In this document: in pieces, positions 1-64,000 of the stretch | How positions within the stretch are numbered: position 1 is the first letter of the stretch | Layout of the letters: each line of letters opens with the position of its first letter | Source: Entomortierella parvispora E1425 | Lineage: Eukaryota; Fungi; Mortierellomycota | Assembly (NCBI GenBank): GCA_020891255.1 | Contig: BQFW01000008.1 | Location: 3,224,001 to 3,288,000 of the forward strand | Length of the DNA stretch: 64,000 nucleotides | Direction: 5' to 3' | The notes under the pieces: generated by a model | Databases searched by the model: none | What the model saw: the letters and a program-made list of their open reading frames with translations, nothing else | What the model was told of the DNA's origin: nothing | Position numbers and translations under genes: made by a program

Positions 1-522
1 GCTGCCAATCAAGGTGACCCCATCGCCCAACACAACATTGGTTTTATGTGGCACAGAAGAGGCAGTCATAAAGCAATGAAGTGGTTCAGGAAGGCTGCCG
101 ATCAAGGAAATATAACAGCCCAACAAACCATTGCCTTTATATATTACAACGGCTATAGTTCTCGCGATCATCGAGCAGCTATGAAGTGGTTCAGGAGGGC
201 CGCAGATCAGGGGGACGCTGTCTCTCAGAGATACATTGGCACTATGTACCTGCGTGGTATGGGTGTTCTCGAGGACTGCCAGAAGGCTATGGAGTGGTTT
301 ATGAGGGCGGCTGACCAAGGAGACGGCACCGCTCAGTGGAGTATCGGCAACATGTACTGGCACGGCCATGGCGTTACTAAGGACGATCAGAGTGCCGCGC
401 AGTGGTTTCGCAAGGCCGATAAACTAGAAAAGATCGATGTTCAGATACGACTTCAAACCAATTCCCAGAAGTCCAGCAAAAGTAGTCGAGTACATCCAAC
501 TATGCAAATGGTTGTGAGATGA
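1..522 (+). CDS. Sel1-like repeat (SLR) protein, 3' part (5'-truncated by window edge)
   Basis: Frame 1 is open from base 1 (AANQGDPIAQHNIGFMW...). Four A-x-x-W-F-R-x-A-A-D-Q-G type repeats; stop at 520-522. Confidence 0.9.
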   Translation, partial: AANQGDPIAQHNIGFMWHRRGSHKAMKWFRKAADQGNITAQQTIAFIYYNGYSSRDHRAAMKWFRRAADQGDAVSQRYIGTMYLRGMGVLEDCQKAMEWFMRAADQGDGTAQWSIGNMYWHGHGVTKDDQSAAQWFRKADKLEKIDVQIRLQTNSQKSSKSSRVHPTMQMVVR

Positions 523-932
523 GTAGTTCTGCAGATCCTTGACTTTCATGGCTCGGTGTTGTTTATTCACCTATACATGGAGGACCGAAAAAGACCTCGA
601 GTCCCGTTGCCCTGAATTCAGTCGACGGATCGATCACCCAAAACTCTAAATTGTCCCGCGATGACCTGTTTTTGCTTTGCCATCCATCCATGTCCATCCA
701 TCGTCAGTCTGTCCCCCTGCACTGCGCCCATGTCCCGTGTGTGGCTTCGCAATGGTCTCCTCTCTCGCCTTTGCCGTGGGAGAGGATCACTCTTTTGTTT
801 CTTTCTACTTTGCTCTTTTCTTCTCTTTCTCTCCTCTCTTTTTGCAACACCCCCTCACACTCCGATCCTCACTTTGCAACACACAACTACCAGCTCACCC
901 TCCTCTGGCGACATAGCCATCCAGATCGAGCC

Positions 933-3536
933 ATGGAACAGACTCGGATGCTGCACGCCACAGATACCCCTGCTAGAACAAAGAGGATCGACTTTGACGG
1001 TATCAGCAGGCAAAGCCCTTCACCAAAGACAGGCTACGACTTCAGTGCTTTGGTACAAGGATTGACCGGACTAAAGTAAACATGCCCCTCATTCATAAAC
1101 ACGACCTCTGATACCCTAGATCATCCTTTTAACAACCTACTGCCTCCTGCCTTGAACAGACCGCCGACTTGTGACGGTGGACATGATGGAAACCCGATCT
1201 ATCAGTTCACTGTCGGTCGCCTGTATGAGTACGGTGATGGTATCCCTCAGAGCTACTCCAGAGCGATGAGCTGGTACCTGAAAGCAGCCCGCCAAGGCCT
1301 CGCCATTGCCCAAAACAGTGTCGGCGTCTTTTATCGTGACGGCAAGGATGGCAACCAGAATCCCTCTCTCGCCAAAGAGTGGTTCTCCAGGGCCGCTCAT
1401 CAGAACTTTGCTGACGCCCAGTACCACTTGGGCATGGCCTACTGCCTGGATGGCGATCGTTCAAGCGCCATGGAGTGGTTTATGAAAGCCGCCAATCAAG
1501 GACACTTGATGGCTCAGTGCGGTGTTGGTGCGATGTACTACAATGACGGTCATACTCCTGAGGATCTACCTAAAGCTATGGAATGGTATCTGAAGGCAGC
1601 CAACCAAGGACTCGCAACTGCTCAGTACAGCGTCGGCTCAATGTACGATACTGGTGACGGTGCCTCTCAGGACTATCATAAGGCAGCGGAGTGGTATTTG
1701 AAGGCGGCCACTCAAGGGAATGCCTTAGCACAGTACAACCTTGGCTTCCTGTACCAACATGGCCATGGCGTTCTGTTGGACATCTCTACAGCTGTGGAGT
1801 GGTATACAAAGGCAGCAGATCAAGGATTTGTCCAAGCTGAGTACTACGTAGGGCTCCTGCTTCATGTTGGCGATATTGTTCCGCAGGACAAACTCAGAGC
1901 CAAGGAATGGTATCTGAGGGCCGCTGAGCAAGGGGACGTCGACGCTCAGCTCGATCTGGCCACGATGTATGATTTTGGCGATGGGATCGCTCAGGATTAC
2001 CAGGAAGCAGCAAAGTGGTACTCGAGAGCGGCAGATCAAGGAGATCCTATGGCCCAGTATAGCCTCGGATTTTTGTACCAGCACGGCAAAGGAGTTCATC
2101 TCGACAATTCGAGGGCAATGGAATGGTACAGGAAGGCAGCAGATCAAGGGAATGACGATGCCAGATTCTGCCTTGGTGTCATGTACAATCAATTTGATCC
2201 TCCGGACTACTTCGAAGCAATGGAGTGCTACCTCATGGGGGCAATTCTGGGACACGCCGCCTCTCAAAACTGCACTGGTGCTCTGTATCACAATGGCCAT
2301 GGAGTCTCGAAAGATTTGGCCAAAGCAAGGGAATGGTTTCTCAAATCGGCCAACCAAGGATACACCTCCGCGCAGAAAAACATGGGCAATCTGTATTACC
2401 ACGGCAATGGCGTTACCCAGGATTACCAAAAAGCTTTCGAATGGTACCTGAAAGCTGCCGAGCAAGGACACGCGACGGCTCAGGGCGTCGTCGGTGAAAT
2501 GTACCAGTGTGGCGAAGGTGTTCCCAAGAATCTTCAAAGGGCCGTCGAGTGGTATATGAGAGCCGCCAAACAAGGCGATTCCTACGCCCAATGCCATTTG
2601 GGCGAAATGTGCCAGAGCGGCGATGGCGTTCCTCAGGACGATGAGAAAGCCATGGAATGGTTCGGCATGGCCACTGAGCGGAAGAAAGCTTCTACCCAGT
2701 ACCGCATCGGCGTTATGTACAAGGATGGAAAGGGTGTTCCCCAGAACTACCAGAAAGCAATGAGGTGGTTTTTGAAAGCCGCGTGGAAAGGACACTCGAC
2801 AGCCCAGTACAACGTCGGCTTTATGTACCAGAACGGCATGGGATGCACCGAGGACCACGAGGAGGCCATGGATTGGTATTTAAAGGCAGCTGGGCAAGGA
2901 AACGCCAACGCTCAATATACTGTCGGCCTTATGTATCAAAATGGCCGGATAGCTTCTGAAGATCAACAGAAAGCCATAATGTGGTTTAGGAAGGCTGCGG
3001 AGCAAGGACATGCTAAAGCCCAGTACAACGTCGGAATTACGCTCCAGAATGACAACAGCACTTTTGAGGACTACCAGGAAGCAATGGAATGGTTTAGGAA
3101 GGCTGCTGATCAAGGAGATGCAGCCGCTCAGAGAAGTATAGGCTTTATGTACCGGAATGGCCAAGGTGTGCCCGAGGACTATCGGCAAGCCATGGACTGG
3201 TTTTTGAAGGCGGCTGAGCAAGGAGATGCTACCGCCGAATGCAACATTGGATCTATGCACCAGCTTGGCCAAGGTGTCTCCACGGATTACCAGGAAGCCA
3301 TGGAATGGTTTTTGAAGGCCGCTGAACAAGGCAATGCCAGCGCTCAGTACAACATTGGATCCATATATCAGCATGGTCAGGGCGTTATCGAGGACTATCA
3401 AAAAGCTGTGGAGTGGTTCAAGCAAGCCGCTGCACAGGGCCACGCAGGCGCGCAGCGGAGGCTACAAAAAATGTCCCAGAAGAGCAACATAGGCGGTCGA
3501 CTGCAACTTGTTGCAGGGAGATGGATCCCGCCATAA
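933..3536 (+). CDS. Sel1-like repeat protein, about 21 SLRs, no signal peptide
   Basis: ORF 1152-3536 has 21 AxxW(Y/F)xKAAxQG repeats. A likely first exon 933-1075 (MEQTRML...) joins in frame through an 84-nt GT..AG intron at 1076-1159. Confidence 0.9.
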
Positions 3537-3655
3537 TAAATGTGATTGCACTACCATCCATTCTGGCCCGTTGTCTGCATCGTAGTTTTGCTGCGTCCTG
3601 TTCCCTCATCATAGCGCTACCTGTCCCACGGTGCGGTCATGTGGTCTCTTTCAAG

Positions 3656-3775
3656 GTCAAGAGGTGGTTTCGAAAGGCCTCTGATCAAGGAGAGGTCAAA
3701 GCTCAGCGCCTCATAGGTTCAATGTACCAGAGTGGCAGATCTTCAGGCATAGCCAGATCAAGGAACAACGAGTGA
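3656..3775 (+). pseudogene. Orphan single Sel1 repeat fragment
   Basis: Reads KRWFRKASDQGEVKAQRLIGSMYQSG in a different frame about 120 nt after the SLR gene stop, with no start codon or clear splice link. Confidence 0.5.
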
Positions 3776-3864
3776 AGGATACTACATTATTTGATGTCAA
3801 TGACGACGAACAAGAGTTAAGGAGAGGCAGGACCTATTTTATTGTGTTGAGACTAGCTATTCAT

Positions 3865-8681
<4,817 letters not shown>

Positions 8682-9848
8682 GAGGGGGTTGGAATGGAGG
8701 GGAGTGAGGAGAGGGGAGAGAAGAGAGGACAGGCGGGTGAATGTGCTAATCAGAGGAGGAGATGCGTGGATCAGAAGGTGGAATGCGTGCCAAAGATGGA
8801 AGGAGATCGCCGCCCTTTTATGTCGACTGCAACGGCGGGCTGGTGCCTTGTGCGCCTTCTTCCCACAAGTCGATATAACCTTGATCAGCCTGCGGCGTGC
8901 CTCAATGTACCGGGAAAGAAGAGTCAGCGCTGCGATGCAAGGGGAATGTATGCCGCAGCCTGTTTGTTTGTTGTCGACGCCCAGTCATCGCTATTCATGA
9001 CCCACTCATGCGAGCAATATGAATCATCCGCTTGCTCAGTCAGGGAAACTTGGTTCTTTCATTTTTCTTTCTTTCTTTATTCATCTTTTTCTGTTCTTTC
9101 TAGAGATCATATCGAACCTCTCGTAGACAAGTGGGCACATAGAGTGGTACTTCTTGTGATTAAAGGTCCTTTTACTCTTTGCCGTGAAAAAAAAATAGCC
9201 AGATATGGGGAAATCTGGTCATTAGAGTATCGGCATGATGTTCAAGGTGTGGAGACTGAAGGGGATCATTTGTTTGGAATTCATCACATCATCTGTCGAT
9301 CGAAGGGGAGGCCCAACGGTTTCTTTTTTTTGGCATTGAGTTTATTCAGACATTCCAAACACATACTCACTATACCTGCTCTTCATGATCGTGTCGATCT
9401 CAATGGACCTTCAAACATACCTGTTGGATGAGAGAGAAGAAAAAAAGTCAGCAATTGCATTTTTTCAACGTCTTTCAACTCCCAAATTCAGGAGGGAGGG
9501 TTGTGTCAAAGAGTCAGGAGCTAGTTTTAATCTGTAGATGCATAGAAAAGACAAGCGTCGGCAAGACCTCGACACGATCACCAAGGGCATCAGAACCACG
9601 AGCTACTACACAAACTTGAACAAGATCCGCAAACGCATCGAAGCAGATCTAGAGATCTCCTAGCACCTCTTGCTTTTTGACGGCAATTGACACTCACCAT
9701 GCTTGACGAGGAACTACTGTTCCCCCAGAGAGCACAGCCTCAACACAACGATTCAAGTTCCGCAAGTACAGCAGCTCACGATCCCAACACAGCAATCGAT
9801 TGAAGAATCGCTTCAACAAGTCTCCCACCCCCGCTTCACACCAGCCAA

Positions 9849-9947
9849 CGCCTCAGTCAAGAAAACCTCGAAAGAATTGCCAACTGATGATCCAAAGGAA
9901 TGTAGCGCCCTCATAGAATGGATTTAACTAGGTGTCATCATTTGGCG
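9849..9947 (-). ncRNA. SNR65: Box C/D snoRNA, snR65-like (25S Um2347)
   Basis: Terminal stem CGCC/GGCG, C box ATGATGA 9935-9941, D' ATGA 9911-9914, D box CTGA 9853-9856. The guide GTTAAATCCATTC pairs with 25S GAAUGGAUUAAC with one bulge. Confidence 0.78.
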
Positions 9948-10134
9948 ATCGACAACCCGTGAAGGTGATAATGAAGGAATGAAGGATGTCCTACCTTACG
10001 AAAAAACTCCTTGAAGGATGAGCGTGAAATTCCAACGGTAGGGATACAATATCAATCTAAAAGACCAAACATGAAAATGTTAGTCAATTGCTTCATCCGT
10101 TGTGGGAAATCTTTCAAGCGAAGAGCATTGAACG

Positions 10135-10216
10135 AAGGAGATCAGAGATCAAGGTTGTCTTCTCAATTGAGTCAGATGAAACACGGATGATCGAAATTTA
10201 GACATCATATTGCCTT
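10135..10216 (-). ncRNA. Box C/D snoRNA, predicted guide for 25S A646 (yeast numbering), SNORD126-like
   Basis: C box ATGATGT 10202-10208. Guide TCCGTGTTTCA(T) plus D' CTGA 10172-10175 pairs with 25S UGAAACACGGA. D box 10142-10145; lies within intron 10264-10057. Confidence 0.75.
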
Positions 10217-10423
10217 TGTTCGTGCGGGAAGGTAATGAAAAGAGCCAGGGAACCGTGCACATACCAATTATAACGTCCTTGTACGCTCCAAAGCTGAACA
10301 CCTGCAACAACCATGCCTTGGGACCAAGAACTAATACTGGAAAAGGAACGTTGACGTTAGTTTACATTCCAAAGCATTGACTCAGGCAACATGCTCCAAC
10401 AACATTGTAGTTGAAGACTGAAT

Positions 10424-10506
10424 AATCAGAATAAAAATTTGGTAAACAGAGTATCTTCCATGGTCTCAAGTCAGAAGCAGAACTGAAAATAGGTGTCATC
10501 ACTTAA
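10424..10506 (-). ncRNA. SNR61: Box C/D snoRNA, snR61/SNORD38-like copy 2 (identical to copy 1)
   Basis: Exact 83-bp repeat of 10720-10802, located in the next intron. Confidence 0.88.
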
Positions 10507-10719
10507 ACACTCGCCAACAACAATGAAGGAAAAGGGAGGTTCACTTAAGTACTTACGTTGAGAAGGATCTATCAATGTGCTGACAAACGTCAGTCCATCT
10601 TGCTACATGAAATGCAAATCTAGATCTGAGAAGCAAAAGAATAAAATGGATTAGAATCCAATCTCAATTGCGTCTTTCATAATGTCCAAAATCCAATGAT
10701 TGAAGCAGAGACGATCAAA

Positions 10720-10802
10720 AATCAGAATAAAAATTTGGTAAACAGAGTATCTTCCATGGTCTCAAGTCAGAAGCAGAACTGAAAATAGGTGTCATCACTT
10801 AA
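10720..10802 (-). ncRNA. SNR61: Box C/D snoRNA, snR61/SNORD38-like copy 1 (25S Am1133)
   Basis: C box GTGATGA 10792-10798. Guide CAGTTCTGCTT plus D' CTGA (10767-10770) pairs with 25S AAGCAGAACUG. D box 10722-10725; AA/TT terminal pair. Confidence 0.88.
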
Positions 10803-11010
10803 GATCGATGTGCTTCAATCAAAGGATAGGGGAATGCGTTGTTCACAAAGATGGTACTTACAGCTCAATGGATGACGATGACTCGACAGCGTGAATGGCA
10901 GTCAGATGTGAAGGAAATATCTATTAAAAAAAACCAGAACAGACAAATTAATGACGATCCTTTGCACTTGTTTTTTTTTTTTTGCAATATTTTTGAGGTG
11001 TATCGATGAA

Positions 11011-11083
11011 TCGTCAGATGGTAGTGCATGTTTCTTTTGCTCAGGTGCTCGCTGGAAACGGTTATGAAGTTATCCTCATTCGA
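11011..11083 (-). ncRNA. SNR55: Box C/D snoRNA, snR55/SNORD33-like (18S Um1269)
   Basis: C-like box ATGAGGA 11073-11079, D' CTGA, D box 11014-11017. The preceding CATGCACTACCAT matches the U33 guide as I recall it and pairs with 18S GUGGUGGUGCAUG. Confidence 0.85.
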
Positions 11084-11307
11084 ATCGGTACAGCTGGAAG
11101 GGTGAAGAAGCGATATCCATGTCCAATTGCATACCTTGAAAAGATTTTTCTGGATTCATGAATCGGAAGTTGACATCCTGAATGGAGAATCTCGAGATGA
11201 ATCTGTGCGAGCAAAAAATAAAAATAGACCCGGGTTAGAATATTTTCTTTTTCAACGCGTTCTCATACAAAGGACAACTCTCGCGCCATACAGGCTGGGT
11301 TGATGAA

Positions 11308-11396
11308 GAGGTCAGAAACGAGGAATTCCATTTGTTTACGAAAGATCCACATAGTATATTCAGGGTATCATTTTACGTACAACTTTTCATCAGGAG
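11308..11396 (-). ncRNA. SNR57: Box C/D snoRNA, snR57-like (18S Gm1572, yeast numbering)
   Basis: C box TGATGA 11387-11392, internal CTGA, D box CTGA 11312-11315. The preceding guide GGAATTCCTCGTT is complementary to 18S AACGAGGAAUUCC, and the +5 rule gives the G in AAC[G]AGG. Confidence 0.85.
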
Positions 11397-11560
11397 TGAA
11401 ATCAAAGCAAGCGAGTAGCTGCGAAGGGGGAAAGAACAAAAAAAGAAGGCAACTGAGAAGAAAACTTACCACCAAAGCACAAGGTCAACCTCGGGGGAGG
11501 AGGGAAGGGGAGGATGAAGAAGAGAGAAGAGAAGAGAGGAAACACACTCGCCGCAACGGT

Positions 11561-11617
11561 AAAAATTTTTATGTACGTTCGATCTGATTCCAAACAACAA
11601 AAGTTAAGGTCACGTGA
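11561..11617. promoter_or_regulatory. Promoter of snoRNA host: RRPE-like AAAAATTTTT plus E-box TCACGTGA
   Basis: AAAAATTTTT at 11561-11570 and TCACGTGA at 11610-11617 sit just upstream of the pyrimidine-rich first exon. RRPE is the yeast ribosome-biogenesis element. Confidence 0.45.
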
Positions 11618-12748
11618 TACATCGCATGATGTCGTGGAACATATCTAGATCGCACATATTGCAAAGCGCGTTTCGATCCCCTTTCGATGGCGACTTGTCC
11701 GTCAAGGATTGAGCAAAACGGAAGACCTTTGAGCATGACGCGATGAACAAGAAGGTTACATGCAATCTGTTCAACAGCACTAGTGCTATTTACCCCTGGT
11801 CCTGAAGCAGCTGCTGCATCAAACAATACAACAATAATGGATGGCGGGTGGCTGGCCTTGTGACAGAAAAAGGGGCAAGGCAACTCTGGGCACAGACAAT
11901 AATGTCAATAAAACACACGCACCGCAACGCACGCGCGATGTGGGTGAAAACGAAGGCGAGGTGAGTGATCTTGCCCTGAATATCGTGAACATGCCACCTT
12001 TTTCTTTTTTCTTTTTTCTTTTTTTTTTATAGGAGAGAGGGTCAGCAACCAAACCGCTCTCTTGCATCTCTCCCCCCTCTTGACTTACTGCCTTTTGCCC
12101 ATGCCAATGTCAAGGGCTCGACAGTGAATATAAAAAGAAGATCGATTGGGTGGAGACACAGGTTGCTCTGTTCAATGTGATGCCTGATGAGCACATGGGC
12201 ACCTGGCTGTCTTTGACGCCTTCCCTTTTTTTTTCTTTTTTTTTTTTGCACCCCCTTCTCTGGACACGAACACCCCCTCACCCCGCGCAGGAGCGAGACT
12301 GTCGGTTTTTCGGCTTGTCTGTGGGCACTTATTGTTGTGCAATCCGAGGAGCCTCTTTGACCCTCCTTCAGCAGAGGCGCAAGGTCAGCAAAAGGGAGGT
12401 CTGTCAGGTCATTCGTCCACAAAAATTGCCCCTTTCCTTGTCTTTGTTGACGCGGGTTGGGTGGAAAAAACTAGATCATGCCCCACCTGCTTGCCCCAGG
12501 TATAAAGGAGAGCCTGAATCGCCTGCGACAGCAGGGTTTACTTCCTTGTCTTCACCCCTCTGTCCTTCCACCTTCCCCCCTCCAAGCCGCTCCTCTCTCT
12601 CAACCACAACTAGACCTTTCCCGCGCAAAAAAAACAAGAGCCTTTCTCTCCTCGTACGCGCACGGCTGATCCACTTTTTCGTTCAACCCCAGTCAGATTT
12701 CTGATCTCCCCTCCATCAAAACCACTCTCCTTTTCAAAAGAAAAAACA

Positions 12749-14760
12749 ATGACCAAGAGTGACACCGAGGCCGAAGTAGTCGTCGCCGAGGTTGAAGTAG
12801 CCGAACCCGCCGTCGCGGCCTCATCGACAACTGAAGAAGAAGAGGAAGACATTGATATTGAGGCAGGATATTTGCAGAAGAAAGGAACCAACCCTTTGAA
12901 CCCCTGGAACAAACGCTATTTTGCCTTTGGAAGCGAACCCGTTGCACTTAGCAACCTGCAAGGTCTTCACAAGCGCAATGAACGGCGCGTCAAGGCTGCC
13001 CCTGCCCCCGCTGCAGCTGCGGAGCCAGCTGCGGAGGCTGCTGGAAAGGGAAAAGAACCGGCTAAGGATGCCCCCGCGGCTACTCCCGCGCCGAGCGTCC
13101 AGGAGGTCTATGAGGAAGCAAACAAGGACCTGTTGATCAACATTGCTCACGCAACGACCAAGGGTGAGGGTCTCTTATTTTACCACAAATCAGACGATGC
13201 TCTGCACCGCAGCAACCCGCTAGGCATCATCAACCTCCGAGATGTGAACTCTGTGGAACGCGTTGAGAAGTCTTCCAAGAACCGATCGTTTGTTGTGAAT
13301 ACCAAGAACCGTGACTACCACTTTTCTGCCGAATCGCCTCAAAAGGCTAAGGGCTGGGTGAAGGCCATCCAAGAAAAGGCCGATCAAGCAAAGGCGGCCA
13401 GCGACCCACAAGAGAGCCCTGAATTCCAAGAGATTTACAAGAAGTTGGGTATGTTTACTTGGCGCTGTGGGTGTATCTGTTCACTTGGAAAGGTCTTTCA
13501 TGTTGACGTTTATCTTCTGTTGTTTCTTCTGATCCATGCTTTTTTCCAACAGTTGCCCGTGAGGCATTCGAGCATGTCAAGAACTCTGCCAACATCGTAT
13601 CGGATGGAGATATCAACTCTGATGGTGAGCCAGACGATATCGAAATCGAGGGCGGCGAGCCGATCGTGAAGAAGCGTAAGTCCTTCTTCGGATTCTCTGC
13701 CGTTGCGACCAGCCATGAGAAGAAGAAGGAGGGCGGCATCACCACTGAAGTCTCAACTGAGCAGCACCAGGACTTGACTCACGTCCAGGACGGCGATGTC
13801 GATGCACTCAAGACGCACGAGTCTGAGAACGCCGTCGCCCACACAACTGATGGAGCTACCTCTCCTGCTCCTGCAGAGACTCCAAAGTCTCCCAAGGCAA
13901 AGAGTGGAGGCTTCAAGCTGTTTGGCAAGAAGGCGCCAAAGGTTGAAGAGGCCCCTGCCGCCCCTGCAGAGCACCCATTGACCGTGGACGAGGCCAAGGC
14001 CCAGGCATTGAAGGCTGTGGATGATGCAGTTGAGGAAAGCAAAAAGAAGGCTGCAGAGGCCAAGGCAGACCAGCCACCTGCTCCACCCGCGCCTGAGAAG
14101 AAACCAGGCTTCTTGGCCAGCCTCTTCCACAAGAAGCCCGTAAGTACTCATATGACATGACCACTCATATTCTGGACGGATCAATTGACTGACGGACCCC
14201 ATGTCTTTGTCGTTTTGCCCCCTTCCATATAGGCGGCTCCTCCTGCACAGGTTGCTACACCCAACGAAGAGACAGTTGTTGTCTCTTCTGAGAAGAATCT
14301 TTCGGATGTCGTCACTGCTGAAGGTGAGGCCACATCTCAGTCAGCTGCTGGTTTCTTCTCCAGGGTGACCAAGGGCAAGGACAAGAACGAGGTTGAGGTC
14401 AAGTCTTCCGAGATCAGCACCGACGATGTAGTTACAGCCGAGGGCTCCACTCACGTTCAGCACATTGAGGGCACGGATGCCAGCGCTGTCAAGGAGGACG
14501 GCGAGAACCGAGTAGATCTTTCCACCACGGACGAGACAGTTGCTACAGCCGATAAGGTTGAGCGCAAACCATCTCTCCTCAAGCGACTTGGCGATGCTGT
14601 TCGTCCTGCGAAGGCAGTAGAGGAGGCAGCGCCTGCAGAGGAAGCCGTCCCGGAGGAGACTGCAGAGGAGACTGCATCTGAAGTGCCTGCAGCTGCGACA
14701 GAGGTTGTTGTGGAGGACACTAAAGTCACCGAGGTCGCCGAGGTCGAAGTTGTTGCGTAG
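12749..14760 (+). CDS. Meu6-type PH-domain protein with long acidic Ala/Glu/Pro-rich tail, 3 exons
   Basis: GYLQKKG..WNKRYFAFG, NIAHATTKGEGLLFY..PLGIINL and SFVVNTKNRDYHFSAES...GWVKAI. Introns at about 13449-13552 and 14141-14232. Confidence 0.8.
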
Positions 14761-15068
14761 AATTTACTTTGACGACACGCGAAGGGAAATGTTCAACCTT
14801 TTACATCCATAGCCAGTTGAGGATCCATCCTAATTAAACATTGTATGCCCTGCTTCGCCCAGTGATGATCCCACCGCGACGCGAAAGTGACTGAACCCTC
14901 TCTCGCTTGAACCGCACGTGACGTGGTTTCTGATTTTTTTTCTCTCTCTCTGCCTGCCTCTCTCTTCCTCGACATGCACCTTCTCCCTTGTGTCATCGTC
15001 TCGCCGGAATCCATTCATTCCTCTTCATTCACCCTGCATTCTCCATCCCAAGCGTACTGAAAGGAGCA

Positions 15069-18000
15069 ATGTTCACTCTCACGGCTGCCCGCTCTCCCCA
15101 TTACGCCGGCTCCAGAGGCGTTATCGCGAAAACCCTCTTGACCTCTACTCGCGTGGTCCGCTGTGGAGGAAGCGGATCAGCGCTTTCGCTTTCACGCAAT
15201 ACCTCATCAAGACCTCTGTCAACTGCGAAACAGGGTCCATCCCCTCTTGGGGGTCGCCTCTCTTCCCGCTCTTTGCTCTCCAAGGACTCCTCTCGCGCGG
15301 GGTTGATCGCCTCCACAGTTGCTTTCAGCAACGGACGAGCACTCGCCCCATGGATCGTGGGATCTATCCGATGCTACCAGAACGGTAACGCAGCACCTCT
15401 TTTTTTCTGGCCTCTTCTCTTTTCTTCCTTTTTCGGAGAATGCTGTGCCTCATGGAGTTTTTGCTACACGGAGCATATTACGGTGGATTGCGCAGATCGC
15501 GATGGTTGGTTGAGTTTAAAACGAGTGTACTCACGTCCCCATGTACTGATGCTGTCGTCACAAATCACCCTAGGTCGAGGAGGAGGTGGGCCGCAGGGAT
15601 TCCGAATCCAGCCCACACCCGAACAGGACCAGAAAGGAAAAGCATTGGAACTCTACGTAAGTCGCAAGCAGCCACAATACCTTTCTAGATTTTTCCGTTG
15701 TTAAAAATAACCTTTTTTATGCGCACTCAGGGAACTGATCTGACCAAACGGGCGAGCGAGGGAAAGCTGGACCCGGTCATCGGGCGCGAAGAAGAGATCC
15801 GTAGAACTATTCAAGGTATCTCACTCTACCCACAACCAATAATTGCTCCTTCAGCGTTGACTGCCTCATCATACTAACCGATCTCATCCACCAGTGCTGT
15901 CTCGTAGAACAAAGAATAACCCTGTGCTGATCGGTGAGGCAGGTGTGGGTAAGACCAGTATTGCCGAGGGACTGGCTCAGCGCATTGTCAATGGTGAAGT
16001 CCCAGAGTCGATCAAGGATAAGAGAGTCATCTCGTTGGACTTGGGTGCCCTTGTGGCTGGTGCAAAATACAGGCAAGTTTTCACCGCATCTTGCGCGGGT
16101 CGTACTTCCATCTTGAAGCAAGCGAGGAAGCGCTAAACAGTTCAGCGCAATATTTCACAATTTAGAGGAGAGTTCGAAGAGCGCTTGAAGGCCGTCCTCC
16201 AGGATGTCACCGCAGAGGAAGGCAAAATCATTTTGTTCATCGATGAGCTTCATACACTGCTGGGTCTGGGCAAATCCGAAGGTGCCATGGATGCTGGAAA
16301 TATGTTGAAGGTAACTGATATGATTCAAAAAGGACTTGGAGGCAATTACATGCTTTGATGAATACTAATATCTTCACTGTTTTATTCATTAACAATAGCC
16401 TGCATTGGCGCGAGGAACCCTCCACTGCTGTGGTGCAACCACCATCGACGAATACCGCAAATATATTGAAAAGGACCCAGCACTGGCCCGTCGATTCCAG
16501 TCGGTGATGGTCAATGAGCCCTCGGTGGAGGACACCATCTCGATTTTGAGAGGACTCAAGGAGCGTTATGAAGTTCACCACGGAGTCCGGATCGCAGATT
16601 CTGCCCTTGTGGCCGCCGCTGTTCAAAGTCACCGTTACATTACGGATCGCTTCCTCCCCGACAAGGCCATTGACCTTGTGGACGAGGCCTGCTCCAAACT
16701 GAGACTGCAACAAGAGAGCAAACCCGACGTAATTGAGAGTTTGGATCGAAGCATTGTTACGATGGAAATCGAGCTGGAGAGTTTGAAGAAAGAGACGGAT
16801 CCTCTTTCTGTCTCTAGACGGCACAAGCTGGAGGATGATTTGTCCTCAAAGAAGCAAGAGTCTCGGAGATTGACAGAGATCTGGAAGGAAGAAAGGTAAA
16901 AGTCGGTACACTAGAGTCGGTTGTCTACGCTATTAGGACATGTCCTTGACATCTTTTCCTGTCTGCAATCTCAATAGAGAGAAGTTGGACAAGATCAAGA
17001 GCACCAAGGCTGACCTTGAGCAAGCTCGCATTGATCTTGAGGCCGCTCAGCGAAAAGGAGACTTTACTCGTGCTTCTGAGCTTCGATATGGTGTCATCCC
17101 TACTTTGGAGGCAAAGCTTCCCAAGGAGGAGACTACCTCTGTGGAGGCTATTGAGGGAGCAATGACCGGAACAGACTCTGCAGATTCTGTTGCTGAGGCC
17201 CCAATGCGCCCCTTGGGAACTCAGGAAGAGGTTGAGAGTTTGATCCACGAACGTGTCACTGCAGATGACATCTCGAGAGTCGTCGCTCGTATGACTGGCA
17301 TTCCCGTTCAGGTAAAGCATTAGCGTATTAGCCCGCGGACTTTGAGGTGACAATGTATAATATGACAACTAACGCTCAATTATCATCTCTGTCCTTTTAG
17401 AACCTACTGAAAGGAGAGAAGGAGCGCCTGCTCAGTATGGAGGCTGCGTTAGCAGAACGGGTGGTTGGTCAGGATGAAGCTATCGCAGCTGTCTCTGAGG
17501 CCGTGCGTCTCAGCCGAGCCGGGCTCTCTAGTCCCACTCGTCCTATTGCCTCTTTCCTGTTCCTGGGTCCTACCGGTGTTGGAAAGGTATGACCGATAGC
17601 TGGTCGTGGTTCCAAGCATGCTATGACACCGACCAAGTTCTAATTGTGTTGATTTTTCTTGTTCATCCTTTGACGCATCTTTTAGACTGAACTCTGCAAA
17701 GCTATTGCCAAGTTCCTCTTCGACACTGAAAATGCGATTGTTCGTATTGACATGTCCGAGTACATGGAGAAGTTCTCTACCTCTCGTCTCATCGGAGCGC
17801 CTCCTGGCTACGTTGGACACGAGGAAGGTGGCGAGTTGACAGAGGCTATTCGCCGCAAACCATACTCTGTGATTTTGTTTGACGAGATGGAGAAGGCCAA
17901 CAAGGACGTTTTCAACCTCATGCTCCAAGTCCTTGATGACGGTCGATTGACTGATTCCCAAGGTCGAACTGTCGATTTCCGAAACACCATCATTATCATG

Positions 18001-18513
18001 ACTTCGAATTTGGGTGCCGACATGTTGGCTTTGGCCGAGGATGATTCTTCGGCAAGAACACAATCGATCTCAGGCAAGACCTCTGTTTCGAAGAAGGCTG
18101 TTGAAGAAGGTGACGAGAGCAAGGTCACGGAGCAAGAGAAGGAAGCTGTGATGCAGGTGGTTCGACACCATTTTGCACCCGAGTTTGTGAACCGTATCGA
18201 TGATATGGTGGTCTTCAATCGATTGTCGCATCACGCCATCCGCGATATCGTCGATGTTCGTCTCAAGGAGGTTCAGTCTCGTGTCGAGGACAGACGCATC
18301 ACAATTGTGGCGGAACCTGAGGCCAGAGAGTGGCTCGCCAACCGTGGCTATAGCTCTGCCTATGGTGCTCGTCCCTTGAACCGTGTCATTCAGAAGCAGT
18401 TGCTGCAGCCATTGGCCAAGCTGATCATTGAAGGCAAGGTCAAGGTCGGTGAGGATGTTGATATTACGGTCGAAAATGATGCCTTGAAGGTCAAGCCCGG
18501 AACTATGAATTAA
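15069..18513 (+). CDS. HSP78: Mitochondrial ClpB/Hsp100 disaggregase Hsp78
   Basis: Arg/Ser-rich presequence and no ClpB N-domain. [48 protein letters not shown] and YGARPL motifs; multi-intron. Confidence 0.95.
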
Positions 18514-19236
18514 ACAAGAAAAAAAGATGGGAGGAGATGGAGGAGTCATTCCCGTGTACCTTCCCATAAAAAAATGTACATAGAGTTGTCAGTGCCCGTC
18601 CAGATAAAAAAAAACTTCTAAAAACCACTTTCATGTATTGACCGGCCCTGAACACCTCCGATCTCGCGTTCGTTTGGTTTCTTGAGAGTATTCTCTTGAC
18701 CGAAAACCTGCTTAGATTGCAATTGAAGAAGCTGCTAGAAAGATGGAGATAGATGGATAGATCGATGCAAGTCTAGTTTGCTGTGCTTGAAACTTCCAGC
18801 GACAGTTTCGTTTTTGAGTCTGGTCGTGGTTGATGATGTGGATCAACAGGCAATGAGTGTTTCTTCATTGTAGAAGTAGCTCGGTCGTTTTTACCCAAAC
18901 TGTCACGCGTTGGATAAAAGGGAAAGGGCATGGTAACCGCATTGATCGGCACGCGCCAGTGTGCTCATCAAACAAACCAAGGCGCGCTAACACCATGCTT
19001 TTCTGGTTGGTTGGCTCTGATGCTCTGATTCCTTTCGTCGACCACCGTGGCGCGCTTTATGTTCATGGGATTGACTCTTCATCTCCTTCAAAAAAGACCA
19101 AGCAGGTCAGCAGAACAGTTGACGATGGTCAGTTCTGTTGCAGTACTCGCCAAAAAAAAAAAAAAAAGGGTACGCGTCTGGTTCCACAGACAGCAGGAAG
19201 AATCAGCAAAGGATCCAAAAAAACTGCAAAAAGAAG

Positions 19237-19308
19237 CTCCTCGACCGGGAATTGAACCCGGGTCTTCCGCGTGACAGGCGGAGATACTCACCACTATACT
19301 ATCGGGGA
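19237..19308 (-). tRNA. tRNA-Asp(GTC)
   Basis: 72-nt cloverleaf TCCCCGA...GTC...TTCAATT...GGAG with perfect anticodon and T stems. An oligo-T terminator follows; the acceptor stem has a C4.A69 mismatch. Confidence 0.95.
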
Positions 19309-19424
19309 TTCGATGAAAATTTCTTTTCCACTATCCCTTAAGAATCACAAATCTAATCACGTGACTATGACATCGCAAGCCACGTGCAAGCGCATAATCA
19401 CGTGAACACCATGCAGTTTTTTGG

Positions 19425-20729
19425 CGAAAAATATATACGTAGCCACAGGAAGTCTGTCCGTCGCCACATCACACAAATGGTGGCTTAGCTGAAGTAATGT
19501 TTTCATTTGACCATCTCGTCTCGCTGGACACATGGCAACCCTGATGAACCACTTTGCTCATTGAACTATCGAAACTAAGGAGATCCATTCACCAACCATG
19601 GACCAACAAACATCGTCACTTCAAGCACTCCTCGACTTCTATTAACGAGGGCGCTCATGGAGTCTACAAAAAGTTTATAGGTCAGCGTGGAGGCACAATG
19701 ACTCATGCATTGACATGCTACGAGGACTATATCAACAACCAGACAAAGCAGATCGAGCTCAAAACCAGGGACGATATGACACGCGCACCTTCCTACGGGG
19801 AATCCCTTGCCTTTGCTCTGATACGCAAAAAGATTTCCTTGTTTGCTCTGAAGGAATTCCATTCCCAGGTTAAACGAACTAGAGATACAACTCTGCCTGC
19901 ATGCACCGATGTCTTCACTAGAGTAATGGGAATTCCATGTGCACATACTATCCTCCACAAGGCTAGAAGCAACGAGCCTATTACCACAAAAGACTTCGAC
20001 GACCAATGGTTACTTGATCCACTGACGATCCAAGCCGAGGCACACGCTGTACCACCGATACTCGTGAGCATTGATGGCCTCTTCGAAGAGATCACCGAAC
20101 TGTCCAAGGCCGAGCAACCATTCGCTTTTGAGAGGCTTCAAAACAAGCTAGTGGCAACCTCTGGCGCACTGCTGCCTCCTAGGGAAGAAAACACCCAGAA
20201 GAAAGGCCGTCCTAAGAAAGCAGACACCAAGAGGATCATGAGTGGGCATGAGCGAGAAGAGGCACGCCTTGCCCACCTCCGAGAAGTTAGGGACGAGGAA
20301 GAAAAGCTTCGTATACTCCAAGAAAAGAAGGAGCAGGAAAAGGAACTTTGTGCTCTCAGAGAGAAGAAGAAGCAAGCAGAGGAGCAACTTGCGCAACTTA
20401 TGGAAGCTAACGATGTCGAAGCAAACGACGAGGAGCGCTTAGTTCGTCGCAAGAGAACGGTTGACCCTGAGGCTGGCAGCCGAATGCGGGGGGTGCATGT
20501 CAAACGCTTCCGTGCAGTAGATGCATAGAGTAGTAGCTTGTCATAGATGGACAGATGGTTGGTGAATGGATCTCCTTAGTTTCGATAGTTCAATGAGCAA
20601 AGTGGTTCATCAGGGTTGCCATGTGTCCAGCGAGACGAGATGGTCAAATGAAAACATTACTTCAGCTAAGCCACCATTTGTGTGATGTGGCGACGGACAG
20701 ACTTCCTGTGGCTACGTATATATTTTTCG
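19425..20729 (+). mobile_element. Mutator-like (MULE) DNA transposon, internal deletion derivative
   Basis: Perfect 175-bp TIRs (19425-19599 and 20555-20729). Flanking duplication TTTTTTGG (8 bp), or GTTTTTTGG(C/T) as a 10-bp TSD if the ends are 19426/20728. The interior encodes a transposase C-terminus. Confidence 0.9.
19598..20528 (+). pseudogene. 5'-truncated MULE transposase (SWIM zinc finger, AT-hook-like motif, coiled coil)
   Basis: WTNKHRHF..STSINEGAH..YK, CTDVFTRVMGIPCAH and KKGRPKK motifs. The DDE core is missing; the frame is uninterrupted; first ATG at 19698. Confidence 0.8.
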
Positions 20730-20872
20730 TTTTTTGGTGAAGTGGCCGCCAACGGTCGGTTTTTGGTCGAACCGTTTGACGCCAAGTATATTTTGACTGA
20801 AGATATTTACATTAGCTGACCATCAAAAGACTAATCGACTGCGGGATGGGTTGAGGTAATGGCAAGGGGCAC

Positions 20873-21444
20873 CTATGCCTTGTAAGCGGTGACTGCAAAC
20901 AAAAAAACATATTAGAACAACAGCGTGAGAACAGAAAAGGGCTGTAGAAATCATTCAGTTTTACCTTCTCCATCCTCTTCGATATAATCGATGAATGGGT
21001 TGGTCGAGAGGGCAGTGTAGATGTGGCCAGGCATCCAGGCAGAGAAGCCTTTGAGAACAGTGTTGTATCGTTGGCCGATTTTGCCACCCAACTCCACGAT
21101 GTCTTTCTCGGCCTTTTCGATAATGTGTGCGGCCGTCGTCTCCTTGAAGACGACAATGTATGACCTTCCGGTGGCTGTTTTCGCAATGACAGTAACGAAG
21201 AGAATATAACGCAGTGTTAGCTGCCAAGAATAAAGACAGCAATGGAGTTTGGGTAACGCATGAAATGAGCAATGGTGAGCTATGTCGAGTGGTCATTACT
21301 TTGGACAGGCTTTCGTTCCTCAACCACATATTGCTGGTCATTGGCTTCATGCATCACGAAAGCATTCATGGGTTCGACTGGCAGAGCAGCAGCTGCCACG
21401 GCAACGACTGCAGCGAGAAGTGCGACGATATGGAAAAGCTTCAT
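20873..21444 (-). CDS. Secreted stand-alone peptidase inhibitor I9 (subtilisin propeptide-like), 3 exons
   Basis: Signal peptide MKLFHIVALLAAVVAVAAA. Domain YIVVFK...GGKIGQRYNTVLKGFSA...IDYIEEDGEV, with no protease domain following. Confidence 0.82.
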
Positions 21445-21542
21445 TTTTGTGCAATTGGAAATGGAGTGGGAAGAGAACCGAAAAAAAAATGTGACGAGGA
21501 TTTTTATTTCGTCTGCGCACGGACCTTGCTCAATGACGATGC

Positions 21543-24501
21543 TCACGAATCTACCGCCATCCCGTTGTCCTCCTTTTCAGAGTCACTCTCGTCAAAGACC
21601 AACCCACGAGATTGGGATTCGCTTTCCTCAGAGTCCAACGGTCCTTGAGGTTCGCTCACACCCACATTTCCAGCTCGAGCTGGCCCTTTACCGGCCAATG
21701 ATTCACCCCTTAGGACCGCCTGTTCATGTTGCTCCTTGACGAGGTTCAGAGTGACTTGACTGAGGAAAGCCGGTACACATTCTCCAAACTCATGTACGGA
21801 TCGCTCCAACGTTTCTCCATGTTTCCTTTGAAGGTTGCCACTCGTAGATCTCCAGGTCATAGCCCCATTGTGACTCTTTAGGTTAAAGACAAACGCTTGG
21901 TCCTGTTCTGGTTCATAGACGGAGACCAATTCCACCTGTCCATTGTCAAGAAAGTGCATCTTATAGCCCAAGAGTGAGTCTACAACTGTGCGAAATTCCT
22001 CCGCTTTGAGTGCCCAGGACTACACATATAAAAAAAAAAAAAAAAACAAGCAATTAGATGCTTGTCCTTGGAATATCAATCGGGAATATTTTCGAGGACA
22101 TACCTTTTGAAGTCTCTTCTCTCGTTTCGTACGATCACGCATATCTTGCACTAGCCGATCACGGTGACCTTTGATTCGGATGTAACTCGATCGAGGGATC
22201 AAGCTTTCGTCCTGCAGCGGTACCTCCGTGTCGCCATCGGCGTCCACAGTTGTGTCTGCTGCTCTGGAGGCAGATGAGGGTCGAAGGTCAGCCACCAGCT
22301 GAATCAGCTCCTCGTTTTCTTTCTCTAGTTCTTCCAGAATTTGTTGCTGTCGAGCGTTCTGCGTGGAGGAGGCATCAGCCTGTTGTGGAGTCTTCAGAGC
22401 CATAGGAGCTAGTGATCCTGCCTCAGTTGCAATTTGATACTTGCTAACAGCAGCTTCCAGAGATGCGTTTTCCTTTCTGAGATAGTCCAGGCCTTCTTCC
22501 AACTCGAGCTTGGCTATCATAACGGTCAGATATGTAAGATTTCGTTACTTCCCGCGTATTTCTCATGGTGCCATGAGGATGTATATCATTTAAACATCCA
22601 AATCAGCATCGTTACCTTGAAGGATTTTCTGCTTCTCTTCCAAGATTTGGTTAAACGAAGTGGCTCGCTGAGCTTCAATTGACCTCAAAAGATCAAGGCC
22701 ACCCGCAGAAATGTCGTCCGCTGCATGGCCACCTGCATGGCCACCTGCATGTCCGACCTTCTCCAGCTGGGCCAACAGCTCTTGAACTTGAGCTTCCAAA
22801 TGTTCGATCCGCACTTTCTTTTGGTTGTCGTATGAGCCGCCCATGAGCTGTGCTTCTTCCGTGTCATATGATTTCTAGAGGAGAGGGACAGTTGAATACG
22901 GGTTGTTGAGTAACATCTTCTGATTTTCCTGTATCCTTTGCACTAATACGTCGCGCTCGGTTACCAGCTGCTCTTTCAGACTTTCAACCTGACGGAGCGC
23001 AAGATCCTTGATGCGTTCCTGCTGGCGAGCACGAGCAGCTTGTTTCTTGCAAGCTTCATCCTTTTCCACTAAAGCTTGCTGCAAGTTATCGACATTCGTC
23101 TCGAGTAACTGGATATGTGTGGTCTGCTCCTTCAAAGTCTTTTCGAGTTCATTCTTTTCCGCAGACAAGGAGGACGCTGTAGCGCGAATAATAGCCAACG
23201 TCTTGACCAACTCGCCAGGGGAGCCAAAGCCTGTAGAGTCCTTGCTCTCCAAAAATACAGTCCTGAGAACAAAAAAAGCGAATGTTAATTATGAGCGGCT
23301 GTTACATACCTTCGCAATACTCAGGTATCCAATGACAGTTTTTACCATTGCTCCTTTTCCTTTGAAAGCATCTCATTTTCAACCTCAAGTCTCGCGCATT
23401 TAGTACGCAGCTCATCCTGCATTTTAAGTCGTTGTTCCAGGCTCGCCTTCTCCTCCTTGAGGACTTCTGCATTCCGATAGAGATCCTTGAAATGTCTGTT
23501 TTCTGCTGTCAATTGTCGGCTTGTTCCTTCCAATTGCTTAATGTAGGCGACCTGGGTCTTGAGCTCTCGCTGTACCCGAGCTACATCGTCTTGCCCGTGT
23601 ATGGAGGATCGCAACTGTCGGATCTGGTCCTCGAGATCTGCGATCTGACCTTGAGCCTCAGTTAGCTGTCGATGTTTCAACTCTGCTAAACTACTTTGTG
23701 ATGCACTGTCTCCTTGTGTCTGTGAAAGAGTTTCCTGTTGGTATGAAATTGAGGCTGTGAGAGTTCGGACTTTATGAGATAGTTCGCTTTCGGTGGCGCG
23801 ACTCCGTTCCTGAAGCTGCGAGAGTTGCTCCTTGATCCTAATGTTCTCCTCTCGCAATCCTGAAATGATATCTGTTGTCGTGGCCTACAATCAAGCAACC
23901 AAAACGTCAATAGTGCAACTAGACACATTAATCTTTCGCCTGACCAGATCCTACATCCCGCCTGTTGTTACCTTGGACTCGAGACCTTCGCTCTCCATAG
24001 TCTGCAACTTTTGCATCAACGACTTTTTTTGCTCGTACAGGAACCTCCGGTCACTTTCCAGAGAGCTGACCCTCTCGTTCAACTTTACATGGAGCATTTC
24101 TGCTTGCCTGGCTTCATGCTCCATCGTCACAATTTTTCTCTCGAGGTCCGTCCTTGTGCTGGAAAGTTCATACTCTGTGTCCCTGAGCCGCTTACGTGTG
24201 ATCTCATGTTCTGTGAATGGACGGGAGTAACTCGATTAGAAATGAACAAGCGACATTACGATTTAAGGCTGAAGTCAGTCCTGAGCATGGCAATTACCCT
24301 CTGTTTCCACTTTTGAGCGACCTCTTGCATTGTCCAGCTTTTGTCCACTTGGCTGTCCTGGATTGCTCTAATAGGAAATAGGGCCAATGTAAATGAATGA
24401 ATGAGCTGATCCTTGGGAAACATAAGTTTATCGCCATGAAGGATGGGCGATGGCTGATGGGTGATTGAGAATCGATCGAAGGACCTCACTCGTACCATCA
24501 T
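21543..24501 (-). CDS. MAD1: Spindle assembly checkpoint protein Mad1
   Basis: Long coiled-coil exons. C-terminal GYKMHFLDNGQVELVSVY...VPAFLSQVTLNL is followed by an acidic tail. The start codon is tentative. Confidence 0.85.
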
Positions 24502-25027
24502 TGCGGTTTGTTTTCTTGTGTGAGTTAAGAGGGATGGCCGAATCCTGCTTAATGTCGTTTATGACTTGGGTGTGGCGTGTCGCGAAGAAGTGGAGGCAGT
24601 GCTCGTTTCCTGTTTCTGCCGTCGTAAGACTGCCGAGGAAGTGTTGGTGGTATGAATGATGGAGAGGATGCAGTCAAGAGGGAACAACAGACAATGGTCG
24701 CGTCTCTGCGCCTCGGGCTCGCGATGGTGGCGCTTCTTAATTTCAAAGCCACCGAAAATTAGATCTTCCCGCAGGTCTGTCTGCCTCAGCGCTATTTCCA
24801 AGGCGACCTTTGTTCCCGTCTTGACAATTTGATGGAGCCCTGGATCCAGAGCGCCATCACTTGAAGGGTGTCAGACCACTAGATGTTTTCTGGCTCTTGA
24901 CCAAGAAGATTACTTTGATGCTCCTTGCTGACCTTCTTGCCCCCCACTTTTATTGAGTTTTAAATACGTCTATACGTTTACATCGGGCAATCTAAAGTCC
25001 TTCTCCCTGTGCGCCGCCTCTAGACCT

Positions 25028-28000
25028 CTACAGGGCGACAGCACTAGCTGCAGTGGTTGCCGTCTCGTCAGCTTCCTTGCTGTGGACCATTTTCTGATTT
25101 TCCAGAAGCGAGAGGAGGTTACTGGGGCCCATCACCTTGGTTGCCACCTGGCGTAGACTCAAAGGACTGACGGGCACACCTTTCGCCCCGTTTTGCTCCA
25201 ATAGACGAATGTTGGCTCGACTGAGGCCCTTCACTCCTTCAATCATAGATGCTTCAGCGTTGAGTTTTCCAAACGCAGTGGTCCACTGCAGTTCAAACTC
25301 ATACTTCCTGCCGCCGCTGTTACCGTCACTGCGTGAAACCGCTGGATTCTCTGTCGTTGCTATTTCAGTTGAAGACTGCACCTGCAATGATTCCACTTCT
25401 ACTTCTGAGTTGCTCGCTTGGTTATGGCCCTCCTGCTCAATGAGATTCCAGACACTTACATCTCCGTCCAGGTTACCAATCGAGAGAGACCATCCTTTCT
25501 GAGACTGCGAAGTTGTTAAGGCGCTCCATGCAAAGGTCTCAGCGTCGCCTCGAATGTTCTCCATCATCGTCAACTGCTGCCCAATTGTCAGATCCCAAAG
25601 GCGGATGAGACCTTTTTTGCAGCACGATATGAGTAGCTTGCTGTCAGGAGAAAAGGCTGCCCGTACGAATCCTTCGGTCTCTCCTCCCAGATCCCACAAT
25701 AACTTGCCGCACAATACGTCCCATATTTGAAAAGATCCATAATCAGACTCAGGATACTCGATATTTGTCGCCAGCAGGGTTCCATCACGCGAGAATTGCA
25801 AAACTTCTCTGCTGCCAATGTCAACTGTCTGAAGGCACGCTCCAGTGGCCGTGTCCCAGACGCGAAGAGTGCAGTCGTCCAACGAAGTGGTCGCAATCCT
25901 TGTTCCATGAAGTAAGAACGCCATCTTCTCGACATCGCTCGTGTGTCCTTGCAATACATGATTGCATTGGCCTGTCTGAACATCCCAGAGTCGGACAGTC
26001 GTATCTCTGCTGCCTGTGGCTAGAATCGCGTGTTTTCCTCCCGGAGGTGAGAAAAGAAACGTTGTCGGGGAGTGCTCATGGCCCTCCAATAGATGCTCAA
26101 GTGCGCCAGTTTGTATGTTCCAAATCAAAGCTGCACCACGGACACCAGCTGTGGCAAGCAACTTGCCATCGACTGAGATAGCTAAATCGCTCATGTAATT
26201 CCGGACGTCTGATATGAGGTCCTCATCGTCTGGGTCGTGTACGTGTCTTGCAAGCTCAAAATTACACAGGCCTGTTTCGAAGTTCCAGATCCTGGTCTTC
26301 CTATCTCGTCCTGAAGTTACGACGTGAAGGCCGTCTGGCGACGAAGCGAGTTCGGAGATTGTGTAATTTGGGTCCTGAAGCGCCTGAATTGCCTTGCCCG
26401 TCTTTTTATCCCATATCCTAACTGCGTTCATACACAAGGAGGCAATGTGCTGGCCGTCAGGAAGGTGGATGATGCGGTACACCATAGATGCATGTGGCGA
26501 CCCTTCCCCAGTTGGCACAGCTGATGCCTTAGCATCCCAAAGTCGGATTGTGAAATCATAGCTGCTGGATACAATTTGGAGCCCATCAGGAGTGAATGCC
26601 GCACGCACAACATTATGTGTATGACCGCTGTGGACAGGGCCAGGGGTTCCGATTTGAGCATCCCAGAGTCGTATTGTTTTGTCTTCACTGGAGGTAAGGA
26701 TCTGCTTGCCGTTGGGTGAGTACACGACGGTGTTTATCTGTGCTGAGTGTCCTTTCATGACAGCGCCTGCAGTGCCTGTTGTCGAGTCCCAGAGTCGGAT
26801 TTCCCCGAAGCTGTCGACAGATACAATCTGCTGGCCATTGGGAGAGTACGCAAGGTCAAAAATAGAGCCTTCGTGTCCCGTCAAGGTCATGAGACAGCTA
26901 CCGTCCTGAACATCCCAAATCTTGATCATTCGATCCAAGCTATAGGATGCAAGATGTTTATCGTCCTGAGAGAAAGCGATTCCGTTCGGGTGAGCTGAGT
27001 GGCCGCGCAGAAAATGCATATTTCCTCCAGATGAGAGACTCCAAAGAGCCACGGCGCCATCAGCATAGCAGGAAGCAATAATCCCTCCATCATGGGAGAA
27101 TTGGACCATCGGGATAGTGAGACGTTTTTCTCGATTTTTTTCTTCCTCGTCATAGTCTTTGTCCTCCTCGGGATCGTTTTCCCCATCCATACGATCATCC
27201 TCTTTTTCGTTGTCTTCCAAGTTTTTCTCAAAATCTTCTTTCTCCTGCCCTTCCTTTTCGTGAACATCTGGGCGTGTGTAAATTTGTTCCACTAATCCCG
27301 TCTTAGCATTCCAGACCCGCAAAGTTCCATCAAAGCTCGCTGACAAAATATAATGGCCGTCTGGTGAGAATTCCAATCCTGCGATGGCATCGGAGTGGCC
27401 CTCCAACGGCAAGAAGGTTCCTGTTGCAATATCCCAGAGTCTTACAACTTTGTCATCCCCTCCTGTGACAGCGGTTTTTCCGTCGGGTGAAAGTTTGAGG
27501 TGATGAGCTCTGTTGTCGAATACATCATCGAAGGGCTGTTCCAGAGTTGTACTTGTCATCCATGTTGAAGTGTTGTAGATGACAATCTTGCCGTAATCAG
27601 TGCTAGCTGCCAGGATCTTCCCATCGAGTGAAATGGCAAAAGGACCAAGGAATTCCTCATCCTTGAGTGTCGGTAATTCTCCAAATTTTGCAGCGTGCAT
27701 TTGTGCGTTTTGCAGGTTCGCTCGACGAAGCCAAGCACTTTGGAGATTTGCCTTCCTGAGGTCGGCTCCAGTCAGTAGAGCTGAGTCGAAGACGCCGAAG
27801 CTAAGATCCGCGCCTGGGACTCTAATGCCTCGAAGGTCCTGACCAGAGAAATGGTGGCCTGATCTGACAAGAATCGTGATTGCGTTTGTAGCTGCAATAC
27901 GCCACTTATCGCTGTCTTTGGATTCTTGAATGTATTCCAGAAGTTGGTTCTTGAAGGCTTCTTCAGCCTGCGAGCGTTCGACAAGGAACTGAATGACCGA

Positions 28001-31000
28001 GTTGTCCTTTACGAAACTCCGTTTGACCAAAGGGGAATCCGGGTTGGGCTCCTTTTTTGGTTTATCGGCTGCCTCAATCTCTACCATCCATCCCGATTCA
28101 AAACTGAAAGTGGAGGGTGTGCGCTTGTGTCGTTTCGCGTCAGGTTCCACCTCCTGCAGCTTGATGCCCGCCCGTTTTAATGGCTCATAGATAGCACGAC
28201 TGACTCCATATTCCAGGATCGATCTGTGGATGAAGCCAAATCGACTGCCATTGCGTGTTATTGGCATCGCCTTCTGCAAAAGTCGAATCTCGTCATCTTT
28301 TCGGCCAAAGAATTTTTCTTTCCATGTCAGTTGGTCCCGCGCCTTAGAGTAGTCGACCACGGGTGTTCCATTCTGCTCCTTGTAGATCGCGGCAGACAGA
28401 TCCTTGAGGTATACAAGACCCTGCTGAGTAAAGCCGTCGTCTGATAGACTCTCGAATGCTTCCTTCTCCTTGTCGCTTAAATCCTGCGCAGCAAGCCTCT
28501 TCTTATTCCGTTCCAGCCATTGTGCCACGAACTCGTCATAGAGCAGGACACGAGTGATTTTGTTTGCGGCAAGTTTTTGACCTGGACTGGTAAGTCGTGG
28601 TAACACCTCCAATGACAGTGTCAGTAGGAATGGGTTCTTGACGAGCTCCTGTAAACTAGGAATCTGGTCCAGAACGCCTTCATAGTCGGATGCTTCCCAA
28701 AGTGGTCTCTTGATTTGCACATACTGAGCAATGTATTCCTTGACTTGTCCCATTGAGAAGGGGATCAGAACTGCCTGCATGAGCAAACTGGGGTCCGATG
28801 GATTTGCTAAACTTGGCTGGAAAAGGTCGAGATAGTCTTGACCGACGCGCTCGCTTCGGCAACTGACAACCATTTGTACTTTCCACCCACCGTCTTGATT
28901 CCAGCCATTTGACTCATAAAGGTTCTGAGTCTGCTGACTTTCGTCATAGCCATCGCAAATGACCACAAATTCGCGGTCTTTGAGCTCCCGGATCTGCGAC
29001 TCATTAAACTCACAGAGACGTAGATGTTTCGCAATAAGATCCCTGTCAGGGCGTTCGATGGCGGGAAGACTGATAAGCAGTGGGATTCGTCCCGTTCTGG
29101 GCTTATACGCGTTCCAAAGTTTGAGGTCAAGTTCGCGGTTGAATGTCGTCTTTCCAACTCCTGAGTCTCCGAGGAGAAGCAACACCTTCTGGTCGCCTTT
29201 CAAAAACTTGTTTACCTCAGGAGTAAGTGGGTATGCTTCTTCATCCGCCGCCTGAAGATGCGCCTTGGCTAATGGAGGGACATATACGGTGCCACCCCTT
29301 TCTGTGACGCGCTGGCGAGCAATCCGACGTAGATCCGCTTCGACGTCCGTCCGTTTCAGCACACGATCGAGTAAAGACGGGGATGCTAGCTCCAAGAGAC
29401 CTGATTTTACCAGTGACTGAGTTGGGGTGATCGTAGCAGAGATCCTGTAAATATCCTGCTTAGTTGCATCCCCGTCTGTGGCTAGAACTTCGAGCAACGG
29501 AGCAGCTATCACAGTAAGGTTTGTCAGGGCTTGATTCAATGCAAAAAAAAAAAAAAAAAAAAATAGTCGTGAAATACCTTCGAGATCATTGTCCATCTTA
29601 GAAAGTTGCCTGAGGATATCGAGGATGTAGCCTTTGACAGGAAGATGTAGACCCCACGTGGTGTCACCACGATAGATCTCCTCAAGGAACTGCACTGATC
29701 CTTGACGTGTTTCAATGCCCCACAAGCGGTTTGCAGCTAGGTTGCCTAACCGTTGGCAAACGCCCCACTGGAAATAAAGCTCTCGTCGGCATGGTGCCTC
29801 ACAGATAAGAACTCTGAGCTTGGCGAGCTCCCCTCCATCGATCAACGTATCTGCTCCCCGGAGAGCAGAGTACCAGGCACGTTTGCGATTGAGCGTGAGT
29901 GCATCCTTCAAACTGGCAGTCAGGTCCTGTCCGCTCTCCACGACTGCACTAACACCCTCGTATGCGGTCTGGCCCAAAGCGAAGATTTGTTGGACTCCCT
30001 CAAACCCTTTCTGGATATCCTGTAGGCCGGATAAGAATCCATTGAGATCAAGTCCCTTGACAGCGCTGACCAAGCCTGAAATCCCTTTCACGACTGCTGT
30101 AGTCCTCCTCACTGTCGCTTGCCAGGGTGATTCGTCATCCGGAACGCAAAGCAGGGCCTGGAATGCATAGGATGAGTAATACTTGAGGTAAGGATCACTG
30201 CTCCCCTGGAGACCGCCGAGGAAGGCTAAAAGGGGACCATGGAGTTCCTCTCTTTTCAATCCTGTCACCTTGATATCGGCCATGGCATCCAAAACACTCG
30301 AGACTGCCATAGTTAACTCGAAGATTTGATCGGGCGACTGTTCATGTGTTTCCTGAAGACGGCTGCTCATTGGTGTAAGAACTTCGATTAGATCCTGTGC
30401 ATGCAAGTGACCTGGAGAGGCGCCTTGCAGCAAGCGTGCCAAACCTCGGAGCGCTCCTTTATCCAGGATTCTTGATCCATCCATGTTTTTGAGGAATTGA
30501 CCAAGCAGGAACCGAAAATCGTCCTCGCCGAGAATAGGAACAAGACAGAGAACCTCGGCGATCGCTTTCTTGTCTTTGATCTCGTCTCGAGTGAACGCCC
30601 TGATAATGTCTGTAGCCATTGTCTCCAGTCTGGCCTTTTCGTCCACATTTCGAGAAGTTTCCTTAAGCCATTTTTGCGCAACTGGGTCTAGGGCATCCTC
30701 GGGTAGTTCTTCCGTACCCTGCTTTAAGAGACTCAAGCATGAGACGAGCTGGGGTGTACTTTCTACTCGACCATCAGGCTTTGGGAATGTCCATGGTGAG
30801 GCGGGGGGACTTGTGTCTTTAGGAAAAACACTTCTAGGAACAGTCGCAAAGTCGGTAGCCCCTGCAAACTTGGACACCGAGCCTGCAGTATCCTGTTTAC
30901 TTACACGGGATCCACTATAAAAACAAGGAGGAGTTTGTTATTTGCACTAATTGTGCTTGGAAAGTCCAAGCATCATCCTCTCAAGTCGTTACCTCCATTT

Positions 31001-31306
31001 GTTTGCTCTCCTGCGACTGGCTTCTGCTTTCTCTGCGAGCTCCAGTTCCGCAACTAAATTAGCATGCTCCAAATACGCGTTCGCGATATCCTGCTGGAGC
31101 TGAAGCGTCTGGCTGTCCTCATTCTTTCTACTAGAACTTGGTCGCTTGACGAGGCTCCTCATATTACCGAGTACGGTGTCCGCGTAGTCGCACCAGATTA
31201 TTTTCATCGCATCGTCTTTTGACTCTCGAGCGTGTGTAAGATGAACTTTGGCGAGCTCCAGTGCCTTTTGCGCCGAGAGGGCGTTTTTTGGTCTAAAGTC
31301 GAACAT
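25028..31306 (-). CDS. NLR-like protein: helical/ARM-like N-terminus, NACHT, pentapeptide repeats, about 16 WD40
   Basis: Walker A LLGDSGVGKTT and Walker B VICDGYDE. Pentapeptides GQDLRGIRVPGADLS...ANLQNAQM and many GH...WD repeats. Exons 31306-30992, 30914-29578 and 29505-25028. Confidence 0.92.
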
Positions 31307-32378
31307 GTTTCGTTCTGCAAGGACAGAATGTCAGTTCAAAATTCCTGGATTCGACCTTGTTATCTTGGAAGCAATTGACTTACCAAAACTGCCACACGGC
31401 GGACAATTGTAAGGGGAGGTTTAAGGCCGGGAGAAAGAAAACGAGCTGAAAGACAAGCAGTTCTGTCTATTGTACCAAGAAGATAGCTTAGAATTGATGT
31501 TGGTTCGACCATCTTCGAAACGACGTGTAATCTCATGCAATCTCATGCAAGAATGAAACCATTGCTTTCGCTATTCACATCGTCCAATGAAATCGTGAAT
31601 TCAATGCTAATTTGCTAATGCCCAAATTGCTACGTACCAAAGGCTGAGAATAATGCGGAAGGGGGAATGATGATGAAAGGGGGGAGAAACGCCCGTTTTT
31701 GTTCCGTTGCTCTCTTGGCCCGGGGGCTAAACCACTGGACTTGAGCAAGCTCAAACCATGGTCCCGCGCCACATTGGAGAGCACTCATAGCAGAAGTTTG
31801 TGTCCACGGCATGAGAGGTCCCAGCGCGTTCCTGGACAGGTCGGAGTATCAAAGCGACGCGAAAGGTCTGTAAGAGCGGAGCCACACGCAGGACGCTCTA
31901 TGGATCGTACTCGGCACTTGCCGGCTATCCTACTGCAAGAAGTGTTACAAGGGTTGATGCCTCTGATCGGGGTCGTAGAAAAAGAGAAAAATCTTGATTC
32001 ATGATCTCCAGTATTTCGAAGGGGGGGTTTTTTTTTTTTTTTTTTTTTTTTGGTGGCGTATTTTCTCACATGAAGGCTACATGGCAGTAAATGGTCAAAG
32101 GCCGTTGCCGGGTGTGGTTCGTCCTCAAAAGATTCAATTCTGGGTAATACCGGGGGGTGTCCTCAACAAAAGGGGCCAAGTCGACGTGTCAACAGCGATG
32201 CAATTCCTGCACCAAGTGTCGATAGACGATCAATCAGGTCAGGTATAATATGAAGCTTTATTCTTAGTGTCTGTGTACGCATTAAACGATATAGGCGATG
32301 CGGATGGTGATGATTGTGAGAATAATAGTGAGGATAATAACGAGGGCAATGCTGGGAATGATTACGAATCGACTGTAA

Positions 32379-33018
32379 TCAAATCAAGCACAGGGCAAAC
32401 AGGCACGAGCCAAAAGTCACAAGCAGAGCAGGCAACGCCGACGAGGCGGCATTCTTGGTATCTGCTCGCTTGTGAAGAGTTGATGGGCCAGATTCCTCAG
32501 TCTTGTGGGAAGACCTGCTAGGGCCACCAGCACAGCTGATCGTGAACTTTTCGGACTCGAAGGTGGGGGGAGCGCCATCCTTGGACAATTGGATGAAGAA
32601 ATCCTAAAGGGTGGAAATGAATGTCAGACGAGGTGGACTTGAATCATTACGAGTTGCAAAGCCATCGAGCTCGGGAACATATATCAAAAGGCATGGCTGT
32701 TACCTTTCCACACTGGACAATGTCCTTTGGAAGCGTGTACGAGAGTGTGTGGGAGGCATCGAAGTTTGAAGCAATCTCGCTAACAACACCGTCACTGAGG
32801 CAGATGTCCCCGGTCGAACATTTGCCGCCAAGAACCATCAAGCTGACTTTCCATTGTTGGCCTTCATCTTTCTCGGTAGGTGTGAATTCAATATCGTAGG
32901 TATTGCCCTTGGTCCAGACAGACTGGGCGTTTGGATGGACGAAGACGACTGAGCCTGAGACGAGAACCGAGGCTTGAATGGCGAGCAAAAGGGCAAGGAC
33001 GGAAGTAGAGAACTGCAT
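32379..33018 (-). CDS. Small secreted, probably GPI-anchored protein (Kre9/Ser-Thr-rich GPI N-terminal Ig-like type)
   Basis: Signal peptide, then VFVHPNAQSVWTKGNTYDIEF. One intron; hydrophobic C-terminus NAASSALPALLVTFGSCLFALCLI. Confidence 0.75.
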
Positions 33019-33465
33019 TTTGTGATGGTCTTGCGAGGTCTTGGTAAATTATGAAGTGAGGTAGGGATGATGTTGCTGCTGTAGATGTTGTGGATGTTGT
33101 TGATGAGAGACGAAAAACGACGGGCGGGCATGCCCTTTATATTCACAGGACGGGCACTCTGAGATCGCAATAGATCAAAAAAATATGGAAAGAGGTCGAC
33201 TGGCTGAACAGTCGGAGTCTGTATGCAGTGTTTCGTTGGGTAACGATGAACGTGGGCTAGAGGGAGAGAATGAGCAAAGGACGCGAAGCTGATGGGGGTG
33301 GGGGTAATGGGAAGATGGGAAGAATGGAAGGTCCAAAAAGAAGACGAACCATGCAGCTGTGCCCCTCCGCACACGGACCTCGTACGTCTTTTTTTTTGAG
33401 TACAGCACTCGACAGTCACACGTTCGTTCATGGGAAGTGGTGCATTCGCCCAAGTTTTTATTGTA

Positions 33466-34436
33466 TCAGAGGGCTCCCAGTGAATCTATTTCGACGTCCA
33501 CGTTCGGCGCATCAGGCAACGCCTGAGCCAAATCCAACAACGGATCATCGTCGCTGTTTAGACCTCCTTCGACCTCTGAGGGATCCTCTGCGCAACCGCA
33601 TTGGTACACATTCTCTAGCGTGCTGCAATCAAACTCGGCCTTGCCGAGTCGGATGTTTACGATATTGTGGATGCTGCACGCCCAGTTGGAAAGTGCCGCG
33701 CGCGAAGAAGTCTGCGGCGGGTGGTCCTTCAACATGCGCTGGAAATGATTCGCACTATCGTCGGGAAGAGAAATCGTTCGAGAGAGGGAATTGAACAAGA
33801 ACCAGGAGAAGACAGAACGTTCAAAGTCAGTTCCTTTGTTTGTTGCATGTTCTGTTGGTACGTGCATGCTTGTTCGTTCGGACCAAACTTCGCAAGCACG
33901 GCGAGACATCAACATTACCATTCACCACATGGATACAACCGTGAGAGTAAAAATATCCACTGTTTTACTGCCGCACGTTCATCCGCCTTCGGTTTCTCCG
34001 GGTATCTTGAGGCCATAGTATGCAGCAACTTCCAGGTGGCCCGTCCCAACTCAGCCCTAAAGAACCAACACAAAGACACAATTGGTGCCTACCGTTATTA
34101 GTCTTCCGTCCTTTCCTTTATCTGCAGTAGCAGGAGTACATTGTTGCAGCAGAGTATTGATTCACCAACGATACGTTACTTTGCTGTAGCATTGCCAAGT
34201 TTGGGCATGATAACTCCTCCATCATTAAGAGTCGGGTCCATTAATATAGGATTGTTGGGGGTCCGTTCGTAACCGCTTCCACCAGCACGTTGTAGCTGTT
34301 CTTGTTGTTTGGGGGAAAGGTTGTTTTTGGAATTGAGGAGGTACAGTGATGGGATCGTGATAAGGCCTATGAAACAAATGGCGAGGATCGCAATTGGGGT
34401 ACGAAGCCGAAACAGCCGCGTGAGAGGGTATGACAT
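33466..34436 (-). CDS. ERV2: FAD-linked sulfhydryl oxidase Erv2
   Basis: N-terminal TM anchor, IMPKLGNATAK-AELGRATWKLLH, YPCGEC, WACSIHNIVNIRLGK.EFDC and a CGC tail motif. Confidence 0.92.
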
Positions 34437-34644
34437 GGCGATGCAGGAGTGAAAAGAAGTCTGTTCACTCAATAGTATGATGTGTTGTGATGAGGTGGAG
34501 AGACGTTGCGGTGTGGCCAATGGACGCAAAAAAAAAAAAAAAAAGATGCATGTCAACAAAGCACGTGACCGTATGGGGGGGGGGTGAGTCCCTTTTTGTT
34601 TGCAATGCCACCATTGTTGTCCAACTAATCACCTTTCTGCAGTC

Positions 34645-35382
34645 ATGGTCCGTTTCAAGAATCGATACCTCCTTTTTGAGATCATCTACGCAGACACGCC
34701 TCTAGGATGGACATCCATCCCTGCTACTGCCTCGTCAGCATTGGGCTCTTCATTGCAGAGCCATCCAGGATCAAATCAAAGCCCTTTTGGTGACACAGGA
34801 AGGAACAATTGCCGACTTCCGCCTCTGGCTAATAAGGATCTTGTCTATGCGATCAAGGACTCTATAGCCGAGAACTTCGGTGACTATGGGGCAGGGATTA
34901 CACAAAGACCCATGACCTGTAAGTGTTTCATCGTCGATGGATTTCCTACAGCAGTAATTTGTATTAACTGAACTGAGGTGATTTTCGTTTTGCCAGTGAA
35001 ATATTTTTCGCCGCATACCAACATTGGCATCCTGAGGATATCAAGGGAGGAGGTTCATATCGTCTGGGGCGCCCTAACCTTCATGAAAGAGTTGAAAGGC
35101 AGGCCTTGCATCATCAAAGTCCTTCATACATCAGGTATTTTTTGAAATCCATTGTAATCGTCACATATTTGCACATCGACTTGGATGTCGTTTAACATTT
35201 TTTTAAAACATGGACATGTAGGTACGATCAAAAAGTGCCAGTTGATGACTATCAAGTACGATCGGGACAGGATCATGTACCTCAGGAATCAGGCTCAGTT
35301 ATTGAAGGACACTCAAACATATACGCAGCTCGGACTCGCGTTCAAAGACTCTGCAGACGAGGTGAACTCGATAGAGATCTGA
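34645..35382 (+). CDS. POP5: RNase P/MRP subunit Pop5
   Basis: MVRFKNRYLLFEI, FGDYGAG, KYFSPHTNIGILR and SGTIKKC motifs. Two coding introns and a probable 5'UTR intron. Confidence 0.92.
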
Positions 35383-35445
35383 GCAAGCAAACGCTCTCCC
35401 TTGTATATAGTGATGGTTGTGTATGGTACATGTATATTAAAAGAT

Positions 35446-36321
35446 CTACAAGCGCTCCAAACCCTTTGAGGTTGCCGAGGTGACCTTGGCAGCAGCAGCA
35501 TCGTCCAGGAACCAAGTGAGTGTGCCCATAGCGGTAGGCTTGACAAGCTGAGCTGGTAAATCACCCTGCGAATCCAGGATCTGATGGAGCATATCCTGCT
35601 TTCCAGCGCCTGCGGCCACGAAGGCAATATGGTGGGCATGGTTCACCACAGGCAAAGTCAAGGTGATCCTGGACGAAGGGGGCTTGGGCGAATCTTCAAT
35701 TGAAGCGCACCAGGCTGTCTTCTCCTCCAAGAGTTCATGTCCAGGGAAGAGCGAGCAGGTGTGACCGTCGGGTCCAACTCCCAGCAGGATCAAGTCGAAA
35801 ACGGGGAAGCGAACGGAATCTTTGGTGGCGAAGACCTTGGCCAGCTGAGAGATGTAATCCTCTGCAGCTTCCGAAGGGTCATTGACGAGGTCTGAGTCGA
35901 TGGTGTAGATTTGTTCACGGGGCAACGTGGGAACATGGTCAAAGAGGTAGGTTTTGGCAAGGAGGTAGTTTGAGTCCTCGTGGTCCAAAGGCACGCAGCG
36001 CTCATCCGCAAAGAAGACGTGCCAGTGTGCCTATAGTTCATGACACATGGGAAATGGGTCAGAAGGATGAGCCAAGAAGATATTAAATAGGTGTCTTATC
36101 GCGTTTGTCGCGCAACAATCTTCCCGTCGCTATCTTACAAAATCAATGGAAGAGTCCTTGGCGAGGTTCGCGAGTTGCTTGGGGAGAGAGCCACCTGAGA
36201 GGGCGATAGTGAACTTGCCGTGGCGCTTGATAGACTCCTTGGAGATCCTGGCAACGTAGTGCGCGAGGCCTTCAGAAAGAGCAGCGACGTCTGGGAAGGT
36301 GATGATCTGAGTAGGCGACAT
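35446..36321 (-). CDS. 6-phosphogluconolactonase (SOL/PGLS family)
   Basis: IALSGGSLPK, FFADERCVPLDHEDSNY, DLILLGVGPDGHTCSLFP and DSPKPPSSRITLTLP motifs. Confidence 0.95.
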
Positions 36322-36829
36322 TTGAGATGGGGAAGTTGTAATGGAGGCAAAGGTGGAGGGAGTTTTTTTTCTTCTCCCACACCCACACCGAGACGTCATT
36401 TTTGTTTCAAGGTGTACCCTTAATTTCACATCTCACAACCATAACTGACAGCGCCCTCCAGCGCCAGATGACAAAAGAAAAAAAAATGACGCAGAGGCCA
36501 CGCCAGATTGGATGCCATTTGACCATTTCGACGAGAGCCACGGGCACACAACTGGCCCAATGCAGTTGCGCCTCCGCCGGTTCGAATGCTGCCTCTTGCT
36601 GGGCCGCAGTCATAACTGCCTGCGCGCGGTATAATCACGTGATCAAATGCTCCATTGATCCACTTCATGGAACGCCACAGAAGCATTTTTTTCCTCTGCT
36701 TAAAAGGAAAGGGCGATCATTGCATCTTTCTTCATCAACACCAACCCAAACATCACCTCCCTATCAGTTTGATTCGGACCACCAACACTCACAACACACT
36801 CACCTCCCCAACACACTTTATCTACCATC

Positions 36830-37347
36830 ATGTCTGGAAACGTCGGCTGGGATGACGAAATCGTCCTCCGCAAGAGATCTGATCACGCCAAGGTCACTCG
36901 TTCTGCCTCCGATATCAATGCTGCCCGTCGTGCTGGCGCTGTCGTCTCGACTGAGCGCAAGGTCGTCACAAACGCTGGACATGTTGGAGATGATTTCCGC
37001 CGTATCGCCAAGGTCGCTGAGACTGATGAGATCATCGCCCCCAAGGTCGTCTCCATGGATGTTGGAAAGGCCATTGCCAAGGCTCGCATGGAACTCAAGA
37101 TGAACCAGAAGGATCTCGGTGTCAAGGTCAACGAGAGACAGACTGTCGTAAGTGCATGACTATTAAACTGTACTGTTGTACATGAGGATCATCAAGTTCA
37201 TAAAGCTAAATTACTATCTCAACTACCAATGCATAGATCAACGATTATGAGGCTGGACGTGCTGTCCCCAACCAGCAGATTCTTGCAAAGTTGGAGCGTG
37301 TCCTCGGTGTCAAGCTTCGCGGCAAGAACATTGGAGAGAAGAAGTAA
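36830..37347 (+). CDS. MBF1: Multiprotein bridging factor 1
   Basis: [33 protein letters not shown], then after one intron [29 protein letters not shown]. Confidence 0.95.
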
Positions 37348-37679
37348 ATATGGGAGAATCGACATCTCATCGCACTGGTCCGCTCCTGTTTGCCTGCTAG
37401 AATTTATGGAATAGCAGCTGCGGCACATTTCAAGCGATTCGCACCTCAAAGCACTTTTTAGAATGACAAATCTTGCAGGCAGCCTCTTTTTGTTGGAGAG
37501 TACTGTATTCTCAACGTTCTTGACTTGGCCCTTGCGCTCTGTAAATAAATAATCATATAGACCATACAAACTGAGGAAGGGCAATGGTCTTTTGTGTCCC
37601 AGGCATAAGCCACCAAATGGCCAAAAAGGGCTGACACCTCTGACAGGCGCATCTCTTTCTTGCTTCGACCGTGCTCACC

Positions 37680-40600
37680 ATGACCCCCAGCAGGACGATT
37701 CTGATTCTTGACCATAGTCCTGCAGCGTGCCGAACACCGAGCCATGAGAGCTCCACGGGGACAGGCGATGGTGTGTACCCCGACTTTCACCCTTTGGAAT
37801 GATGCAGACTTCAGGAGATACTGGCCCCCCTACCCCCCACAGGAAGACGCGTTCATTCTAACTGACTGTATTTTAATTGCCAATAGAGGATGACTTTGAA
37901 CTGGATCCTTGCACCATGTGGATGAGCTTTATGGATGCTGCATTGCATTACACACGACTGTCGTTGGAGTTGGCTCCAATCGGAAGAAAAACTCAGGTGC
38001 GGCCTCTGGAGACAAGACGGAGTTTTTGCGCCAACGCATACAATGGAGTCTGACCTGGGAAATGTGTAAACTTCGTTTTCTAGATCTCGGTGCATGCTGC
38101 CCCAGGAGTTACGCCCACAGGCCCCAGTGTCATTATCAACAACTGGACGGCAGAGGAACAAAGCTTGGACCATGTGGCTTCACAGTTGCAGGTGCTTCGA
38201 CAAGCGACAACGGCTGCAGCGGCATCGGCTGAAGACAGTTCCATGGAAGAGGAGCAGCAGCAAGGACATTGGATTGAGCAGGCGTTGCAGGGAGCTATTG
38301 CTCATATCTTGGAAACGTCTCCCATGACATCTGTTCCCACCGCTCCGCTGGCACCACCACCAGCATCGCAGAAAGGAGCAGCAGCACCTATACCCCCTGC
38401 CCCGGTGACTAGCTCTGTGGCGATGGCGGCCAACATTGTGATTGTCCTTGCAGATGAAGATCCTCGAAAGAAAGTGAAGGCAGAATCGCGGGATGTAGCC
38501 ATCAACGGGGGCGGTCGTGTCAATAGTGACCAGCAGGAGGACCAAGAGTCTGCATGGAGTTATGGTGATGGGGATCTCAGGAAGATGCTTTACTCTGTCC
38601 TCCACTCCCTGCGAGATGCTATCAAGAGTACCAAGTATGTAATTTCAGCTGGATCTTGAAGGCTATAATAAGATCGTAGCGCAGTATACTAACCCCTTAC
38701 TCTAACTTTCCAGGGTCCCAAATATCCATGTCGATTTCATCAGGATATCATCTAGTCAGGACTGCAAGAGGCTGGATGTTATTGGGAAAGACGTAAGGGG
38801 CTGTTGATTGTTTTTGACAAGTGCAGGACAAAAGCTCGGTTTTTGAATCGAGGCAGTTCTAACCCGATCTTTCTTGTTGTGCACAGATATCAAGAGTTTG
38901 TACGGCATCGGTATACACTGTCAAGACTGTGGATGATAGATCAACAACGGCTGCTCTCACGAATCACTTTCTTAGTCGAAATAAGGACGTGCACATTCTT
39001 CGCGTCCACAACATGAGTTTAACCAGTCGCACAAAGGACTTGCCGGTCGATGTGCTCTATCGTACAAGCCATATCAAGCCTAGAGTGCCAAAGGCAGAAA
39101 ACTCAGGAAGTGACACGAGTGATCATCGACAAAACTATTTACAGCACAAGTGGACCAATGTTAAGGAGCTGGAGCATGGCATATCATTCACAGAAGAAAC
39201 ACGTAAGGAGCGCGGATGAGATTTGTGTCCTGGACGCCATCACAAATAGATCGAATGCTGACTAGGATATCTCATCTGGTCTGCTAGGGTTACTTCCCAC
39301 AAAGTGCTTCCACCCCGCGGCAATATCTTCGCTGTCCCTGTCTGTCTCCTTCTACGCGGCTGTTTCGAATGGTATGTATTTTGCCATTAGAGAAAACCAC
39401 TGCTTTGGCTGTGTGGCGTGCTTTTCATGCATTTCTAACAAATCGCATCTCATCGTGTAGGCGCAATTCATCTGCTGAATGACGTGAAGTCGCCATATAT
39501 TGCTTCAATGGCGCTTTTGGATCGAGATGGACAGCTTTATATCCACTGTCTAGACCAAAGTGAGGACTCGCAGGAGTTTTCTCTATTTTCGTCTGTACAA
39601 CGGCCCGTGGATGTCTCTCAAAATCATCTGGAGGTTGGTGTTGGCAGGATGATAATAGTATATCGACACTCTCTTTTTTCTTGTTTGATGACTTACTTTG
39701 TTTTACAATGGGAATAGGATTTTGTTAAAGTCATCATTGGTCCGAATGAGATTTCCCCGGGACAGGAAGCCTTTGCCGCGGAAGGAAACAAGCTATCTAC
39801 CATAGTCCCCACCGCCCTCAAGCCGACCTTCAACCAGTCAGAGCCCAGGGGTGTAGATGACGAAAGCCCTAGTTCTTCAAGCGTGAACATGTCGTTAGTC
39901 AACACCACGTCGCGACTTGACCTGGAGACACGTTGGATGGTCCAATGGGAAGGGGAGCGCATTCACCCTATTCTTGTAAGCGGTTATCCTCTCTCGAGGT
40001 GCGACCTCATATTGGATCGGAAATGAACAGAGACTGATCACCATTTTCATTGTAGCCGGCCCATGAGTATCAACTCAAGCAGTTTCGAACCGCGATTTGC
40101 AGAGCCCAGGTGACGGCAGAGGGTCTCACCACCATCCAGTCTGTCCTGGACGCGTTGATATCAGATGCTCGTCCTCTTGCACTCCCTGGCGAGCACAACC
40201 CTCTGCCAGCAGGTGGAAAGATGAACTTGCAGCAGCAACGTTTACGAGAATGCGCACAGGCCGTTGTAGCGGACATATGGATGATAGGACAACGTTTCAA
40301 GACTGTTTCGACTAGTCATTTGGAGGTAAGAAGGGAATATTATATTGTCGCTAGGAGCTGCATAGGGTGGAATTAGAAGGACTCACACCAACTGTATATA
40401 TATAAAACAGGCGGCCAAGCTGATTGCGGGAAAAGTGACACCAAAGGGATTGGACCATCAAGCTGTAAAGAGGACATTGATCCCGCCCAAGCAACGGATG
40501 GCTATGGTTTCTGCTGAAATGGCAGCTAGTCCCAACGTGGGAGGAAGCATGAACGATGGCGGGTTTGGCCGTGGTCGAGGCGGCGCGCGGTCCTCTTTCA

Positions 40601-41181
40601 GCGCAAGAGGCGGTGCCATGGCAGGAGGAGCCGGTGTTGGCCGAGGTCGAGGAGGGCCAGGCGGGTTCCGAGGTGGGCACAGTGGTGGCATGGGTGGAAA
40701 TAGTCCAGTGTTAGGCGACGGTGGCAACTCGGACGGCACGATGGTTGTGACTGGTGAGAACGACATCATGTTGAGTATGACTGGTAAGACGCAGCCCGTT
40801 CCCTACCTGACAACGACTCCACCGACAAGGGACGAAATCGAAGAATCTGAGCAAGAATACCTGTCACAGTTGGGAGAAGATGGATGCTTGTTGAAAGCCT
40901 ACTGGGGCTCGCGAGGCGCTCAGGGGTCTTCTTTGGCGGTGGTGTTGAATTCAATGCATTCGCTCGATACTGTCGCCGGTCCCGTGGATACAGCAGCACC
41001 AAGGCAACCACAGCTGCATCAGCAGCAGCGCCCTGGAGGTCTGAAGAAAGGGAGTATCAAGCGACTCCGACTCCAGGATTTTGCAGGACGGACGCCTGTA
41101 GTTGAGAATGGCGGTCATTCCACCAACAGCAACCAAGTCGGCAGCTTTTCCAATATGTCCTCCCGTGCTGTCGACATGTAA
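37680..41181 (+). CDS. INTS13: Integrator subunit INTS13/Asunder homolog with RGG-rich insert, multi-exon
   Basis: The spliced product matches human INTS13 blocks in order (from memory): RTILILDHSP~KTVFVVDHCP; TMWMSFMDAALHYTRL~SLWTCSVESSMEYCRI; IINNWTAEEQSL~VLNSWTQEDQNL; MALLDRDGQLYIHCL~HMLSSHGGEIFLHVL; LQDFAGR~HQEFAGR. Confidence 0.8.
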
Positions 41182-42475
41182 AATAAAACCAAACGTGTAC
41201 TTGTACAAAAAAAAACTGGCCCTTGATTGGCAAATTGAGAAACAGATGGACTCGAAACAGATCCCTTTTTGCCCCCATCCCCCTGGAGGCAACCAAGACT
41301 GGAACGTCGCACAAAGATCCGGAGGACGGCGAACATGTGAGTCCCTGTTGAATGTTATTCAACACAAAGGTCAAAGTCTATCCCGACCCGGTGCAACACC
41401 AGCAGCAGCGGCAGCAGCGGCAGAAGTGACCCGAGTCCATCTGCGATTGCATCGATACGATTCTCAAAGTCATATCTGACAGTGCCCTATTTGACACGAT
41501 GGTTCAGCGTTTGACATGAGATATCGGTGTCCATCAGGCATGGATTGACACAGCAGCACACGGGGGGGTTGTGGTTGGTGAGAGATAACGGAGCAGAAGC
41601 AGATGACGCTCGGAGTCTGCAGGATGGATGGGCTAGTGTTTTGTGGAGTGTGGAGTACATGGCAGATGTGGAGCTGCGAGCCTGCAGGACGGGCGAGTGG
41701 GGTAGGTTGACCCAAAGAGCGCGAAAAGAGAGCTTTTTGGGGGAACGAGCTGTCCGTGATTGGTCGCGGCCAAAGGGGAGGAGGAGGATCTTCATCCTCT
41801 CCAACCAGCTGGACAGACAGACCCTCCGTAGAGTTGATTTCCCCCTTAGAGAGGGCGGAGGGACCAGGATCGAAACAATCGATTTCCATGTGAAAGAACA
41901 AAAGGGCAACCCCACCTCCTCTTTCTTGTGCGATGGATTGCACCACCGCCTGCCATTGTGGCCAGAGGCGAGTCGCCTCCCTCCCACGCCTTGTCCGCAC
42001 TCGCCCACAGAGCGACAGAGCGACAGACCGACAGAGAGTCGCTTTTCCCGCCCGGGCGGCAGTCAAGACGAGAGCGAGAGCGAGAAAAGAGACAGGATGA
42101 GAGCCAACAACGCAGGGCTGATCGTGGAGAAAGAAAAGAAACCGTAAAACGAAACGAAACGAAACGAAGCAGACCCAAAAAAAACAGACCATGCTGGGAG
42201 GGGAGGGCCCTTTTTTCAAACCCCACAACTTTGTCCTTCTCTCTGTCTGTCTGTTCTCCTTCTGTGTCTGTCTGTGTCCCTTCCCTCTCTTCTCTTCTCT
42301 CTTTGCTCTCCCCTTCTTTGCATTCATCCTCATTCATCCGATCCATATACTCCTCCTCCTCCTCCTCCTTGTCTGCACACTCATACGCTTACCCCCCCTC
42401 ATCCATTGCTGCATCGAGTCTCGTCCTCTCCGGTCTTTTGCATTTCTCTTCCATACTGAACCGTTCCTTTCTACT

Positions 42476-42478
<3 letters not shown>

Positions 42479-42521
<43 letters not shown>

Positions 42522-42526
42522 CACAC
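42479..42526. repeat. (AC)n microsatellite, about 18 perfect units, just upstream of the Opi1-like ATG
   Basis: Directly visible; ends about 10 nt before ATG 42537. Confidence 0.95.
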
Positions 42527-42536
42527 AACAAGCACC

Positions 42537-45500
42537 ATGCCGCCAGCCCCTGCCAAGGCCCAGGCCATGTCCATATCGCAGTTGTGCCAGCAGAACGACT
42601 CGGCGGAAGATTTGACCCAGCACCATCACCGCCCCATCAAACAGGAGCTGGACGAGGACCCTTTGGACCTCAGCGAGGATCACCATCGGACCAACGGCGG
42701 CCACAGTAACACTGGCCACTCCTCGGACGAATTTGAAGAGTTTGATGACAGCCCCTCCCGATCCAGAGCCAGCAGACCCGACCCAGCAGCGGAGCAACTG
42801 GCGGCCGAGGTGCTCGGAGATATGGCTAATGTGAATCGATCCTCCTCAGGCTCTTCCTCCTCCGCGTTTGCCGCACCAGCAACACCATTCATCTCTCGTA
42901 TGTCCAGTCTTCCCCTGGTCAACTCTGCCCTCAAAGCCTATGAGTCGGGCAAACAAAACAGCAAAGTGATGAAGGTGAGTTTTGCTTTAGCTTTTGACTT
43001 GTGCCTTGTTCACATCGAGTGGATATTCCTCCATCCCACAGAACTATTTGTTGAGACAGCGACATCACTTTTGGGCGTGGGGAAGCAGGGGTTGTGAGGG
43101 CATGACATTCGATACCCCTCCACAGACGCTCGTGCCCACGGCGTGGGCTGCTGCAACAAAGAGCATGATCATTGCCAAACATATGCATATCTCCCCTTCA
43201 CTCACATGCACCCGACCCTGATGCATTGGCTTGTTTCTGGTGTCCACCATATCAACGCGAGCACACACACACGCTCCCAACGACCTGTTTATTTCTTTGG
43301 AAAATGGTCAATGTCAAACAATGGTGTGGATGTTGGCTCTTTGTTTTGTTTGTTGTCCTCCACAACATCATTCCACACTTTCCCCACTTCCTTCCAATCG
43401 TTATCGCTATTATCCCTTTCAACGATCGCCATGCTCCTCCGACTTTGATCCGCTAGGTTGTGGGGTTGTTGGGAAATGATATTTCAGCTGTTTATTCATT
43501 TCGGGAAACTGAGAGCATTCTGCACAACTCATTCTCACGGATAAAAACGAGATGGATGAGGATCGATATCCATCATGCTTGGCATACCGCTCTCAGGTGG
43601 TCTGGGCTACCTTTCCTGTTGACACATACCACCCCATTGGTCATCAAAGACAGTGAACTGGTTATTTGTCCTTTGTTGAATTCAGTTTGCTGTGCTCTCC
43701 TCGACCATGCCAATTGCTCTCTCAATTCAGTTCACCATCTAAACAAAAAACAACGTTTGTGTGCCTTCCTGCTCGTTAGTATGGCGCCGAGATGGTCGAG
43801 TCAAGTGTAAAGTCGCTCTCCAAGCCTGTATTCGACAAGCTTGAGCCCAAGCTGGGTCAACTCGATGACTTTGCCTGCCGACAATTAGACAAGGTAACAT
43901 CGAGAGACATGGAGTGAGGTCTTTTGATATCCTTCTTGTGCTTGCTCGTACTTACAGTCACATCGTCATTAGGTCTATCCAACAAAGTCAGACGCGCAAA
44001 CCCTTCCCTCCCCTGCAAACTCTGCTCGATCCTCGAACGACATTACGCCCGAAAATCGACCCAACGGCAATGTTACTGCTACCGCCACCGGTTCTTACTT
44101 TCCATATCGTTCCCGAGGAGACAGCATCGATAGCACCTCCTCCAACACCAGTTCCCGGCAGAGTTTTGATATTCTTCGTTCACGCAGCGCGCGTCATGAA
44201 GAAGGTAATTCCTTTTCTACTGCAATTGCGTCATTCTTGAGGGTCCTTTGACATTGCTTGCTAACACCATGACACCATCACTTGCATCCACAGCCACATT
44301 AAGGCAGCGTTCGGATTCTCAGTCGAGTCAAAGGAGTTTCCAGCACCCTCCCGGAAACGGATACTATCCTCAATCGCAATCACACCAACAAGTCAGCAGC
44401 GTTTCTACCGCACCATCCCAACAGTTTTCAGGTTGGCGAGGTGTAGTGGCCACCGTGGGAACAGCCTCCGCGGCCGGAGTGGCCATTTTCAGTGAAGAGA
44501 GCATGAAGTCCCTCAAATATTGTCTTCAGTGGTTGCAGTATGCAGTCCAGCATATTGATCATCAAATTGGTCTCTTGCGCGCCTTCTTGGTCTCGCTGGC
44601 AAACCCTTCCCAGAACCGGGACTTGGTCGTGCCTTCGACTGCAGCCTCGACCTTGGCTTCCATCAAGAAGGAGGTGGTTGAAACCCTGCGCAAGGTCATC
44701 CAGGTTGTCTCTCGGTATGCAGGAGCATGTTTGCCTGATCAGGCAAAAATCAGTGTTCGCCAGTTTATCTTGTCGATGCCTGTCCGCTGGGCGACCTTGA
44801 ACAACAACGAGTCCGTGCCATCCACCCCCATGGGTTCTCCTTCGCTGGGACCCCGTGCTGACAGGTGCCCCGAAGAAGCAGCTGCTCTGAATGATACCTC
44901 TGAGAGGGCTACCAAGATTTTGGTTTTGGCTCACGAGTCGTCGGACATGCTCAAGTCCGTTGCATCCATCTTCAAGGACTCGGTCGACAAAGCCGAGAAC
45001 TGGATGGACAAATTGAGATATGTCGGTGTGAACCCTCAGAACAACAGCGAAGGTCTGCCCAGCTGGGCACCAACAGGATTCCCAGGCACCCCGGGTGGAT
45101 CCATGCCGGGCGGCTTCCCTGGAACAGGCGGCGGCAGCACTGGCCTTGAACAATACTCTTTGCGCCAATCTCAACAACATCACTCGTCTTCATCGTTGGC
45201 CGGAATGAACAATGACGGCGGCATCAGCAGCACCAACAGCAGCCACCCTTCCAGTGGTATGGGGTCTCCCTCCAAGAGTCTCAAATCGTCCCCATTCCAC
45301 CACTCTCACCGGCATGCCTATCGCCAAAAGGATAATGCCATGTCAGCAGATGAAGATTCCGCCAGTGAGGCTGAAGATCATATGGGAATGGACGACAGTG
45401 GCAACGAGCAAGAGATGGACGAAGCTGCACTGTTGGAGAGTGCCCTTGAAGGCGATCAAACTCCTGGGGTGCATGCACCATTGAAGCGCAGCATGGGATC

Positions 45501-45639
45501 AGCGACTGGAAACAGCGCCTCAGACAGCAGTGCCGTTCGCCGGCGCAAGAAGAGAGGGGAGAGCGCAGAGGCTGTATCATCCAATGGTCAGCATCACGAC
45601 GGATATAACCATGTCAAGGAGGAGCAGATGAACATGTAG
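42537..45639 (+). CDS. OPI1: Opi1-like transcriptional regulator, 4 exons
   Basis: LPLVNSALKAYE...YGAEMVES, SEESMKSLKYCLQWL, KKEVVETLRKVIQVVSRYAGACLPDQAK..VRQFILSMP.RW and KILVLAHESSDML motifs. Intron 1 is 42975-43779. Confidence 0.88.
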
Positions 45640-45710
45640 TGGACATTATTCCCACCCTCTGATCAGCCATTTTTGCAGACAGACAAACAGACAGGCAGCC
45701 CACTTTTGTA

Positions 45711-45733
45711 CCCCCCCCCCCCCCCCCCCCCCC
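45711..45733. repeat. Poly-C run (23 nt)
   Basis: Directly visible between the convergent Opi1-like and 740-aa genes. Confidence 0.9.
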
Positions 45734-45951
45734 TTCACGCCATGCCTTTTAACTAGTACTCTTACCCTCACCACCCCCTCTTGTATTCTACTCTTCACTT
45801 TTGACCTCATAGTGTATCAACATGTTTTGTCTATAGCCCCCCAGACCAATCGTCTATTTTTCCGAATATTTATTTTTTTTCCCTATAAATATGATTAAAA
45901 GGACAAGTCAACGAGAAAAAAAAAAGGGATATGTGGTGTGGTTCATAGCCT

Positions 45952-48174
45952 TCAAGCATTGGTGGCAGTCTGTTGAAGGATAGTCTCCAATTCTGGACTC
46001 CAGATATCGACGCATTTCTGGGCATTGAGGCTCAGCGCCAAGGCCTTGAGAGTTGCTGTATCGCTTCCTGCGGCTATTTTGAGTGTCGCAGGAGAACCGC
46101 CTGTTGTCGTCGTGGTGGGGGATGGACCGCCACAAAGCATCTCGGATGCAACCATGACCGTCGCCAGGGCCTTGTCCAAGTTCCAGGACCAGTGCCTCTG
46201 ATCCATCATCACCACATTTTCCCCCGAGATTGCGATCTGGTTCATGTCGGCCAACGTCCTCGTGGCAAGACTGTGCGAGAGGATCAAGAGTTTTGAATGG
46301 TGCACCCAATGTGCGATCCAGCGAGACCATTCCTCCTGCATGATCACCTTGTCCGCCGACAGGAAAAAATCATTTTGCAGACCATCCCGCCGATGCAACG
46401 AATGGTGCTTTGTTTTCTTGATCGAGCCCAATACTTCGTTCTCATGATCTTCGTCATCATCATCGGCGTCCTCGAGACTGAGACTGGGCATGTGAAAGCC
46501 GGTGGAGGGCACTGTAGAGGAAACAGAGATGGCCATGTCACCTTCAGTTTCGAAATCCTCTCCACCCAAAAAGAGTCCCTCCGATTCGACAGACATTTCA
46601 GCGACAATCTCTTGGTCGTTTTCGAAAGCTGCTACCGGCTGGTTCCTTGATGAACTGTCCTTGCTCTTGGATGATGGCGAGGGGGAGGAGGAGGAGGAGG
46701 AGGAGGAGGAGGATGTGCCACCGCTCTTGCGACGAACACCCATCACCCAATCCTTGAGATCCTTGATAATGCGGTCTTCAAGCTTCTGAACCATGTCCTC
46801 TTGGGTGGCGATCAAAAACTCTTTTGTCTGTGGAGCGGTTGATTCCATGCCATAGAAGAGCGTCTCCCGGCTCCGGAGGTGATTCATGACATATTGGATC
46901 TGGACAGACAGTTTCGACAGGATAGAGTCTCTCAGCTTGGGCAGACAAGATCGGGAAGAGCAGAGGAGAATGGGGCCATTGGCGCCTGTTCCGCCGAGAT
47001 TCGCGTTCTGGTCCTGATGGTGGTGTTTATGGTGCCGCCCATCCTTGTCGCTATGGTGCCGATGCTTTCTGCTGCGATCCTCTTGCTCCTTGTCGTCGTC
47101 CACCTCAGACTCGTCATTGTCATCTCGTCCATCTCCTCCATGCTTGAGATTGGTAGGGAAATGGTCATGTTTGTCTTCATCGTATCCTTCGTCATCGTCT
47201 TCATTGACATTTCTGTTGTTTGATCTTGAGCCATTGATGCCGATTTCCTGCTTTCGGCGTTTTGAACCTCTATGATGGTCGTCTTCCTCTTTCTCCTCCC
47301 TGTCTTCGTCATCGTCATCGTCATCTTTGCTGCCTCTGCGGGAGAGATTCAAAATGACCATCTCGTCTTCAGATGCGAGGTCATCAGCATTGACGGCATC
47401 GGATGACAAGTCGCCTCCAGTCGAGGAAGAGAGGTCCAAAACGACGACGTTTTGACTTTCCATGCCTCGAGGAACCGTGGCTAGCATTCGCTCCTCTACG
47501 TCCTCAATCAATTCTGCAATCTCGCTCGCGTCAAGGTCATTTCCAATATGAACAGTCTGCCCACCTGGAAAGTTCAAGATGGCATCCCATTCCCTAGGAA
47601 TGTCTTCGTCCTCGTCCTCTTCTTCTGGGTCATCGCCATCATCGCTGTCATCATCCTCTTCATCCTCCTCGTCCTCGTCCTCGTCCTCATCCGCCATACC
47701 CGAGTGCTCCAAATCTTGCGTTGCCAACCATGAGACTCTTTCCTGGGTATGGCAAGAAGCAATGGTCGAATCTGCTGATTTTCCTCTCACGATCTTTGTG
47801 ATGGAGGTGGTAGAGGAAGAGGTAGTGCTGGTCTTGAGAGGGATAATTGGCCATGAAGAGGAAGAGAGAACTCCATTTGCAAACAAAGATCTGAATCGAT
47901 CGCGTGCCGTTGTTGTGGACGAAGGTCCGAAAAAAGTAGCTGGTGGTGCTCCTGCATTGGTAGACAGGTAGTAAAGACTTGTGACGATTAAAACAGCCAT
48001 CGCCAGAGGAAGACTGAGAATCAACCAAGGCCGTCGAGACACTGCAGGGCGATTCGTCTGAAAATCATTGGTCGTGCCAGTGTCATGGAGGTTGCTCTTG
48101 AGTATTGGCTGTTGGTGCGTGACCCGGGAGGCTTGACCAAGGTTAGCGATAGGTAAAAGTGAGCTGGGCTGCAT
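45952..48174 (-). CDS. Hypothetical single-pass membrane protein with Asp/Glu- and His-rich tracts (740 aa)
   Basis: Long intronless ORF with a TM segment PWLILSLPLAMAVLIVTSLYYL and acidic and poly-His tracts. No family recognised. Confidence 0.75.
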   Translation of the reverse strand: MQPSSLLPIANLGQASRVTHQQPILKSNLHDTGTTNDFQTNRPAVSRRPWLILSLPLAMAVLIVTSLYYLSTNAGAPPATFFGPSSTTTARDRFRSLFANGVLSSSSWPIIPLKTSTTSSSTTSITKIVRGKSADSTIASCHTQERVSWLATQDLEHSGMADEDEDEDEEDEEDDDSDDGDDPEEEDEDEDIPREWDAILNFPGGQTVHIGNDLDASEIAELIEDVEERMLATVPRGMESQNVVVLDLSSSTGGDLSSDAVNADDLASEDEMVILNLSRRGSKDDDDDDEDREEKEEDDHHRGSKRRKQEIGINGSRSNNRNVNEDDDEGYDEDKHDHFPTNLKHGGDGRDDNDESEVDDDKEQEDRSRKHRHHSDKDGRHHKHHHQDQNANLGGTGANGPILLCSSRSCLPKLRDSILSKLSVQIQYVMNHLRSRETLFYGMESTAPQTKEFLIATQEDMVQKLEDRIIKDLKDWVMGVRRKSGGTSSSSSSSSSSPSPSSKSKDSSSRNQPVAAFENDQEIVAEMSVESEGLFLGGEDFETEGDMAISVSSTVPSTGFHMPSLSLEDADDDDEDHENEVLGSIKKTKHHSLHRRDGLQNDFFLSADKVIMQEEWSRWIAHWVHHSKLLILSHSLATRTLADMNQIAISGENVVMMDQRHWSWNLDKALATVMVASEMLCGGPSPTTTTTGGSPATLKIAAGSDTATLKALALSLNAQKCVDIWSPELETILQQTATNA

Positions 48175-49659
48175 TTTTAGGCACTAGGATGATGAAGACC
48201 AGCAGGGTAGGTCAAAAAGGTAAAAAAAAAGAGAACCATGCTGTCTTCGTAGAAAGAGTGCAGGGCAGATCGAGCGAGAGTGGCTAAAGTTGGATCATTG
48301 GTCTAGATTGAGACGCGACCAGGTTCAAATTGCAATTGATCGCCAACGGTACTTCGTCCCGTGGGAGCGGGTTAGTTTGTTCAGCTTGCCTGTTCAGGGT
48401 GAGAACCAGGTTCTATTCCACCCTGAAGTTTCGTCCTCTCCCTTCCAGCAGTATCAAATCACTGTTGTTCATGACGGGCGACAGCCTCGGATTGAGTACC
48501 ATGCCTCACGCGTGTTTTGTCCAGAAACATGTGGCTTCAAAGGTATGAAAAGATAGAGATCATTCCTAAATTGTTTGCTGAGCACGCCATAAACACATGG
48601 GCACACAAACAGCAGGAGGTGTTTGTGCGATGCACTGCAAACACGTCGACAGACTCCAATTCGCAATCACACGAGTCAGCTACACTGTGGGGAGTAAAAA
48701 AAAGTGGACAAGGGGAACACTGCTGCGGTCGGTGTGTTGTATCTCTGTGCGTGTGGATACATGTTTGTGGGTGTGGGTGGGTGTGGGAAGGAGGCGCAAG
48801 GTTGAAAGAGCGAGAGAGGGACATGGGAGCAATGGTGTCCAGACCATCGGGGTTCTGTTGCACCTCAGCCTTGACGCCCACTGATCGAGTGTGGCCATGG
48901 TGGGTGGGTCAATTTCATGGGTCACTCACCACCACTCATTTGGTCAGGTACATGCACATAGGGGCAGGGCAGGGCAGGGGAGCGGGTGTGTGGTGTCAGA
49001 GTCTGGATAATCTACGTGTCAAAAACAGATGTGGATGACCTTCCCTTCCAAGGTCCATCGTTGTGAACACCAAAAACGTTTTTCCTCTCTTGGGCCGCCA
49101 TGTGGTGTTTTTGGCATCTGTGCGGAGTGAGAACGGTTTGCTTCGAACTGCATCCTGTCGTCTTTGAATAGAGAAGCTGGGTTGCTACAAGGGACATGGT
49201 ATCAAGAATAGCTACATATGTGTCCTTTTTGGACTGCAGACAAAAGGTTCTGGAAGCTGAAGAAGAGGCAGGAGAAAGGCCGCTCCAACAAGACCTGGGC
49301 TCGAGGAACATTCGACTGTCAGGGCATCACTTTTCTCAATGATAGTAATGAGTGATACCATTGGTAGGACACTCCCACCTCCGTTCCAAACTGCGACCCA
49401 TGGTCGAAACTTATTACCAACTCTTCCCGTTTCCTTCATTGACCATTCTCTCTGAGAGCAAAACCATGTTGGCTCTTGACCATGGGCCAAGGCAAAAGAA
49501 AGTAAAATGAATTATGTATTTGTTTTTTTTTTCTATATTACAGATGCGGGCTTTGGGTATGTTTTTTTGGGTGGGGTAGTTATATACAGGACGGGCGACG
49601 TTATTTACAGCGGAAGTGAATGAGGTTGCTGAGAAGCAGAAGGAAACGGGAGGCGTGGT

Positions 49660-50109
49660 CTACCAAAAGTATCCACCCTTTTTGCTGTTGCTTGTTGTCG
49701 TCGAGATGTTCGTCGAGTATTGAGGACCCGTGGAGGACTTCCGGCGCAAGTCCAAATAGTTCTGGTTCGAGATCGTTGTCGTCGTGGCTGGGTGGCCAAG
49801 AGAGAACGCAGGAGGAGAAATACGACCAGATGTCGTCTTGTGGTAAAGATAGTTGGTCGAGGGCGAGGTGGGTGGTGATGGGTAGACTGCAGATGATGAG
49901 TTGAAGCTTGTCAAAGTGGGCGAGGAAAGAGGCGAGCTGGCCGCAGTCTTTGCACGAGGGAAGGTCTGGAGATCGGCTGGGTATGCATAGCCAAGTGTAG
50001 GGTGCGTTGCCATGGCGTCTGCCTTCTTGCATCGGTCAGAGCAATAGAGAGAGGCTTCCCAGGCAAGAGGGATATGTTGTTCGCAGACGGGGCACCAGTT
50101 AAGATCCAT
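49660..50109 (-). CDS. Ecl1-family zinc-binding protein
   Basis: MDLNWCPVCEQHI...LYCSDRCKKAD four-Cys motif followed by a Ser/Pro-rich tail. Confidence 0.8.
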   Translation of the reverse strand: MDLNWCPVCEQHIPLAWEASLYCSDRCKKADAMATHPTLGYAYPADLQTFPRAKTAASSPLSSPTLTSFNSSSAVYPSPPTSPSTNYLYHKTTSGRISPPAFSLGHPATTTTISNQNYLDLRRKSSTGPQYSTNISTTTSNSKKGGYFW

Positions 50110-51646
50110 TGTAGGTGATATTTGATTGTGAGAGGATCGAAGACTTGGGAGTAGTAGAAGGCTGATGGCCTGTGCGATTGAGTCGAGAGGAGAGTGGTGA
50201 AGGTGGCAGTTTCTGAGCTGTTGTAGAGAACAGAGAGAGGTAAGAAAGAAGAAGGTGTGGGGTCAGGAACACGGCCCGGGTATTTATATGAGAAACGAGA
50301 AAAGAAAAAAGAGGCACAGTCCACCTGTCAAACCACCCGCGGGCCAGCTGTTTGCCTCGTTTTGAGTTGTTGCGATGTGATAGACGGATGGGATCATTCG
50401 CCTTGGGTGCTCTCCTCATCCTTGGCACGCAAGGGAATATCATAATAGAGTAAAGGGTGACTCGATTCAATTGGAAACACAAAGAGACGACAAAAATGAC
50501 TAACGAGCTCCTGGCTCTGTCCTCGCCTGTGATTCGTCCGATTCGTGCAAAGGCCATTCTCCCCAAAAAAGAGTCATCTTTTGAGTGTGCACCTTGTTTT
50601 CTTGCTGCTCCACGCAGCCCTCATTTTCATACAACTCTCTTTTTTTTTGCTTTTGCGTTTTCAAGAGCAGCGACAAAGTGGCCAAGAGGCCATCCACAGA
50701 GCAGGGCAAGCTGGTTTCTATTCTCGAAATTCTCCCATCCTCGCCCGTTCGCACGACTTTTTGTTTCATGCTTACTATAAGAGGAGGGCAGCTTCAATTC
50801 AATTGTGGGGTTTTGTGCCTTGTGGGTCTATGGACAAACGACAAACCTGAATACGTGATTGACTGGCCGCTGATGCTCAGGTTGGCCCTTGCAAATAAAT
50901 ATATTCTCCTTGTGGTGATACTGTTCTCATCGAAGCCTTCCGGGTTTACAGTTACAAGGAAGGGGACCTTTTCTTCTTCAGATCCATCAGCGACAATCTC
51001 ATAGCCAACATGCTGATGTGCTGTGTTACTGGTCTGTTGCTATGCCTTCAAAGGGATGGAGGATCGGCTGTTGAGAATGAGGCGAGAGTCACAGGCGGAT
51101 CGAACATAGTCGCACCAAAGTGCACGCCACCGACTTCGTCCTGCTGTCGCCATCCGCAGACGATATTGGAGTAATTGACGAAATGGAGCAAAACTCTTGA
51201 CTGCGCCCATCAACAATAATAGCGGAATTGCTTTCTGAAAGACGTGCCTGGCAGCTGTGGCGGCTATGGTCAAATGAACCACGTAGTGTCATGTTTGGTG
51301 GCGCAATGGCGCCTTCGACCTTCGACGCTGTTCTGGAGCATTCGATCTGCACACAAGTTGCTTCTATCTACTACAGCCTGAACGCGCCCCTTCTACTTTT
51401 CTCAGGCATGAATGCAGGAGCGATTGATCGAGAGTAGCAGTCGACCGCAGCAGATAGAAACAAAACAGACACAAGGGGGCTGGGACAGAATCGCAGAAAA
51501 CGCTGTGACTGTCCTACCTAGGCGCGCGCTCCCTTCGCTCCCTTTCGTCAAAACAGACCCGCCCAGTCTGTTTCCTCACCCTGACGCGCCGTCATTGCCT
51601 CTTCCATCTGTCCATCCCGTCCTTACGCCTGCAGTAGAGATCCCTC

Positions 51647-54600
51647 ATGTCAGAGCAGGAGGCGCTTCATCAGGACGACCGCGAAGACTGCCCTACGCCA
51701 CCATCTAATCAAGGCATCAGCATGGCATCAGGAATCTCAATTTCACTGCCTACTAGCTCGACATTGCCTCGAGCGGATTCTGCAAAGGGCTTGCAACGAC
51801 TGGCACGGCTCCCTCCAAGAAAGGAGCCTGAAACCGAGGCCACATCTTCAACAGTACCACCGCCTGTTTTGAAACAGGATCAAGAGCCGGGAGTAGAGGT
51901 GCAGGCCGCTGCTGTCGATCCAATACAAACGACCAAACCTGTTTTTTCTTTGTTTTTGACTCCAGATCAGCGGAAACAAAAACAAAAGCAAGAAGCAGAG
52001 GCGTCTGCATCCGACACCAGCAAGGGTCGGCGAGGTCGAAAGCCAAAGCCCAAATCTGGAGTAGCCCAGTCATTGCCGGCGTCAACACCGACCCCAGCAG
52101 CTTCAACCCCAGCGGATGTCAAACCAATCGTGGATCCCAATATCTCCAAAACAGGCGAAACGCATAGATTCTTTCAGGAAGTCAGGGCCTCGAAATTGCT
52201 CGCTACAGAGTCTGCTTCAGGGAAAGGGTCTGAGGACGAGTCCATCTGGAAGAAGAAAAGGTGGCATGGAGTCACTCCACAATCTTCACGACTACCTCAT
52301 CAGCATGAGCATTTTCACGGAAAAGAGACGATCGACACTATCAACGGCGTGGTGGCAAGGATTTGTGGGATTGACGCTTACTCTCCTTTGTCCAAGCCTT
52401 CAGCTACCGCCCTGGATTCATTACAATCGTTTAGTAAAGGTCGAGCTCGGTCTAGCAAGCTGGCTCACCTCAAAAGGGATCCGGACGATCTTTGGTATTC
52501 ACTAAGGTCAGCCCCAGATCTGGGTATCACAGCGCCAGATATCAAGCTGAAGTCTGCAGGAGGTGACACCTGGACACACTGGCGTAGCACCAAACCAATG
52601 AAAAGTTCGGGAACAGATGGCGTACCATCAACATCAACGGGAGAGTCACCGCTTATTGATCGGGAGTCTGTCTTCAGGGAGTGGGCTGAGAGGCCAACAA
52701 GACTCTATAGACCAAGCGCCCGGGATCGGGATATATTAAGTCACCACTCTGATCCGGTTGAGTTTGAGTCGTGTCAGAGGCTTGCTCCAGATCAACCATT
52801 ATGGAATCAAACATGGGCTACCGCATTGCTCTCGACCCCCTCAACAGCCACCATGACATGTGACAGCCCCACAACGGCTCCAAGAACCATACTTCCGTCG
52901 GCCATGGAATTGCCACCGGAACTAAAAGTCGGCGAACTATGGACCGAGAAATACCGGCCAACACAGGGAGTAGAAGTCTTGGGCAACCGCGCCAACACGG
53001 AGTATCTGACGCAATGGCTCCGGGGACTCGAAGTCTCTGGATGGACCCTTAATCCCGAAGAGCAGACTGCTACTGTTTCAACGGTGACCGCTAATGCGGG
53101 GGCCGCTGGGGCGAGGAAACGGCGTCCGCCAAAGCGGGCTCGACGCAAGGATCTCGCGGACTTGGATGACTTTATTGTTTACGGTGACGATGCGGACGAC
53201 TTTGAGGACCCATACGGCAACAGTGGCTATGTCAGCGAGGATGAGAACTACGAATTTTTTGGTGTTGTGAAGCCAATATCGTCACTGTCGCAGGTTGTAA
53301 GGCCTGAGATGGCTGTGAAAGAGAATGATCCGGTCATGGGCGAACTAGGCACGAGTCGAATCCTACCGAAGCAATTCGATATCAAGTCCAACACCATCCT
53401 CTTGAGCGGACCTATTGGAAGTGGCAAAACCGCAGCCGTATATGCTTGTGCCGAAGAGAGCGGATACGAAGTCTTCGAGGTGTCACCAGGAACTAGAAGG
53501 ACGGGCAAAGATTTGCTAGGATTGGTCGGAGAGATGGCAGAGAACCACCACGTGCACGTCGTAGCAGGAGGTCGAACAGCAGTAACTGAGGATATCAACC
53601 ATGCTGTATCCAATGCCGCTCATTCGCAAGGAAGCACCCCAGCAGTAGCGCCTACTCCAGTGAAATCGACCATCCAGTCTTTCTTTCAGCAACAACAGAA
53701 GCAGCAAGCACCTGAGAGTATCTCAACCGAAGACTCTGAGATGGCAGATGCGACCGAGATTGACATCGAAGGGGACTCTACTGATAGCGGTGAAGACTAC
53801 AGCAGGGTGGCGTTTACCAAAGCACAGAACAGCACTCCAACATTGGAAACGCGAATATCACAATCACCGTCGACCCAATGCTCCTCTCCGTCGGCATCAC
53901 CGTCAAAGTCTGCCATGGACGAGGACTTTAAAAAGGAATCAGTCAATGATGACTTGGCATTCCATGAGGATACCCTTTCAGATTTGTACTCCCTTTTGGC
54001 AACAACCAATCCTCGACAATCTTTGATCTTGTTGGAGGAGGTTGATGTTTTATTCGAGGAAGACAAAGGGTTTTGGTCGAGTGTTATGACTTTGCTTGCA
54101 AAGAGCAAGAGGCCTGTGGTCATGACATGCAACGGTAAATAGACGGAGATATATGGACTACTTATGAAGTGAAGCTTCGCCCAGTTTTTTTTGGAACTAA
54201 CGAGTTCTATGGGCATTTTCAATTTTTAGATACTTCAAAGATTCCACCGATGACACTTCGATTTCAGGAACACCTGGAGTTTACACGACCCAGTCTACCA
54301 GAACTTCATCACTATCTGTCAGCAGTCTGTAGGATCGAGGGCTTTATCTGTTCATCCGAGTACATCACTGCGTTAATTCGGCAGCAGGGACGACATGATG
54401 TGAGGAAATGCTTGATGCAGCTTCAGTACGACGCTGGACTCACACGAAAACGAAGACTATCTCCGTATTCGACACCGACGACAATCGAAGCACGCTCCAG
54501 ATCGCCAGCGGAGCAAGTATCTCCTTTGGAAGAAGTTGCTTCGACCCCAAGCCAATCTGTTACCCCAGTTGTTGAGACGCCACCATCTCCATCGCCTGTT

Positions 54601-55578
54601 GCCGCATCCCCTAGTCGAAGGCGGCCACTGAGACTGTTGAGAATCAGTGTACGAGGAATTGTGCCTGCAACTGCTCCAACATCGAGTTCTCGGCCTTCAA
54701 GTCCGACACCTGCAGTCAATCTTGATGATTCTGGTCATCCTACAACGACGGCTGTGCCCCAAATACAGCATGTAGACCAAACTGCTGTTCAGGAACTGGA
54801 AAAACTCGAAGCTCAAGGAAGATATACAGAGGCAATGTCCTTGAGTGATGCCTCGTTGCGTATGACAGCCGCCAGAGTTTTTCAGGTAAGAACAATTGCC
54901 CTCGCCTTTCGACTCTTCCCTGAATCTGTCCAGATTATTAGGAACTTACATTAACTCACCATTTCTTTCGACAGTGCTATGAAATTGATCAGTTCGCGGT
55001 CAGCAAAGACGATGTGATTGGACAGCAGCACTCTTCCATCTGGAAACGACCTTCAGGAGCTGACCATCTATATCTGGACCAAGAGCTTGCAAGTCTCTTT
55101 GAGAACGGAATTGAGTCACTGCAATCCTTCAAAGATAACCATGTCAGTCTCTTTGAGGATTCGATAAAACGTGAGGATCCGGAGAGAGCGCTCGCTGAAC
55201 ATTTCATCCCGTTGAGCGACGATATGTCCAGGTATTTTTTTTTTTTTTTTGTTTTTTCATCATATTTTTGTGATATTGGTACTGACGTTACTCTTTTGAT
55301 CCCGTTGAATACACGAATACAGAGCGCTTCTACGAATGCAACCAGCCTTGGAACAGATCCTATCCATCCAGGCTCTTCGATTCCAGCTCAGATCAGCCTT
55401 TTCTCTGTATGCACCAGCCCTCCGGGCCATGCTTCAGGCACAAGAATTGAACACCATGGTGCCCTTAGGGAAACGTACCATGCGCAGCGGTGGCCACTTG
55501 AGACGACATCTTCAGATGCTGTCGGATCAGGAAGCAGCTTGTCTTTTATCCACTGCCTTTGAGAGTCACCGTTATTAG
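51647..55578 (+). CDS. ELG1: Elg1/ATAD5 RFC-like PCNA unloader subunit
   Basis: [55 protein letters not shown] and [10 protein letters not shown] motifs; multi-exon. Confidence 0.9.
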
Positions 55579-56271
55579 ACCCCTATTTTAGAAAATATAC
55601 CATCGAGCCGTGCCTGAATTGCTCTTTTCCTTGTATCTATTTTCGATGCCCTGTTTTAACGCGTACAACGACCACAATTGCCCAAGCAGAGCTTGCCGTG
55701 CAAAGCCTGGTGCACAGAGAAAACAAAGGACGGACTTTGGAGCCCTCTATAGGATGATTGGTATGCCCTGTCGACAATCAAACTTATATTTGTGGAGGAG
55801 GATGCCGGGTAACTGGTTTTTGTTTTGAACCAAAAAGTCAAACGTTCAAAAGAGTTTTGGGCCGCTCAGCCCTTTTTTCGCTGGGTTTTTTTTTCTTTTT
55901 TGATCTTGAAAAAGGGTTTCAGCCTCCTCAGCCCGACCGGTGCCCATTCGACCCAATATTGTTGGATGCCATGTCATGTCATAGATTCGGAAACTCGTAG
56001 TCGAAACTCGTAGTCGAGCAGGAGCGCGATTCTGGTTTTTTGTCAATTGTTGCAATTGAGATACAGTACATACACTGAGAATTGGGGCAGGTGTTTCCAA
56101 GAGCCCAAAAGCTGTGGTTACTTTACTGTCACTTTGAACCACAACTGTTTCGAGGCATTAACAACAAAGTTATGTTTGATGATGATAAAAAAGATTATTA
56201 TTACAGTTGTTGTGCAATGGGTATGATACAAAGGAGTAAATGTGAAGAGGTAGTGAGGGAGAGAGGGCTCT

Positions 56272-58629
56272 TCAAGATTGCTCGGCGTAGGTGTTGTGGC
56301 CGAACCAGTTCTCGCCAACTCTTGGGCACTGGTCGATCGAGGATGAATTGTTACCCCACCATTGGGGCATCTTGATGTTGTTGTTTTGGAGTGCAAAGAA
56401 AATCACCAAGGCAGATATGGCGACACCGGCATCCAAGGCGGCGGACATGACATAGTTGTACTTTGACCACCATCCGAAGTGTCTGCGCTTGATCACAAAG
56501 TTGAAGATGAAACCGATCAAGGCCCAAGTGGGCATGATGGAGGTGCCAGCAGGGGGGTATGGGCCACCACCAAGCATGAACGCGGCCATGTTGACATCCT
56601 TCACCCATGAGTTGGGGTACTTGCGTGCGAGCAAGTAGAAGGGGACGGGGAGCACAAAGCCGATGAAGAAGAACCACACGATAGGGTAGTACATCGAAGA
56701 AGGCGAGAGGAACTTGAGAGGGCCGACGACACCCCACACGATAGACGAGGCGCCAAAGAGGGAAGCCGAGGGGCAAGTAAAAGGATAGGCGGCTGGTGTG
56801 CAAATGTCATCGATGGAGGTCATCAAATACGTCGTTGTGCCCATCGAGACCAAAGCAGCCAAAAAGGTGCCGACCATCTGGAAGATAAACATGTCTCTTG
56901 GAGGAACCTTCATGTAGTGTCCGAGCTTGAGGTCCTGAGTGAAGAGGATGGCCTGCTGAACCGTGATAAAGCCATAGGTCTTGAAGATCATGTTTCCAAT
57001 GGGCCTACCAGGCGAGATCACACCAAACACCCATTCTGAGATCATGGAAATCGAGGGAGCCTGGGAAGTGATGGCAGTCAAGATACCGACAGGCAGGGTC
57101 CAGATAGCGGCCAGTCCCATGGCAACAAGAACGTGCCACCAGGTCATGTCACTGGAAGGGTACAATTCCACAGTAAGGATAGAGAGACCGCAGGCAAGGA
57201 CAAACGTAGCGGCATACCACCAGTCAGGGCATTCAGGGTAGTGATCCATCAAACGAGCATGGATGTCCTCGTCCTTCTGCTTGGCACTGCGAATTCGCTT
57301 CCAAATATCCTTGCCGTGGTAGAGCAAAGCGTGAGAGACAATGGCACCCAGAGCGCAGAGTCCCTGACCATACATGGTTGCAAAAAAGGCGGTGATGCGA
57401 ACAGGAGAATAGGCATCGTACTTCTCCTCATCCAAAGCGTTATTGACGAGGACTCGGCTGAGGTTGTAAGGTTGGCCGACATTGTCGTAGGTATTGGTGT
57501 TGTAAATGGGAAACAGCTTTCCATCATACCTGTTCGTATAGTACATGATGGGGATCAGAATCCACACAAAGAAGACAAAGCCGGCGAGCATGTTGGCCTG
57601 AGCCCACCAAGGGATGGCGAGGGGTGAGGGCAACCAAGCGGACATCGAGGACCAGTCGAGGGTAAACGATCCATATCCAATGCCATTGAGTCCCGAGCCA
57701 AGCTGGTTCAGAAGAAGTGAGTCTCTGTTGATCCAGCAGACCCAACTGATGGAGGTCAAAAGGGGGAAAATGTAGCCTGGTAACCAGTAGTACACAAACA
57801 TGGCTGCAGAGACGAGGAAGAAGAACATGTTTCTTGACATTGTCCAGGAGGTGGCCTCGTCAACGTTTGGGCTCCTGAGAGTACCATTGCCAGCGTTGCG
57901 ACGGTGGAGTGTGTGGAAAAGAGTGGCGTTGACCAGGTTGACGGGCCAGACCATGGCCGCAGGGCGGACCAAAAAGCGTCTAAGGGCTCCAGCGAAACCA
58001 TAGCCGACAAACTGGGTAGAGAGGACCAAGAGCAAGCCACCACCAAAGCCCCAGCTGTCGTGGTAGTAAAGCTCCTGAATAACGATGATGTCAATGGCGG
58101 CAAAAGTGGTCGCTCCGGTGTTGGCCATGATGGTGATCAAGACATGCTCTTTGATGTTGAAAGGCCCAGGGTTGAGGGAGAACTTCCAACCAAAGATCGA
58201 GTAAGTCCGGGTGGGGAGAATGCGGGCCATAAAAGAGCCCAAAGGGTAAGCGAGCAATTGAGCGACCATGACACGGATGGTCAGAGGGTTATCGCGGAAC
58301 CAGAAGAACTGATTCACAAAGGCCAGCACCAAAGTGAAGAAGATGCCGAGAAACCATGCACGGAAGGTCTTTGTTGGGAGAGAAGTGTCATCTGTTGGAG
58401 GAACTGAGGCACGAACTTCGAGAATAGGCTGCAAAAAGGAGGAAAGGAGAGGGGCTACGGGTTAGGGCCTGTTCATATCCCTGACGGAGGGGAGAAGGAG
58501 AGAAAATGTCCGCCAGCTTACCGAGTCATCGACTTCGTCAAGACTGTCGATGGATAGAGCCTTCTCGTTCAGAGAGAGGGCGTCGACAACGTCAACTTTG
58601 CCTTCTTTCCGGTCAACTATTGCCGCCAT
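56272..58629 (-). CDS. OPT-family oligopeptide transporter
   Basis: DDSPILEVRASV after splicing intron 58521-58429, then NPGPFNIKEH and DLKLGHYMKVPPR; many TM segments. Confidence 0.95.
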
Positions 58630-59599
58630 GATATATGGTATGTTTGTGAGGGATGCTGTCGTGGAAGTGAGGCAGAGAGGAGAGTGAAGGAGGGTGAGGA
58701 TGAGAGAGGGAGAGAGGGAGAGAGGGAGAGAGGGAAGGAGAGACAGAGAAAATATGAACAAAGAGAGTGAGGGACACAAAAAAATTAGAGGGAGGACTGT
58801 GGGGAGAAAGAAAAAAGCACGCAGACACATCTCTCCTTTTTATACGAGTAGTTTCATTCACGCGATCAAAACCGATGTTGCTCCAGACAATGATAGATAT
58901 CCTTTTGACCCCTCAACAGCCAAGAAAGAGTCGCGATCGCATCATCCACATCAACGTCCGCTTCCATGTCAAAAGGGGGTAATCTCTGGCCTATCACGTC
59001 CGTCGGCCGTCGATACTCCGCCGATCCGTGTTAGAAATCGACTGAAAATTTTATTTTATTCTCCTTTGGCCCTTTTCCCGGTCCATTTGCTGTTCGCTGA
59101 CTGGCCAGAGACCTGGCAAGTGCGACAATGCCCGCACTGGCGCCTTCTAAGCTGGCAAGATGGCGTGCTCGTTACACTGCCAGCTACCCTTATTATTAAT
59201 AATGGCGTGCTTGTTTGGTACTCCTACAATACACAGGTTCCTCCTCCTGCTGCTGAGGATGGACGTGTGCCTTACACGGACTGCCAGGGAATATGTTCGG
59301 TATAAGCTACTCCACTCCAGGCGGCCCTGTTTCCAGAGTCGTCCGTTGTACCTGTATTAGTATTGTTTCTTCCAGCAGGGCATATACGCAATATAGCTCG
59401 CGCCTCAAAAGACACCCCCTTTTTTTTACAGTCATCATTGAGGCTGTTGCCACTAGAGCCAAGTCTGCTGGTTCTGGCTTTGCCGAGGAACTTGCAATTG
59501 ATCGCCTTGAGGGCTCTTGCGGCAACTGACGCCACCAAAAAAAAAAAAAAAAAAAAAAAAGCCCCAGTATTAAGGGGCGACATTGGAATGCTTTGTTGT

Positions 59600-59990
59600 G
59601 AAAAGTGCTTTGTGTTTTTCATTTTTTTTTTCATCTCTTTCTTTCATCTCTTCATTCCCCCATCCAACCAATCCTTCCGTTGAAGTTAGATCTCAAAAGG
59701 TACTTTGCAGTGAACTTTCTCCTTTTGCCACTCACAGCCTTGGCGCTCCGCCCTGTTCACTGTAGCAATGATGCTTAACGATTAGTCTTTATGATGCCTC
59801 TTCGGAGCAATGGATACAACATACCCATACCCTGAGCCACAAACAACAACAGAAACGATGTGTATTAATTACATGATCAATCGTTTATTCTTGGCTTTTG
59901 CAGAAACCTGACATTTCCTTTGTTTCTCTCTGTTCTTTACAGGTATTTCCCGTTTTCGTCGCCCGTTATTTGTTCGTTCCAATAAACATG
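59600..59990 (+). ncRNA. Small spliced non-coding host transcript for a single snoRNA (ends approximate)
   Basis: Pyrimidine-rich first exon, donor GTACTT at 59700, acceptors at 59903 and 59942, AATAAA at 59981-59986. No ORF; RRPE-like TGAAAATTTT at 59043-59052. Confidence 0.55.
59761..59841 (+). ncRNA. Box C/D snoRNA, predicted guide for 25S A917 (yeast numbering)
   Basis: Terminal stem TGTAGC/GCCACA (5 of 6 pairs), C box ATGATGC 59768-59774, D' ATGA 59791-59794, D box CTGA 59832-59835. The 12-nt guide CGATTAGTCTTT is complementary to 25S AAAGACUAAUCG. Confidence 0.72.
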
Positions 59991-60422
59991 TATTACAATT
60001 TCACGCTCAAATCGCGTCGCTTTCAAAGGAACTTGTTGTCTTCAATGGGCCATTTCCTCTTGTCAATGGGCTGCTGGGTGTCGCGTTTCTCGTCAATCAG
60101 ATCGAGCGATTCGACAACGCCTCCTTGCCCCCTGATCATGTCTTGGTCTTTCTGTTCTTCCGCCTTTCAACCGAGTCGTTGCCCTGTCCACTATGGTTGC
60201 GATTACAGTCGCCCTTTCCTCCTTGTCAGACGACCCTTCCGCCTGTTGCCTCGCTTTGGTCCAGCAAGATCAATTTCGAAAGTTGTTACTGTCGCCCTCA
60301 AACCACTACTTGAGTATCCCTCTCCTTTGCGGTGCCACTGGCAGCTCCATTTCAGCCCTGCCATCGAGGGGGCCCTACTGCCTTATCGAGTGAGGTTGAC
60401 AATGGATGTCTGGATGATCTCG

Positions 60423-60458
<36 letters not shown>

Positions 60459-62197
60459 GTGTGAATGTTGTTGCCCTGCCTGATCGTGTCCCTGTCCTGT
60501 CCCGTCCTCGCGACCCATCAATCCTGCATCCTGTGCGCCAGAAGAGAGTCAATCCAATCTATACGGCCAAATGGGCAGATTAACAATGTTGTCCTTGGTC
60601 CGACAAACTGCCAACTCCCAGAGATCGAGAAACCAGACATGGCACCTTATACTGAGCAAGCCCACATACCAGCATCCATTTTTGAATGTCCCGACGCGCT
60701 TTTGTAAGGCGGCTGCTCGTGCCGATGATCATCGTCTTTCAGCAAGACGCCCAGTTATATTTCTGTCAGTATGGGGTCCAGTCGGGTAGCAACAACGGAG
60801 TCAACAGTTGCTGGACAACGCGCAAGAGCAATGCTGAGGGTAGACTGGGCGATGAGTGCCGAGACGAGTTCTTGGCTTCATTCTGCAGAACATGAAGGTA
60901 TCGCTGACGCTGTCCAATGAATCGGAGGAATGAAAGGTCGGCATCTACAACAAGCACGATTAATGCCGTACCCGACGATGGATGGACTGGGACATGACCG
61001 CCGTTTCAGACGCCTGTTGACTTCCCGACATGTTGCTGTTGTTGACGCTGTTCCTCGAAGTGATGAGTGTGTCCAGCACGGCAATTTTCACGGTGCAAGT
61101 CCAGGGTGGAGCAGAAGAAGGAACAAAAGAAATGAGGAACCTTTTTTTTTTTTTTTTTTTTTCCTCCCCTCAATCCAGCATGCACTGCTTCACTACCTCC
61201 TTTTCATTCTTTCTCATTCTCTCGTCCCTTGTCCAGGCCCTTTCCGCTTTATAGATTTTGCCATCATTGCTGAATCATGGGGAGTCGTACTTCTTTGCAT
61301 ACATGAACCGTATTCCCCCTCAACGAGACATCAGTCTGCTATTGACGACATTCTCCAAAGCGTTGCAACGGACAGGTTCCTTGCGGGGTATTCACTCTGG
61401 ACTCCTGGATTCTGACGACCCGCCGATCATTATCCCACAGGCAGTTGCGATCCAACCCTCGAAAAGGATCCTCTATCTTCACTGAAGATACCATCGCCAG
61501 GTAACGCCACATCTTTCCTTTTGATGTTGAAAGGACGGTCGTGAAAAGTACTGATGTTTTCATCCCTTCTGCTCTCTGGACTCTAGATTCTTCGAACTTG
61601 GACTATTTACTCGCAATCACACTACCATTGTTTGATACTGAGCACAGTAGCTCCGGCAGGGTACGCCCGATAGTTCGCCTGCTGTCCTTGCGGCTATTCT
61701 AAGGATCAGGGACATCTACTTGGAAGACGGGATTCTTCAGGAAGTTGCCACGCCTGCTTTCAGATGGATGAGATTGAGCCCTTGTCAAGGACGAGGCTGA
61801 TCATATTCACTGGAATGCGGTGTGGAGAGTCCACATTCTGTACCTTGTGCGGGGTTTTCAGCGATCGTATATGGCTAACTTGTCTCTTCAGCATTTTCGT
61901 CAAGCGTGGCATCGCGTTTTCTCTTAATCTTGGACGGGCCACAAAGGGTCTATGTTTGGTTGTAAGGAGCGATCGAGCTAGACTTCGGATATTGGCACAG
62001 GAATTCGGCTAGCCAGTTTGTCGTGTGAAGACCAGAGGCCCTCTTGCGATTTCAAGACCGATTTCGTCCCTTCGCATCCACTGCCAGGAACATGCACCCT
62101 CCTGGATAGCCTCCCCTCAATGTCACATTATTGAAGATTTCGATGAGGATGATTTTTTTTTATTCTTTGGTGAATGATGGCAGGCAAGGCAGCAGTC

Positions 62198-64000
62198 TTA
62201 GGCCATGGTTCTGCGCTTTACAAACTTGTATGTTTCCACGAAGGCAGTGTAAATAAACAGCATACCAAAGACAAGACCCCACTCGTACGAGATACCCTCA
62301 TGCTTGAAAACATTCTTGTTCAGGCCAGGGACATATATCACTGGGAAGAGGATCATGGCTCCAATGACAATGGCTAACCAGAGAGTCTTGTTCTGTTGCG
62401 CAGTCTTGAGGCGGCTCCATTGCCAGCCGGACTGGCGGATGTCGCGGCAGTTGATCGCATGCGAGAGGATCAGAAAAGTCAAGGTGGCGTAACATGTTGC
62501 ACGAGCGCGAAATACACCATCACAGATCTCAGAGTAGGTTACGTTGCATTTGTATCCAAGTTCGCCGTTCTCGAAAACAAAGAGCACGAGGATGAAGGGA
62601 ACAAACGACAGAACTGCCATGGCAATTCCGTAAACAAACATGTCCATCAAGACCTCGAACGAAAATAAACCTTGCTTGGAAGTGCGAGGAGGTTCCGTCA
62701 TGTTCGTTTCACTGGCAGGCTCAAGACCCAAACCGATGGCTGGTGGGGAAGAGTAACAAAGGTTCATGAACAGAATGGCAGCAGCACTCAAGGGAAAGAC
62801 AGAGTCTTGCTGCTTATCCTTGATAGCCAAAGAAACCACCAGAACGAGGATGGTCGCAATGTTTCCAGACATCAGATGCTGGACAAATTTTTGGATATTG
62901 AAGAACATGCGACGGCCCTCGGCGATTGCTTCAACAATTGTGGCAAAGTTGTCGTCAGTAAGAACAATATCAGCGGCTTGCTTGGCAACATCGGACCCAG
63001 ACTGACCCATGGCAATGCCAACGTTGGCCGCCTTGAGCGAAGGAGAGTCGTTAACGCCATCTCCCGTCATGGCGGCGAAAAGATTCCGTCTGTGAAGAGC
63101 GGCAATCATCTTGACTTTGGTATTGGGCGAGCATCGAGCGACAACACGAGGAAGTTCATTCAAAGCGTCGATTTGGTCGTCAGACATAGCATCAAATTTG
63201 TCGGCACTCATGACCATAGAGCTGTTCTTGATGTCGGTATCGGCAGGGATTATGGCAACTTCCTTGGCGATCGCCGCTGCAGTGGAGGGGTGGTCACCGG
63301 TGAGCATGTGAACTCGGATGCCTGCCTCATAACACTTCATCACGGCTGGAAGAGATTCGGCACGAGGGGGATCATAGATACCAATCAGGCCCAAAAAAAC
63401 CAGATTCGACTCGACATCATCGCGATCCAGGCCATGAACAAGATCCGTGCCAGGGGTAGGGTGGAACTTGCGGTAAGAGACCGACAAAACACGGAGACCC
63501 TGTTCAGCCAAATGGTCGACTCTCTCCATAACGGTGGAAACAAAGTCAGAATGGATGGCATCAGACTTTTCCTTGAATGGGATTTCCGCTTCTCCGTCGC
63601 GGTAGTGGCTGCAGCATGCAAGAATCCTTTCTGTGGCGCCTTTGGTGAAAATCAGGTGCTCAGTATCTTTCTTCTTGTTACTGGAGGGGGCCTTATACAA
63701 CACAGACATACGTTTGACAGCGGAATCAAATGGGAACTCAGTAATGAGTTGAAAGCCGTCCTCAACCAGCTCGGGTTTTGGCATTCCAGCTTTGTGCGCT
63801 AGTACCTGGAGCGCAATCTCTGTGGGGTCGCCAATGGCTGTCCATTCACCATGGGTCTCTGGATGGTTGGCACGGCGGAGTTCAGCCATGTTACAGAGAG
63901 CTGATGCTTGGAAGACACGCAAGAGCTGTTCGGTACTTGACTCGGGGGTAATTCTTTCTTCTTGAGCATGGAGGTTGCTGTCATTGGGTTCGCCCTGACG
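62198..64000 (-). CDS. ENA1: ENA-type (P2D) Na+/K+ P-type ATPase, 3' part
   Basis: GDPTEIALQV, FPFDSAVKRMSV, YDPPR, MLTGDHP, AMTGDGVNDSPSL and fungal ENA-type C-terminal TMs. The frame is open to the window edge. Confidence 0.88.
   Translation of the reverse strand, partial: RQGEPNDSNLHAQEERITPESSTEQLLRVFQASALCNMAELRRANHPETHGEWTAIGDPTEIALQVLAHKAGMPKPELVEDGFQLITEFPFDSAVKRMSVLYKAPSSNKKKDTEHLIFTKGATERILACCSHYRDGEAEIPFKEKSDAIHSDFVSTVMERVDHLAEQGLRVLSVSYRKFHPTPGTDLVHGLDRDDVESNLVFLGLIGIYDPPRAESLPAVMKCYEAGIRVHMLTGDHPSTAAAIAKEVAIIPADTDIKNSSMVMSADKFDAMSDDQIDALNELPRVVARCSPNTKVKMIAALHRRNLFAAMTGDGVNDSPSLKAANVGIAMGQSGSDVAKQAADIVLTDDNFATIVEAIAEGRRMFFNIQKFVQHLMSGNIATILVLVVSLAIKDKQQDSVFPLSAAAILFMNLCYSSPPAIGLGLEPASETNMTEPPRTSKQGLFSFEVLMDMFVYGIAMAVLSFVPFILVLFVFENGELGYKCNVTYSEICDGVFRARATCYATLTFLILSHAINCRDIRQSGWQWSRLKTAQQNKTLWLAIVIGAMILFPVIYVPGLNKNVFKHEGISYEWGLVFGMLFIYTAFVETYKFVKRRTMA

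Follow-up and report, generated by a model that had tools for sequence, protein, structure and literature searches.

A probable intronic host gene in Entomortierella parvispora carrying an enlarged fungal snoRNA cluster II

The vertebrate host genes UHG and GAS5 are defined by a TOP-type start site (C, then uninterrupted pyrimidines) and by sensitivity to NMD. UHG-like snoRNA hosts have been described in Neurospora crassa (Liu et al. 2009, PMC2780460). Fungal cluster II (snR57-snR55-snR61) is described as residing in the introns of a non-coding host gene in Euascomycetes and Basidiomycota and, for the Zygomycota, in Rhizopus oryzae, with juxtaposed introns resembling the YAG/GTRWGT junction discussed below (Luo et al. 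2013, PMC3596301). An initial annotation of the DNA analyzed here held that intronic snoRNA clusters are known in filamentous fungi.

The window, a 64,000-nucleotide stretch of the E. parvispora E1425 genome (contig BQFW01000008.1, positions 3,224,001 to 3,288,000), contains a locus that we read, with a probability of about 0.85, as a Pol II-transcribed non-protein-coding snoRNA host on the minus strand, running from ~11545 to ~9060 and forming a local cluster II enlarged to seven snoRNAs (Table 1). The gene type is a known one, that of the cluster II host described in PMC3596301. Transcription and splicing of the host, accumulation of the snoRNAs and the resulting rRNA modifications are what we infer from the sequence. 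Rfam matches, guide-target registers, conservation limited to the snoRNAs in four species and splice-signal geometry all support the earlier proposal of a dedicated non-coding host of the UHG/GAS5 type that holds a single box C/D snoRNA in each intron; this proposal also agrees with the published fungal hosts (PMC3596301; PMC2780460). The region was also correctly described as lacking a long ORF: the longest ATG-initiated frame spans 81 aa in the unspliced sequence (six frames) and, once the modeled introns are removed, 57 aa (37 aa in the Podila orthologue), and the first AUG of the spliced RNA opens an ORF of 6 codons.

Table 1. Predicted features of the host locus in window coordinates, ordered 5' to 3' along the minus strand.
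Feature	Positions	Strand	Remarks
Putative promoter	11546-11640	-	motifs compared with region upstream of Podila orthologue
GCGATGT	11625-11619	-	PAC-core-like; common to Podila
CACGTG	11616-11611	-	E-box; not in Podila
CATAAAAATTTTT	11573-11561	-	TATA-like, overlapping RRPE-like AAAWTTTT; both common to Podila
CCGTTG	11559	-	also upstream of Podila orthologue
Putative exon 1	11470-11545	-	82% pyrimidine; ends at conserved GTAAGT donor
Intron 1	11203-11469	-	GTAAGT ... CTAAC ... CAG; signals kept in position in orthologues
snoRNA 1, box C/D, snR57-type	11312-11393	-	C CUGAUGA, D' CUGA, D CUGA
Exon 2	11135-11202	-	68 nt; unalignable between genera
Intron 2	10921-11134	-	GTATGC ... TTAAT ... TAG
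snoRNA 2, box C/D, snR55/SNORD33-type	11008-11086	-	C box AUGAGGA
Exon 3	10862-10920	-	59 nt
Intron 3	10626-10861	-	GTAAGT ... CTAAT ... CAG
snoRNA 3, box C/D, snR61 copy A	10719-10803	-	Rfam RF00476, 58.7 bits (gathering 45)
Exon 4	10557-10625	-	69 nt
Intron 4	10337-10556	-	GTAAGT ... CTAAC ... CAG
snoRNA 4, box C/D, snR61 copy B	10423-10507	-	Rfam RF00476, 59.0 bits (gathering 45)
Exon 5	10265-10336	-	72 nt
Intron 5	10057-10264	-	GTATGT ... CTAAC ... TAG
snoRNA 5, box C/D	10141-10214	-	C box AUGAUGU; guide unchanged in four species
Exon 6	10000-10056	-	57 nt
Intron 6, preferred model	9532-9999	-	donor GTAAGG at 9999, acceptor UCUACAG at 9532
snoRNA 6, box C/D orphan	9844-9946	-	C AUGAUGA, D CUGA; terminal stem GCCAA/UUGGC
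Rod-like hairpin in intron 6	9558-9798	-	~240 nt; from folding and conservation
Rod tip hairpin	9735-9698	-	invariant; capped by AGUA (AGNN tetraloop)
Putative exon 7	9421-9531	-	111 nt (102-111 nt in orthologues); starts with invariant AUUAAAACUAGCUCCUGA
Conserved donor	9415-9420	-	GTATGT (GTAAGT or GTGAGT in orthologues)
Box H/ACA snoRNA candidate, snR80-type	9106-9235	-	two hairpins; missed in the initial annotation
AATAAA, possible host poly(A) signal	9076-9081	-	30-50 nt past ACA box in 4/4 species

Three orthologous loci were compared: L004 is from Podila horticola, L126 from a soil metagenome and L128 from a more distantly related Mortierellaceae contig. All three carry the snoRNAs in the same order and on the same strand and share the PH-domain and ABCC genes as neighbors, and the gene calls of the orthologous public contigs include neither the seven snoRNAs nor the host. 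The order of snR57-, snR55- and snR61-type snoRNAs on one strand was found here and also in L004 and L126. Conservation across the orthologous loci was confined to the snoRNAs: all six box C/D members are conserved box-to-box in the three other loci while their flanks are not, and between the two Podila-like loci identity was 97.4% for snoRNAs, 72.5% for exons and 72.3% for intron flanks, so that exons drift like the flanks.

Six C/D modules, one per intron, had been proposed, and a C box and a D box were found in every one, with one C box reading AUGAGGA and one AUGAUGU against the RUGAUGA consensus; two score above the snR61 gathering threshold of Rfam and one slightly below that of SNORD33. 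Guide targets were assessed on yeast rRNA (numbering verified) in place of the species' own. The claim that the guides pair with conserved rRNA stood for five of the six, which are placed at the methylation register, and fell short for snoRNA 6, with only a weak match. The D guide of snoRNA 1 forms 13 Watson-Crick base pairs with 18S, placing G1572 at the fifth position (shuffles 0.007), where yeast snR57 guides Gm1572 (PMC8307265); its identity to the Podila and metagenome orthologues is 93%. Likewise, the D guide of snoRNA 2 pairs with 18S with U1269 at the fifth position (shuffles 0.007), and this snoRNA reached 40.1 bits (E = 5e-5) against Rfam SNORD33 (RF00133), below the gathering score of 44, with 40.4 bits in L004 and L126. 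The two snR61 copies are 100% identical from C box to D box with only 27-35% identity in their flanks, a duplication homogenized by gene conversion; their orthologues in L004 and L126 score 53-58 bits. In snoRNA 3, the D' guide targets 25S-A1133 and a second conserved region, UACCAAA, offers an accessory pairing with 25S 1123-1135 (0/300 shuffles), snR61 having been counted among snoRNAs with extra base-pairing (PMC3116282). An external stem of 17 nt encloses this snoRNA (inverted repeat 10827-10811 with 10707-10691), and terminal or external stems were seen in snoRNAs 2, 3, 4 and 6.

The D' guide of snoRNA 5, UCCGUGUUUCA, pairs with 25S 643-653 through 11 Watson-Crick base pairs, which puts A646 at the fifth position; no target of its D guide was found in yeast rRNA, and its resemblance to Rfam SNORD18 is weak (16 bits, gathering 41). 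Predicted 2'-O-methylation sites are thus 18S-G1572, 18S-U1269, 25S-A1133 (two gene copies) and 25S-A646. Rfam recognized neither snoRNAs 1, 5 and 6 nor the H/ACA element, and its covariance search of the locus returned no match at E <= 10 for the snR57, snR80 and SNORD126 families; the use of these names here rests on target, synteny and architecture, without demonstrated sequence homology. Taken bare, rRNA complementarity of at least 11 nt occurs at chance level on both strands, as would be expected if the whole pattern were a functionless arrangement of motifs in an AT-rich intergenic spacer. The probability of such an arrangement is nevertheless negligible given the Rfam matches above gathering score, the box-to-box conservation in four species, the guide registers on known sites and the covariation of the H/ACA element, and we regard it as refuted by the comparative data.

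The initial annotation gave seven GT...AG pairs and exons of 19-72 nt (68, 59, 69, 72, 57 and 19 nt after exon 1), all of which exist at those positions. It had given no strand; all features lie on the minus strand. A donor hexamer was present 35-85 nt upstream in 22/22 snoRNA instances from the four species (chance 0.11 per such interval; 0/22 on the opposite strand), and a branch point followed by YAG was present downstream in 18/18 (chance 0.375; 8/22 on the opposite strand). The snoRNAs lie 43-79 nt from the donor and 49-94 nt from the branch point. As sequence motifs, donor, branch point and acceptor are conserved in position around the snoRNAs in all four species, and the ~200 nt spacers between snoRNAs give a uniform exon/intron periodicity. 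This arrangement of splice signals and snoRNAs is far beyond chance.

At the 5' end, an RRPE-like and E-box promoter had been suggested; the RRPE-like AAAWTTTT is common to the Podila orthologue, but the CACGTG E-box is absent there. The pyrimidine tract of exon 1 is indeed present (68-78% pyrimidine in the corresponding region of Podila and the metagenome locus), yet it is not peculiar to this gene: the leader of the neighboring ABCC gene is similarly CT-rich, and a TOP-like reading is therefore unsupported. The promoter region also bears on the idea that the snoRNAs are separate genes, each running from a promoter to a terminator of its own, which merely happen to be genomic neighbors. Independent genes of this sort are frequent in budding yeast (PMC5934358), but here a single conserved promoter-like region was found, at the 5' end of the host, and no TATA-like or other conserved element precedes the individual snoRNAs, whose flanks are unconserved except for the splice motifs. 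With spacers so short and regular, independent genes appear very improbable.

At the 3' end, the gene end placed at 9330 by the initial annotation was not borne out, since the donor at 9420 is conserved and an H/ACA snoRNA lies further on, at 9235-9106. The four helices of this candidate comprise 30 pairs, with 94.9% of cells paired and 8 compensatory pairs (0/500 shuffles; slid controls 35-53%), and G.U pairs in all four species put the element on the minus strand. An H box, AGAGUA (AGAGYA across species), follows hairpin 1 by one nucleotide, and the tail box is AUA at 9113-9111, as in three of the four species, with ACA in L128. The pockets, at 15 and 14 nt from their boxes and so within the 14-16 nt typical of the class, pair with yeast 18S 751-767 (7+8 bp) and 25S 772-785 (4+8 bp or more), and yeast snR80 targets 18S U759 and 25S U776 (PMC8307265, PMC5699541). 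By the strict rule, the hairpin-1 pocket predicts 18S U758, off by one from the known yeast U759; this pocket has diverged in L128, and the hairpin-2 guide of the window carries a mismatch (shuffles 0.38). The element is predicted to guide pseudouridylation of 18S-U759 and 25S-U776.

The same end of the gene raises the question of whether the snoRNA introns sit in an extended 5' UTR of the ABCC transporter gene, which would make the host protein-coding. In the window, L126 and L128, the ABCC gene does follow directly in the same orientation, and an acceptor for the 9420 donor was not found. Against this stand the TATA-like box (~8825) and CT-rich leader that the ABCC gene has of its own before its ATG at 8681, the AATAAA following the H/ACA snoRNA in all species, and a spacer of ~340 to 730 nt that is unconserved; we consider a shared transcript highly unlikely and retain the separate non-coding host.

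Within the host, the 3' third offers three candidate acceptors (9717, 9532 and 9421). The initial annotation split this region into introns 9999-9717 and 9697-9532 around a 19-nt exon. The GT...AG pairs of that seventh intron exist, but the exon is doubtful because it falls at the apex of a long conserved rod hairpin and may not be a splice product; a single intron, 9999-9532, is the model we prefer on the grounds of the rod structure. The context of the 9532 acceptor is invariant in the four species (AAG in one). Past the rod tip lie GUGAGU (9697) and a small covarying hairpin (9664-9645). MFE z-scores of the rod were -2.26 (window), -1.90 (L128) and -3.12 (Podila); its arms pair within each species and are unalignable between genera, its identity between the two Podila-like loci is 87-93% vs ~72% for neutral flanks, and in L128 the tip stem stays paired on the host strand through a G.U pair. 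At its 3' end, putative exon 7 has a branch-point/pyrimidine/YAG motif directly adjoining the next donor, and this YAG/GTRWGT junction is conserved in four species; no clear partner acceptor was seen for the donor at 9420. In intron 6, snoRNA 6 has two conserved guide regions and an external stem extending to about 9965 and 9818. Yeast rRNA and ~120 further eukaryotic rDNA contigs yielded no convincing target for it; its best rRNA match is 15 bp with one mismatch and two G.U pairs (shuffles 0.03-0.04).

AGNN stem-loops are the recognition signal of Rnt1p, the yeast RNase III, in snoRNA precursors (PMC5934358). It is a speculative and rather unlikely proposal that the AGNN-capped rod serves as an RNase III entry site, and, relatedly, that orphan snoRNA 6 and the rod serve a non-rRNA or lineage-specific target. 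If true, AGNN-directed RNase III processing of snoRNA precursors, hitherto characterized in budding yeasts, would have been present already in early-diverging fungi and would operate beside splicing-dependent release. The conserved rod, with a tip capped like the Rnt1p recognition signal (PMC5934358), also favors a broader scheme, in which real snoRNAs are released from an unspliced polycistronic precursor by an Rnt1-type RNase III and exonucleases and the splice-like motifs go unused; the snR57-snR55-snR61 unit of Saccharomyces cerevisiae is unspliced in this way (PMC3596301). Against that scheme stand the splice motifs around every snoRNA, at fixed distances in four species with otherwise unalignable flanks and absent on the opposite strand. 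Furthermore, there is a single AGNN hairpin rather than one between each snoRNA pair, and Rhizopus and other non-Saccharomycetaceae fungi show the intronic form (PMC3596301). An unspliced precursor is thus improbable, and the spliced host remains our reading.

In the mechanism we propose, the primary host transcript would be spliced, each excised intron carrying a single box C/D snoRNA whose spacing to donor and branch point is fixed. The introns would then be debranched and trimmed by exonucleases to the snoRNP-protected core, external stems from the intron flanks helping to join the C and D boxes, and the spliced RNA, made of short exons without constrained sequence, would be a by-product.

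The main value of the locus is in annotation: seven snoRNAs and their host, and six predicted rRNA modification sites for Mortierellaceae. It extends the documented cluster II to another early-diverging fungal lineage and illustrates how hosts of this kind expand: an intron was duplicated in tandem together with its snoRNA, with gene conversion, a guide to 25S-A646 was recruited that humans have and budding yeast does not, and an H/ACA member was added within an otherwise C/D host. Yeast snR80 is not known to be a member of the snR57-snR55-snR61 cluster. The orphan snoRNA 6 and the AGNN-tipped rod pose modest questions, and nothing here would surprise a snoRNA specialist.

Among known guides, U18/SNORD18 (yeast 25S-A649/C650) shares the core UCCGUGUUUC with the snoRNA 5 guide, whose methylation site lies three nucleotides 5' of the U18 site. 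A646 is the position served by human SNORD126, which guides 28S-Am1310/1323 (PMC9941101), while snoRNA 5 has no significant match to the SNORD126 or SNORD18 Rfam families; budding yeast lacks Nm at 25S A646, with m1A645 adjacent (PMC8307265). The H/ACA candidate resembles yeast snR80 in its two hairpins, H box, ACA box and 14-15 nt pocket-to-box spacing, its two pockets matching both rRNA sites served by one yeast snoRNA (PMC8307265), and differs in the lack of sequence homology via Rfam, AUA for ACA in 3/4 species and the U758 register. Like Rnt1p signals, the rod tip is an AGNN-capped stem (AGUA or AGUC) in a snoRNA precursor, adjoining a box C/D snoRNA; unlike them, it belongs to an early-diverging fungus and lies within a putative intron, atop a far longer rod, and is invariant rather than covarying.

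Compared with known hosts, the locus shares with the Neurospora UHG-like clusters a non-coding host with short ORFs only and one box C/D snoRNA per (here predicted) intron (PMC2780460), and with these and vertebrate UHG/GAS5 a similar snoRNA-to-acceptor spacing, whereas its pyrimidine tract, found also in the ABCC leader, is not the specific TOP signature of the vertebrate genes. Cluster II (Luo et al. 2013, PMC3596301) is the closest counterpart. Its three snoRNAs recur here on one strand with their 5'-to-3' order unchanged and a separate (here predicted) intron for each, and common to both are short, poorly conserved exons, no long ORF and juxtaposed acceptor/donor sites, there described as exon loss with stepwise splicing. 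Relative to the snR57-snR55-snR61 unit described there, the Entomortierella locus carries seven snoRNAs, with snR61 duplicated in tandem introns, two more C/D snoRNAs (the 25S-A646 guide and the orphan) after snR61, an H/ACA snoRNA at the 3' end and one intron with a ~240-nt rod hairpin.

Orthologous loci were sought through contigs encoding orthologues of the flanking genes, together with one metagenome scan using an invariant guide; among named relatives of the PH-domain gene to the right of the candidate host gene, the best are in Podila horticola and Modicella, which places the window in Mortierellaceae. Three loci were recovered: L004 (Podila horticola), L126 (a soil-metagenome contig, 84% identical to L004) and L128 (a more diverged Mortierellaceae contig). 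Most Logan contigs reached through flanking proteins in the search for further orthologues end <1 kb from the locus. In all three loci the snoRNA set, its order and its strand are unchanged when referred to the PH-domain gene, the ABCC transporter gene or both. When the window was compared with each locus using BLAST, discrete islands alone aligned, and six of these are the predicted box C/D snoRNAs from box to box (numbered 5' to 3' along the host; see the table), for which RNAs of ∼66–103 nt are expected. The pattern is repeated in DNA contigs of a closer relative, and the four read runs placed on the locus are DNA of a diverged relative, usable as a conservation footprint only. Between the two Podila-like loci that can be aligned end to end, identity is 97.4% in snoRNAs, 72.5% in exons and 72.3% in intron flanks; the exons are therefore without detectable constraint.

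The splice signals recur around every snoRNA. A GTAAGT, GTATGT or near variant sits 43–79 nt before each C box, and a CTAAC-type branch motif follows each D box by 49–94 nt, with a YAG 19–38 nt beyond. Across the four species, a donor hexamer lies in the expected window for all 22 snoRNA instances (chance 0.11; 0/22 on the opposite strand), as does the branch point to YAG arrangement in 18/18 (chance 0.375). Predicted introns measure ∼190–280 nt and internal exons ∼54–72 nt across these species, with unalignable exon sequences. Predicted introns 1–5 span 11469–11203, 11134–10921, 10861–10626, 10556–10337 and 10264–10057. The seven GT-AG introns and 19–72 nt exons proposed in the initial annotation can all be located in the sequence at the positions it implied, and its view that the region lacks a long ORF held: the predicted spliced RNA (540–690 nt) has a longest ATG ORF of 57 aa (37 aa in Podila), and its first AUG starts a 6-codon ORF.

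Positions of features in the window and predicted guide targets on yeast rRNA
Feature	Position	Strand	Remarks
Candidate host gene	∼11545 to ∼9060	minus	
snoRNA 1		minus	D guide on 18S-G1572, 13 Watson-Crick bp (snR57 site)
snoRNA 1 D' guide region	11383-11361	minus	
snoRNA 2	11086-11008	minus	D guide on 18S-U1269 (snR55 site)
snoRNA 2 D' guide region	11070-11049	minus	
snoRNA 3 (snR61 copy A)	10803-10719	minus	D' guide on 25S-A1133 (snR61 site)
snoRNA 4 (snR61 copy B)	10507-10423	minus	D' guide on 25S-A1133 (snR61 site)
snoRNA 5		minus	D' guide on 25S-A646, 11 Watson-Crick bp (human SNORD126 site)
Intron 6, preferred model	9999-9532	minus	
snoRNA 6	9946-9844	minus	
Rod-like hairpin	9798-9558	minus	∼240 nt
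Hairpin at rod tip	9735-9698	minus	
Acceptor-donor junction	9421/9420	minus	
Inverted repeat, 21 nt	9377-9397 with 9569-9589		86% complementary
Candidate H/ACA island	9235-9106	minus	
TATA-like box of ABCC gene	near 8825	minus	
ABCC transporter gene	8681 to ∼4368	minus	
tRNA gene	19237-19308	minus	Rfam, 59.1 bits

At gathering thresholds Rfam returned two snR61-type box C/D snoRNAs (snoRNAs 3 and 4), and a permissive scan added a SNORD33/snR55-type RNA at the position of snoRNA 2 (40.1 bits vs a gathering score of 44). Targets were assigned on S. cerevisiae-type rDNA from contig L012, with numbering validated on the identities of known modified nucleotides. This contig (NZ_QXFN01000006.1) is labelled Cellulomonas telluris and carries a complete S. 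cerevisiae-type rDNA unit (18S 1800 nt, 25S 3396 nt); a eukaryotic 5.8S ITS3 primer site was found in >100 contigs of the prokaryotic genome collection (many of L006–L125), which look like eukaryotic contamination of bacterial assemblies and MAGs. Unanchored antisense matches of at least 11 nt to rRNA were at chance level (minus strand 18, plus strand 12, shuffles ∼11), and therefore only box-anchored registers were counted. On this basis, the earlier proposal that all six snoRNAs carry rRNA guides stands for snoRNAs 1–5 on yeast rRNA and is not confirmed for snoRNA 6, which gave no convincing target in yeast rRNA or ∼120 other eukaryotic rDNAs.

SnoRNAs 3 and 4 have a second conserved region, whose pairing with 25S 1123–1135 (0/300 shuffles) corresponds to the accessory pairing of snR61 described by van Nues et al. 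(PMC3116282). In the window these two snR61 copies do not differ at any position between C box and D box (100% identity), their flanks being 27–35% identical, and within each of three lineages they are closer to each other than to their positional counterparts elsewhere. This is consistent with a unit of intron plus snoRNA having been duplicated in tandem long ago, with later gene conversion that would have been limited to the snoRNA.

The predicted snoRNA 5 target, A646, is unmethylated in yeast and lies three nt 5' of the U18 site, at the equivalent of human 28S-Am1310/1323, which is guided by SNORD126 (PMC9941101); compared with U18, the snoRNA 5 guide has three additional nt before the D' box. 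The yeast modification list places m1A645 (Rrp8/Bmt1, conserved) and Am649/Cm650 (U18) on either side (PMC8307265), so that the predicted Am646 would, if all occur in this fungus, form part of an unusually dense modification patch. Higher-scoring matches of the snoRNA 5 D guide fell on the antisense strand of the LSU gene and hence are not targets.

The D' guide regions of yeast snR57 and snR55 have been rated 'inactive' (PMC3116282). Their counterparts in snoRNAs 1 and 2 are fully conserved and pair with yeast 25S ∼20 nt apart (3254–3288): 14 bp including 3 G.U around U3277 for snoRNA 1 (0/300 shuffles) and 11 bp around U3258 for snoRNA 2 (shuffles 0.057). Each may have a second, lineage-specific target in the 3' domain of 25S. 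Local accessory pairing was not significant for these two D' guides or for the snoRNA 5 D guide. The orphan guides had no exact complement among ∼120 eukaryotic rDNA contigs, and scans of viral contigs with them gave chance matches only, without rRNA landmarks.

SnoRNA 6, for now an orphan, shows canonical boxes and strong conservation of both guide regions, and it has a long external stem in addition to a terminal one. Conservation extends beyond it, the sequence immediately after its D box being the 3' arm of this external stem. A coding explanation of the 9443–9946 block was rejected, as substitutions show no third-position bias and indels are 1–2 nt. A single ∼440-nt C/D RNA running from snoRNA 6 to a CUGA at 9517 was also rejected: in all four species snoRNA 6 carries a D box of its own together with terminal and external stems, and the flanking complementarity noted for such an RNA is missing in L128. 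A long-range GGAGCUG/UAGCUCC pairing predicted from three species is likewise missing in L128, and an H/ACA 'ACA' box at 9535 was discarded (AAA in L126; no hairpin/H-box geometry fits).

Downstream of snoRNA 6, each species has one rod-like hairpin (z-scores −2.3, −1.9 and −3.1) with arms that are complementary within species and unalignable between genera. At its tip sits an invariant hairpin with an AGUA or AGUC loop, then GUGAGU and a small covarying hairpin. The 19-nt exon of the initial annotation is the 3' half of this tip hairpin, and its acceptor AG, at 9717, is the tetraloop AG. With the rod looped out, ∼68 nt would separate the D box of snoRNA 6 from the UCUAU before the invariant acceptor 9532, as in the other introns. 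Both observations favour one long intron 6 over two introns separated by a 19-nt exon, and it is this model, inferred from spacing and folding, that we prefer. AGNN tetraloops are the Rnt1p recognition signal in yeast snoRNA precursors (PMC5934358), an analogy that suggests the capped rod tip may have a processing role.

The segment beyond intron 6 (102–111 nt) opens with an invariant 18-mer and closes, in four species, with a branch-point/pyrimidine/YAG array abutting a strong donor. This is a juxtaposed-intron junction, a type classed by Luo et al. as exon loss with stepwise splicing (PMC3596301). An inverted repeat joins a stretch just past this donor to the 3' arm of the rod. No acceptor partner was found for the conserved donor at 9420; the CTAAT...CCAG at 9225–9215 was rejected as last acceptor, being part of hairpin 1 of the island described below and lacking an AG in L128.

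This island, outside the region originally annotated and expected to yield an RNA of ∼130 nt, folds as hairpin-hinge-hairpin-tail (30 pairs, 94.9% of cells paired, 8 compensatory pairs; 0/500 shuffles; slid controls 35–53%), and conserved G.U pairs put it on the transcribed strand. A coding explanation was dismissed, the frame being lost between species. An H box (AGAGYA, of ANANNA type) lies one nt past hairpin 1; pocket 1 is 15 nt from the H box and the top of pocket 2 is 14 nt from A(C/U)A. Pocket 1 matches yeast 18S GAAAAAA-UU-AGAGUGUU at U758/759 (7+8 bp, shuffles 0.003), one nt out of register by the strict rule; in L128 the first pocket has diverged. Pocket 2 matches yeast 25S around U776 (4+8 to 4+11 bp; shuffles 0.027–0.067 in L128 and Podila), more weakly in the window, where the guide has one change. 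Both sites are those of yeast snR80 (PMC8307265, PMC5699541), and a chance match of both pockets in a single RNA to the two targets of one yeast snoRNA is unlikely. The island went undetected in the Rfam search; its fold and pockets make it a candidate snR80-type H/ACA RNA and putative seventh snoRNA of the host.

An AATAAA follows the ACA box by 30–50 nt in all four species. Directly downstream on the same strand, and at a syntenic position in L126 and L128, lies a full-size gene for an ABCC-type ABC transporter. This gene has a TATA-like box, a CT-rich leader and an ATG of its own; the host is therefore a separate unit. Upstream of the host, the window and Podila have several elements in common: an RRPE-like AAAWTTTT motif, a TATA-like box with CCGTTG after it and, upstream, a PAC-core-like GCGATGT. 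Of the RRPE-like and E-box promoter originally described, the AAAWTTTT is thus shared, and the CACGTG E-box is not in Podila; co-regulation with ribosome biogenesis is plausible but unproven. The pyrimidine-rich first exon was borne out (68–82% in three species), and a similar leader in the ABCC gene means that this is not peculiar to the host; a TOP-like role has no specific support.

The snR57-snR55-snR61 unit of the host corresponds to the fungal 'cluster II', which in Euascomycetes, Basidiomycota and Rhizopus has been described as lying in the introns of a non-coding host of poor conservation (PMC3596301). In Neurospora, UHG-like hosts that carry a single snoRNA in each intron are established (PMC2780460). 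We consider it well supported that this locus is an additional case of this known kind of fungal snoRNA host, for which transcription, splicing, NMD and modifications are predicted only. Its local particulars are the duplicated snR61, the 25S-A646 guide, the orphan C/D RNA, the candidate snR80-type H/ACA RNA and the AGNN-tipped rod.

Follow-up and report, generated by a model that had tools for sequence, protein, structure and literature searches.

Does a soil fungus of the Mortierellomycota encode a homolog of INTS13 (Asunder), a subunit of the Integrator complex, which has been stated to be absent from yeast (PMC7347597, PMC10312363) and restricted to metazoans (PMC9006982)? The question is raised by a gene in a 64,000-nt stretch of Entomortierella parvispora E1425 DNA (contig BQFW01000008.1; here, the window, to which all coordinates refer) that a sequence-only reading had assigned to INTS13. 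In the searchable literature, no paper was found that describes the complex in Mortierella or in other fungi that diverged early. Our analysis indicates that the gene is best explained, and quite probably so, as the E. parvispora ortholog of INTS13/Asunder, a divergent copy for which an Integrator role is proposed by analogy.

Gene model, deposited annotation, and family

The INTS13-like gene lies on the + strand and extends from position 37680 to position 41181, exactly as the sequence-only reading had placed it, with the ATG at 37680 and the stop codon ending at 41181. Splicing of its 10 exons yields a 2703-nt coding sequence for 900 amino acids without internal stops, and all nine introns (79 to 116 nt) are of the GT..AG type with CTAAC/CTGAC-like branch sites. 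Because residues 41 to 900 of the spliced model are 100% identical to the deposited E. parvispora protein EMPS_06676 (P0015, 860 amino acids), exons 2 to 10 agree with the deposited annotation (exon 2, 37887 to 37996; exon 3, 38084 to 38634; exon 4, 38714 to 38792; exon 5, 38887 to 39202; exon 6, 39288 to 39371; exon 7, 39461 to 39633; exon 8, 39718 to 39975; exon 9, 40056 to 40325; and exon 10, 40411 to 41181, stop codon included). Exon 1 (37680 to 37770, amino acids 1 to 30), which begins MTPSRTILILDHSP and encodes the first strand of the vWA-like domain (ILILDHSPAA), is absent from the deposited model, in which the first 40 amino acids are missing. The predicted exon 1 sequence is kept in 12 orthologs (RT[IV]LILDHS), and in orthologs bearing this N terminus residue 6 aligns to position 6 of the Pfam profile PF10221 (Mat89Bb/INTS13).

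More than 25 orthologs from several genera are conserved along their whole length. A phmmer search with exon 3 against 1.84 billion representatives returned only 14 proteins, and every one whose source was looked up belongs to the Mortierellaceae. Word-indexed searches with P0002 (the closest full-length ortholog, 62% identical to the E. parvispora protein) and with alignment A2 also retrieved Mortierellaceae only, through a filter that needs shared 5-mers and could miss distant INTS13s. Several deposited ortholog models are truncated or split, as might be expected of a misprediction or of a decaying pseudogene with leftover resemblance to INTS13; we reject this reading, to which we assign a negligible probability, because the frame is open over ten exons with canonical splice sites, the orthologs are conserved at full length down to a tail with 33% invariant columns, and the gene order MBF1-gene-Opi1 is common to E. 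parvispora and Podila verticillata.

The sequence-only reading had left it undecided whether databases already annotate the gene. In public databases EMPS_06676 is named "hypothetical protein," and the NCBI and UniRef names of all family members are "hypothetical" or "uncharacterized"; PF10221 is precomputed for five orthologs (Podila spp. and Mortierella sp. GBA30), EMPS_06676 not being among them. As a practical correction to the annotation, names can be given to more than 25 "hypothetical proteins," and a predicted first exon, missing so far, is added to the E. parvispora model.

Similarity to INTS13 in sequence and predicted structure

The call of an INTS13 homolog, made earlier from the DNA letters, is borne out by sequence profiles, language-model neighbors, and predicted structure. 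(i) In the Pfam comparison that had been suggested with that call, PF10221 is the best or sole match in 16 of 18 orthologs (E values, 2.5e-8 to 0.13), three of which pass its gathering score of 25 bits (P0007, 33.5 bits; P0024, 28.3; P0031, 25.7). The matches span profile positions 6 to 153 only (6 to 393 in one ortholog) and run start to start wherever the ortholog N terminus is intact; P0015, in the deposited form that lacks the first 40 amino acids, has no Pfam match, and eight exons submitted singly gave no relevant one. (ii) When a family HMM (alignment A1) was compared with 177,635 PDB sequences, the top five matches were all INTS13 (best E value, 1.5e-6), and the next had an E value of 0.46. 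The match consists of two collinear stretches, in which profile positions 12 to 77 correspond to human residues 49 to 107 and positions 223 to 401 to human residues 215 to 393; the VIINNWTAEEQSL block of exon 3 aligns to human VLNSWTQEDQNL. A profile of the helical domain (A4) found no match in the PDB. (iii) In the ESM Atlas feature search, ranks 1 to 3 are INTS13 clusters (0.92 to 0.93, with 182 to 191 shared features), INTS14 scores 0.91 and Ku 0.88, and rank 10 is a plant cluster bearing M1AP_N; exon 5 alone yielded nothing usable. As judged from these sequence comparisons and from the models below, the collinear similarity to human INTS13 exceeds chance.

The structural evidence comes from P0002. 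An AlphaFold2 model of its residues 1 to 700, based on a 28-sequence alignment, is of medium confidence (pLDDT, 60.3; pTM, 0.54); an earlier run on full-length P0002 with 12 sequences was poor (pLDDT, 38.6), and structure searches with it already favored INTS13. The comparison with human INTS13 by AlphaFold and Foldseek, likewise proposed with the sequence-only reading, gave a match across all three domains: INTS13 chains occupy ranks 1 to 4 (E value, 2.8e-21; TM by target, 0.51; about 695 columns), compared with E values of 7.4e-9 for INTS14 and 1.1e-6 for Ku (TM by target, 0.26 to 0.27). In a VIA-align scan of 48,161 representative chains, performed without the Foldseek prefilter, INTS13 reached a Z score of 26.9 (419/517 aligned; model residues 1 to 659 onto chain residues 3 to 564), the best non-INTS13 chain 13.7, and Ku 11.7. 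Over INTS13 chains in general, about residues 1 to 662 of the model align onto residues 3 to 564 (417 to 436 of 517 residues; Z, 25 to 27), with a whole-chain rmsd of about 15 A because domain orientations differ between the model and INTS13. Taken alone, the vWA domain (model residues 1 to 313 versus 8pk6_A residues 3 to 236) aligns over 209 of 229 residues with a Z score of 19.3 and an rmsd of 3.0, and, in the earlier model, the helical domain (541 to 659 versus 9ep1_A residues 455 to 564) aligns with a Z score of 8.2 and an rmsd of 2.7. The best match in an Atlas shape search was also an INTS13 cluster (TM, 0.47/0.46 over 402 residues).

INTS13 is composed of an N-terminal vWA-like domain, a central beta-barrel, a long linker, and, C-terminally, an alpha-helical domain (PMC7347597), and this order is present in the P0002 predicted structure. 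Transferred to the E. parvispora gene, the predicted regions are a vWA-like domain (amino acids 1 to 310; 37680 to 38985, introns within the span), placed by the alignment of the ortholog model with 8pk6_A; a beta-barrel domain (amino acids 311 to 443; 38986 to 39558), whose strands at model residues 315 to 444 fall inside the INTS13 full-chain alignment and which is also touched by the second HMM stretch; a long, low-confidence interdomain linker (amino acids 444 to 535; 39559 to 39918), with a pLDDT of <50 at ortholog residues 447 to 538; and an alpha-helical domain (amino acids 536 to 679; 39919 to 40515), with a pLDDT of 63 to 93. In the helical domain of INTS13, a loop that joins helices one and two, with LxPF (human residues 427 to 430), is threaded by the INTS14 linker (PMC7347597). 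The fungal family has conserved proline-containing loops, IVPTALK (amino acids 497 to 503), ERIHPILP (548 to 555), and RPLALPGE (593 to 600), one of which may correspond to it.

It is very improbable that the gene encodes another member of the vWA/beta-barrel/helical-arm class, be it an ortholog of INTS14, a relative of Ku70/Ku80, or a protein like M1AP. The architecture is indeed common to these proteins, INTS14 and Ku come up further down each ranking, and the plant cluster with M1AP_N does come up in the feature search. However, Foldseek E values favor INTS13 by 12 orders of magnitude over INTS14 and by 15 over Ku, the TM values by target point the same way, and the Pfam models of Ku (PF02735), IntS14, and M1AP match none of the 18 orthologs. 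Furthermore, the N-terminal motif is D-H-S-P-A and not an intact D-x-S-x-S, as in INTS14 (PMC7347597). With weaker VIA-align and ESM ranks in addition, an INTS14 or Ku identity was rejected. INTS13 homology is well supported by the profiles and models, and the protein is a divergent, previously unannotated Mortierellaceae member of a known family.

C-terminal tail and proposed role

Past the helical domain, a disordered tail contains a glycine-arginine-rich (RGG) box (amino acids 695 to 737; 40561 to 40689) recognized by its composition, with 23 G and 7 R in a region of 56 residues, and this composition is kept across the family. A counterpart is absent from every INTS13 match obtained, and the box may be an addition relative to INTS13. 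The C-terminal conserved module that follows (amino acids 762 to 879; 40762 to 41115), which runs through MLSMTGKTQPVPYL, LGEDGCLLKAYWG, and KRLRLQDFAGRTPVVENGG, is the best-conserved part of the protein within the family, with 33% invariant columns and 62% mean identity; the proportion of invariant columns is 17% in the helical domain and 1% in the interdomain linker, the least conserved part. Helices are predicted in the module at P0002 residues 800 to 841 with low confidence (in the model with a pLDDT of 38.6). The sequence-only reading had described similarity to human INTS13 in order from the N-terminal region to the C terminus; this was found, in sequence or in predicted structure, from the vWA-like domain through the helical domain and not in the tail, where family profile A3 and two single pieces compared with the PDB, and an Atlas search with residues 715 to 860, all failed to give a match.

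By inference from studies of human INTS13 (PMC7347597; bioRxiv 10.1101/2024.01.24.576984), an INTS14-like protein probably joins the three folded domains in a pseudo-symmetric dimer resembling Ku, which would bind adaptor proteins as well as RNA or DNA. The C-terminal module, which closes a long disordered tail, probably anchors this dimer elsewhere in the machine, by analogy on the INTS4-9-11 RNA-cleavage module; because the tail has no detectable sequence similarity to INTS13, this link is one of analogy only. The protein would then assist in the cleavage and termination of short transcripts made by RNA polymerase II, snRNAs among them, and the RGG box may contribute separate RNA binding.

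The sequence-only reading had further proposed that the fungus retains at least part of Integrator, including the INTS10-13-14 module. On a wider scale, there is a real chance, somewhat short of even, that an animal-type Integrator, complete with its INTS13-containing arm module, still works in Mortierellomycota and was lost in the studied yeasts and moulds, and that the fungal INTS13 gained an RNA-binding RGG box along with a docking module specific to the lineage. A competing explanation, which we regard as unlikely, is that an INTS13 descendant outlived the rest of the complex and took another job in this fungal lineage, such as binding RNA through its RGG box or acting as a homodimer. Such a history would fit the strong divergence from animal INTS13, a C-terminal module and an RGG box that match nothing in INTS13, and reviews that call Integrator absent from yeast or metazoan-restricted (PMC7347597, PMC9006982). 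However, all three domains of the human INTS14 interface are retained in the fungal predicted structure, INTS13 folding has been argued to depend on INTS14 (PMC7347597), and a conserved module ending a disordered tail mirrors the position of the human cleavage-module-binding motif.

The presence of an INTS13 ortholog in Mortierellaceae implies that at least INTS13 is older than the divergence of animals and fungi and that the better-studied fungi lost it afterward; a piece of a termination machine usually called animal-specific thus survives in an early-branching fungal lineage. If Mortierellomycota do have a working Integrator, the loss of the complex moves to within the fungi. Mortierella species are genetically modifiable, and, if the remaining subunits exist there as well, these oil-producing, culturable fungi could serve as a simple system in which to study Integrator.

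Comparison with known systems

The closest known system is human INTS13 (Asunder; PF10221, Mat89Bb; PDB 6SN1_A, 8PK5_A, 9EOC_A, 9EP1_A, and 8RBX_m). Like the human protein, the fungal one is predicted to proceed from a vWA-like domain through a beta-barrel, a long linker, and an alpha-helical domain to a disordered tail ending in a conserved module, and the two have short sequence blocks in common, such as the one in exon 3. Unlike human INTS13, to which it is 12 to 14% identical, the fungal protein is about 200 amino acids longer, its vWA domain being interrupted by inserts of low complexity and its tail carrying a glycine-arginine-rich box. Human INTS13 has a conserved helical cleavage-module-binding motif (residues 649 to 694) near the C terminus of its disordered tail, whereas the fungal module shows no detectable similarity to it.

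Human INTS14 (PDB 6SN1_B and 9EOC_B), the pseudo-symmetric partner of INTS13, has the three-domain fold class in common with the fungal model and matches it much more weakly, as the Foldseek values above show. In INTS14, the vWA domain opens with an intact, conserved MIDAS motif, D-x-S-x-S, through which INTS10 is bound (PMC7347597). The fungal site, in contrast, reads D11-H-S13-P-A15 (family consensus, LDHSxxA), and the intact D-x-S-x-S metal site is absent. The DNA-end-binding Ku70/Ku80 heterodimer resembles the fungal protein in its vWA, beta-barrel, and helical-arm architecture, with Foldseek E values of 1e-6 or worse and VIA-align Z scores of 11 to 12 confined to residues 1 to about 450 of the model, and among structures outside Integrator, Ku is reported to be the nearest relative of INTS13-14 (PMC7347597).

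Gene model and deposited annotation

By three-frame translation and inspection of the window sequence, the INTS13-like gene was resolved into ten exons on the plus strand (37680-37770, 37887-37996, 38084-38634, 38714-38792, 38887-39202, 39288-39371, 39461-39633, 39718-39975, 40056-40325, and 40411-41181), with a coding sequence of 2703 nt (900 amino acids) and zero internal stops. All nine introns are GT..AG, measure 79 to 116 nt, and have CTAAC/CTGAC-like branch sites. The limits proposed by the sequence-only reading were exact, 37680 being the start codon and 41181 the stop codon.

The deposited Entomortierella parvispora protein EMPS_06676 (P0015; 860 aa) is 100% identical to residues 41-900 of our model, and exons 2-10 are therefore concordant with the deposited annotation. 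EMPS_06676 takes an internal methionine of exon 2 as its start and omits exon 1 (exons 1 and 2 together span window 37680-37996), so that 40 residues are missing from the N-terminus, among them the first vWA strand. Twelve orthologues conserve the exon 1 peptide (MTPSRTILILDHSPAA...), and the 900-aa model is therefore preferable. The loss of these residues is probably why the deposited form has no match in Pfam.

The protein comprises a vWA-like domain (aa 1-310; 37680-38985), a beta-barrel (aa 311-443; 38986-39558), a poorly conserved linker (aa 444-535; 39559-39918), a helical domain (aa 536-679; 39919-40515), and a C-terminal module (aa 762-879; 40762-41115). Constraint within the family is strongest in this last module (33% invariant columns), followed by the helical domain (17%), the vWA-like domain (6%), and the barrel (4%). 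The N-terminal motif is D-H-S-P-A, and an intact D-x-S-x-S metal site is absent. The disordered tail carries an RGG-type box rich in glycine and arginine (aa 695-737; 40561-40689); the box is kept as composition across the Mortierellaceae orthologues and has no counterpart in any INTS13 match.

Sequence and structural resemblance to INTS13

Single exons gave no match to Pfam. Among full-length orthologues, the Mat89Bb/INTS13 family PF10221 was the best or only Pfam match in 16 of 18 (E values of 2.5e-8 to 0.13), in support of the proposed INTS13 assignment, with only three above the gathering score of 25 bits (P0007, 33.5; P0024, 28.3; P0031, 25.7). The matches always span the N-terminal 110 to 150 residues, and where the N-terminus is intact, orthologue residue 6 pairs with PF10221 position 6. 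When a 12-member family profile was compared with all PDB sequences, the top five matches were INTS13 entries (best E value, 1.5e-6), the first other entry having an E value of 0.46; the alignment falls into two collinear stretches and extends to human residue 393. A separate profile of the helical domain alone had no match in the PDB, and an equivalent of the LxPF loop, which holds the INTS14 linker, was not located. Ranked by language-model features, the closest ESM Atlas clusters were three of INTS13 (0.92-0.93), then INTS14 (0.91), then Ku (0.88).

AlphaFold2 was applied to P0002, the closest full-length orthologue (62% identical to the window protein), and not to the window protein itself. 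A first, full-length model from 12 sequences was poor (pLDDT, 38.6); three INTS13 chains headed its Foldseek matches (E value of about 1e-9). A second model, of residues 1-700 from 28 sequences, reached a pLDDT of 60.3 (65-93 in folded parts) and a pTM of 0.54. Foldseek against the PDB placed INTS13 at ranks 1-4 for this orthologue model (E values of 2.8e-21 to 6.9e-9; about 695 columns; TM by target, 0.51-0.52 at ranks 1-3 and 0.43 at rank 4); next came INTS14 (E value, 7.4e-9; TM, 0.26) and Ku (1.1e-6), both of the same fold class. VIA-align gave INTS13 Z scores of 25-27 over 417-436 of 517 residues, aligning model residues 1 to 662 with chain residues 3 to 564. The INTS13 vWA domain alone (8pk6_A) scored 19.3 (rmsd, 3.0 A; 209 of 229 residues), and generic vWA domains scored at most 13.6. 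An exhaustive VIA-align comparison with 48,161 representatives, made without a Foldseek filter, gave INTS13 scores of 26.9 and 26.6, against 13.7 for the best unrelated chain and 11.7 for Ku. Searched by shape, the ESM Atlas returned an INTS13 cluster on top (TM, 0.47/0.46; 402 residues), followed by a bacterial vWA cluster (TM, 0.26). The whole-chain rmsd to INTS13 is about 15 A because domain orientations differ, as is expected of a monomer model, since human INTS13 folds around INTS14.

Family distribution and gene neighbourhood

Exon 3 matched 14 proteins and no others among 1.84 billion representative proteins (phmmer). Word-indexed searches with the best full-length match and the family alignment brought the family to about 25 members, all from Mortierellaceae and all named "hypothetical" or "uncharacterized". 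The Linnemannia elongata MAG orthologue is apparently divided between two deposited entries, P0007 and P0020, which are 569 and 361 aa long; P0007 carries an insert of about 55 aa after the first strand that is found in no other orthologue and looks like a retained intron. P0024, a 945-aa Logan prediction in the same 90%-identity cluster, covers the whole protein.

The gene lies directly downstream of MBF1 (multiprotein bridging factor 1; 36830-37159, plus strand; PF08523, E value of 6.9e-16) and is followed by an Opi1-type transcription factor gene (about 42500-45640, plus strand; PF08618, E value of 3.5e-51 on the piece at 44248-45636, with a weaker N-terminal piece at 42501-43094). This order is identical in Podila verticillata, where MBF1 occupies 7037-7623 of stretch L001, which supports orthology across genera. 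A (CA)n-type microsatellite, translating as THTHTH..., lies just upstream of the Opi1-type gene (about 42390-42520). A 740-aa open reading frame on the minus strand (45955-48174) has a weak, subthreshold Peptidase_S41 match (E value, 0.004); at the same relative position, P. verticillata has a 660-aa gene with no Pfam match (L001 17314-19296).

Proposed role and relation to known Integrator

This is a conserved, intact gene whose product is predicted to adopt the INTS13 fold, and its orthology to INTS13 is very probable. By analogy with human work (PMC7347597; bioRxiv 10.1101/2024.01.24.576984; PMC11062913), the folded part would most likely pair with an INTS14-like partner in a pseudo-symmetric, Ku-like dimer, to which nucleic acid and adaptor proteins would bind. 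The flexible tail would let its conserved C-terminal module attach to a further module, by analogy the one that cleaves RNA, and the RGG box may contribute RNA binding of its own. Overall, the protein would assist in cleaving the 3' ends of short Pol II transcripts and in terminating them. That it functions within an Integrator-like complex is favored with moderate confidence; taken as a whole, an INTS13 orthologue working in an Integrator-like machine is likely.

Papers and reviews in the Integrator field state either that yeast lacks the complex or that only metazoans have it (PMC7347597, PMC10312363, PMC9006982). The literature searched, most subscription journals lying outside its scope, yielded no study of the complex in Mortierella or in early-diverging fungi. 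The INTS13 link was already discoverable, because PF10221 is precomputed on five orthologues in public databases; the proteins are still unnamed. The result is an evolutionary observation of moderate interest, and it corrects the annotation.

The sequence-only reading had extended the ordered similarity to the C-terminus, for which we obtained no support: a family profile of the C-terminal part, two single tail pieces (against the PDB), and an ESM Atlas search with the tail gave no match. In human INTS13, a conserved helical motif (residues 649-694) within a disordered tail binds INTS4-9-11 (PMC7347597); the fungal tail resembles this arrangement in layout, but sequence resemblance was not detected. 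The Mortierellaceae protein is best described as a divergent, previously unnamed member of the INTS13 family and not as a new kind of system.
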